Of a stretch of DNA of 64,000 nt, positions 1 to 64,000 are shown piece by piece. The DNA lies in the NCBI GenBank assembly GCA_026023565.1, contig JAPETS010000026.1, positions 372,001 through 436,000 on the forward strand, written 5' to 3'. Origin of the DNA: Cirrosporium novae-zelandiae (taxonomy: Eukaryota). Position numbers and translations under genes: made by a program. A model generated the notes under the pieces. The model did no database searches and was not told the origin of the DNA. It worked only from the letters and a program-made list of their open reading frames with translations. The first letter of the stretch is position 1, and every line of letters begins with the position of its first letter.

Positions 1-3000
1 CCAGAACATTATTCCCCTGTTTGGAAAGCTAGGAGGAACTTAGATACCTAGATACTTACCTAGGTAGGTAGATGCAGATGCAGATGTAGATATGAAGATA
101 AGACCCCTGGGGCGTTATTGTATGCAACATCAAGTTTTTTTTTTAGCTTTCGCGTTGTTCCTCTTGGATGGAAGGAATAAGTAGTAGAAAGTATATCGTA
201 CATAGATATATGATTTTGTGATGGGCCGATCGTTGTGATTGTGATAATTTCTGCACGACTCTACTCTAGTCTTCTTCAATTCCTCTGATCCAAATTTCTT
301 CTACTCAGGTCTCTCTCTCTTGCTGCTCTACTAGGCGAACACTTCCTCGCGGAGTCCTTCCTTACCTTGGATAGTAATATTGAGCGGCTACTGCTCTTGA
401 TGGTTGGAGTGCTAGCTAGGAGGCGCCCACATCATGTAAGAAGATGCCTTGGTGATGAGGATGAAAATTTGAGAGAGCTGAACTGAGCTGAGGAAGAGGA
501 TTGCAATGGCAGAGGCGTTTGGGAGTTCTGGATGCCTTGGCGGTAGGAAGGTGTGGTAAAGAATGAGGTTGAGGTTGAGCGTGAGTTGAGTGCGTTAGGA
601 GAAGGAACACAAGGAAAGGCGGGGGAAAAGGGTTTTTTTTCTCACACGAACGGGGCGAATTGGGCCGTGTGCAATATATATGTATGCATTGCATATATGT
701 ATGTTTCTTCACTTTCCGACAAGCATTATTTCATTTCATCCTCAGGCACATTTATTATTTGTATGTATGTTAGTTAGGCACATTTGTCTCCTAACAATAA
801 CAACAATAACAATAATAATAGTGCCCAACACACACACTGGACCCCAAAATTTAAGAATTGTTTCCCCTTTAATATTTCTTTTTGCTAGTCCAGTCCTATT
901 TCTGAAGATTGGCGATTAATTATATTTTTTTTTTGAAAATGTGGACCGAGGTTCCTGGTTGTAAACTCAGCTGAGGGTTTGGTTATTAGTAGGGTTTCAG
1001 GGTGAGGAAACCTGCGCCACAAGTACATGGAACGGGTGCTGTGATACATACTTTCTACATACGCGCCCTTGGCTCGCACATCACACACACAAATGAAGGA
1101 TTTTGATCACAACAAAATCATTGAAGTTGATGGGGAAGGGAAACATCCCATGGCGATGATGAAGGATGGAGGTTCCGTTCATGGCTAAGCTACTCTGAAT
1201 AATAGCTGAAGAAGGTATGTAACCCCCCCCTCCCCCCTCCATATTCCCTTTTACACCTCTTCATGTTATATTATTTTCCATGTCAAGTTTTTGTCTCGCA
1301 AGTCAAGCATATGATGAACAAACTGTTACCTCATAGCTGAGCGGCCGGCCATGTCGTTGTCGTCGCGCTGACGCTTGAATAAACAAAATCTGAATAAGTA
1401 AAAATCTGAACATCTTGACTTTGCTTCTGGGTTTCTTCTTCTTCTGCTTCGTTTAGTATTGGTGAGGGCCGAGAGTTCTTCGAGGCTGACTATGTGGTTT
1501 CTGGAGTGAATTCCTTAGGATCTTTTGTCTGGTTATGGTTAGATGGATGAGATGGGGATTGAGATGGAGATGGAGATGGAGCTTTTGGTGTGGGAATGCT
1601 TCTAGGCAAGAAGATAGGATTGGAGTTGATGCTTGCAGGCTTTGTTCATAGCAGCTGTTTGACACAACTGAGGGTTGGTTTGAGATAAGGTAAAGAGGAC
1701 TCATAGTCTGCTACAATTTGAGGAGAGAGTGCAAAAGAAGGATCGAACAAAATATGAAATTCTTATGTCCAAATGACCAACTTCGACAACAAAAACCGGG
1801 GCACCGAAGGACCGCACACATGAGACAGTAGTTAAGGTATTGAGACATCTGACCTTCGATCTCAGTCCTTATTCTCGAGATGCCGATAACATTACATGGT
1901 ATTGGCTTGAAAAAACCTAAATTATATCAATGGGCAAGAGTTAACGTTAAAAAAAAACGAGGCTGCAGTTATAATTTGCGAGGTTTATCCTACGTGTAAA
2001 TAAGGTAGGGCTTTCATCATGTGGGTCTAGCATGAACATCATCTCATTCGAAGACAAGGGTCCAGGATCTAATAAGCAAGCATATAATTAATGACTTCAA
2101 TGGATATTCATTCCTTACTACTTTGAAATATTGGCCATGGAATATTTTTTCTTAGATATTAGAAGACTTACCATGCGCCAATATAGCCATCTACACTTTA
2201 CTTTCTGATCGCGCAAGTGCCTAGCTTTCATTCGCTGCTTATAGAACTCTAATCACCCTAGTGATATCGGTGCCCAAAGTACAATTTCATTAACGCCTGG
2301 CTTTGCTTGAAGCCGTGTGTTGGGCTGATACGACACCCGAAGTTAGTCCCCAATCAATCTCTCGATTTGGGTCGATTAGTACTATCACAGGTTAGGGTTT
2401 CGGGTTCTTAATTATTGTTTCAGTAGTGTAGGCGATTCTAGAATATAGAACGGGAACTGGAATTGAGATTCGAAGGTGTGGATAGATATCCATTCACCGT
2501 GTGCTTTATGCAAGAGTATGCGCGTTCTTGGGCCGTTGTGCTTGTGATTGTCATCCGCAAACGTGGTTGGAATTTCCGTTGTGTTCATAGTATCCGTAGC
2601 TTGCAGAAAATGCGATATGCAGATCATGAAGTTGTTATGCAGCTTAAAACCTATATTTCGCCTTGCTGTGTTTTCTTCGGAGAGCTATATTCGGGAGGGT
2701 TCTGCACATCTATTGCAAGCCGATTCATTATGTGAGTTGTTCGGTAATCACATATGTTAGAGTACGCTGGGTGGTCTATTCTCGCTTGGTTAGCATATTA
2801 TATTTTTTGATTTGCATAGCACACCCTGACACGAAAACTGTCTTTACCTCCAAACCGGGCGCACCTTATGAAAGAGGGCAGAGAAAAGCACACAGTTATA
2901 ATGTACCTGCTGCCAATCTCGAGCAAAGGAGCGTAGGGATTTCATGTAGCAATCTCCCATGTTTGTTCATGGGACATACAAATAGATCGAGGAAAGCCAG

Positions 3001-6000
3001 CCTGCAAGGGGTGCGCGAGAGAGATTTCTGCGGACTTATCATTCTGAAAAGGGCGTCGGGCGTCACTCTTCGAGACATTATCCAAAAGCCTGGAGCTGAT
3101 GCGTATGGCGATGCTTAATTCTACTGTCATCCTATAGCACGGCGTTAGTGACTTGAAGCGATAACATTTGCTGCGAGAGGTGCTTTGAACCTGGCACTCA
3201 ACGTTTGTGTAATTTTAGCGCACATGGAACGATCTTTCTACATGAACCTGTCATGACTCCTGAAGCTTCAATGCACGGTTCTAGGCTTAATATCACACCC
3301 CATTCGTCCCTGGTTCCGCCACTTTTAGGTGTAACTGAGGGCTTTCTGACGAGTTTATAGACGCCCTATACACAAATGAGCTGCGAGACCTGGCATAATA
3401 TTGTATTAATGTCTTAATTGGGTCGTCGATGAAACTGGGCATAAGGCTGTATAAGGCTCTATAGAATTTTAATAATTTTCCAACCCCTTTTCGAATTCCT
3501 GATGATCGATCAGGAAGGTGATACATTGTTGGTAAAGAGTTTTATGTGCCGTAACAGAGCGCAGGGGAGACTTCAGCTTCGTTACCGGTAACATAAGTTA
3601 TTTCACGGTCTCGCCGAAGGGGACCCCAGTGGCTATTCATATACTCTGCTTGTTTGATACCCCGAGGAGGATGGCAAAACCAACGTCTTAGGCCCACGTA
3701 CTTAAAGGAGATAGGTAGAAGATCTTTTTGGTGATACTCGAGAGGATGGCCAAAACGGCAGATTTTGGTATTTTTCTCTGGTCATCTAACAAGTTGTGGG
3801 AGGAATAAAACTTGGAATAGGCAACTGTATTTTGCTGATTCAATTTCCTTGCTCATCATGGTGACGACTATGTTTAAAATAGTTGCACAGCCATCGGATC
3901 TCGTTGATGACTGGTTTATTTGCCACATTTTTGCCTCCACCAAATGTTTGGTAACAATACATCGGATATAGGGGTATTTCTGAGCGATATCGAACGAAAA
4001 GAACAGGTAGCACTACCTGTAATATTTATTAGTATAGAGGGTTAGAATGTGGTCACCCAAAAGTTCATTGGGGGAGAGTAGTGGTGATAGTGATTAGACT
4101 GCGATGAGGAGGCGACAAAGTCGTCTGAAACATTTATAAAATATATATAATTTAAATAAAGAATGAGGTAGGGTTCTTCCTCCTAAAACCTTGTAGATGT
4201 GATAATACCTAGAAAGAAGATTCCGGTCCTTGAAACTTCTCAGCTTCTTAGGAGCTCTCGAGGCATGGATGAGCGAAAGAGTTTATTAGAGCCAGCATTC
4301 ATGACCCTGATGCTTTTCTCACAGGTTTCTTGTAAAAAATTATAAAGGTGATGCGATGGAAGTCTACTTTGAATATCAAATAGAACAACAAAATAAAACC
4401 ATGGTAGCTTATCATCTACGGGATTTTCTCCCAGAACATTAGTACTCAGTAGATGATGTATGGAATACCCGAATACACCTAATATCTTCATGAGGAGGCA
4501 TATTCCTCGTATACAGTACTAGTCGGTGTGCTCAGATGGAAGGTAAGGTTCTCATTAAATTAGTTCCTACAATGAAGCGGTGAAATCTCAAACGCTGCCT
4601 ATTTTGCTGTCACTTGATAATTCATGGCTCTTATTTCTTGGGATGGATTCCCATTGGAAGAGGATCCACTATGACCAAAAGAATGTTTTGATACGTGAAA
4701 TGTGTGTTGTCAAGGATGGGAAAATAATCTTTTCTTGCGGCTGACGAGGATCCTTAAACCGGTTCAGTGCGCTAGATTTAATTAACCTTTTTCAGAACCC
4801 AGGATTAGCACGCTTGGTGACTTATTGTATATGAGGCAAGACCCTACAATGCCTTCGCATCCTTAATGGTGTTTGGTGTTTGGCTAGTCATATATCTTCA
4901 CTCTTTAATTCTCGTATGCCTTGAATGAACAAGGCAGAGAGATGCATGCACATCAATCACTCTCATTAATCATTCTCCCTTGCCTTATGAGCAATAAATG
5001 CCTTCATCCCTTCACCTTGTTGATTCCACGATAGGGGTGCCTAGACCTGAAGGAACCACATAGAGCCCAACCTCTCAACCTCTCAACCTCTCAGCCTCCA
5101 CGAATAAAGTCAGTTGATTTTATCATTCTTTGTGTCAGTCAGTGCTAGTGAAAGAAGGCATCCAGTACTGAACAATATGACTTGCACAGCATGCTCCTTG
5201 ACGAATATCAAAACTTCAGGATAGTGGAGATATGGGAACAGCAAGTAAGTAGTAACGATAAGGATGCCCTAACTTGCAATTGAGCCCAACGTAAGAAAGC
5301 AGTAGCATTGTCAGCCTGCTATGTTGATGATAACCTCAACAGATATTGTATTGTGCCCAATATAGAGATCGAGAAACAGCAGTTGCATAGCGGTTGAGAG
5401 ATGCCCTGTCACCGGTAGCCAACGCTACATATTGTATGCAATGAATCATGTATATCAAAACAAAGAAAGAGGAACATTCGATTAGATCGTTGAGGGCATA
5501 AGGGTCATGACCTAATGTTTTTTCAACGCCCTTTTTCGGTGTGCTTCAGCCACCGAATAGCTGAAAAGGTGTAGTTGACTGTAATGGATCAGGAATATAT
5601 CGTATTATGTAGTCAATTGTAAGCTGAGTCAATATTTCAATCCTGCAGCTTTAAATAGTACTATGATGTGATTTACTGGACTATGCTAGGAATATATACA
5701 ACTAAACTCGAGCAGTAGCAAAGGAAGATAATCATCTACTAAGCTACCTAGGAGAGATGGATTGTAAGAGGTTCGCAACAAGGCTCAGGCAGAAAAATCT
5801 AACTTGAAATCACATAGTCTACGTATTCAATGGCCCGTTGAGCCACTCAGCTGGACGCATTTTATTATTATCTACGGTAAAGGGAGTAGCAGGTGATATC
5901 ATGGAACGCCGCATCAAGTAAGGCTTTGTGTGCATTCTCAAGGTGGAACACGGGGGGCTGGTTGTTTCAATCCTATATAAGACTTAGAATGACTTGTGTC

Positions 6001-6580
6001 CATTTTAACCTTATAGTATGGAGATTTGAAAACATGAGCTGATAGTGCTTGGAAAGTACTTAATGCTCAATAGTTGAGAAATTGGGGGGGACATTGAGAA
6101 TAGGGTTTTCTCTGTGTGATAATCTCGGAGGGAAAAGCGGACATAGAGAGGCGGATAAAGAGGGCGCCAGCAGCAGCAGAGCCTCACAGGCGAACTAAAA
6201 AAAGGCAGCAAAGAAGGCAACCGACCTAAAAAAAAGATAGGCGAACTACTAAGACTTGTAAAGCCAAGAAAATATTCTGTATTAAAGGAAATGTTTTCTC
6301 TAGAAGAGGCCGACATTCCATTCCAGTGCTCTTATACTTTTTTTCAAAGGATGATTGAGGCTCTTCACAATTACTATAGATCTATGTGTGGAATTGAATT
6401 GATTGGATCTGCCACATCACATTACAGTTACCGTATGTTATTATTTTTTGGCCCCCACGTCCCCCCCCCCAACCAAGATTTCTCGGCTATTCGCAACTTT
6501 GACTGACGTACCCTTCCCTTAGCATTGGGAATATTGCTGTTAGAATTAGGCGACATAACCGCGCGCAAGACAATAAAGAA

Positions 6581-9500
6581 ATGAGTCAGCCGCTCGATCT
6601 CAACCAGAGGTTAATCAATCTTAAGCGGCAGGCTTCAAAAGGGACTGTGTATATTTGTCCTTATTGCAATTATCAATTTCTAAACAAGGATGAAGTCCTT
6701 CGCCACGCCGATTCCAGCCATCCCGATGTACCATGGAAGGCAACTACAGTCGAGGCAGAAAAATCCCGGATGAGACATGACTTTATAACTAAAGCAGCGT
6801 ACGTCTTTCCCATCACCTTATAGCTTTATCGAATTAGTCTTCATTCATTTGTAAAGCTGGCTTGACTAATATGCCATGCTTACCTAATTTTGCCTCTATC
6901 GCCCCTTGCTGCCTGTTCTGCGTTTGATCATGAGGATAAACAAATACTGATAAGTAGGTTCTTGATCAGACAGTCAGAAAGAGAAAGAGAAAGAGAGAGA
7001 AGCAAGGATTCGAACCTTAAAATGAGTTCTGAGGGTCGGTCAACTTCAGCAAATGAAGCTAAAATGATACCAACATCACACCAAGCCACTCCTGGTTCAA
7101 CACCACCACAAACCCTAGGGAGTAGAAAGCGTGCGGCAACGGGAGCACAGAATAATGTTGAACCTTCTCCGAGTAGGAAACCACCAAACGAGATAAGAAG
7201 ATCATCTAAGGGACAGCAGCAGTCGGGTACTGTTCAATTTCGTCGACCATCAGTTGATCCTGAGTTTGATAGGAGCATACCATATTCAAATACACCTGCT
7301 GGTCAGGAAAACCCGCATATTTGGACCGGCGATGATAATAGTAATGCTAACCATTCGTTCCCATTAAAAAAGGACTCTAAGCCTGCAAGCTCGGGGAGAT
7401 TTCGAGGTACCACTAAACATGGTATTACTCGCTCACAAATGAAGCTGGAAAAGTCTGGCCCTGAACATCAAAATTTCGATTTCAATAAGCATCCTGGCGT
7501 ACTCCCAAAGCCTACCACTAAACAAGTCAAACAAGATAATAAGGTCTCTCGTGTCGAGTTTAAATCTCAAAATATTGACCGAGATCAAGGAGTGATCTCA
7601 AATCAAGATGTGCCTGATCTCGTTCTTCAACCTGAAACTCGGCCTATTTCCCAAGAGCAGTTGATCAATGAAGTTAAAAGTACGTCGTTCATTCTTTTGA
7701 TTATAGTTTACGTGTCTATCTAATCATATGAGAAGGTATATATGCAGGACTAGTTATGGTCGAAAAACGATGTATTGATGTCGACAACGCGCAAGCCATG
7801 GCTTCTCAGGCAAATGGGCCCGGGCTTAGCAATGAACAATGGCATGCATTAATAGCTCTTCATCGCACGCTCCTTCATGAACATCACGATTTTTTTTTAG
7901 CATCCCAACATCCTTCTGCTAGTCCTGCTTTGCGCAAATTGGCAGCGAAATATGTTATGCCAGCCAGAATGTGGCGTCATGGAATACATTCGTTTCTAGA
8001 GGTTTTACGCCACAGACTACCTGAATCTTTAGACCATATGTTGTCTTTCATTTATTTGGCCTATTCGATGATGGCACTTTTATATGAAACGGTCCCTACT
8101 TATGAAGATACTTGGATTGAATGTCTCGGAGACTTGGGACGTTATCGTATGGCTATTGAGGATGATGATATTCGTGACAGAGAAATATGGACTGGGGTTT
8201 CACGTTTTTGGTATTCGAAGGCCGCTGATAAGAACCCGAACGTTGGCCGTCTCTACCATCATCTTGCCATTCTTGCACGGCCTGTCGCTTTACAGCAGCT
8301 TTATTTCTATACTCGATCTTTAACTTGCGTCCAGCCATTCCAAAGTGCCAGAGAAAGTATCCTTACTCTCCTGAATCCAATATTGGAAGCCAACGAGCCA
8401 GCATATTATAGACTGCAGCCTGTTGAAACCACTTTTATTCGAACCCACGCCATTATGTTCACACAAGGGTCCGATAACGCTTATATGGAAAATGTTCTCA
8501 AACTTCCGCAGCTGTTTGATGACCATATTAATAGGGTTACTGCTAAATTTAAGGAACAAGGTCCCTGGGTCGCGATTGCAAACCACGCCGCATTTTTCGA
8601 GTACGGGCTTTCTGATGCTATATTTACACGAGCTTATGATAAACGCCTCGGCCATCAGGTCGGATCAACTGAAATTAAATCCCAACCAGACTCCGCTCGA
8701 AGATCTCTTGAAACAATTAAACGCGCTTCCAAATTGTGTTTTGATATCTTTTCTCGCATCCTACTGCGTTTGGGTGATAAAAATATTCATAATTATTTGC
8801 ATATCACCCTTGTATTCCTTTGCAGTCTTGCTTCAGTTGAAGAGGCCATGAAACTGATCGAATCAGACATTCCTTGGAATACTCTTGCGTCTTTTCTCAA
8901 TACGTTGATAGTTCCAGGAAAAGCGATCCTCGCTCGTGCCCAGAAGCCTGGCTTCCCCCTTCCCCAGAACGAACCAGGAAGACCATTGCCTGAGGACTAT
9001 GCTATCCGAGGCCAAATATGGGCACAATGGTATTATCCTGATGATTGGTTCGAAAAAGATGGAAAGCCTAAAGTTGACGAGGAAGAGCGCTCTTTTGATC
9101 TTCCCTCCATGGCAGAACCTCGTCTTGAACGGATTCTACATCTGGCTTTCCGGATCGCTTCTTTCAAGAAATGGTTGATTTATGACGAGAACTCGAAACA
9201 GTTCTCAGCATCTTATAAGCATACATACGTTAAAGAGGATGCGGACGATTCTAATTCTCCGTCTCAACCAATCGCTACTGTGGAAGGAGGGGACGACGCC
9301 ATTATGACAGGTACCGACGAGCCCCAACAACGAGAAACAGAAGCTACCAGTCCTCTTCACGTGATAAAAAATGAGCAGTCTGCTCTTCTAGGGCAGGCAT
9401 CTAGTACAACAGCACATCTCGAATCTAGCCATATGGAAATTGAAGAGGATGAGCCTCCTCGATCTTCTGGAGATGATGATGGGAGTGCGCCAGTGTTTAC

Positions 9501-9636
9501 TCCGCCTACTATGCCTAGCTTACGTTTGCTCTCTCCTTCTTCTAATAGAGATGACGTTTCCATGGCAGATTCTACAGCCCCACAACCAGCTTCTCCAGGC
9601 CAACAAGCTGCTGCAATGAGGGACGATCAGGTGTAA
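6581..9636 (+). CDS. EST1/SMG6-like (Est1 DNA/RNA-binding TPR-like domain) protein with N-terminal C2H2 zinc finger; 3 exons
   Basis: Exons about 6581-6798, 6970-7679 and 7736-9636. Introns begin GTACGT at 6799 and 7680; the first acceptor could be 6957 or 6969, both in frame. Splicing restores 'QPETRPISQEQLINEVKSIYAGLVMVE'. Family-typical motifs: 'LHRTLLHEHHDFFLASQHPSAS', 'WIECLGDLGRYRMAIE', 'GRLYHHLAILARP', 'RPLPEDYAIRG'. No PIN domain is recognisable. Confidence 0.9.
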
Positions 9637-12600
9637 CAATTATTGTACTTCAGACGAGGAAGGGAGAAGATATGACTTGACAATAAATGGCAGCATAACT
9701 ACCGAATCCGGTTTCATGAGCTATGGAGCGAGCAGAAAAAATTGCTTAGTGTGGTAAGAAAGGGGCTAGCGGTTGTGATTATGATTGAGTACTTTCTTGC
9801 AGTTCTTTCTGCTCTCAAGGGAAAGACAGACAGGTCAACCCTAACTCTAAACTGATGCTTATTAAAATTTCCAGTAACGTATCATGTATGTCATCGACTA
9901 GTTTTTACCTCCCATCTACTTTAGGGAGCTACTCAGGAGAATTCTCGGTGATCGGCGCATAGCGGCAAAGTCAAGACTCAAGTTCCTTCCGTTAGGAAAA
10001 GGGCGGCTTAATTAAGCGAGGGTGGCCCGAGGAAATATCGTTGCATTCCCTCGACTTTACGAGTAAGGCTGACGTGATGTTTCTTCCAGCCGCCCTTGAG
10101 CTGAAAGCTGATATTACCGATGTGTCGCGTCCTGGAGTTAAGAAACGGAGATGCAATGTCTATCCGAAAGGAAGCAAAAAGATTACAAATCAGCAGCGAA
10201 GAGGATGTGGAACAGACCATAAGACATGAAAAAAGTGAGATCTTGTTACATTGTTTATTGTTTTCTGTTTACTGATCTGCATTATCAAAAAATCATTGGC
10301 GGTTATTTTCCTTTTCTTTTTCTATCTCCTTTAAACACTCTTTGTTTTTCTTGTTGGCTTGTTTTGCTTTTGCGTTTAAGGATTTTCGGTGGCATATGTA
10401 CACACACGTGGTAGATTGGATTGGGATTCACCAGTTTCCAATGCACCTCTAGTCAAAATTTACTGCACAAGGCCGTATGTAGCTACATACATTACTAGGG
10501 CAGCCCACCACATACAAATATACTTTTATACATCCCAGAATAGCAACCCAACAACAAAAATAGGCCTAGGACAGCCCCGGAGTCATGAAACATGTGATAA
10601 GCCTGTTTCGAATCCTATCCTAATCAACGGAACTGACTTATGGCAGCAGTTCAGGCCATTCATCACAGTAACATCTTACTTCAAGATCAGACATTACCTC
10701 ATCTCCAAAAAAAAGAAAGGAAGAAATCTCCTGATGATCAAAAATTTACTAACAACTACCTATCTAGATACAGGTGCGTAGATAAGACGCACTTATTCGT
10801 CCATTCATTCCATCCTTGTGTTTAGCACATGCGCATATTGCATACACATATACGATACAATGGCTTCGATATCAAGCACGCGGCACACACGGTACAGCGC
10901 GGCACGGGATGGCACGGGACGGCATGTTTTTAGGAACCCGGTGATCGGATCTGGAACTACGAGAAGAAGAACCCATAAGGAAGTCAATCCCTTCCCCTTG
11001 TCATTCAATTCAAATTACCTTAATTTAAAAATGTCTCTCTCTTTTCTATTACGCTCATTTTTCTGCCTTGTTTCGTATGTATGCCGTGTGTGTGATGTCA
11101 CTAATGTGTGATATATGATGACATTCCCATTTGAGTATACTTCAGTATTACCTAGGTAACTCTCTCTTTTCTCTGTACGACCGTCCAACCAACTTTCCGG
11201 AAGGGGGATATTAATTGACTACTTATGATGTTATTATATGCTACCCTAAAAGCAAGAAGGGATTAAATAGGGGCCGTGGGGGGGAAGGGGGATACCTTGG
11301 CCCAGTTCAGCCATTTGTTTACAATTCTAATTAGTCTATATGGAAAAACCCTAACAACCTAGGGGGGTTGATGATGGTGGTAATGATGAATGCGGGATTT
11401 GCTTGCTTTGCTTGCTTACAATTTTCGCCCACTAAACCATGATTTTTACTCGAGTACCACCACCATCGCCATTGTTTTCCGACAACGGACGAGATATACC
11501 AACCGACCGACAACGATCGGCCGAAAAGGAAAGAAAAGAAGGCAACAAATATCTAACGCCATATCTAATCTTGCCACGACACAGCATGGTTACCATAGTA
11601 AAAAAAAAAAACTCTAGATTTTTTCTTTTGTTTTTTTCTTCCGATTGTACCAGTAAAAAAAGGTCATTTTTCATTTTTCATTTTTTTGTGTGCTCCCCCG
11701 ATTATCATCATCAGCAGTTTGTTTGGAAGTGCTTATAGTGGGGGTAGGAGGGGGGCCTGATGACCCGACCGACCAACCGAATGATCTGCTCACTCATTCT
11801 CATATCACACACATCTTACACAGACACAACGGATATTTTTTCTTAGTTTTAGCTTTACTACCCTACCTAGATACCTAGGAAAATATCAATTGAATGGGTA
11901 ACGAATAAAAAAAGATGTGTCTCATGCGGTTTACAAAAAAGGTCATGCTGTACATACTCGAGTAAATCATTAGATCTAGACTATACCATCCACCCAACCA
12001 CCAAGGTACACACAAAAGCAAGTATGCGAGTACACACACCATCAATCAACTACCATTTGATGAATCCAATCCGCCCTCAAGATAGACAAATACCAAAAGA
12101 AATAAAATATGCATAGGAGGCACATGCCTAGCTAGCCTTACTACACCACATAGCCACAGACCCCAGAATCTCAAATGCCGTATTGTGTGGTAAAGTCGCC
12201 AGCTATAGAGCTTAGGCCAACATTTCCCGATTTTACTATTTCACAGTTTTACTAGTGGCAGGGGGACCGACCCCCTACTGTACGTGCGTGGATCACATTT
12301 CGTTTGCCTTGTAGCCTTGCGGCTCTTCCAAGGGGGGCTAGGGGCTTATGCAAGAAGCGATAGGCTACTGTAGGGGTGTTACGTTTTGGATTGGGTCTGG
12401 ACTGTTAGGGTTAATTTCGCGAATTGGAATTTGTGTTTGGGAACGGCTGATACCAGAGAAGGCTTCATGAATCAAGGGAGGGGGTGAATTAGGGTATTGG
12501 AGAGAGGAGGTTGGTAAGCCTGATTTTGGTTGCCTTGGTATCAGAAAAAATGAAGAGGGGGGAGATTAATTTGTTGTTTGGAAAAAGGAAGGCTGCGCTT

Positions 12601-15600
12601 TGATGAATTTGATATCTTGATTAGGGTATTTGGAACGGTGGTACGCATAAAGGAATTATAGGGATTGAGAGGACAGAACGAGAAGTAGGCAGTAGGCAGT
12701 AGGCATTCGAATCCCGTTTAGGTGAAGCTTTACACATGTCTCGTCTTTGGAATGTATTTATGCTATGCCATGCTATCCAGTGGGAATCCAGTCTAGTCAT
12801 TCATACTTCATTTTACTGGTTAGGAATTGCTTTATATGGAACTTCTCAATAATGTCTTGGATATAACCCCCACGGAAATTATCCCGGCACTCATCTGTTT
12901 GTTTTTGAACAAGATTCCCCCACCCACCAAGACAAGAATAAAGTATTAGAATATATCAATGACGAAAAGCTGCGTCGGCTATTTTGATAGTGGGGTTAGA
13001 TAGATTTAGTAATTCGGCTATATTGGTAGAAATATAATATGAAGGGACATTGGCGAATCAATACTTCTGAGTAGCCACCCTGAAGGAATAGAAGGATGCA
13101 ATTGTGGCCTTATCAATCCACTCCGAGGATATGCACCTTCATAAGGAACCCCATTAATCCGAGAAGCGAAGACCAAGACTCCTCCCAATTTGCTCTAATC
13201 CCACAATTAAGTCTCACGTTGGTAAATACGTATATCTGAGACAGTGCTGAGAGGTTTTCCCCTCATATGGTTATTAGATGGTTTAGGAAAAATTTTCGAC
13301 TATTTACCTTTTCAAGGTCATTGTAGGCTAAACGCTTGAGGCCAAGAACACGCGATAAGGTTAAGTAACCCAATCCAAGAACGAAATCCAACAGGTAGAC
13401 CAAGAGATTGCGCAATTAGGCAACCATGCTAGAAATATTCCGTCTGAGCTATTAAGTGGATAAAGGTCGGAAACTTCTTCAGATATAAATGCTCTTCCAT
13501 GGGTAATAAAGGGCGTGGCCAATAGACGTTAAGGCATGTTCTAATATTGGCTGCTGATATACGCCATCTGAAGGTGATAAATATTCTAGGATGGCACCGT
13601 GTTCCTGTGATTGGCGCTCGGCTGTGGATATCATGGTCAATGTTGAGGTTTTTACCAAAGTTATGCCATGCCTTCTGCCTTATGAACCATAGCTCAGTTA
13701 CAAAGAAATATTATAATTAGCGCTCAGGTTGTGGGGTCCGAAAACAAATTCTGGTTTGTTGAAGTTAATATCCTAATGGTGTCATAGATTATCAAACGGA
13801 TAGAATTATTGAAGGCTAGGAAGCTAGATCGTGATCCACATTTTCTCGGGTGCTTCATATGTAATTGCTAGAGATAAGGGCGCTGGCAACTTCTTGCGAT
13901 GTATGTTTGATGTTGGCTTTGTGGTTAAAGGAGTTGAATATTGATTTAGCAAGATGAGAAGAGGGCGCAGTGCTGATGCATGATCGAGGTAGGACAACTA
14001 AGCTTGGTCCAGTAGTTCGTTTAGACATGCACAACCATATCAGATTGCGGAACATGGCATATAGAATGCCTAGTTTGACAAAAGTGTAGGGTATAAAATT
14101 GATGCAGCCAAGAGTAGTTGGAGGAATTGATGATTGTGCAATGACGAGAATGAATTAACCCTTTTCTGCTGTTTTGAGGGAAATAAATTACACCACCAAT
14201 ATTTTCATGCCCGAGATTGAAACTGGGTGCGTGCGTAGCCGCATAACTGCATGTCATTGCGGAGTTTTTGTCTACTCGAGTAGACCATACTATTTCGCAA
14301 GGCTGATATCATTAAATCAAGAATTGTCAATCAAGGAGACATAGGTCAAGAAGCCTTAGGCAATTAGCCAGATTTGGGGGCCAGAATCAGCTTATGCTTG
14401 GGTTAGTTGAGAGCAAGATAGTGGACAATGTACTGATCATCGGGTTTGGTTATCTTACACTTGCGTCACAAGCAACTGCGAGCGGCATATCCATAAATCG
14501 GAGATATATGTAGTCACACAACTGTGTGCCCACAAATGGGACTGGAGGAGTTAAATTAGCTTTCCAAATAAAATAAAATCCAGGCAACTGAAAACAAATA
14601 TTCTGTTCAGGAATGAAACATTTGTCTCACTCCTATGACAACGAAAATTTCTTATTACAGAGCATTGTCTTAAGTCATCATATGGTTGAAATGTCTTTCT
14701 CAATGTCAAGATTCCCAGTATCCCATCAGTGAATGCACTCTACCAAGTTTGAAAAGTATTGAAAGCTTCAAGCCAATGCTTGCCCGAATAATTTCTTATA
14801 TGTTGCATCTTCAGATAATAAGACAAGTCGATCAAGGGACTGGAGGAGTAGGTTCTAACGAGAGAATGCAGCTGCATCAGAAGCGTTCCTAAGTCGAATC
14901 AGAAAGCTGACACTAGCGATGTCATATTTCTTCACCAGGTCAGATAGACCGAAGTCATCTCAGCGATGGTGGAATTATATGCTGAAAAATAGTAAAGGCC
15001 CAACGGTGGATGATCTAAGAGCTTTAACTGTCAGCTTTGCCCATTTCATGGAAGCTTGCTTCATAAGATAGGTACCTAGGTACGGTGCAGTACCAGCCTC
15101 ACACACACCAACTTAGCTTACCGGTTGAGTTGATAATCTCTGACAATGGTCAGTACATGATAAGATGGGATCAATCTCTTAGGTAGATTATGATAATCTT
15201 GTGTATATTTTTGAAGTGTGTGAAGTGAAAGATGAAAGGTTAGGAAGAAGTGCCGGGACAACTAAGCTGGAGAAGCAGCCCTATGAAATAAGATTAAAAG
15301 CCCTGCAGGGACAAAACTTTATTACATTGTTGGTCTGTGCTTTTTAATTGCCGTCAGCCCCCGATTCCGTTGACGTGTTCCGATCTCATACTGTGTAGAC
15401 GCGATACCTGTACCAAAGTTTTCTTCAATAATTATTTCTCTTCTTGGATACAATTTCAATTGAGTTGCAGCAGCGTTTTTATATCGTATCACTTTCTCCT
15501 ATTTGTCGTGCGATTCGATAGCCTCCATAAAAAGGCCCCCGGCTCGGGTCCCTCTCCACTCTAGTCGGATTTGGCTTCTATGCGCAATGAGATGAGAAGT

Positions 15601-15628
15601 TGCAATTAATACGACTATGTCTTTTATC

Positions 15629-16938
15629 ATGGCAATCGACTCTTGGGACCAGCTTGTCCCCATTGCCATTCTCATTGGGGCGGTGGTTTTCTTCGTAGTA
15701 TGAATTCATCTAAAATTTGCTTACTGCTTAATGAAACCTGCTAATCATCATGAAGGGCATTGTTCCACTTACATTCTTTGTTGCGCCTACATATCGAGAA
15801 CCTGAAGAATCCGAGAAGAAATATCAAACAGTCCTTTCAGACGGCTCAGTCAGTAAACCAAAAGACCTACCATGTTGGTACGACGTTCATCTTGAAGACG
15901 ATTCACATTTATTTGAGGAAAAAGAAGAGGGAATCCATAGACACTCTCCGTTCAAAATTGAGCCGGCCGAAGTATTCTTATCTCTAGTTGTGCCCGCCTT
16001 TAATGAGGAGAAGCGTCTGGGCGAGATGTTGGATGAAGCTGTCAATTACCTGCAAAAAGAGCTTGGGATTCCTGCGACTGCTTCAGAGACCAATGGTGTT
16101 CGGAAAAGAAAATCAGATGAACCTCAGCAGAATGGATATGTTCCTATCAAATTACAACCAGCAGAACCAAAGGGGTGGGAGATTCTGGTAGTCTCCGATG
16201 GCTCGTTTGATGATACAGTCAATACAGCACTTCGCTTCGCACGAGAAAAGAATATTTACGAACACCCTGATTCAACGAATTCAACAGCATCCATACGAGT
16301 AATCAGCCTTTCCGAGAATAGGGGCAAAGGCGCAGCGGTTACGCATGGAATGAGACATGTACGAGGAAAATATATTATATTTGCAGATGCAGATGGTGCA
16401 ACTAGATTTCAAGATCTCGGGAAGTTGATTGAGAAATGTCGGGAGGTTGAAGATTCACAAGGTCGCGCGGTAATTGTTGGTTCACGATCACATTTGGCTG
16501 ATACTGCAGCTGTCGTAAAGGTTGGTTCCATCTTGAGACATTTTCTTAATTATTTGGGTAATAACATTTGCTCACTAGCGATCACATTTCCGAAATATTT
16601 TAATGAAAGGCTTCCATGCATTTATCAAGTTCCTTACGCCGAAGAGGACTAGTACGGTGAAAGATACGCAATGCGGTTTTAAACTATTTTCAAGGGAATC
16701 TTTGGTTTACATTATTCCATTTATGATATCAGAAGGATGGATCTTTGATGTCGAAATGCTCATGCATGCCGAAGCTTCAAACATCCCTTTTGCAGAGGTG
16801 GCGGTTGACTGGCATGAAATCCCAGGCAGCAAGCTCAATGCTCTACAGGCAAGTTTTGGAATGGCGTTTGGTCTGCTCGGTCTCAGGTTTGGATGGCTAT
16901 TGGGAACATTTACAGTCAGGCAAAATAATCATCGTTGA
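15629..16938 (+). CDS. ALG5: Dolichyl-phosphate beta-glucosyltransferase (GT2 family)
   Basis: Exons 15629-15697, 15756-16520 and 16579-16938. N-terminal hydrophobic anchor; motifs 'LSLVVPAFNEEKRL', 'NRGKGAAVTHGM', 'IFADADGATRF' (DxD), 'DTQCGFKLFSR', 'GWIFDVEML', 'WHEIPGSKL'. Confidence 0.93.
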
Positions 16939-17351
16939 AGCATGTTCTTGGGAGTTTAAGATGCGTTGTATTATTCAGCGTCTGGGTTAATTGTTTTACA
17001 AATGGTTATATACCTGTAAATTATGCCCACATGCTCCTAGCATCTCTGCTGACTGCAAGACCTGCAAGACCTGTGGTAGATACTGTGGTACTGTGGTACT
17101 GTGGTACTATGGTATGATGTAAAACTTTGCTTATCGATAAGAATTCTATATCAACAATCAATCAAGCAGTCGCCTAGACTCCCACGCCTCCGCACTTCCC
17201 CTCTTTATGTTCGAGAAAACTCTGTCCTTTATTTTGATTCTATCGCCTGGAAAATCACTTGAAACTTCTTAAAACTTCTTCTTGTAAGTCAATCTAATAA
17301 TTATATATCTCTTTTAATATTTGACTTGAGACTCAGTCCAAATACCTTGCC

Positions 17352-18404
17352 ATGCCATTCTCCTTCCTGCAGCTCATCCCAGAGCTTCGAAACATGATAT
17401 ACGAGTATGCATTGGTTCGGGGGGAGGTATACCCATACGAATACCTCCAGAAGCTCAAAATGAATCTCCCAATAGCATTCGCAGGTCAAGTTGGCTGCAG
17501 GTTTATCGACATGGCTTCCCAAGCGGATTTCTACCTCCACCTCGACAGATACGATCTAGCCACAAAAGCCCTCCACTTTACCATGTCTGGCCGAAAGAAC
17601 CCCCCAACAGTCGCACTGTTGGGGACGTGCAAGCAAATCCGACAAGAAGCCCGCAATATCTTGTACTCCCAGAACACATTCGTGTTCAAGCATCACGACA
17701 CAGCATACACCTTCTGGTATCGAGTCCCTGTAGACGTCTTGGACAAAATCTTCTACGTCCACGCAACCATGGAATTTGCCCCAGAGCAGTACTCGCCCCT
17801 CCCACCACGGAAATTCCGCCTCGTGATAGAAACCCTACGATCGCTCGATCTCCCGATTGAATACGACACAGCACGATGGATCGAAAGCGAAGTGCCCAAA
17901 CACTCCCGCTTAGGCCGTCCGAGACCCTTTCACGTAAACCATCCGACAACTATGCTGGGGTGTCACCAAATACTACTAAAGACGCTCCGGTCCTTCCACA
18001 ACCTGCGGCGGCTGACACTTACCTTTATGTTCTCCCGCCCCGATTGGAGCATCGGTCTCGGCCAGTGGTACCAGTTCTTCATAATCACGATGCGGCATTT
18101 GAACTCTGGGGGGTTGTATCACACCGATGACCGCATCAGTGACAGTGATCGCGAGTACGATGACCCCTACGGTTTCATCAACACGACCGGCGCCGATATT
18201 GTCGTTGTGGGCTTGCATAATCACTGTCCTTTGGGTCATTTTGTTCCTTATGTTCCTGTTGTTCCTGCTGCTGTCCTCGGCAACAGAAATCTGCACCCTC
18301 TGGCCGCCAGAGAGGTCTTCATGAAAAAGTATTTCCAGAGACGTCAGGTTCTAGAGCAGGGTGCGTGTGGTTCCAGGGAAGGTTATGTAAAATCCGATTT
18401 ATAA
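17352..18404 (+). CDS. Hypothetical protein with F-box/2EXR-like N-terminal motif
   Basis: Single 350-aa ORF. The start 'FSFLQLIPELRNMIYEYAL' and 'ALLGTCKQIRQEARNILYSQNTFVF' match a pattern common in expanded fungal F-box-like families. Confidence 0.75.
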   Translation: MPFSFLQLIPELRNMIYEYALVRGEVYPYEYLQKLKMNLPIAFAGQVGCRFIDMASQADFYLHLDRYDLATKALHFTMSGRKNPPTVALLGTCKQIRQEARNILYSQNTFVFKHHDTAYTFWYRVPVDVLDKIFYVHATMEFAPEQYSPLPPRKFRLVIETLRSLDLPIEYDTARWIESEVPKHSRLGRPRPFHVNHPTTMLGCHQILLKTLRSFHNLRRLTLTFMFSRPDWSIGLGQWYQFFIITMRHLNSGGLYHTDDRISDSDREYDDPYGFINTTGADIVVVGLHNHCPLGHFVPYVPVVPAAVLGNRNLHPLAAREVFMKKYFQRRQVLEQGACGSREGYVKSDL

Positions 18405-19109
18405 TACTAAGAGCAACAGCTGCGGGGCCAAATCTTGTTGATGAGGGTTTTTTATATAATGTGTGTATAGCTATATGTAATGTATCCATCTAAATATAAT
18501 ACATACATCTATTAATCCAACGTTCTCATGTATATATGTATCCTCATCTCCTGTCTTTTATACATATACATCCAACCCCCCTTTCCCTCTTTCTTTCCTT
18601 TACATCCATCCATCCCCTTCTTGAGGAGGAAGGTGGAAGGAGGGAAGGAGGAGGGGAGAGGGAAGAAGAATAGGGGGAAGGAGAGGGGAACGATGTCACA
18701 GCCATTAGTTCTTAGTTCCTAGTCCCTTCATTAGCTCTTCATTAGTCCTTCATTCATAAAAAAAAACGAAATATTTATTCCATATCCCATATCCAAACCC
18801 TCCCCCCACCCCCCCCCTTTCCTAATCCCTAGAATCAGAATTCACTTTTGAATCAGGAACAGCCACATAAGCTAAGTCAAGACAAGAAAAGATCTAATAT
18901 CTAAATAGGGGATAGGGGATATAAAAATGAGAATGAGAGAGAATGAAAGAGGAGAGAGGAGAGAGAGAAAGAAGATTTACTTACTTGGTTTAATTATTTA
19001 TTGTGAATATCGATGAGGTCGAGCTACATAATAACTAGGTATGTAGGTAGGTAGGGAAAGAGATTGAGGGATCAAACGATGGAATTTTCCTTTCCTTTTC
19101 CTTTCCCCC

Positions 19110-19135
19110 TTCTTCTTCTTCTTCTTCTTCTTCTT
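19110..19135. repeat. (CTT)n microsatellite
   Basis: Direct reading: about 8 CTT units. Confidence 0.9.
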
Positions 19136-19231
19136 AGTAGCATCAGCACCAGCCATACATATCCAACAAACCCCAATCACTAATTAAATCCTCCATTAGT
19201 TACCCCATTCCTTCCACCTTCCATCCATCCC

Positions 19232-19448
19232 AGAATAATTGTCAGCTCGCCCCACTTCGACAGAGGGGGGGTCTTCGTTTCTCGTATTTTAATCCGTAAT
19301 TTCAATTTTCGTAGTTTTTCTTTCCATTTCTAATGGCTGTCAGCCACTCTCCAGTAAAATACTAAAATATTACAACAAAAATTAACTACCTAGGTATATA
19401 AAGCTGGGGTGCACGAGCCCTGAAGTTGGGCGAGCTGACAATTATTCT
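19232..19448. mobile_element. Foldback / MITE-like element with 27-bp terminal inverted repeats
   Basis: 19232-19258 AGAATAATTGTCAGCTCGCCCCACTTC is the reverse complement of 19422-19448 GAAGTTGGGCGAGCTGACAATTATTCT with 1 mismatch. The interior is non-coding. No clear TSD. Confidence 0.6.
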
Positions 19449-19959
19449 AGCATCGACTACTAGGTAAGTAAGCCTCATGGGTGAGCAAGCGGGGGGTTGA
19501 TTCCCCCCCTCGCCCCGCCCTTCTACTATCTTCCACCGTGAATAATAAACTAAAATTATTCAATTCCAAGAAAAATTGATAAAGGGTGGAGGAGGATGAG
19601 GGGCTGAAGTGTAAAAAGCTCCGTGGCCTTGGAAAAAGAACAAGGGAGTTGAAGGGAAAAAAAAGCCTATGATGGCAAGGCACCAAGGGCCAAGAAAGGA
19701 TTTTTGGACATCTTTCTTCGGAAACTCCCCTGGCTGCTGTGTAACTCTCATCGGTGGCAGTTGATAAGAAACCAATTGAATAGCTTCTATTGTTCCAGCT
19801 TTAATTTATTTTTTTAAGCTAACCTCGTTATAATGAGCAGCCGCACCATAGCCCCAGTCGCCTGAACTATGAATGCTCTTGGACTATATATTTGAAGTTG
19901 TGCGACTGAATAGGTGTAGTGTTTTAATAACTATTCCTTCTGCGACAGCTATAACAGCC

Positions 19960-20773
19960 ATGAGTCCTAATACCAAGGATAATCTTACTCAAGATCCGCC
20001 TACAGCTGCTCAAACCGAAGCCAGTGAGAAAATCGCCCAAAACCGAAATTCTCAATCAATAAATCCTTCTCAGCACCATATCAACGCTCAAACTAAGAAA
20101 TCTGCAAAGAGCTTTGAGCTTGACAAGAGTATACAATTTATATTGAATTTTATTCTTGCGGTGCTTGGAGTTGCAGCCGCAGTGGTTTTCGGCATCTGGG
20201 CACCTCTTTCCTACAAAGCAACTGCTGATGGAAATCGTGGTAATGATGAAGCACAACAAGCATTGTTGGATGCTGTCGCAAGTGTAAACGACGTAGCATC
20301 TTCTGCAGCAAGTGTACAAAGCTCCAGGCTCAATGATTTGCAGGGTCGGCTGCAAGCTATTGGAGAGTTGGCGATGGTGGACTTTTGTGTTACACAAACA
20401 GTACGTCTCAAATCCTGGGTTTATGGTAATCTGATGTATATGATCGGATAGATTAACCATACTTTTCTAGACTCTGGCAGCCTGCGACTCTTTGCTTTCG
20501 AATTACCCTATCACAAGCCTTGTTAGCTACCTAGGACCAAGCACCGTGCTCTTTTCAAGTCAATCATCCACCGGAATAGGCCCAACTGCAAGTGTGCAGC
20601 CGACCTTTGTTTCAACTAGTCCGCGAGCGTCACACATCTCGGTGCCGGGAATTTTAGGAATCATCTTTGGCGCCTTCATTTTTGTTGGAATGTGTCTAGG
20701 ATTTTACATTGTGCAACGTCGAAAGAGACATATGTTCAAAGAACAGGAGTTGCTGGCGACTGAGAGCCATTAA
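19960..20773 (+). CDS. Hypothetical membrane protein with two predicted TM segments
   Basis: Exons 19960-20400 and 20471-20773 (intron GTACGT...TTCTAG, in frame). Hydrophobic stretches 'FILNFILAVLGVAAAVVFGIW' and 'GILGIIFGAFIFVGMCLGFYIV', the latter followed by basic RRKR. An upstream in-frame start at 19873 is possible. Confidence 0.75.
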
Positions 20774-20805
20774 AACCACACGAGTAGAATAAATGGGCCT
20801 ACTTC

Positions 20806-23553
20806 TTATCTAGGATCCTCAAATCCGTGTAGTCCCTCAGTTGAGTTATCAATAGGTTCCTGGAATGGAAAGGCGAAATCTGGATGGCCTGGTTCTCTTA
20901 GAGCATCAGTGTACTGTGTTTGAAGAAAACGCCTATCCCACGATGCCTACGATAGAAAATATTAGCCGAATTTAACTCTGGTTGCCCGTAGAAAATTTGG
21001 AGAAATGATGAAAGAATATAGGGAACATTATAAGATGGATATATTTACCCAGTCGAGATTCGTTGGTGAATCTATCATGCTCTGAATCATGTCCAAGTTT
21101 GAAGTAGGGAAAATGTTTACCGTATTTGGTTGATTACTCCAGTTCTGAGATTCACCCATGGATACTGTTTGATCCATTGGCTGAGTTGTAAGGATTCTAT
21201 CTGTCTGCATAGGCATAGCATCCGGAATTTCTGGGTGTAATTGGCCAATATCACTAGTGGAAGTGCTCGTATAAATATTGTTACTCGGTGATTCACATGC
21301 TGGGCTGGTCATTTTAACTTTCCTAAGCATGATTTCCATGGCCAAGGCAGCTTTTGATGCATCTGTCGAGAAACGGCTGGCTGCAGTCCAGATTTGAAAT
21401 GCTTCTTCAAGTGCCTGTAACATATCTTCACGTTTCCAAGTATCTGGAACGTTCCCTGACTCTGCAGGATTATCAGACTCGTCACTGATGGTTCCATTCC
21501 TTATCCCTTGATCAAGATCAAGACAAACAATCATAGCAGCGAGAAAGAAACCAAAGTTTACGGTAGATGATGACATGCACCATGCGACTTGACAAAGTTT
21601 ACCTCCTGGTTGAGTTGCTTGGGTGCAAATTGACTTGTGTCGCAAGGTCTTCATTGCGGCATCTACGCATGACCGACGCGAGTAATGATACTGTTGGTTT
21701 GATTGACCAGGTATGAGATATTTCCGATGCAAGAAACAACGAGCTTTTTGAAATATTAGGTCAAGAATTACTCGTCGTAGGATCATAACAGGTGCATCGA
21801 TTATGGAACTTTCCATTGGCCGCATTTGTAAATGGGGAGGGAGTGAACGATATGTATCATGGAGAAGGGAATCTAGCCTCATGACTTCGTTGTAAGAAAC
21901 AGGTTGCATAGAATTGACCTGATCCACTATCATAGCATAGACCTTTAAGAGTTTTATCTTCTCAATCGCATAACCAATTACCGTAGATTCTGTCATTGGC
22001 CTCGATGGAGGTAGAATTTCTGTGGTTTCGTCAAAGTCGTCGTCAAGAAGATTATGAGGTATTTTGGTATCTGTCTCCCATGATTTTATAATAGTAGGGA
22101 GGCCAACCTGAGAAGAAGTTAAAAGCTCTAGTTGTACGATGCCTATCCAAATACGCCGTCGCATTTCTCCGTGGAATACGGATATATTTGGAAAATGTGC
22201 AGCATCGCGGTGGTATCCCATTCTCATAGCTAGACGGACAATCACTCCACAAAGCATTGAAATGCCGAATTGGGTATCACGGCTTCGATATATCTCACAT
22301 GTGGAATACAATAAAAGGGTCTCAATAGTATAAGTAACGGGTTTTGTGTAGTTTCCAAGGATAAGGCATTGGACCGTCTTCTCTCGGTATAGCTTGAATG
22401 CTTCCTCCGACGTACTTGGAGATTGAGCATGTTCATCTCCAGAATGAAGATGGAAAAACACGGCTAAGCTCATCATGCTATACAAAAGGCCTATCCACAT
22501 CACTGAAGCGGCCGAAGGATTCTCCCAAAATCGCACATACTGGGAATTATTAGTTATGCAGAATTAACAACGAGATGCTTTATATTACCTCTTTTTGAAA
22601 AGTGGGAGTATGGGTAATCACTATTTCACTATCAGCATTCAAGCAGATTAAAGAAGCGGTTCGGTAAGCCTACAGGAAGCCATGTCCATTGAATTGAAAT
22701 ATTGTGAAATCAATCCATTCACAACAGGTTGTGGTGGAATGGAGTCTAGTATTTCAGCCTTGGTAATATAGTTGCGGCCTCCAAGGAGGATTTCCGGCGT
22801 TTCGCTTCCTAGTTCTGTATTTACAAAAGTGGGCCTGTAAAAACCATCTTCGCGGGAAAAATATCCCTTTACTTCTGCGATCTGGGATTCGTTAAACCAT
22901 TAGCCCACCAGTGAAATGATACCACAATAGTAACCAAAGTGAAAGAAAGCATGATAGAGCACAAAGACATTGCCTACATCATCAAGAATGGCTGCCCAGT
23001 GCATACTTCCCACATAACTTGTCTCGGAATTCTGATGGGATATGCTCAAGGTCCCAAACGAATCCATGACTTGGTTATGGTCAGGATCATTGTTTTCATT
23101 GTCTGGATTTTCTGTCCTAATTCTGTGATTATCTGTTTGTCCGTTGCTGATGGCTTCATCTATAGGAATTCCTGATTTCCTTCCATCCGCAACACCAAAT
23201 TCATTTGTGTTCACATTGTTCATTAGGGCCGTAACTAGTTCTTCTAGGTGGTGTATCCGTTCCTGTACATTGATGGTATTCGCAGGTCGTCGGACCGGTT
23301 GGGGAAGATTGTGTACATAGGTGCACGCTGATACAAGGCCACGTTTTGTACAATTTTCGCATGGTTGGTGTCGATTGCATTTCAGCCTAGATATTGATGG
23401 TTAGTGGGGTGATATAATGGGCGGGGGATCATCTCCTTACTTCCTTTGCCTACATGAAGTGCAGGACATCTGTGGTTTATTCCTTCGCCGACTAGCTTTG
23501 CGATGCTCGTCATCAGTGTCCATACTTGTTGATAAAGGTGTAAGGTTTGACAT
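20806..23553 (-). CDS. Zn(II)2Cys6 transcription factor with fungal-specific TF (middle homology) domain; multi-exon
   Basis: Spliced binuclear cluster 'SCTSCRQRK|LKCNRHQPCENCTKRGLVSAC' (intron 23440-23387), 'SYVGSMHWAAIL', 'RLAMRMGYHRD', 'EMRRRIW'. The last exon ends ...EDPR* at 20806. Start 23553 or 23523. Confidence 0.9.
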
Positions 23554-24443
23554 ATTATATGAAGTCACATATAAAAAAGACTAAAAGTTTGATTTGCAAG
23601 CTCAAGTGAGGGGTTGAGGCACAAGATAAACTAAGGAATTCTAGATTTGTATCTCTTAGACGGCATAAACGCAAAAGGAAGATTAAGAGATGAGCATCCC
23701 TGGACAATGAGATTCAGGTTAAAGCCTGAGAGCTTGTGAACTTGAAGTTACAATTTGATACAAGCTGAGATTCCAGAAGGTCCCAACCCCTCGGCCGAGC
23801 TATGGAATTACGGGGTTACCTTTGTGTAAACTAGTTTGTCTTGTTTGCTACTGTAGAACGCGGCCCCCCTTGCGGGTAGACTAGTCTAGGAACTCCTTAT
23901 ATTTATACCGGTTGGATACCACCTATAGATATTGGTACAGCTGGTGGAACTGTATAACGTGATCGAATTGTAATAGAGATACAAATAATAACAGTAACTG
24001 GAGAAATTCTTATACCATAGCTTTTCGAACAGTGTGTTGTTTTGCGAACAGTTCCAGATGTTGCGGATTGGCGTTTATCAGGAATGAAAATGCGTGATCA
24101 TCTTTATTTTGCAACTGCGCCTGGAAACAATTCTCTGTATATTTCTCAGAAAAAAAACGGAATCGTTAGTCAACTTCCTGTTATATAAGGATCATTCGGG
24201 GACATTCGGGGACTCGGACAAAGACTATTAGACCAAAATTAGGCATGTTATAAAGTTATTTGCATTGCAGGCATGCTTTTTATTTGTTTAGTTACTGGCC
24301 AACTTTTACGACTGCAGCTAGCACACATGTATCCATTATACCTCAATAACATGATTCTATTGGGAACAAGGTTAGCCATTTTAGGCTCGCACTCTCAAAC
24401 TATGAAATCTATCCTTGGTTCTATTAGATACACTCCAAATCTC

Positions 24444-26162
24444 CTACAGGTCAATAGGATATCTCTTCCGGATGTACTCTCCATACCGATAGAAGAGGAT
24501 CGGAACAGGACTGAAAGCTATAGAAATGAATCCCAGCAAAGAATTCCCCCAGCCAAGGCCCAATGTAGTATACATTCTCTCCCCAGCTAGTGGAAGTACA
24601 GCGCCAAAAATGCAGCGAATGACGACGTTGGCAGCCAAGACCGAAGCAGCATATTGCGGGAAGGCATCAATCAAGTAAGTTTGTATAGGGATCTATAACA
24701 CAATGTAAGGGATTCGGAAGAGCTCAGAGGGTTTGGGGGTAACTTACAAAGATGCACAACATGCCCATGCCGATGAACGACGTCCCAATAATAGGAACAA
24801 TCCAGTGAGTATGAGCTTGCGCGCTCCATCCATACCAAAAGAAGCCGATCGGTACCAACGGTGTTACATAGATTATTAACGGCAACCTGTATTCTGGCTT
24901 CATCTCTCCGTTGGCGGATAACTTCATCATCATCTTGTCGCTCAAAATTCTGAATATCAGCATCCCTAGCATCATACCGATTCCAAGGCCAAGATAAGTC
25001 AGGCCCGCGATGCCACCGGTAAAACCGTACTGTTCTTCAAAAACGAGAGTGAATGTTGATATGAGGAGAAAATTGTAACCATAAACAATGGCTCCATAAA
25101 GAGATAGCAATAGGACAATGGGAGAAAATAGGAGCAGTTTAGTAGGGCGGATGATAGCTCGCTTGAATAAAGCACCAGGGGTCAAGTCTGTATGGAACTT
25201 GGATACGAGAGAAAGATTGCCTGTTTCTTTGCGAAGGCGTATCGTCTTCCTTTGGAGAAGAGTAATAGCATATGTTTCTCTCATGCACACAAGGACTAAA
25301 ATTGAGACAGCTCCAGCCTACAACCTTGTTAGCAACAGTGAAATGGGTGATGAAGGGAAGGAAAACCATACAGCTATCGACACAACCCAGAATACCCAAC
25401 GCCAGTCCACAGCCTGAGAAAGGAATCCCCCAGCGACAGGACCGACTATTGGGCCTATTAATGGACCAACAGCAAATATTGCCATAGCAGCTCCTCTTTT
25501 TTCTTGAGGGATGACATCGGATATTGTTCCACCGCCAATTGTTACAGTTGCAGAGCCAGCGCAGCCATCAAGGAAGCGAAAGACAATCAGCATTGGGAGA
25601 TTCGAGCTCAGGGCGCAAGCCACTGTAAATATGATGAATAGGACATTGGATATGTGGTAGACAATAAGCCGGCCGTAGAGTTCCGAAAGTGGGGAAAGCA
25701 CGAGAGGGCCAAGACCAAAGCCAAGGATGTATATAGATACGACGAAGGAGGCAAGCTCGGTACTAGTGAAATCAAAGTCTTCCATCAAGTACGGAACGCC
25801 AGGGGCGAACATTGATGCATTAAGTGATCTGTGTCAATAACTAGTCAGTAAAGGATAGGAAACCAGAGATATGTAGCTGCATACGTGAGCATAGTGATAG
25901 CGCTGATTAAAAGAACATGACCATATCTTGAGGAAGCGGACCAGTTCATAGGATTTTCTGGATCATCGTCTCCGTCCCATCCTACCACGTTTGGATCGGC
26001 GGGTTCCTCCTGGGGTTCTTCTTTAGAGGTAAGATCCGCGGCCGCAGGACCACTGGAGACTCTCTCCAAGTCCTCGGTACCATCGATTTGTTTTACTACG
26101 CCATTGGAAGAACCGAGGCTTTCGCAAGAGGTGTCGACTTCACCTGGGCTTGGTGGCATCAT
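24444..26162 (-). CDS. MFS multidrug transporter, DHA1-like (drug:H+ antiporter, 12 TM); 4 exons
   Basis: '[17 protein letters not shown]', motif A '[14 protein letters not shown]', '[15 protein letters not shown]', 'WRWVFW', 'ETYA', 'PEYRL', '[13 protein letters not shown]'. Confidence 0.92.
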
Positions 26163-27017
26163 GCTGGCCGTAGATGATAAAATATCGGACTTGTGATAAA
26201 TTTCTGGTGAAAAGAAGATGAAAGAAATAAAGATGAAATAGTAAAAGAATTAAAATGAGAGAATTGAGGTTAATCAAATAACAACGAGAGACAGCCAGCA
26301 CCTGGATGTTGATATATAAACAGAATACATCATAAAGATTACAAGGGACGGACGTAAATATGTGGCCGAAGACAAAACAACAAGTTAGAGCCGGAGATGA
26401 TACCCATTTCCTCCGCTTTGTGGTATCTAAAGTCATTTCCTAAAATGAACAAAATTGATATACAATCCATACTGAATGCTTAGAATGCTCTCAAGCAGCG
26501 GGGTGAGAACGGAGCATCGGAGCGGAGGGTCGGCTTCGGGCGAAGAAATATTAGATTTGTCGGTGTTGGTTGGCACGTGATTGGGTAAAAAATCTTAAAA
26601 GTAACGGCCTTAACCAGCATGCCAGTCAGGGGCTAAGAATCTTGAACTTCATGAACTGCTCAGCGTTATTCTTCTTTCATGTCTCAACTCCTCAAATATG
26701 TTAAATCACACCGTGTCGCCACACTACTCATGGCCATTTTCAATTTGATGCCTAAGATTAGATTAAAGATATCTTTCTTAACCCCGGTTCTCTAGAAGAA
26801 AATCCTTGGATGACTTTGGTCGAACATGGCCGAAGTTACACAGAAAATGATTTATATTCAGCTTGCCGCAATTAGAGCTGGGGTGTAACAGCTTTGTGCA
26901 TCTACGATAGGCCTCAGCCTTTAAGTACCTCTGACACGACGGCTGAGAGTGAACGTTTAACAGCCTGATTATTTATTCCTTTCTCTGTCTTGTAGAACCA
27001 TTGTGCTATTGATAATC

Positions 27018-27464
27018 ATGGCATCATTTGAAAAAGTGGAACAACCCCAAGTCGTATACAATGACGAGCCGAAATATCTCGTGGAGCATGTTTCTGGCCT
27101 GCCGGAGGTGGCGAACGATGATGATAAATATGTTACGGGCCATGGGGTGTCGACTGGTAAGGAGGTTCTAGCACCTGATTACCACGAAAACTTGAAACAT
27201 AAGAGAATCTATGAGATGCGGCGAAAAGTATTTTGTTGGTTGGTTGTAATTGCAATGGTTTTCATAGGAGGAGCGATAGGGGGTGGCATAGGAGGGGCTT
27301 GGGCAACAAAGAAGTCCAATTCAACCCCTGAGATGGAAGTAGCAAATAAGTATGTCTTGCCCGTCAAATACTCGTGATATGATGAAATTAAACCTCGTTT
27401 TAGAACGTTGAATGCTACGCCCACGTCAACGTTCAGTTCTGCTGCTACCATGATTATTAAATAG
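27018..27464 (+). CDS. Small single-pass membrane protein (GxxxG-rich TM)
   Basis: Exon 27018-27349, intron GTATGT...TAG 27350-27403, exon to TAG at 27464. TM segment 'VFCWLVVIAMVFIGGAIGGGIGGAW' follows RRK. Confidence 0.6.
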
Positions 27465-27989
27465 ATAAACACTCAAATTTCCTGCAGCAACCAAAGGTTT
27501 GAACCCTTAGTCCTAGTTACAGCCTGTATAATTGTCTAATAATGTATACGTAAGACAAACATAAACATGGTCTAATTTTTGGAATATTCACTGGCTGAGT
27601 ACCAGGAATGTCTCTCTTCTTATTCATTCTTCTAACGATAACACTGACATTATTCATCACATAAGGAGTACCAACTATTGAAATTCTAAACCATCATTTT
27701 TGTAGCCCAGGGGAATCCAACAAAAGAAAATGCAAAAAATTCATAACGCTTGTTTGGGTTCTCACGTAAAAAACTTCAAATGTGAATCCCACAAATCCGA
27801 ATATCTACCCCACAAAACAAAAAGCTGGATCTCATATATTAGTCTATACCAGACTTGAATAGCTGGCTTTGTATTTCCAATGTGGATTATTAGTACAACG
27901 CTCTAACCAACAGAGTCAATGGACTGTCTATTGTTGAAGGGATCCACAATAGTATATTTGATTTGGACCGGCGGCGATGGGCCCATGAC

Positions 27990-29051
27990 TCAAACGTCAA
28001 CATTGGTTGAGGTAGAGGCGTATTTCTCGGTATATGGTTTCTTTCCGTGAGATGATTCTCGCATTTGTGGGAAACAGAATCCTGGATGGAAGAGCGTAAA
28101 AGCCAGGGTGGCCGCGGTAATCATACTACGTGGACGTTAGTATAAGGGATAATAGTGGGTTGTGGAGAATTCTTACACTCCCTCAAGGGCGATAAAACCA
28201 GTTTCATCTTGCATGATATCATTTCTCCAGCCTCCAGCCATTTCAGCAATACTGTACAATTCTATTAGCATGTTGATGAAATAAATCCAGGCAGAATGGT
28301 GGCATACCGATAGACACATCGAACAAAGATAGTGATGTAGGCAACGATAAGGCTAGAAATGAAGAGCTTGAATTTGCGGTCGCTAAGGAGTGCTTTTGCA
28401 CTTTCGTCCAACTCATGGCGGTGACGGCGTACAGGAAGATAGTAGGCAATGCTAAGCGCCGCAAAGGCAAATAGTGTGATCACTTGCCAAATAATACCGG
28501 TCAACATGATATCGGTACCAATGTCGGAGGCGCTTTGAGTATCCGCAGAGGCAGCGATTCCTCCACCAGCACCTTGGAGGCACAGTGAAAGAAGATCGCA
28601 AGAGATAAAGATCCAAGTATAGAGTCTTGCTTTGATGAATGAATATTCCTCACCAAAGGCAATGACGAGATGTTTCAACGTGAGATAGAGTGCTGCAGAC
28701 ATGAAGGCGGGTGCGATAGTGAGACAGCAAATTTGCATTTCAAATCCCACATCTGAAAATACATTGTTGTTCAGTAGGATTCTGCCAAAATATCCTAGAA
28801 ATAGTTAATAAACAAACCCCACAAGAAAAACAAGCCCTAAACGTACCTATGGCTTCTGTAAGACAGCCAAGTGTCATTGCAATCATAAATGTCCATAAAC
28901 GCCATTTTAGCCCTTGGATGATTTGAGCAATGAGGGCGGCAGCGAAGAATCCGAGAAAGAAGGCATTCGCTGCAAGATTTGGGACATATCCGTATATGCT
29001 CGCTTCAACAGGGCACTCGGGAGTGACATCGGTGCATTCAATTTCGCCCAT
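27990..29051 (-). CDS. RTA1-like (lipid-translocating exporter family) 7-TM protein; 4 exons
   Basis: 'CPVEASIYGYVPNLAAN', 'CLTIAPAFMSAALY', 'FISCDLLSLCLQGAGGGIA', 'RCVYR', and a C-terminal 'LFHPG' in the last exon, ending TGA at 27990. Confidence 0.9.
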
Positions 29052-30328
29052 GGTGATTTGCTATCGATGATGGCTATTGGAAATAAGGGGGAATGAACTG
29101 GTGTTGGCAAAGGAAAGAGGGAGTTCAAAAGAAAAGAAGAAATATATTTTAGTAGTTGTTGGTGAAGAAGAAGATGAGAATGATGATACACCAAAGGAGG
29201 CAAGAGAAGTTCTTATAGACAAGATGGATTCAGCATCTTCTCAATTGACATTTTAGAGCGGAGGATGATATGTACGGCCGTATAGGCGTAGACGATATCA
29301 AAGTTAGAAATCTGTCCCACCGTCCCCGCGTCCCTGAGAAGGACTGGGATAGACACATGGTTGAATCGATGGCGCAGCAATGATTTAGTGACCATGGACG
29401 AATTATGAAAGGTTTTAGGGTTATGTTCTCATAGACTACCTCTTTAGGGAAGATATGAGAAGTGAATTTCCATAAAATGGACGAATGGATGGATGTGATG
29501 ATTATGCATGAATAAATGGGAGCCTAAATCTTGAAGATAACGACAGTAGGGCTTAGTGAGTGTTAACCTAAAGAGGAAGACTTTGAGGAAGGGAGTTGAG
29601 TCCTTGACGACATTAAGCGAACTAAAGTCTACTGTAATTACAATCTGGGTGCCTGAATTCCCAATTCCCAATTCTTTCCAGCCTTGATTTCGTCTGAAAC
29701 AATACGGCCGTATGGTTAAAAGCTTGGCGGCTCCTTCATGGCCTTTTATAGCCCCAAGGATAGCCCGAAGGATGAAAGTCCTTGATCTTGGTGTCAGAGA
29801 CCTGTCTTGCTGTATCGGCTACGGTCGTAAAAACCACGTGCCGTCCCCGTTCCACTCCACTCACCTTCTATTTCTTCCACTACGACTTCGTATAAGCAAC
29901 GTATGGCCTGCCAACAACTTGGAATAAAAGCTTAACCAGACGCAATGTTCAATTCTATCGTCAGTGCTTGATAACCAGACCCACCATAACAAACCTGGTG
30001 GCTTTTCCAGGCAGAAACATTTCTTGATGGATTTTCATCGTCATACTCATGTCCAACTCATGTCCTCGTCCTTAAGGCAGGCGGAGCACCTTGGCATTCC
30101 ATTTCCGTTTGTCGTGGAGCAATTGCTCAGATAAAATATGATTTTGTGTTCCTTATTTTTCTCTATGGCTAATTAATAAGTTAATTGCTTGCTCATCAAT
30201 CCACAATGAACATCATTTTCAAAGATTGGTTTTTTTTTTCTTTTTTTCACTTTCTTTTTTCACTTACATAAGAATATGTACTCGTCTGTTGTAATTGAAT
30301 TTCTGGGTATTGCCTGATATGATTAATC

Positions 30329-32189
30329 ATGGTGCACACTGGGAAGCCAAGTCGAGCGTGTCAACCTTGTAAAAGCCGACATATTAGGGTACGTACTTTT
30401 CCCCATGAACTCCAAAACCAGCTCATCTCAACACTTACTTCTTTAGTGCGATGAATCAACCCCCGCTTGCAACAACTGTGTTAGATCCGGTCGAATATGC
30501 CCTGGTTATAAGAGCGAATTCGATCTAGTGCTACGAGACCAAAATGCTGTGGCCCATAATAATGTCCAACGAAGACTGAGGAAGCAACAGAAGAAACGTG
30601 ATGATAGAAGAGTTGTCCCACAGAAAGAATTCAAAGGGGTGGGGAAGAGTACATCCATACCGACACTCCCAACATCCATTTCGATTTCGAAGGAGTTTGA
30701 AGCTATTTGCTTCCTCTTTACTCGTTATATTTTGGTTCAAAGGGATCCAGGGACGCGTACCGGCTTCCTAGAATTCCTTCCACCTCTCTACGCCAAATCA
30801 AACCCTAGTTCTTCTTTATCCACCACTACCTCTGCTCTAGCTCTCAGTATAATGGAAGCTTGGACGAGTGGGAATGGAACTTTGCATACTCCTGTTGGAC
30901 TGGCGAATGCTACTTTCGGTAAAGCGTTATCTTTGACAAGAGCTGCTCTCAACAACCCCGAAACAAGGAAGACAGATGATACTCTTATGACAATCTTAAT
31001 TCTGGGAATGCATGAGGTTAGTCCTACCCTAGAAAAATATTCTTTTACAAATTCCTACATTTTAAGTGCGCATATCTTAGCTTGTTATTAAACTACAGAG
31101 CAAATGCTGAACGATGAACTATTTATAACAATACCTTGGCTAATATCAACTCAGAGGCTCACTGCAAGATTGCAATCCAGATTACCGTCTCTGACTCATT
31201 ATGAAGGAGCTTTGGCACTTATCGAGCATCGAGGAGATTTCCAATACAATGATGACCTTTCCAAAAGATTATTGATTGCCATTCGTAGTCAACATGTGCG
31301 TCTGGCCCTTTCATCGAAGCAAAGTAATTCGATTCTACGAAGCAGGCACCGGCTAAACCAATCCACAATATAGGTTGTATATGCATTCGAGAAAGGCGAA
31401 CCTGTCAGCCGAGAATCCGCCATATGGAAAGACCCTCCAGATATGCCTGAAAATGCCGCTATCCAGCAGATCTCTCTTTCAGCAGACGCTGCCGACCTGC
31501 AAACTCGGATGGAGCACATGTTTATGAAGGCAGACATGCATACCGAAAACCTTGACCAAACTCTTGTTGAGCTCCTAGAGCATGCATACGCGCTTGATGC
31601 CCGCCTGGTAAATTGGTCTTTCTCACTACCGTCATCATGGCTTCCTATAAAGGTTTTCGATGTCAACATCCCCGACAGCGTCAAGCAAGCTGGTCTTTAC
31701 GGCAAAACCTGCGATGTCTATCTGGACATATGGATGGCAACCAGCTGGAATCATCACAGACAATCCCGAATAATAATCCAATCCATCATCCTGCAATGCA
31801 TCTCGTTGCTTCCAGCCGCATCGACGCTCTACAGTCCCCAACTCACCCGCTCCGTCATCCAAGAAATGGCCGATGGCATCTGCGACAGCGTTCCTTTTCT
31901 ATTAGGAAACAGGACCAGGTTTGGATCCACCGGCCAAGAGATCGAGACCATCTTGCCAGAACACCAAAAATCAGCAACGGATCTCGGAGGTTGGTTGTTT
32001 CTGGTAACGCTGAAACGTATGGTCGAAGATAGGCTACCCCTCCGAGAAGGTCAATATGATTGGATGCAACAGCAGCTAGAGAGACTTGAGAAAATATTCT
32101 TTATTAGAAAAAATGAATCGTCGTCAACTCCATCAGAATCATCAACATCATCATCACTCAACTCGCTGATATTTCTTAATAGCTTTTGA
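30329..32189 (+). CDS. Zn(II)2Cys6 transcription factor; 4 exons
   Basis: 'MVHTGKPSRACQPCKSRHIR|CDESTPACNNCVRSGRICPGY' (intron 30389-30446); downstream exons include 'DDTLMTILILGMHE', 'HYEGALALIEHRG' and 'ICDSVPFLLG'. Confidence 0.9.
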
Positions 32190-34336
32190 CCAATAAGCAT
32201 TCCCATCTCTCTCCGAATCCATCAACCAACTGAAAGCCAAAACCACATCCCCTTGGACAATACCAATACTAGCAAAATGCAACATGTAGGATTTATGCAA
32301 CCGTTCCACCTACCTACCGTCAAACCAAGGATCTCTAGACTCTCCTGAGGGAAAGAATGGAATAAAATAGGATAGAGTGGACGGAATAACCAAATCAGTC
32401 AAAGGAGAAAGGAAGATCCTCAACCTCAACCTCGCACCAATTCATGCAGGGCGAGAAAAAATTCACCACCCTACTACTACAACCACCATTACTATTGCCG
32501 AAACACCTCAAACCCCTTAACCTTAACCATTATCCTCATCTCCCTCGCCTGCCATTCTATAACTGCTTACTTCTAATCCCAATCCCACTAATATCGCTAC
32601 AACCTCTCGAAACGAAGAAAAAGATGGGAAAAGGGGGTTGGGGGGATAAACGTATATCCTCCACTCTCCACTCCATCCCATTCCATCCTATATCATAGGG
32701 TCTAAGAGTGCGAGTGAAAGCAAAAAATCAAACAAGCTAGAACAATCCAGAAACGGTATAATATACATTACATCCCCCCCCCTTTTCCTCTCTTTTAACT
32801 TTTTTTAGAGAGGAACCCCAAATCCAAATCCAAATCCAAGTCCAACCGATCAATCAATAACACTAGGATTTCTCATAATGATGATGACGACGACTGGACT
32901 GCACCGAACCTATCAGATCGGATCGATCGGACCAGATAGGTTTTTAAAATATGGAATAGATAATAGACTATAAATTTATAGAGAAAGAGAGGGGAAGGGC
33001 CAAGAAACATAAATAGAAAAAGGGGTTGCTCTTACGACGCAGCCAGGTTAGATATAGACTAGATCCTAACACTAGATCCTAACACTACATACAGTAGGTG
33101 TCCGCTCAAGTAATTAGCAAATATCCCACGTCCTTTTTGGCTTAGTTAGGAGAGAGAAGAGAGAAGAGAGAGAGAGAGAGTGTGTGTATGTGTGTGTTGG
33201 CTTGCCTTGAAAGAGTTGGATAAACACATGAATTAAAAAAATAATATAAATAAAAATCCCGTTCTCTTTATCCTCCCTCCAACTTCCTCCCCCTCCTCCT
33301 TTTTTCCTCTTTCCAATCCCTATCCCTATCCCTACCCCCCACCCCCTCAAGTCCCCCAAAAGGAAAAAAAAAAAAAAATCACCCAACACAACACCTACAG
33401 TACCACACTACCGACACTCAATCTCTTCCTCGTATATATGTTTCCATTTTTTTGTTACTTGTTAATGAGAAAGGGCAAGGCAAAGGCAAATAAACACTCT
33501 TATCTACCTACTGTAACTACCTAATCAAAGCCAAAGGCCGAAAGAGAGATATGGAATAATTAGGATAATTATCCGCCATCTAGGTACTTGGGCGGATATC
33601 TACGGAGTGTTACAGTGTAATAGTGTTAGGATGGATGTATAAAACCTGACTGTGCTCTAACACTTTTATTTTTTTTTTTTTTACAGCCTTACTTTATTCT
33701 AGCACACCTACACAGACACACTTTCAAACTCTCACTCACACATCTTCATTCTTAGAATTTCTAGCATTCCTAGCATTCCTAGCGTACCTACAGCACATAC
33801 GCTAGCTACATATCCATATCCATAGACATATCCATATCCATAGACATATTATATCCATAGACATATCACATCAGCATCCTCAAATTCCAGATGCTCAAAT
33901 CCCCAAACGCCAAAAATCCACGAAGCCCAGGTTTAAACCAGCTCCATCCCACGCTATTTTTTCCTTGGTAGTAGTCAATACCGGACTAACCTACCAACCA
34001 TCCATCCATTCTATGCTTATAATCATTGATTCTTCATTCATGCCAAAGAGGGGGGTGGCGAAGGGGGGGGTATCAATCGTTTCGTCTCATATCTATTCCT
34101 ATTCCATGCTCCGTTTGTGGGATCCTGTCCATGCTAATGATTTTTTTGATGTTTGGGGGTTTTTTTTGGAAAGGCTCGTTTTCCATGCGCACCTGCACAT
34201 TTTTGTAACTCAAGTTGAAGTAAAAGAGAACTTGGTTGCAAAGTTAGGTAGCCGATAACAATCATATGTAACTTTCGACTAGCTGGCCCTTCAAAGAAAT
34301 AAAGCTTCTCGAATAAAACATCTTCAATATAGCGGG

Positions 34337-35647
34337 TCACTTTAAAACACCAAATTGACTTCCAAAATTAAGACTTCGCCTCATCTTTAACTTGGGTTCT
34401 GGTTCTTCATCGATACCGGTGCTGTCGCTGAATGGAGATAGGTTTTCGGCTCCATGAAGCTTCTTCACATCTTCTACAATTGCCTCTTCTGACTTCTGGA
34501 CTTCTTCTAAAAGCTTTCTGTCGAGATTTTTAAGGAACTCTGAATCTTCGTCCGTCTTATTGATGAGTCCAAGGGGTCCTTCAAGTGCCTTGTCCTCGTC
34601 GATAACATCGACAGCAGGAAAGTAAGAATCGGAAATTTCACGAGGTCGCCTTACAGGATGCAAGTGGCTTTGCTCTGGTATTGGTGGGTTTGCATCAGGG
34701 GTTTTTGAATCCTCGGATGCGAGATCAGATAAACTGACCCCCATTTTCGTCGCTATAGGGGTATGCCCAGCATGCATGGTCAGATTAGATTCATTAGCTC
34801 TGGATACATCGAGTCGCGTAGGGATTGGCTTTTCTCGTGGTTGAACAGTAGGTGATGGTGATGAGGCGTTGGACGATTCTAGAATGCTCTCTATGATTTG
34901 AGGGGGTAGCTTATCAACCACTTCAGGATGAAGTGCAGTGGATTTCAAAATGATGCCATCAAGTCGTTTATCAACCATTCCACCTGGGACAGGAACACTG
35001 CTCGAGATGGCAGGCGCAGTTGGTGAGAGTGACTCCAAATGAGGAGCCAATAACCTTTCTTCTGGGATCGTAGGTGGAAACCTGAGTTCCTTTTTATCGT
35101 CCGGGAATACTCTCGTTGGTTCAGTAAACCTTGGCAAAGGGGCAATTGCGGGAGTGAATCCCCCATCAAGACCAAATCCACTCTGAAAACTCGAACCTCT
35201 CGGATTCCCCAAACTACTGGATGATATACTGGAAAGACTTCCAAATCTTTCCTGAACAGGAGACGACTTCTTCAATAGCGCTTCCAATTCTACAATACGT
35301 GCAATAAGCGATCGACGTTCAGTATACCACAGTCTGCGTTCTTTCTTAAAAGTAGCCCTTTCATGATCAAATGTATCGCGAAGATCATCCAAGTAACCAT
35401 GCCACTCATCGGTGTACGCTCGTATGTCCGGGTCCGAAAGACGAGGTGCGGTTGGCGCCGCCGAGGCGGTTGATCGCTTAGGCATTTCACTTGCAGAGCT
35501 CACTTTCTCGAGCATAGGTAGATCAGGGGAGTCTTCGGTGGTTATTCCACAATCATAATTTGTCTTGACAACAGGATAAAATGTTTTAGGATTATAAATT
35601 GCAGGTGTCGGCTCGAAGGCCATCGGAGGTGACTTGGGCGGCATCAT
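34337..35647 (-). CDS. Hypothetical Pro/Ser-rich protein with a coiled-coil segment
   Basis: Long uninterrupted ORF. Likely start ACCACC-ATG-ATG at 35647, downstream of a 5'UTR intron (GTAAGT 35772 ... CAG 35675). Helical segment 'LRDTFDHERATFKKERRLWYTERRSLIARIVELE'; C-terminus 'LKMRRSLNFGSQFG'. Confidence 0.8.
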   Translation of the reverse strand: MMPPKSPPMAFEPTPAIYNPKTFYPVVKTNYDCGITTEDSPDLPMLEKVSSASEMPKRSTASAAPTAPRLSDPDIRAYTDEWHGYLDDLRDTFDHERATFKKERRLWYTERRSLIARIVELEALLKKSSPVQERFGSLSSISSSSLGNPRGSSFQSGFGLDGGFTPAIAPLPRFTEPTRVFPDDKKELRFPPTIPEERLLAPHLESLSPTAPAISSSVPVPGGMVDKRLDGIILKSTALHPEVVDKLPPQIIESILESSNASSPSPTVQPREKPIPTRLDVSRANESNLTMHAGHTPIATKMGVSLSDLASEDSKTPDANPPIPEQSHLHPVRRPREISDSYFPAVDVIDEDKALEGPLGLINKTDEDSEFLKNLDRKLLEEVQKSEEAIVEDVKKLHGAENLSPFSDSTGIDEEPEPKLKMRRSLNFGSQFGVLK

Positions 35648-37528
35648 GGTGGTATTCAACAGAATATTCAACAACTGGTAATTAAAAGTTAGCATGTGAG
35701 GATAGAAATATATTATTATGATTGGGAAACTCGGACACGACTGTCGCAAAAGAGATATCTCTGTATACTTACTTGGTGGTTGTTTAATAACAGACGAGCA
35801 GTCACATGAGTCGATGGTGAGTACAGGTCAAGTTTTCGCGATGGTGGAATGACGGTGAATTGGTGAATGGAGGACTCGATTATGTAGAGACATCCGGTTA
35901 ATAAGGATGATTAAGGGAGAAACCAGGTGACATGAAACTCTATGGTGCACACACAGATGAAACGAAGAGGTTCTGGTCTTGGAAAGTCCTTCCAAAGCAG
36001 AAATAGAGAATGAGATGGGATTAGAAAGTATATAGGTTTATTCAGAATAGGCAAGGCAATGTAGTCTATGTAGTTCTTCAAACTCTTTTCATGACGCGCC
36101 TCCCCTCCCTCAGTTTATCAACCGAAATGGCGGTATTCGCTAATTGTTCGTTAAGACCGGGGAAGGCATTACCCCTGAAGGCCTTGTACGGGATACTCTG
36201 ATTGGCTGAAATCTTTTAACTTTGTCATTAAGGTCTCCGCTCCTTCCCGTTCCTGAAAGCCGGATGCGATTGCCTTGATATAATCCACTTAAGCCAATTA
36301 TTAACAACCACACAACACCCGAGAGACACCTCATCCTGCATATAAAAAATACATCCCATACCGAAAGTGAAAAAAAATGATAAACAAAAACTTTGATAAT
36401 TTTCTACTTTTGTATGTGTTGGCAGAAAATCCCTCGTAAATTACTTTTCTTTCATTACTCAACCTACCTACTGTAACCCCCCCCCCATCAGCCTACAGCA
36501 GTAACTTGACTAGATTTTCTCCCTGTTGTCCATCCAAGTGTGAATGGCCTGACAAGTAACCCACCATAAGGCCGGCAGGGCTTTCATATATGAATAGCTA
36601 TCGCTGAATGGTTGTGATGCAAAACGTGTGCCTTAAAGTCAATCTACATTTCACATGAAGACCCGCCCGTTTGGCTCTGGACCGCATGTACTCTATCAAA
36701 GCTATTCGCGCTATTCGTGCTATTCGTGCTATTAGTAGGTACAGTACAGTACATGTAGCTAGTTATCATTTCCACTGTGCCGGCTGAGAATAAAACAGGT
36801 CAAGCCAATGCTACTGAACAAAAAAAAGGTACAAGATACATGTAACAATCAACTGTCTTTGCACGTGAAATCTTGATGCATTCTCTCTACCAGAGTGGAT
36901 CGAGGCTGCCTGTGATAGATTTCGATTCTCTTCTTGCAGCTGGCCTAAAACTGTACAGTAGTTCAAACACACACGGCTTTTGCCATAAAAATCTGGATCC
37001 TCTCAAATCCCTTTAGAACATGGATGACGAAGACTCTCCCCATGGATTATATTTATTTATTAATCTATCCAGCATGAACCTTCGTTACATGTCATAGGAT
37101 TCTAGTGAAACACCACGTTTTCATAACAAAAGGTTCCAGCGCACCTTGAAACTCTACTCCGCAAGACACCTCAGGATCCGATCGTCAGCTCGCCACTTCA
37201 CTTAGACTAAAAGATTTTCTAATCATAAAACATACTCCAAACGTAGTTTTGCAAATAATGAACATCAAAGGATTCTTTGATGCTCAAAGGACCAAGAATG
37301 GAAAAGATGGATTTTCCCCGCTGCGGAGTAGTGTGATGATAAAAGTAAGCAAATACGAATCTTATCACCTGAACAATTTGTAGATCATCGAGTCCAATCA
37401 AGGATGACTTGGTTACTACCTAGGTATATAGCGAGGTACATTGATATATAACTCGACACTTTTAAGCCAAAACAGCCCCCACCATCATCATTAATTCATC
37501 CTATCTAGCCGCGTCAACCCACCCCACC

Positions 37529-38741
37529 ATGCCTCCCTTGTCTCTTCCACCAACTCCCTCAATCCCTATCTCGGGTTTCCCTCCCGGCGCCTCTCAAGGT
37601 TTCATCACCCTCCCTCATAAACCTTCCGTTCAAATAAACTACTTCTTCGTTCCCCCAAGCCAGCCCACCCAATCACCCTCCACCAAAAAACGCCTTCTCG
37701 TCTTCCTCAACGGCTTAATATTACCCCAAGAATATTGGAAGCCCACCATCTTAGCTCTCACGCAGAGATGTGGACCCGATACCGAACTGCCAGCCATGCT
37801 CAGCTACGACCGGTACGGGCAGGGCCTTACCGTAGACCGAGATCCCCACGACCAATGGGGAGAAGAAGGATACGGCCACGATTTAACAGATACGATAGAA
37901 GATCTCCACCACCTAATAACCCAAATCGGGCGTTTAAAGCTTGATCGAGGGAATCCATTCTCCCATAACTCGCAAGGACAACCACCGCTAGAAGTAATCC
38001 TTGTAGCGAATTCCATCGGCTGCGCCATCGCCCGCCTCTACGCTCACGCACATCTCCCTTTAGTCACAGGTCTCGTCTTCCTAGATAGCATGATGGCAAA
38101 TTCAAACTTCGATTTCTTCCCGGATCCCGACGCCCCCAGCTTCGACATGTCCGCCTTGCCCAACGACGTGCAGGACATCGGGGTGGAGGGATTAAGATTG
38201 CATAGAAAGAATTTCCTGGACAGGTTCCATCCTAGTGTGAAGAATGAGGAGGGGTTGGATAGGAGGAATGCGGCAGAATTATTGCCAAAGGCGGGGAAGC
38301 CCGTACTGGCTGGGCCGGCGGAGGGGATGTTGGCTGTTGTGGTTGTGGAACATGATCCGCAGACATTTGCGGAGCACAGCTTTGAGGTGAGTGAGGGGGC
38401 TGATTGAATCCCTTGGCTTTTTTTTTCTTTTTCAATCGAATTTCCTTCTTCCAGGAGACACACATACACACATTAACCCCATTTTCTCCCCTCCCAACCA
38501 ACCACAAAACCCAACTACAATAACATATACAAAACAGTCAATGGGCACCCCCATCCCCCTCTCAAATCACTACACCAACCCAATCTGGAATACCTACAAC
38601 AAAAATCTAGTAAAAATCGCTGGCGAAAACGCGATTGCCAAAGGTCCGATCATTGCCAAGAGGTGTGGCCATTTTATCCAGAGGGATGATCCCGAGTTCG
38701 CTGCGAATATAATTTTGGCGCTTGGGGATGCACTGCAGTAG
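37529..38741 (+). CDS. Alpha/beta-hydrolase fold protein; 2 exons
   Basis: Exons 37529-38386 and 38538-38741. 'LVFLNGL', 'SYDRYGQG', nucleophile elbow 'VANSIG', C-terminal 'CGHFIQRDDPE' (putative catalytic His). Confidence 0.88.
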
Positions 38742-40294
38742 GAGTTCATGGTTCTTAGTATGTGGTATCCAAGGGTCACTTCGTTGATCCATCCCCTCCC
38801 AAGAGGCCTTTGGCCCTTGAACATATTTTATATCCCTGAACTTATAACTTACTTTCAATCATTTTCATCCTCCAATTCCACTCCTCCATACCTACCTTGA
38901 TCCAGTAGCTGCTCTCCCGCTCCCTCCAGTTCCTTCCGCATAGCTTCTTGATCAGGATAGGGCGCTGTCCTTGTGGATTTTAGGATTACATGACAGTCGA
39001 AGGATAAAAAAGCTGTGCTTATTTAAATCTCCATGGAGGATACCCATTTCATATATTTATATCACAATAACCTCACGGGGAGGAAGACCCTTAATAGTAG
39101 CATATACCTTCAACATGTTCGAGAACGAATCTGATGAGCCGGCCTTCTATCAAGTGTCCCAGGAACTCTGAGCTGACATTGTTTCATGCCTCAGGCATAA
39201 ACAATCATGTGATCGCAATTGGCCCGTGCTCGCACCTCCTTTTATATACACCGCTCATCTGTAGATTAAATGAACAACTATCCATGCTGAACTGTCCTTT
39301 CGATAATTGTGGCCCTCGATCCATGAGTATTCCCGTGTATCGGCAATACAGTGTCCAACTTCTCAGTCGAATCTTGCGTGTTTGATAAGGATAGGTCTCT
39401 CGGACCGTGGAGAAGACGCTATGTAGGTGTGTGGTGTAAGCATCTTGTCAATGTTGGAGGAGAGGCAACTAAAGTGCTTTGGAGACCAGGGAGGGGTGGT
39501 TGAGCTGAAATATTTCCTGCAGGCCTCTATGAAGCATGGTGTAGTGCTTCCGGTAGCTTGCGTAGCATGGTCGGAATCCCACTCGCCTTAAGGAACTAGG
39601 GCAGTTTTTCTACCAGAATCGAAGGGAAGCAAAGGTCATCAGCGTCGTAAGTTCTTAGATCAATAGCGGTATGCTTCAAATGCTTTCCATCAACTAGCAT
39701 TATGTAATAACCAGGCTCATTACTGCGATCTATCTTTTAGTTCAAGACAGAGATGCTGGGAGACTCCATGGTGTGTTGGCAGACCTATCGAGGTTCCCGG
39801 TGCCATTAGAGAATCTCTTTGACATGAGTGCCGATATGGCTTACTATCTGGAAGTTCTGAGGCTAGAAGACTGTTGGGTGATACTGCAGGAATAATGGAA
39901 GTTGACTTTGTAGGTCAATTCCTATTGCAAAGAGACGTAAGTTCTTCGAAGAGGGACTCCGTCGCATCTGTGTCTAGAAAACAACCGAGGATTAGGATAT
40001 TCTAATGAGGTGAGTATTTGATAAGCTTCCAATGATCAGTCGGTTAAAAGCGCTGATCTAAATATTTTGCCATGTATTCGATAGTCTCGAGATCTTCCAC
40101 TAAAGGTGAGCAAGATATACAATAAGAAATTGCAACATGCATGGAAAGGCTACCTAATGTTGGGGTACAACGAAAAAAAAATCAATAGACACCAGGGTAA
40201 TCAGGAACTAGATTATCTAGCGACCAAAGGAAAAGATCATCTCTCTTTCATTTTTCATTTTTCCTGTTCCTTATGCAGATTATGGGTTGGCATA

Positions 40295-40338
40295 AAGGCG
40301 ACATGCGGACAATAAAATGAGTCATCATCATCATCATC
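40295..40338 (+). mobile_element. 5'-truncated non-LTR retroposon (SINE/LINE 3' end), copy A
   Basis: AAGGCGACATGCGGACAATAAAATGAGT(CAT)n flanked by a perfect 13-bp TSD ATGGGTTGGCATA (40282-40294 and 40339-40351). Confidence 0.8.
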
Positions 40339-41440
40339 ATGGGTTGGCATATGAGGGATATCGGAGACATAGGCCTATGTTAACACAGCTTATATTATAA
40401 TCATCATTCACGGCTCTATCATCAAAAAGAGAGCTGGAATAGTCATATTACATCAAGGAGACAAAAATGGTTGGCATAGAGACGAGTAGGGAGGTTAGAT
40501 GGCTGAGGGAAACTTATTTGAAGGAGTGTAGAAGGGGAAAGTGATTTCCGTTTAAGGGGCATCTAGCGGCCGAAAAGTGGTGGTGCCAAGAGCCTTTCCA
40601 GCACTCTACTCTATCTTATATTTCTATCAACAAAGATACCACGCAAAGTGAAATTAATCTTTGTCCTGTCTTAAAGATATTTCGACCCATTACGCAAGAA
40701 GGTGCAGATATATGTTTAGAATCCAAGTTAAATCGCGGCCAAGCAGTCAAATAGATGCCCAACTTAGTACCCTATCCAAATTAGAAGAGTTTCAAGGCTC
40801 GTGGAACATCTAGGCAACTGGGCTAATTATACTATATTAAGAGTTCATTGGGGCTTCCGTACTGTCCATTGACTCGCCTACATCATTCTCTAGAGCTGAC
40901 TAGGGTAAGATGGCAGACCTCCCCTCCATCTTATCCAGTGATGAATATCGATGGAGAGCTGTACAGAACCCCACGGGTTCCAAAGGTCTGCTCTCAACAG
41001 TATCAAGGCTATGAGGCCTCCTCCTCATTAGCAGATGGACCATAGATAAGACAATCGCAATCACCTTGCCCTATCTTGTTCTCGTCGATATAGTAACATA
41101 GCAAAGGATGTCTTCCTGCAATCATTACCTTGCACAATACTATCCTCTTCAATATGCTTAGATACGCCCGGTTAGTCTCCCACCCTGTTCCGAAACACAC
41201 CCGTTCCTTCGGGAGCCCGTGAAGAGACACTATCACTCGTGACCTAGCTAGTGTTCTGGGAGACTGAGCCAAGTTCTCTCGCATCCGATTCATGTTGAGA
41301 TGAGCAATCTGTTGCCGAGTTAAGCTTTAGGATACTTGATTTGGCTAGTAGAGAAAATATTTTGATCTGCCGTGTCACATAGATGGGCAGATTTCAAAAA
41401 ATTTGAGATCATGTCCTTGATGCTGTTCAAAGGAACGGCG

Positions 41441-41903
41441 TCTTACTGACATACGCCGTTTCTTTTTCGAGGGTTTGCGAGGACGGTACTGGTATGAGGA
41501 TGGTCAGGGGGGTATTTGGCTTTGAGCTCTCTGGCTTGTCTCTCAAACATCTGCTTCACGGGGGGATATTCATTTCTCCATTGTTGACCCATAATGATCG
41601 CTAAACCGATGTCAGTACGATACAAAGCATCAGTAGAATATTAGCTCACATATTTGATTATTATGAAGCCCGGGAAGGGGGCATAACCTCCCACCACCTC
41701 TAGTTAAAGGCATACCCGCAAGGGGGAGCTGGGGGCCCGCAGCTTAGGCTACAAGCCCACTGGCCACATCCGCCATAGCTTGTAGGCGACATGCGGACAA
41801 TAAAATGAATAATCATCATCATGAAGCCCGGTATTGTTTTCTTTGACCTGAGGATAGTGATGCTGTCTGTAAAGGATGAAGGTATTTGGAGGGGAATCTT
41901 GGT
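41441..41903 (-). pseudogene. Decayed MAT1-2-1-like (MATA_HMG-box) gene interrupted by a retroposon
   Basis: After removing the insertion, one TSD copy and intron 41649-41601 (GTGAGC...CTGAC...TAG, splitting a T|CG Ser codon), the sequence reads KIP/PNTFILYRQHHYPQVKENNTGLHNNQIS|IIMGQQWRNEYPPVKQMFERQARELKAKYPPDHP/YQYRPRKPSKKKRRMS, with two frameshifts (/). Confidence 0.8.
41674..41820 (+). mobile_element. 5'-truncated non-LTR retroposon, copy B (147 bp), inserted in the HMG box
   Basis: Ends ...GGCGACATGCGGACAATAAAATGAATAATCATCATC; 11-bp TSD ATGAAGCCCGG at 41663-41673 and 41821-41831. Confidence 0.85.
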
Positions 41904-42381
41904 GGTGCCAGTCCGTTTGGTCGTTTAAATATTCCATAACAGCTATAAACTCAGTTTAACGACACAAAGGATCATTCAAGCACCCGACCTCAGATCTAAG
42001 TGTTAACTAGCAATGTGAAGTGTAGCTAGAACCTCGAAAGAGAAATCACTTGACCTTCTTCCCAGTTTGATTTTGAGGGGAAGCCAAGCCAATGGGTAAA
42101 GCTCCTCGCGGGCTCATTAGAAGGAAATAGGCCAACAATAGTTCAAAGTATAGGTCCGGTCCATCAAACAGACCAAAGGGCCTTGTAGAAAGCCCTATTC
42201 TGTCTGGTTGGAAATGCCTGGCATAATGAAAGCAAGCCTACTCAAATGTTTGAGCTGTAGACGAGCTATGGAGATCATATTACATTGGTAGAGAAGGTCT
42301 GGTCCAAGCTTAAAATAACGAATTGGAAAGAAATTGAAGACTAGAAAAGATGACAAAGTGCTCAAGTAATAGTAAGCAATA

Positions 42382-42434
42382 GATATCCGCCATAACCCGA
42401 AGACGATATGCGGACAATAAGACGAATAATCATC
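42382..42434 (+). mobile_element. 5'-truncated non-LTR retroposon, copy C (more diverged)
   Basis: GATATCCGCCATAACCCGAAGACGATATGCGGACAATAAGACGAATAATCATC aligns to the 3' end of copy B; 14-bp TSD AATAGTAAG(C/A)AATA at 42368-42381 and 42435-42448. Confidence 0.75.
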
Positions 42435-42786
42435 AATAGTAAGAAATACTTGAGATCTCTAGCCATTTAAGGAAAATGTATACCAGAAAAATGTAACGAT
42501 CCTTCAAGAGAACTTCCTACTTGACTTCAAGACTTGTTGCAAGATGAAGGTATAACGGTCTGGTAAATAGCATATGAAATCGGAATAAAAAACCAATTCT
42601 CTCACAATGCGAGTTATCTGATTATAAGATAACTGCCTCAGGCATTGACAGTGATTAGCCCACGGCCCCGCGTGAGTCGCGTCATAATTTCGTAGCTGTC
42701 TACTCCCACAACTTGCAAACAGAAAGCAATCGTGAGATAATGTTTGAAATTGAAGTTCGATTTCTTAGTTCCAGTCCTATTTACCA

Positions 42787-43729
42787 ATGCTATATCAATC
42801 TAGGTTGATTCTCCGGCACACATTTCCCGTTTCCATATTCAGGACTGGCGTAGCTACAATGTCGACATTTACCTTGCCAAATACTACCCCAGAGGTTCCA
42901 GTGCATTTGGCTTCAGGTCTCACAAAAGATCAATTGCTTTCCTTTCCTGCCTTCAAGAACTGGATCTCTACCTTGAAACATTCATTATCTTTGCAGCAGT
43001 GTAAAAGTCATACTTTCTACGATGCACCGTACAAATTACGAAGAATTGAGATTCAAGCTGTTGATTTCTTTGGAGAATCCAAGCTGGGCTTTGTGAAGCT
43101 AATTGCTGATGTCTCAAATGACAATGGTGATAAACTTCCAGGTAGCGTCTTCTTGAGAGGAGGAAGTGTTGCTATGTTGGTATGGTTGTACTAAATTATC
43201 TGTGTGGCTTGTTGCTAACATCTTTCAGTTGATCCTCCAACCTGATGATACCCCCACCGATAGCGAAAAGGATAAATATGCCGTCCTTACCATTCAACCT
43301 CGAATAGCCGCCGGGTCTCTCGCAATGTATGAAATTCCAGCTGGAATGATTGATGATAGCGGATCCTTTGCTGGAAAGGCTGCCCAAGAAATTCAAGAAG
43401 AGACTGGTCTCGAAATTTCACAGGAAGAACTTTATAACCTCACCGAAGCTGCTATTGAAAGTAAAGATGAAGAAAGGCTTCAGAATGCTGTATATCCCTC
43501 CCCAGGTGGTTGCGACGAGTTTATCCCTATATTTTTATGTCGTAAACGAATGCCAAAAAAAGAGATTGAGGAATTGCAAGGCAAGCTAACAGGATTACGT
43601 GAACATGGGGAAATGATTACACTGAAGCTGGTTCCATTGGAGAAACTTTGGCAAGAAGGTGGTAGAGATGGAAAAGCACTCGCTGCCTGGGCTTTGTATG
43701 AAGGACTTCGAAAGGCAGAGCGACTATAA
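42787..43729 (+). CDS. Nudix hydrolase, ADP-sugar pyrophosphatase-like (plant NUDX14-type); 2 exons
   Basis: Intron 43180-43228. 'QAVDFFG', 'KLGFVKL', 'PGSVFLRGGSVAML', variant Nudix box 'EIPAGMIDDSGSFAGKAAQEIQEETGL', 'YPSPGGCDE', 'GLREHGEMITL'. Confidence 0.88.
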
Positions 43730-43909
43730 AACAAAGATCCAAATTTTACGAGACTTTGATAAAGTAATTTCTACCGTCTGGTGCATATTCAAAGAATATA
43801 TTCATGAATTTCTAGTTATCTTAGACAAACACCGGTCAATCTATACATTGCGCGCCATCATAAGATTGTGTCGCCTTGTTCTATCACCGATAATCAATCC
43901 ATCTAAATT

Positions 43910-44734
43910 TCAGAGCTTCATTCTTTTAGCCATCTCGATTCCTTCAGCCAAAGTGCCCACCCTAGCATCTATGCCGTAACCTTCGCTTTCTAATTTTTTG
44001 CACTCTTTATACAAGTCTCTAATGGGAACTGTGAAGCTTTCGATAAATTCATTTTCTTCTAGTTGCGGCTTGAGGTTTTGGTTTTCGGCCAGTGACATGT
44101 CGACAGTTACGTGAACCATGTTGAGATTGGTGTTGCAAAATCCAGGATCTAAGCCAACCGAGTGTTAGCAGAAAGCGAGGGTACGTAATTGATAGATGAA
44201 GTACCATTATACATAATTGGACTGATTTCCTCGGCCTTTCCTACATAACCAGTTTCTTCGTGTAATTCTCTAACCGCACATTCCTGTGGGGTTTCTCCCT
44301 CATCGATAAGACCTGCAGGAACTTCGATGACGACCTTGTTAACAGGTGGACGAAATTGTCTCTGCAAAAGCAGTTCTGGGCCTGTATCTTTGTTCAAGAT
44401 GGTAACGATTCCGACGCCATCGATCTCAGAACCCTTTGGTCGAGTCTAAAAAAAAAAAAAGACTTGAGCATATTTTTCCTCAGAGGATTACAAGATAGTT
44501 TTTGAAATTTTCATAGATGACGTACCTGACGTTCAGCGGATTCCCATGTCCTGGTGGTCCCAAGAGGATCTTCATATATTGTCTTCACCAATCTGGTCCA
44601 ACGAGCCTGTGCGGGGTACTTGCGATATAGAGTTAGATAGAAAGTAGATGGGCCGATAAGATGAAAGGGAGAAATACCAATGGCTCTGTAAATTTGACCT
44701 TGGCATCGGTAGCTTTTGGACTGGTTTCTGGCAT
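43910..44734 (-). CDS. YSA1: ADP-ribose pyrophosphatase (Nudix, NUDT5-like); 4 exons
   Basis: 'YEDPLGTTRTWESAER', 'LLQRQFRPPV', canonical Nudix box 'PAGLIDEGETPQECAVRELHEETGY', 'DPGFCNTNL', 'PQLEENEFIE', 'IDARVGTLAEG'. Confidence 0.88.
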
Positions 44735-45825
44735 TTTGATTGCGCAAGAAGTAATTTTTTTACTGTAGTTTTTGTTCTTGGTGTTTTTTTCCTGATGTTT
44801 ATCTAGATGGCTGAGAGATTGTGTTCCACCCAAGTCTCAAATCTTGTAGGAGACGCTAGCGAATCAGACGCTTCAAAATTGTTTTCCAGACCGATAGTGT
44901 TTTGCAGAAATAGTTCCCCAAGTCCTCTTCATATGCAAGAAATTTCCCATGAACTACTGTGTCACTGTGTATGGGCTTGGCTTTGGAGGTTAATTATCAT
45001 CAGACGATATATGCTTTCAGCCTTTCAATAATCCATTACTTTAAGACATTCTAGCACGCAATAATTGAAGTAATTGATCAGTGCTTATAGATTGAGTTAC
45101 CCTAGACCACCCGATGAATCTTGGTCTACTCACAGACTCAGCTACGTGCTGCTATTCAGCGTAGTGAATGGCGTACAATAATTGAAAGCAATATCTGCTC
45201 TTTTGTAACCTTTGGGGTTGACCATGAGATGAATGAAGCAACGTTGGGTATTGTGTCATGTAGATTATTTTTATCCGGGAACCCTGGTCAGGTTAACTTT
45301 TCTCCCGTATCAACTGATGCACACATCCAGTTCCCAGTTCATCGACTAAAAGTAGTCAGGCAGTAGGCAAGTCCCTCAGGAAATTCCTTTTCGTTGGTGT
45401 TGACCTAATTTAGAGTCAATGAACCCCCTTTTTGGTTCTTGCAATCAGCTATCAATTCGACGATTACCTGTGTGCCATATAGTGTGCTATACAGTGTGCC
45501 AGGCTACGTGCCAACCTGTGTCCAACCATCCAACCAGGTCTGTGTTTTTGTTGTGCAAAAGCTGATCAGCGAACAGTGCCACTTAGAAACAATTTGTTCC
45601 GGCCAAGCTCTGACGGACAGCTGACGGACAAGTTATAGTTTATCACTTTGATCCTAATTCGGAATAAGAATCTCCTCTTTCTCTCTAGTCCCCTTGAACT
45701 CTTTCCTAGCCAGAGCGGACCACTATCTTCTTCTAGGAATGATAAACTTCTCCTCGAATGTTGCAAATGATCAATGATAGCTCAGCCCAATTTACCCTCA
45801 AAAATTGAGGATTCATAGTTGTATC

Positions 45826-45870
45826 CTGTAGTCTCTGTAGTCTCTGTAGTCTCTGTAGTTTCTATAGTCT
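45826..45870. repeat. 9-bp tandem repeat (CTGTAGTCT), 4-5 units
   Basis: Direct reading: CTGTAGTCT CTGTAGTCT CTGTAGTCT CTGTAGTTT CTATAGTCT. Confidence 0.85.
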
Positions 45871-46390
45871 TGCTGTCGCTGCTTGAGGGGGGGAACGTCC
45901 TTGTGACAAGGTCCTATATTCGCCCATGATTTCTATTTTCTGTCCCTCATGTTTCATATACTGCCTCCAACCCTACAGTTATCTTAAGCATCCTCTCTTC
46001 GCTGTTGTGTTGGAAAGTACCTTTGTTCTTTCACTCACTCATTCCAGCTATACAGCTTCTGGTCGTCTTTAATTTGTTTTTTTACTATCTCCTTGTCTAT
46101 ATAGTTACATTCATTATATTAATCTTTTTTGTCTTTACGCGCCACACTGCGCTACTCTTCCAGTACCATATCCAGCTATATTTTAATAGTGAAACAGCAC
46201 CCAGCCTATCATTCATCTACAGACAATATCAATTGTGGCTCTTCCTGACATGAACGCATGAGCCAGGTTAGAAAACATTCAAGCTGCTTTTTGACATTCA
46301 ATACGGATTGGAACCTTGAGTTCAACTGTCCATATTTTGTCTATTCTATTCAGTGCAAACCTGAAGGCGACCATTTATATATTTGCCACC

Positions 46391-47632
46391 ATGACTTTTT
46401 CAGGAGCTGCTTTAACCTTGTAAGATTGCTTGCTGGCCAAGTCAAGACTATTCTAACTCTGAGGATAGGGTCATCATCGTTCCAATCGCCTTGCTTGTGG
46501 GTGGAGTGGCCATTACCAGATTTTGGATTGATAGAAAAAAGTGCGCCTGAAGAACTTTGTCTGATTGCTAGAGTTGATACTGACAGTATTCTAGGTCGCA
46601 AAAGCCCAGAAGAATAGCAGATGAAGAAGCCTTACCGGCTGGAGCGATAGAGAGAGATGCCCAATATGAAATGAGAACCTCGATTCGCGCGGAACCTCAC
46701 AAGCCACCTCCGATCATCATCACCACGCGATCGCGTTCTCCGTCAGATTCAACGTCTACAGCCACTACCCTACTCGGGAGTCCTGGACTGACAAAGCATA
46801 GCAATGATTCCGTCAATTCTCTTGTCCTCCCAAATACACCCAAGACGAGTTCTCCACTAGCTCTACATCCAGTACAAAGTCCTACTACACTCAACGGGAC
46901 ATTATCACCTACCTCACCTGGACTTGTTCCTGGAGATCGTCAAATTGCTGTACATACTGACGTGTATATTTCACCTATGCATTCTCCCACATTTCCCCTT
47001 TCTCCTCAATATGGGTATGGGAACAGAACCTCAATACATCGATCAGCAAGCATGGCTTCATCAGCCACACAATCCACTCAGGACACCAGGATCTACGTCC
47101 AAGAGGATGCGCCGCAGCTTTCTCTTCCAGAAGACATTGGCACGACATTCCGACGCAATTCAAAAGGGAGTGACATTGTCATGCCATCAACCCCTACCCG
47201 TCCTAGCACCGCTCATAAGTCAATATGTGAACCAATCGATGAGAACAGTGTTTCGGACTTTAATATGGAGACGACTCCACGTCGGGTTCTGAGCCGCGGT
47301 CGTGGTGATTCCTGTAAGAAATTTTGTACTTCATGATCCAACATGGAAATAAAAAGACACTAATACCATCAGCAGTGGATATCCCGCGCTCCCCTGTAAC
47401 TAAGCCCCCTCGCGTCCTCTCCGCCGTAGGTGTTTGGGGTGCCGAAATCTTCCGTGAAATCGACCAAGCCCTCTCCTCTTCTGAGGACGCGAAAAGCGAA
47501 AAGCGTCACTCGTTCCTTAGCCGCAAATCCTACTCCAGCAGCAGGAAATCAATGACAAGCCACAAGAGTGAGAAGAGGGTGTCGAAATCTGGAATGACGA
47601 GGAAGACTACATATGACCACTTGATTAGCTAG
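46391..47632 (+). CDS. Hypothetical single-pass membrane protein with Ser/Thr/Pro-rich disordered tail; 4 coding exons
   Basis: GCCACC-ATG at 46391. Exons 46391-46419, 46469-46540, 46595-47313 and about 47373-47632 all join in phase, giving MTFSGAALTLVIIVPIALLVGGVAITRFWIDRKKSQKPRR followed by the 46671 ORF. Confidence 0.75.
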
Positions 47633-48467
47633 GCTGGGAGAAAGAACACAGAATCACATTAATGAGAATATGATTATTGTTGTTTTCCGGGTCGGGTTGG
47701 AGAGGAGGATCAAGTCAAGGCACAAGAAATTATTATGTCTGTGGTGGAAATCCAAAATATAGGGAGGTCGAGGCTTCCGAGTTGCATCACCCTCAAGTCA
47801 ACAGTGCAGAAAACCCACGTACGAGTTAACATTCACATCCATCATGACCGTGAAGGATGGAATCTTCTCACCCTGAGTCGAAGAAACCACTCACCACGAC
47901 CGATCAAGGGATTCATCCCGTCCACCCCGCATCCGCCCTTAGGGCCATCATAAACATCCGCCGCCGTTACCTCTAACAAACGCACGGCCCACATCCCGCA
48001 ACCAGCGGGTTCCCTTAATGTGCCTTTCGCGACACATCCACTTACCTACCAATCATTTACCTAACGAGCCACGTTTACTTATTTTATTTATTTACCTACT
48101 TGGGAAAAATATATATATAACCCACCCTTAATCATTATTGCTTAATTTCCATGTCATGCCATATACAGGCACGCATACGTACATACCTATCTAATCCCAT
48201 TTCTATTCTATTTCCATATACCCACGACGCGACAACGACACGACGAACGTACCGCAACGCAATTGGGATAGCTCTTTTTTCCGAACGACTAAGACAGAGA
48301 AATACTATTAATGACGATCGGAATGAAAGCAAATCAAAGCGAATTAAATATTGCGGGGTTTTGTCTGTTTGGGAATTTGTTTGTTGTGTGATGTGGAAGT
48401 GCTTCGAGAAGAGAAGAGAAAGGATGTTTGAAGGATAATTATGAAAGTTGTTGTTGTTGTTGCATTT

Positions 48468-48472
<5 letters not shown>

Positions 48473-48513
<41 letters not shown>
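48473..48513. repeat. (TG)n microsatellite
   Basis: About 20 TG units read directly. Confidence 0.95.
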
Positions 48514-48516
<3 letters not shown>

Positions 48517-51500
48517 GAAGAATTGAAGACCTGAAGATTCGAAGATAAACGAAGGAAATTGTTTAGTTTGAAAGACACGAAAGTCGTTGTATCCTGTACC
48601 GTATGTGTTTTGAAGACTCGAAGATGAACGAAGGAAAGAAGTTATTCTAGTTTTAGTTGGATTTTATTTTTACTCTTGCTTGATACCCCCTATTTGTTTG
48701 TTTGTTTGTTTGTTATACCTTGTTACTGTTACTTTCTTTTTTTTTTTGCTTTTCATTTTTTTAAAGCATTGTATCGTATCATTCTTGCATTTTGCATAAG
48801 CATAAACATAAGCATTATCATAGCGAATTCATCATCTACATCTATCATCTACATCTACATCTACCTATTTAACCTCCTATCCACCCAGACTCATTCGCTC
48901 ACTCACTCATCCAAAGAAAGAAAGGAACCATGAAAACATATATAGTATAACTACGAACACGAATATAGGCACACACAAAAAGTGTACCTACCTACCCCCT
49001 TTTTTTCAAGTTCATTGACTTTATAGAAAAGTCTTTAGTAAGTCTAGCGACAAATTTCTAAGAAGACATTTCTATATACTATATCTACCTAAGGTATATA
49101 ATTAATAAGTCCCAAAAGTTCCACCCATTTATTTATTTGTAACCCTTTCAATCCCCCACCCACATCTTGTTTATTCATGATTTATTTATTCCGTGCCCTC
49201 CCCCTTTTTTTTGCACTTTTGGTCATCTCATATCCATATCATGTCCATATCATCTTATCTTATATAATCCCATTCCATTCCCTTGCACTGGTACATGCAC
49301 ATGCGCAGTACAAGTACAATAAGTTATATCCATATCCATATCCATATCCATATTCATACAAGTTCAACACACGACCAAAGCCCTTCGGTCGGTCGGTCGG
49401 TCGGTCATGGTTGAGTTACGCACTATATGCACCATGCCACCATGCACCATACTCAATGCTCAATAATAAATAGCATGCAAGTACAATTACTAGGTTACTC
49501 AGTAATTAACCCAAGTTAATTTTTTTTTTCTGATAATTTAATAGTTTATTTTATCTTTATCTTTTTTTTTTTTTTTTTTTCAGTTTTTATTTTTTTAGCC
49601 TTGACCCTTTAAATCCCCCCAATCCCCCCAATCCCCCCATACTCGCGAATCTTGGGGTTTCGGGTTTCCCATCTAGACTCTGGAGTATTTGTAGACGGAG
49701 CGTCCGGGAGTAGATGAAAAGATGAAAAGATGAAAAGATGAAAAGATTCCTTTCTTTGTCTACTTTGTTCAATGCGGGTCCTTGATCTATTTGTTTATTT
49801 AGTTAGTTGATTGAGCGTTTGGTTGGCTTGGTTTGGAATATTGGAATGTTGGAACGTTCAAGGCCAAGATTTATGTGTATATATATATACATAATACACA
49901 GACATTCATCATCCGACACCCAATAGCCAACACCCAGCCCAGCAGTCTTATTCATAACCCCATACACAACCAACCAAGCACAATACACACGCATCACAAA
50001 TATAAGCAACCAGCCAACTGACGAATCTAACAAAAAACCACCAACCATCACCATCACCAACCCCCTCCTCTCCTCTCCCCTTCTCCGAATACCAATACCA
50101 AACATCCTCAAATCGAAACCCCTATAGGATCCGCTTAACCTCCCCCCCCCCTCTTGCCCTCCCCGTTCATTGATTTTCTAACGTAAGATATTATAGATAG
50201 ATAAGTCCAAGGAACCTAGAATTTTATTTTAATATATTACCACCACACCAGCAGTATCCCCAGTACCCCCAGCATCACCACCATCGGGGCGCGCGTGGGG
50301 GAGTGTAAGCCCATATCATCCTCCTTCTCCCCTTTAGTCTTTGTTAAATCGTCCATGGTTTTTATTTATCAAGACCATAACAAAAAAACTCCTGGTTCGC
50401 GACCATTTGGTTCAACCCGATTAGTAATGTTGGTCAAACGCTACTGTTGCTCCCGGATTTCTTTTTGTATATTATTTACCATTTTTTTTTCGCGTTTCGG
50501 CGACGATAGCTAAGGCGCTATGGCAAGCTTGAATTGTTAGATCCATTTCTAGGTTCTTTGTAGCAACTGGGTTCTGGTTTAGGAAAGCCGTAAGAGAATT
50601 TGGTTCGTGTTCTTTTTGTGGTTGGGCTTAATCTTCATTATCACTGCCATGCTACCATTTGCTAGGTACTTGAGACCTGAGAGAGAGTAATAGGTATTTA
50701 GGAAAGGGTGAGTATGTATCACTACCCTTTCCGCCAAAGGGGGCTATTCGTTATTTGTTATTCGTCAAACCTGGAAGCCAGTGGATAGGTCAGTATTCCT
50801 CACAACACAATTACATCAATAATCTCCCCCTTCTTCTCCTCTCCTCTACTCTTCTCGATTTAGATCTCTTCTTTTTGTTTCCAATGAAGCGAAGCGAAAC
50901 GAAGTAAGTTCCTCGGACCTCGGACTTTAGCTTTTTTTTCGAATAGCTGTGTATAATGTGTATAATGTGATGATAATGTAGTGATAAGTGATGTGATGTT
51001 GGGGGGTGAGGGTGAGGGTGATGGTGGGTGGGACGCTTGGAGGTGTGTTTTTCGAGCTGATGCTCTTCATGGACAAGCACAAACAGCCAGAACACTAGAT
51101 TTCTTTTTCCCATCGAGTATATATGTCCTCACCCGAGGCCTCCCGTAGGAGATTTGGTTTTCTTTTTCTTTTTTTCGCTTTTTTTCCTGCCTCTTGCCTC
51201 TTTTTCTCTTGATTATTCCCATTTCCATCCTCTAGTAAATTATTAATACATCCATCCCCATTCCTTCTCTTGTGGTTGTGCTTGTGAAGAAATAGAAGAA
51301 ATAAGGCATAAGGGATGGGATGGATACGGGGTTATTTCCATTTCCCGATAATATATATTCCTCGAACTAAGTTTGTTACTTAGGGTTAGGTTGATAATGA
51401 AGAAGAGGAATGGCGAGAGAGAAAAAAGAAAGGGTTTTTTTTTTTTGATGTGATGGACTTTAAATTCCTCGGGCTTGATCTGACTTTGTTTGAATAGTAA

Positions 51501-54500
51501 GCAAGGTAGTTAGTTAGTTAGTCCCCTATTTCTATTTCCTCTTTTCTTCACCCCCCCTTTTTTTTAAAATTCTTCTACATTCCCTTAGATATTTCGCCTT
51601 GCGATGTATTCTCTTTCGGCCCGTGTTCGCATGAAGCCTAATCCCACATCTTCCAAATTTCCATTCATTCTCGCTTGATATCTCTCCCCACGCTTCCCTA
51701 AATTGATTAAAAAAAATTTTAACAACCCTATTAAGAGGCATCCTCTTTCGTATGAACTCATTGATATTGATCAATTAATTGAACTGACTAGCTAACCTTT
51801 TTTTATGAAAAAGAGTTTGGCTGGGTGATTTCCCAGTTGACGCTGACACACATTATCGAAATATACCGTTTGGAGCAAGGGAAACGATTTCAGGCCATCA
51901 CGTTTCGGCGAGTTCTAGGACAGGTTATCAGATAACGTAAAGAGATTTCCGCGATCTGGTTTGTTTTTTCGGATTGTCCGTCAAGATTACGGGTGGTAAT
52001 ATACACCTGTTGGGTGGTGAGGCATCTCTTTCGTTATTACCTCGTTGATTAATTAATTAAACTTGATTGTTCCTTTTTCTCTGAAAAGAGGGTTCTTTAA
52101 AAAACAATTCTGTAAGAGCAAACCAAAAAAACAAACTAAGCGAAGCATCCATAATTAATTAACTGTAATAATCGAAAAATAAAACACACATACCCTCGAG
52201 GAAGAAAAGGATGGTTAAAACTGGGGGAGAGGGCTTCTGGAGCTGGGGCATACCTCCCCCCCCGAACCCTCGAACCAATGTATATCTCGTACTCGTATAT
52301 CATATTTCGAAGCTCTAGCTCCTCCTCCTCCTCCTAGAGCTAGCCGCAGGACAGGAAGTGAGACTTGAAATTCTATAATAGCAAAAATATATCTTAGACT
52401 AACCTAAGCCCCCCCAAGTAAATATTAATATTAAAAAGGGAGAGAGAAATATATATAATTTATTATCGGGGCCTTGACATTGGTCTTATAAAAAAAGAAA
52501 TTTCAAGAGAGGGTTTTGAAAAGAAGGTTTTTTAAATGGGAGGATTTTGTGGCTAAGAGAGAAAGGGGGGGAGAGAGGGAGGGGAGATGAGTGGAACATA
52601 TCTTGAGCATGATGAGGAGGGGGTGGTTGGAGCCGTGACCCATCCCGTGGGGCTAGAAGGGGGTGTGGGATATCGGAGATCGAGGTAAGGTAACCCCGCC
52701 AACTCACCCACCCACTAAGCTCTCTCAGAGATAGCACAGCTTCAGTGTAGTTGTGTGATGATATCGTCGATATCGATGAGAAGGTTTCTCAAAGTCCTTC
52801 AGGAGCCGTCACGTCACGGTCTCCCCCTGAACGAATTTTGGTTTGGGTTCTAGATGGATGGATGCACCATGCGAGGGAGGGAAGCATGTTGGGCTTTAGG
52901 TATTCTAGGTACCGCTCGTTGTAAAGATTCGATGTTTGAGATAATGATGTTGTTGTGGTTGTGATTGTAGTTGCAGTTGCAGTTGCTAGGTATGTGCAAG
53001 TGCAAGTGCAAGTACCATCATAGTCATTAATTGAGCATAACCTTTTCGTTTTATTTCCTTTTGCTTTTTGCTTTGACCGATTATTATATATTGCCTTCCT
53101 CTCTCCCTGCCACTCCCTCTCACTTCCTCCTAGTAGCACCACCAAAGCTCAAAGTCAAACCCACAGACAAAATATTCGATGGTGGTAGGCCTTTTCTCTT
53201 GTATCTACTTCTTTCTTCTTCTCTTTATATCTCGATCTTGAATATTCATTCCAATGTTACCCCTCGAGAAGTATAGGTGGCAGATGTGGGTCGTAGGTGT
53301 GAGGAGTACTTTGTATGTCCTATATCTTAAATCATGAATCATAAAATAAATATATCTATAGTATCCCTAACCAAGTTTTCAAAAAAAACCCCACTTGAAA
53401 TTTATATTTATTTTTTTAGTTTTTTTTTTTTTTAAAAAAAATTCAATATAGCGGCAACGGAAGAAGCAGCAATGATGGTAGTAATGGTAATTTATAGAAA
53501 TGTGTTTATAAACAACACGGAGATTAGAATCTAGAAAACCTTGGCTTCGAATCTAAATTTATTTGTATTTGGTTTCAGGATAGTGGATGGATCCAACACA
53601 CAGCAACAGCAGTAGTGATGGTATTTTATAGAAAAGAAAGTTTATAAACACAAAGATTACAACTTGAAATGGGGACAAAAGGGAATTAGAAAAACTATAA
53701 AAACGGAACGGAATTTTGTTTTTGTTGAATAGCATGGGAAGCCGGGAGGATGGGAAGACGATATGATATGAAGTGACGTAACGTGACGTGGATAAAATAA
53801 AATAGGGTGAATGAATAAATCACACGACTCCCAGGGTTAGATAGAGCAGGAAGATGAAGCGGCAACGATGACGACGGCGGTAACGACGGTTCCTGTAGCC
53901 GTAGAAGTCCTTAAAGGGGCAAAGAGTTGAAATGAAAGAAGCAAAAATGTGCAATAGGTACGGCATACTCAGTATATAAGCATCCTGATTATAGAAAACG
54001 AAAAATTTGCTATTATCGTGGGGATGGATGTGTAGACCTTCAGCTTTCAGCTTCAAAGTGGAAACCTTGAGAAAGTATATATATCTAATTAAGTACGAAG
54101 TAGATCGAGGGTGGGATTAGGGATTAGGATATGGATATGAATGGGTGGTCGTATGTAAGGATGTAATTTAGGCATTTGGATATTAGGCATTGTTGCTGTT
54201 GAAGTCGCTGTTAAAATTGCTGTAAAAGCCTCTGTTGGAAATTGAAACTGTTGTTGGGTATTGCTGTCGAAAGCTACTGTCATAACCATTAAAGAAGCCG
54301 AAATGGGATAATAGGATAAGACAAGATAAAAATAAAAGATCTCCCCGACCGACCGACCGACCGACCGACCGATCGAGGTAGGGCCGTAAGAAATATGACT
54401 TAACACCCCCCCTTCTCTAGGATGAAAGAAAGAAAGCGGGGTACATTCATATTCAATAATATTGATGTAGGGAAGAAATAAAGGAGAGACAGACTTAGGA

Positions 54501-57500
54501 GAGGAGAGATGGGGACTCTCTCCTCGCATACTATATTGTTATCAGTATTATCGATAGAGATAGAGATAAAAAAAGAAGCCCTTCAGTTTCCAAATTTCCA
54601 ACTCTTTCGAAGTCTTCGAGGTCTTCAAAATTTTCACATATCTTCACAGGGGAATAACTTCACTCAAACCTTTCTTCGTTTCTTCCTAGCCCCAATTTTT
54701 TCTTCGACACGGATTTTTTCTTTTTTCCTTTTTCAATAGCCATAAATAGCTATTAGGTCATTGTAATCTCATTAAAATATAAATTATGTGATATAATTGA
54801 GTTTATTTAATGTTTTAAAGGGATTGAGGATTAGGGAAGGGTTATATTATATCATATGCCGGGGGGGGTGGGGGGCGGTTGAAACGTTTTAGAACTTTGG
54901 TGTAATTGGGGGAGGGAGGGGTTTAAGATATCTTCAATTTCTTAAGGATTTGACGGGTTATGGGTTACGATGAGGAGATGAATAATGCAATACATTTAAA
55001 AAGAAAGGCTAATAATTATTGAGGATAGGAGAACAAGTCCCCACCCCACCCCCGTCTCACCTCACCTTACCTCACAAAGCCAAGCCAAGCCAAGCTGGAC
55101 ACCTTGAAGAAATGATGAGAATTACTATAGTAGTAGTAATGTAATGCTATATTATGTGTATTCCCAATAGCAATAGGGACGGGACGCGAACATACGAACA
55201 CATGACACATATATATCTTGGAGTTTGGAGTTTTGGTATTTATTATAGCCATGGTCAAAATATAATGGTGATAATTAAGCACGGAATGAAAAGTCCAAGC
55301 TTCACCACGGAAGGAAGAAGCGAGAGGAAAGAAAGGGTGAGTATTAAGATGTGGTTAATAGGTGGTAGTAGGTATTGGTATTTGGTATTGGAATTTGAAT
55401 TAGCAAGTGAACTGACTGATTAACTAATTGGTTAGGGTTTTGGGCAAGGAATAAAGGGCTTAAGGTATGAAAGGAAAAGAAAGGAAAATGGGATAGAAAC
55501 TTGGAGATAAAGATTGTGAATAGATCTTAAAGAGATGTTTTTCGATTTCTGAAAATTATCTTCTCTCCTACCCACCCACGCCTTTTTCTCTCCTAGCCGC
55601 GCGCCCATTTTTTGTGAGGGGTCGAGGCGAAGAGGGGGAAGAAGAAGAAGAAGGGGAAGAGGTGATCTTCTCGGGGACTGAATTATTTCTCTAGATTACA
55701 GTACAAGGACGGTATAGTACATGTTAATCTTTTGTTCTTGTGGATATTTGACCTTCGACCTTCTGGATCTTTGCTAAGGAGAGGTGTGTGTCAATCGGGA
55801 AAAAGGGGGTGATGGATGGATGAAGTTGCGGGGGGGAGGGATGGGGCAGGAGGAGTTCTACGATATTGTAGAAGGAAATATAAGTTAAAAAAAAACTTAT
55901 AGCCAACATGTATATATATATTTATGATTAATACTCCTTTGATGTGTTTGCGTGTTTGTCTGATTGTGATATATCCTCTGCTCATAAAAAAAGAAAGGAG
56001 GGAGAGAGATGTATTTTTCTCTTCCGTTTCTGGGTAGAATTTGTGAGAGATTAGATCTCTCTCTTGAATGTCTGGAGGGCTTTTTATCCTCTCCTTTCCG
56101 TCATGGCTGAAAGGTGTGTTTCATGAATCGCAAAATAGTAAAAAATTAAATTAACGAATAAAGTAGATATTTGGGTCTTTGGACATGGAAGGGGTCAAAT
56201 TAAGTGTAACGTACGTTCGTAGAACTTGGTCCTGCAGAGAATGAATGGATGGAAGAATAGAGGTTGGAAATCTTTCTCCCTCTCTCTGAAAAATAATGTG
56301 AAGTCACGGGCACTGTGTCCTTAGAATATATGGGATCCGAGTGCAGCCTCTCATCCTCCATAAGCTCGGATTAGAAATATATATATATATATACCATTGT
56401 TCCTCTTTCTCGATTATGGTGATAATTCGGTGCGAATCTGCTATTCATAGCTTGGTTTTATCATTAATAGAGGTTTGATTAAAGTTCTCCTATATTTAGT
56501 TCGAATGAAAAATCCGTAAGGTTCATGGTAGTTCTCTCTGAATACTGCTTAGAATTTAGAATCGAGGAATGATAGTCTTTACTGTGTGGGACTACCATGG
56601 CGTTGTTTGGTTGAGCCGGAAAATTTTTGTAGGGATATTGTGTGATTAGGATAATGGTATAGAAATGCGAATCCATCCTGAATCCAGAATCTTGATCAAC
56701 TAATCACTGTTAGATCAAGTAATGGCTATAAAAGCTGGATATTGCTGTAGAGGGGATGTCTCGCGGATGATGGCCAATCATCCTCGATCACAATTTTATT
56801 GGCCACCAAAAATATTCCCTTTCGACACTAATCACAGCATCTGTAATAGTCCCCCCCAGCAACTTATGCATCTTTTTTAGTAGCCCCTTTTAGGTGATAT
56901 TTGAATCCTCCCTTATATCTAACAGTGTCACAAAATGAGCACGGAGCTTCTTCATACTCTCCTCCCGCAGAAGATGGCCCTGAAGAAGGGAAATTTCGGA
57001 TTCTCAAGTTCCTCACAGGCTTTAGACGTCTGCAAATCAACTCTAGCATTAAAATATTTCCCTTTAATAGCTCCCGGTTGAACTTCGTGAATACGATTTT
57101 CATACAAGGATTTGTTCGATCTTCGCAAACCCCATAATGGCGATGAGCCGTTGTACGGCCAGCCGGGTTCCGGCTTCTTTATCGTGTATTAACTGTCATC
57201 AATATCACAATTACCACATTCATATTATTACAAAATTTGCTTATAGCGTGCCTCTGAATATAAGGGTGAGGTCGGTTGTTTGATATATGTGCAGGATTTA
57301 TAGAAGAGGTCCTTCCTTCTGACCTATGCGGACAACTCACCTAAGGACCTATACAGCCACGTTGAATGATTCGAGGATCTCTGAGAACCTATAGGTGGCA
57401 AAACTTGTAAAAGTTAATTCTATGAGCACTTATGGGTGTGGAGGCGAGCATGTGTTTGACATGTGAGGCTATCCTTATTTTTGAAGGCTTGTATCGCTAT

Positions 57501-60289
57501 GGATCTTCGAAGGCTATGTTTCTGGCCTATTATACATGTTGTGATTTTAGGATCGTGGTGACGATCACTCATGACAATGCTAATGATAATATAAAAAATG
57601 AAATTTAAAGTTGTCAACTCAGCTCGGTAGAAAATAAAAAGACAACAAATACTCAACAGATTCACCTTCTTATAATTGGGTCTTTCTTTGGAATAAGGTC
57701 GATGTAGGACCTTGGATATAATTAGCTTATGGCTTGAATTCATTTGATGAGACTTACTTATAGTAGAATCCGACTCGTAATATGTGTAGTCTATAGTCTA
57801 GGCAATAATTAGAAGAAGACCAGTGAAAAAATTTCTAATGTTGTTTCTCCACGGACTTAGCATGACTCTAGATGGTATAATATAGAACATTGGTCGATAA
57901 CAGGGGTTTTCTGGACTCCTAATATCAAGAGGGAGAAGCTGCGGGTCCACTGTCTCCGAGGAGTCTAAGGAGTCTCGGGGTAGCAAAGAGAGAGTCCCGA
58001 TTTGGGGGCCTTGACCTGAAAGTGTGTTGCTTTCACCCCACTGGATTCGGGGTCTGACGGTAGTTCTTGGCCGATGACTTGAAGTAAATTATCAAAGGAG
58101 AAGGTATGGGATAAGATGGAGACGGGGCAGACATACCGGTCTTGCGACACGGCCACTCAGTCTAGACACGCAAAAACTGCAATTGGATTAAAAATCTCTA
58201 ACCTTCACTCCTGGTGGCATACCTCTTTTGCCCATTACAACACGCTCTATCTTCATAGTATTAAACCATGAATGTTAGCTCAGTTGAATTAGACAAGACA
58301 TATGAGAATATAAATAAAACCGAATACCGAGATCGTTTAGAAGCTTTTGGATGGAGTTTATTTATCCGACCAGAGTTTTACTCCTCTTCGTCAGCTTGCA
58401 ACATCCTTTGTACGGTTCTACTTGGTGTTGCTCCCTTGGACGCGAAATGTAGGCGTATATTTCTTCTTTTGATCGGCCGCTTCACGATCAAGACATTCAT
58501 CGTCGGCCAAGGCTACGGATAGCTTTCATACGTCTCTTGAGAACCGGATCCTCCTCGTCAACGATAATCCTCACCAAAGTAACACGTCTATTGCGATTGG
58601 CTTGAAGCCAGTTCGTCGGCAGAGGATTCTCAATCATCGCAACTGCAGTACTCTGAGTGTTCATTGGCACAACGATGGCGATTCAGCCCTTGAGGTCGGG
58701 CTTGTTGGGAATCGGCAAGGCAGAGGATTTGTAAATATCCTGCTGTCCTCTATTAGGAGCAGTAGAGGAGAAGATAAAACTCACTTGACTTCGGGCTCGT
58801 TGGCAATGACTAGAGCCATAGCGTAGATTTAGCTTATTGTGAAGAAGGTTCTATAGTGAGAGGAGGAAGATTATGAAAAACGAAGAGAATGCTACAACGA
58901 CTGCAAAAATCACATCTTTTGAGGTGACAAGTACCTGTAAAATCACTAGTATAGTGAAGGTATGAGAGATGAATATAAACCAACTTCACTTGAACGACGA
59001 AAGAGATGAGCTACAAACGACGGGTGAAAGAGAACGGATACTCTTTGAAAAAGTAGCTTGGTGATCAACAAATTTAAGATAGAAACTGCCTTAAATAACA
59101 TTCCGGATTATGAGGCTTATTGTACTGTACGTCGTACACTATAAGTCAAAGAGGTTGGCTGAAGAAACAAAATGAGAGAAGTTGGAGAGAGAATCTACAG
59201 TTATATAAATGCCGCTTAACAGACTAAGCGAGATTGGTTCGCCACCTTCATTCAAGTTTGATACCATCTTCAGCCCTCTAGATTTAATCGGTCAAAGGTT
59301 AGGTGCCTATAGCTTTTCATCCCGTATATTCGGTAGGGGTCTTCAGAAATCTCCTTTTGAAATGGTATATTAAATGAAATATCATCTATTACATCAAAGT
59401 CCAAGGACAAAGAAGAACATGATGATATGGGATATGGGCTTCATGGTAAGGTATAAAGCAGTGTATCACAAGATGACCTTTTTTGGAGGCAAAGACAAAA
59501 TATGAATTATTAAACATCTCATTTTTTGGAGTCTCCTGGACCATTATTAACATCCCCTTCTTCTTGCGCGTCGAGTTTCTCCTCGAGGGTTTTGATTTGG
59601 GTGTCTTTTGCCTGGAGTTGGACGTGTCATGGATTTAATTTGTACGTTCTGGGTGTTGACATACGAGATCAACTGGTCTTTCTAAGATTGTGTAGGCCCT
59701 GACGAAGTAGCATTGCATTCGTAAGTATGGTATAGCGGATAAAGGAGTATGACATGAAAAAGTGAAGGTGTAAAGATATGGAATTATTTCATGTACGACG
59801 TTGCTTATAAGCAATTCCCAATGAACCGTGCCCCTAGGAGAGGGCACGACCATAGCTATACTACACCACAACCTCAACTATGGCCTCAAGTCTATAACAG
59901 AGTAGGTGGTATCGACAGAGATGGGTCTCGTTAAAAGAAGAATAGAGGCAGTGCCTGTGTAAATTTGTTGGAAGTTGAATGTGACGATCGATGTTAGTGT
60001 TTAACATAGTGTATTTCCTGATGAAAACTAGCATATTCAAGTTCATTCAAATCACCTCGATCTTCGAATCCTCATCCATGGATCCTATGTTCTCTTTATA
60101 ATTGTCATAAATTTGAAGCCCGAGTATCGGTATAGGGGTTTTGCAAAGCCTAAGTAGATGTCCACTCTATTTTATAAGATTTAATATCTAGACTTCTAGT
60201 AAGGATGAATCAATGATATGTCAAGTAATGAGATTTTCCAGAATATATTGGTAAACATGATTGATTCCCTTTCGTATAGTAGTCGCTTT

Positions 60290-60640
60290 CACGTAAATGC
60301 CGGCCATATCGCTTAGGGTGTTGTATAGCTTCTCTAGGATGTGGTCTAGAACACCCCTGATGCCATGCGGTCAGGGAGATCAACATAGTACTTGGCATCG
60401 AACTGCCTCCCGAAGTCGTTCATGTCTATATCCCAGGAATTGTTAGTTGCTCCGACGACGATAACCTGTACAGATTTTTCCATGGCCTGCCTCCATTCAG
60501 ATTTCAAGATGCATTGGACACGCTTGATTAAGTTAGACTCAGCCTGAGTTAGCCGGCTGAGAATCCCGTCCACTTCGTCAAAGAAAATAACCGACGGAGC
60601 ATTGGCTTTAGCTTCAGCAAAGAGGATGCAAATGAACTTG
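60290..60640 (-). pseudogene. AAA ATPase fragment (VPS4/spastin/katanin-like), frameshifted
   Basis: 'LFAEAKANAPSVIFFDEVDGIL' (Walker B), 'VIVVGATNNSWDID' (sensor 1), 'FGRQFDAKYYVDLPD' (degenerate second region of homology). A stop/frameshift follows, and no Walker A exon was found upstream. Confidence 0.75.
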
Positions 60641-63600
60641 GAGACGATTAGCTCTAGTCATATAGAAAGGTGATTGATCCTCTCATGATGAGTTAAAGGC
60701 AAAGACAGGCAGAGTTCATGCCATATCTGATGGTGGTTAGATTCCTGAGCGGATACCATGCCTGGATGACTGCAGCTCAGGAATCAAAATATAATCGGAT
60801 TTCACATACCCGTACGTAAACTATTATAGAATTCGCTCTAGAATAAATTTTGGATTAGTAGTAATCTGAGTTACGGGATAACAACCGATAAAGACAACGG
60901 ATTTTAGAAAATAGTATGGGATACGCAAGATATCCCCAACCATAAGTGACTGTTGCAATGATATTGGGTGATACAAAGTCGCTGGCTGTGACGGTAGAGT
61001 TCATTTCCATTATATTTGAAGGGCAATGTCAAGATGGTTCCCTTTGGGCATTAGTTAAAAAAATTGGTTTATCTCAAGTAGTTGTTGGAACTGCTTGTTA
61101 CATGCATAGAGGTTTCCTTAAACGCCTCTTCTATCAAAAAAACAATGAATTTAGTGACAAAGCTTGAGTAGGAAGTGGTTGGACAGTCAAGTAAAACGAT
61201 AATTGGCAGCATATTGTCGATACATCGTGGAATTGTCGAACAAAATAAAAAAAATAAAATCTAATATATTTTGAAGGAAATTGATCCTTTCATCAGTTGT
61301 TAGGGCGGCTTGCAGGTATATTCGAATTTTGGATATAATCGTGTAAGAAATATAATTAACGATGCCCGGCCGGGGGAGGTATTAAAAGATCCTCGGTAAT
61401 TAGTTGCCAAAGAATATTGAGCCTATAGTTTTTGCGGTCATTCATTACAATCATTTGAAGTTTGCGGAATTGTCTCGCATCTCTAATCCTTTCTGCAGAT
61501 GCACCATCGTTTTTAAACGTAGTGGCATGGGTAATAAACTTATTAAGGCCTCCTTTTTTGGACTATTGCGGCGGTTGCCTGCTAAACGAGTAATTAGTCA
61601 TGTTATAGATAGCAAGATTCATCAAACGGAAAAAAAATATTCGCGACCCATCGTTGGGCGGGTCAGTAGAGAAAGAGCAAGGAGTTTCTGAGGTATCTTG
61701 CCCTCAAGAATAGGATCCACAACGTGCTTTGAGAAGTAGCTTGCACGTATATCCAAATCTGGGGTATGCTTTATTTGATACTCATGTGCGAGCAGTGGAT
61801 CCATTTTAAGTTCGATCGTGGTATACATAGGGATCCTTAAGTGACGGTCAATAGACTGCAGAATCATTTTGCTATCCGTATCGGGAATCTCAATGACATC
61901 GGATTTTGCATGGCGATAATATAAGTTAGTATAAAATACGGGTCAGTATTAATTCAGAATCGCTAATGGATAGATATCTGGCCACGCGAGAAGAATTTCA
62001 TGAAGAATACTGGTTCCAATAGATGAGGGGTATTCCGGGGTATAAAACTAACATTCTCAAACAGCTCTCTTATTTTTTCAGAATCATTAGCTAATAATTT
62101 CCACTAATTGGTATCGGTTACAGTAGTATTAAGTTAGCTTGATATTTTCAAATTAGACACGGCCTGATCTGAGGTTTCTTCCTACTACCTAATTGCTGGG
62201 AAGCTGGCGGATCTCCTTTTTCATGTGAGTGGGGGTAACAGTTTCGACTTAAAAACATAAATCGGAGTTGAAACTTTAGGGCAAGGTTGGTTAACAATGG
62301 ACATGGCCGATGCCATGGCAATATGGTCCACAAAAATACTTTTGAAGCTGATGGAATAATGGCTGCGAGGATGTTTGATTAGTTAACAAGTTGGCATTCA
62401 TCCAGTGTTATCATCACTATTATCATTATCGATGTCAGCCGATTTCACCAGGGTGGCCTTGTCTGCCGAGAACATGACGATTTTATGAGCAATGGGTTTG
62501 GGGCTCTAATCATAGGAGAGGAAGGGCTGGAACGGGAGACGAAGGTTGCGGTATTGGTATGCTAATACTCCCTCCTCGATCCATTCTGGAGTAGGTTCTT
62601 CAGGTTCGAGATAGTCTTGAGCCTGAAGAACCACTCCAGTGGGTTAGCTTGTGGTGGATATCTACTTCATTAGTTGCGAACATTATAGATTCCACGAATA
62701 CTTACAGGCTGCACAGTCCTTCGAGTAACTTTGCATATATACCGTGTCTGGGAACGAATTATTGCCAGCGGCCCTCGGAGGGGGTTTTCAACTATATAAC
62801 AGTTAATCGGCTTTTCCGTTTGTTCTAAATATATAATATTATATGTGAGAAGCGGCAATGGAATTCTGTGCATAGGTACAATGTCGAATGTCCAAAACGT
62901 CAGTGATGTTCCTAAGGATCAGTAAGCGGAAGTCTTCAGAAGACTATTAGGCACTACAGGAAATGACGTTGGGAATCTTCATCTTGGGTCCCTATAAAGT
63001 GGATTAGTAATATCTTGATAGAAGAAGGTCGAGGGCGATAACACGAAACGAAGGACGGCATAAAGGGCAATGGATGGAATGTTGCAGTTCCACCAGCACC
63101 TCAAGTGCTTCTTGGCCGTCAACAATAGCTAGGAATAAGAATGCCTGTCTTGTTTGCTCAAAGGCTAAAAAGACAGATGATATCGCAAATGCCTAAACCA
63201 GCAGTAGTCACGATATAATATAATGAAGTTTTTGGGAAACATTCTAACAAGTGGAGAGAGAATATCAAAGATCTTTAGATTATTTTAACACGTTTTACCT
63301 TCAGTATTCTTTTCTAGGTGAGCTTCCTACTTGGGAGAAAGGGGTAAACATTGTTAACATGTGAAATAGAGAGATCTTAAGAGCTCGCCTAATTCTATCC
63401 CCGAATCTGTCTATTTTCTTTCTCCGATTAGTTCTTGCTAATAGCGTTGATCCAAGATGAAGTTTCGGCATTTTCGTCGAAGCCAAGACAGACAGCAACG
63501 GAGTAGTTCATCTAAAGTATGACATTAGCCATCGAACCACTGGTTAATCGACGTTCGCGAATCCCTCGAGGTGGTAGGAATTACTTGCTTTGTTCTTTGG

Positions 63601-63843
63601 AACTCTGAGTCAAGAGGATGTCCATCCAATTGATTCCATCAGATTTAACAGTCAATATTTATTCTCTGGGAAGTCTTCGTCTTGATGGATCATTTGGTAG
63701 TCGAAGGTTAGGGATCGAGGGGCCTGTGACCAAAACCATATCATCGTCGTAAGCAGGCACTCGTCTTGGACCTCCTTCCCACCTCATCCGGAGAATTCCT
63801 GGAAGAGTGCGTAAGAGGGGGACGAGGTCTCTGAGGATGGACT

Positions 63844-64000
63844 CTAAGTTGTGATATAAAAAGTTTCGTATCCGATAGATAAAGCATTGCTCCACAAGTT
63901 AACATCAAAAAGTCGCCAAAAGCTGATCCTACTATGATCCCACAGAACATAACCCCAATTTCCCATTCCACGGCAGTCGCAGGTGTAGTAAAATGGTTTC
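63844..64000 (-). CDS. Probable 3' end of a hypothetical protein gene (or pseudogene) running off the window
   Basis: Open frame KPFYYTCDCRGMGNWGYVLWDHSRISFWRLFDVNLW...YITT*. 'WGYVxWD..R' resembles the C-terminal motif of an uncharacterised fungal protein family, from memory and not searched. Confidence 0.35.
   Translation of the reverse strand, partial: KPFYYTCDCRGMGNWGYVLWDHSRISFWRLFDVNLWSNALSIGYETFYITT

Follow-up and report, generated by a model that had tools for sequence, protein, structure and literature searches.

The window analysed here, a 64,000-nucleotide stretch of the Cirrosporium novae-zelandiae genome (contig C48, 372001-436000), almost certainly carries a copy of some 320 bp of the mating-type gene MAT1-2-1 that is non-coding, retains an intron and comprises the HMG box and the nuclear-localisation tail. 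The genome also has the working gene, which is undamaged and adjoins SLA2 on contig C43. The copy was broken by the 5'-truncated end of a LINE and by two small deletions. Coordinates without a contig name are window positions.

Anatomy of the broken HMG box and its LINE insertion

The HMG box lies on the minus strand (41927-41450) and is split into two pieces. Two minus-strand ORFs among the 146 of the window matched Pfam HMG_box, one running from an ATG at 41937 to a stop at 41749 (E = 0.0019) and the other spanning 41625-41443 (E = 7e-5). The 5' half of the box, part of exon 2 (41821-41927, 79% identical to C43:261525-261635), carries a 4-nt deletion near 41892. Exon 2 ends with NNQI and the first base of a Ser codon (41650-41662), followed by a 49-nt GT..AG intron (41601-41649) in phase 1, inside the Ser codon of the NNQIS motif. 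The start of exon 3 holds the 3' half of the box and the basic KKRR tail (41450-41600), with a 1-nt deletion near 41494, and homology stops at its end. All of these parts are on the minus strand. Alignment to the C43 paralogue places these two frame-shifting losses in the window copy at about 41892/3 (4 nt) and about 41494/5 (1 nt). The exons show no other gaps; 229 of 273 exon positions are identical (84%) and amino-acid identity is 84% over 80 columns. The anatomy given in the first-pass annotation (two HMG halves, a 147-bp insertion, a target-site duplication, a 49-nt intron and two frameshifts) is thus confirmed in the sequence.

The window copy retains a MATA-type HMG box with a KPSEKKRR-like basic tail. 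It does not qualify as a functional MAT1-2-1, being interrupted by the insertion and two frameshifts and lacking exon 1 and the C-terminal part. Its intron lies within the Ser codon of an NNxIS-type motif, as had been recognised earlier, at the position found in the C43 gene and in SLA2-linked homologues. It is identical to the 51-nt C43 intron at 31 of 52 columns (about 60%), with nine transitions and eight transversions over 48 aligned sites, and keeps a consensus donor, branch and acceptor. Retention of the intron indicates that the copy was made at the DNA or pre-mRNA level and not from cDNA.

A DNA search recovered the C43 paralogue at about 80% identity, intron included and without the insertion. 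With the 1.45-kb C43 gene as DNA query, only two places in the genome matched, the gene itself and the window. There are 13 HMG matches in the genome, and the window copy matched in DNA only the SLA2-adjacent C43 gene; the others presumably belong to ROX1-, STE11-, NHP6-type and similar genes, which they resemble. In a tree of 71 rows and 83 columns the row nearest to the window copy was again the C43 gene (path 0.22, next 0.87; SH-aLRT 99, ultrafast bootstrap only 44), the end branches of the pair being 0.19 and 0.023, respectively. ROX1-like, STE11-like and MAT1-1-3 rows were placed elsewhere. The comparison with MAT1-1-3 and non-MAT HMG proteins that the first-pass annotation had proposed thus points to SLA2-adjacent MAT1-2-1. 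MATA-group HMG boxes resemble one another, and resolution of the tree is poor overall (39 of 68 inner branches open), but with the DNA match confined to one gene a non-MAT HMG gene or MAT1-1-3 is very improbable, as is an assembly artefact. The original proposal of a decayed MAT1-2-1 HMG box that a retroposon has interrupted is supported.

Only a single run was found to contain this DNA. Four Logan contigs of one run (X1) tile 40000-43000 with no differences and no gaps. Run X1 is possibly the source of the assembly, and the contigs are then a re-assembly and not an independent isolate. Their base-for-base agreement excludes assembler error as the cause of the frameshifts and insertion, an objection raised in advance, with the proviso that the same run may underlie both. 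Contig depth was 344-360 over the window copy and 362-379 at the C43 copy, the level of a single-copy locus. No allele without the insertion was found in the X1 Logan contigs besides the C43 paralogue. Elsewhere in the assembly, contigs C35 and C47 gave identical matches at identical coordinates, and it seems to hold a duplicated contig.

The insertion (41674-41820, plus strand, antisense to the MAT gene) is 147 bp of a LINE 3' end, 5'-truncated and with an (ATC)n tail. It is flanked by target-site duplications at 41663-41673 and 41821-41831, exact over 11 nt, the repeat extending to 13 nt with one mismatch. Its family has at least 39 other matches (40 scored of 77 candidates). In six of ten LINE-like loci the family tail follows a LINE-type reverse transcriptase on the same strand at a distance of 1.9-2.3 kb; in a seventh the distance is 4.4 kb, and three loci have no such tail. 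Repeats of at least 8 nt flanked 11 of 26 other copies (10 without one whose repeat is the tail itself), compared with 3 of 130 control positions. The tail shared with RT-bearing elements and the flanking repeats together identify the insertion as a 5'-truncated LINE end, putatively Tad1-like. A ribozyme or SINE head had no Rfam support, a search of the insertion returning nothing but two snoRNA matches at chance level (E = 2.3 and 6.7).

As in other fungal non-LTR retrotransposons, there is 5' truncation, a target-site duplication, a short tandem-repeat 3' tail and a set of RT-bearing parents. Unlike in those elements, most copies (22 of 26 examined) are reduced to the final 50-55 nt, with almost the same starting base. 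Two such separate short copies of the same 3' end (family D1) lie nearby on the plus strand at 40280-40330 and 42385-42435. By eye, the common start is at the foot of an apparent stem-loop. The short copies keep their C and G, and the full-length parents are RIP-damaged. Insertion would have been target-primed, the established LINE mechanism, the target ATTATT beside the duplication resembling the (ATC)n tail. At the mismatch in the 13-nt duplication the left copy agrees with the intact gene, and the Pro-to-Thr change is found in the right copy. This substitution probably post-dates the insertion, although the two further matching bases could be chance.

The working MAT locus and a MAT1-1-1 relic

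The C43 MAT1-2-1 is intact, encodes 407 aa and has introns of 52 and 51 nt. SLA2, the only I_LWEQ match in the genome, ends about 2 kb from it. The window copy had been called relocated or duplicated. A duplicated or captured piece fits our results; relocation does not, as an intact MAT1-2-1 sits beside SLA2 on C43. The genome search that had been suggested for an intact MAT gene at the MAT locus succeeded for MAT1-2-1 and gave no intact MAT1-1-1.

Among 71 SLA2 loci from metagenomes, POL3 was present in 20, NVJ2 in 21 and APN2 in 22, mostly in the order POL3-NVJ2-SLA2-MAT-APN2 (lichen-like loci). On C43, POL3 abuts APN2-COX13-APC5 (C43:349700-362000), and an inverted NVJ2-SLA2-MAT1-2 block (C43:260600-271000) lies about 92 kb from APN2-COX13-APC5. 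Judged from gene order, the working SLA2-MAT block has evidently moved away from APN2 by about 92 kb. No repeat common to both ends of the rearrangement was found.

Two further genes were observed at this locus. A lysine-rich ORF with no Pfam family lies just past the MAT1-2-1 stop and, by resemblance, is possibly a transposase relic. An auxiliary gene at C43 ~262300-263100 (L028:336-1117, plus strand) adjoins SLA2 and is transcribed away from MAT1-2-1, a position and orientation that are reminiscent of yeast MATa1 beside SLA2. Homologues occur in 10 of the 71 SLA2 loci. Its exon 2 matched the Pfam Homeodomain below cut-off (E = 0.012), one homologue reached E = 0.0004, and searches of PDB gave no significant match. 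The gene resembles lichen MAT1-2-14, which has been reported without a homologue outside Lecanoromycetes. We do not regard the homeodomain as new, since one has already been noted in such genes of some lichen species (PMC6414310).

The window itself lies outside the usual MAT context, as first described: SLA2 and APN2 are on C43, and neither family was matched among the 146 window ORFs. The neighbours of the copy are one alpha/beta hydrolase gene (37466-38741, plus strand) and two Nudix genes, of which one flanks it at 42769-43729 (plus strand); the flanking genes are not MAT-related, and none of these neighbours was found in any of the 71 SLA2 loci. The named protein closest to the flanking Nudix is 99% identical and carries the label Cirrosporium novae-zelandiae. 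Segmental duplication together with neighbours was rejected, since short repeats were all that matched 38700-41449 and 41925-48700 in other places. In Pycnora the Nudix homologue and the HMG homologue are on contigs of different length. A second short repeat family is present at 39180-39307 (about 128 bp), with copies 76-78% identical on C107, C47/C35 and C40.

A decayed MAT1-1-1 fragment of about 280 bp was found on the 600-kb contig C42 (135916-136197, minus strand; L189). It covers the last part of the alpha box plus the conserved region that follows, has four stops in 94 codons, and is flanked by a steroid reductase-like gene on one side and a histidine phosphatase gene on the other. Two MAT1-1-1 proteins taken from SLA2-linked metagenome loci were used as queries and both matched only this piece in the genome. 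A 7-sequence MAT1-1-1 profile matched it with E = 1.8e-11 within 50 kb, the next best match being above 7. A 7-sequence profile that recovered both of its positive controls detected no alpha box across 150 kb of C43 or 104 kb of C48, and none was seen in 105 short ORFs near the window fragment or the working MAT locus. A PF04769 search of the genome, run without a positive control, gave no match. An intact MAT1-1-1 was thus not found in the assembly, which may be incomplete. The C42 piece and the window copy are two dispersed MAT relics.

Extent, divergence and origin of the window copy

Homology is clear over some 320 bp (insertion excluded), starting about eight codons ahead of the HMG box and stopping just past the basic tail, and both ends fall within about 30 nt of the HMG domain limits. 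Local alignments of the upstream and downstream flanks to the C43 gene scored 72 and 67, inside the shuffle range (30 of 200 and 134 of 200 shuffles, respectively, scored as high). Simulated neutral divergence of 0.575 with indels gave a minimum score of 123 in 90 runs. The flanks scored below all of these simulations and are thus not homologous at the depth of the box. In line with this, a profile built from 72 full-length relatives recovered exon 1 of the C43 gene and nothing beyond the HMG box in the window, and blastn found no remaining MAT1-2-1 parts around the fragment. One stretch just upstream (41929-42028, minus strand), a weak possible continuation of exon 2, was identical at 40 of 100 positions when aligned ungapped at a +4 offset (P = 0.0015 uncorrected, one of 15 offset/length tests). 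A gapped anchored test of the same stretch was not significant, 6 of 60 random windows scoring as high. The weak similarity suggests that more of MAT1-2-1 may once have been present at the site.

Over 88 codons the window copy and the C43 gene differ at 39 positions, 25 of them third positions. The differences fell at 13 of 171 zero-fold, 16 of 60 two-fold and 10 of 33 four-fold sites, and the window copy has no stops in these codons. Nine of the 14 amino-acid differences give it a residue seen in none of 82 homologues, indicating that most of the protein change is post-death decay; at L53 and C80 it is the intact C43 gene that carries a residue absent from homologues. Simple counting gave an omega of 0.14 and P = 1.5e-9 against a copy dead from the start. 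We set this P value aside because it ignores transition bias (kappa near 10) and overstates the case. Maximum likelihood gave an omega of 0.23 (95% range about 0.10-0.50) with dS 0.44. Neutrality along the whole window branch was rejected on 88 codons (p = 0.004-0.009) and with the intron core added (p = 0.0005-0.003), in all eight all-codon fits, and was not rejected on the 33 conserved codons only (p = 0.14-0.15). The fitted neutral phase was 0.03-0.10 of a total of 0.40-0.47 substitutions per site. With moderate confidence, the window copy appears to have spent most of its divergence under selection.

RIP has a size limit of about 400 bp. The RIP composite indices of the two MAT1-2-1 copies are -0.69 and -0.89, so neither is RIP-marked, whilst a RIP-like signature (composite at least 0.45) was present in 22 of 30 reverse-transcriptase loci.

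We tentatively prefer, as a possible account, that a short DNA fragment was pasted in from a functional MAT1-2-1 already diverged from the resident gene. The low omega, the short extent and the absence of RIP make this the simplest account, and we also count in its favour that the C42 MAT1-1-1 relic is itself a fragment of similar size. Donor and resident would differ by roughly 0.3-0.4 synonymous changes per site and would represent different allele or species lineages, one of the two (fragment or resident idiomorph) having introgressed. The fragment would have been dead on arrival and short enough to escape RIP. It may since have drifted neutrally by roughly 0.03-0.1 substitutions per site and would have no function now. 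No close relative was found as donor lineage in the collections searched, the best homologue being 72% identical. Homology ends close to the domain limits fit selection on the HMG box itself as well. One such reading, quite unlikely in our view, is an HMG-box-only mini-gene (for example a dominant-negative regulator) that was long selected while its flanks eroded and was then killed. It accounts for the low omega and the matching ends and would also be short enough to escape RIP, but the original HMG frame has no start codon: it is closed by a stop immediately upstream, and the ATG at 41937 came into frame only through the 4-nt deletion. No precedent was met in the literature searched, none of which was aimed at such mini-genes.

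We consider it rather unlikely that the copy derives from a former full-length second MAT1-2-1 locus. Here extra unlinked MAT genes, MAT1-2-1 at this site and MAT1-1-1 on C42, would have made the fungus homothallic, and both would have died and lost their flanks on return to a single MAT1-2 idiomorph, with the LINE perhaps as the knock-out. The same selection signal would be expected, the window intron keeps its consensus splice signals at only 60% identity, relics of both idiomorphs are present, the working MAT block is itself rearranged, and unlinked MAT loci are reported in Hymenoscyphus fructigenus (PMC10569646) and in others. Against this, exon 1 and the 230-codon C-terminal part have left no trace, and a RIP-competent lineage would be expected to have RIP-marked a full-length duplicate, which is seen in neither copy. 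The two relics also lie on different contigs among unrelated genes, having no neighbour in common with the 71 SLA2 loci, and their ages look unequal, with four stops in 94 codons on C42 and none in 88 in the window. A plain dead-on-arrival copy of the direct ancestor of the resident gene needs no extra event and fits the short length and the absence of RIP, the low omega then being sampling noise combined with strong transition bias. The conserved codons do not reject it and an omega of 0.5 is at the limit of the estimated range (2dlnL = 3.99). It is fairly unlikely nonetheless, given its rejection in the eight all-codon fits and the eight transversions at 48 intron sites compared with one at 33 four-fold sites. 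The diverged-allele fragment stays our preferred, if tentative, account.

MAT relics and mating-system history

One intact idiomorph at the MAT locus together with fragments of both MAT genes elsewhere is also the situation in Cercospora beticola, as far as it is summarised in PMC7368123 and bioRxiv 10.1101/2020.04.14.040725, where dispersed exon fragments of MAT1-1-1 and MAT1-2-1 (Bolton et al. 2014) were interpreted as the trace of a homothallic ancestor. By those accounts the Cercospora fragments are intronless, RNA-derived and homogenised by concerted evolution, in contrast to the window copy, which keeps its intron, is single-copy and LINE-broken and shows 16% exon divergence. A DNA-level move of a MAT gene to an unlinked site with introns kept is described for Eutiarosporella darliae, which has an ectopic MAT1-1-1 with introns (bioRxiv 10.1101/2020.04.14.040725), and for Hymenoscyphus fructigenus; unlinked MAT loci and truncated MAT genes are presented as common in Leotiomycetes (PMC10569646). 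Those moved genes are, however, intact and of the opposite type, giving homothallism, whereas the window piece is dead and of the same type as the resident. Decayed partial MAT genes in heterothallic genomes are likewise described for Botrytis and for MAT1-1-x of Lepraria (PMC10569646, PMC11515122). As described, these lie within the MAT locus and arose by unequal crossing-over or deletion, whereas both relics here are on other contigs. The window copy is thus a neutral relic of an already known kind, the dispersed MAT relic. No publication on MAT genes of Cirrosporium was found in a search that was thin on subscription papers and did not take in supplements.

The first-pass annotation had raised lost homothallism or asexuality. 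Asexuality is not supported by the feature, as the working MAT1-2 idiomorph is intact and the reverse-transcriptase loci carry RIP-like damage, which implies past sexual cycles. Lost homothallism is possible, and the decayed C42 fragment adds support to it; intact MAT1-1-1 and MAT1-2-1, which together in one haploid genome mark a homothallic, were not both found in this possibly incomplete assembly. Two of the metagenome loci (L127 and L128) do have both genes together downstream of SLA2, a homothallic-type locus. The intact MAT1-2 idiomorph, the RIP-like transposon damage and the relics of both MAT genes are signs of a sexual past and probably of cryptic heterothallism. We think it unlikely that the genome documents a return from homothallism to one mating type in a fungus without a known sexual stage. 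In that reading, two functional MAT1-2-1 lineages, evolving apart, would once have coexisted with an unlinked MAT1-1-1; the extras would have been lost (one via the LINE) and the SLA2-MAT1-2 block would have left APN2.

The relic has a practical consequence, as typing of MAT1-1 isolates by degenerate HMG-box primers or tBLASTn can yield false MAT1-2 calls from it. Origin from a diverged allele would make the fragment a fossil of MAT introgression. Cirrosporium is placed in Xylobotryomycetes, its sexual morphs being given as not known (PMC6712537), and the relic has some value because this class is isolated and, according to the same source, the family is without a known sexual morph. Loss of sex is not shown by the window copy; the MAT1-1-1 relic and the selection signal keep a homothallic past or MAT introgression possible.
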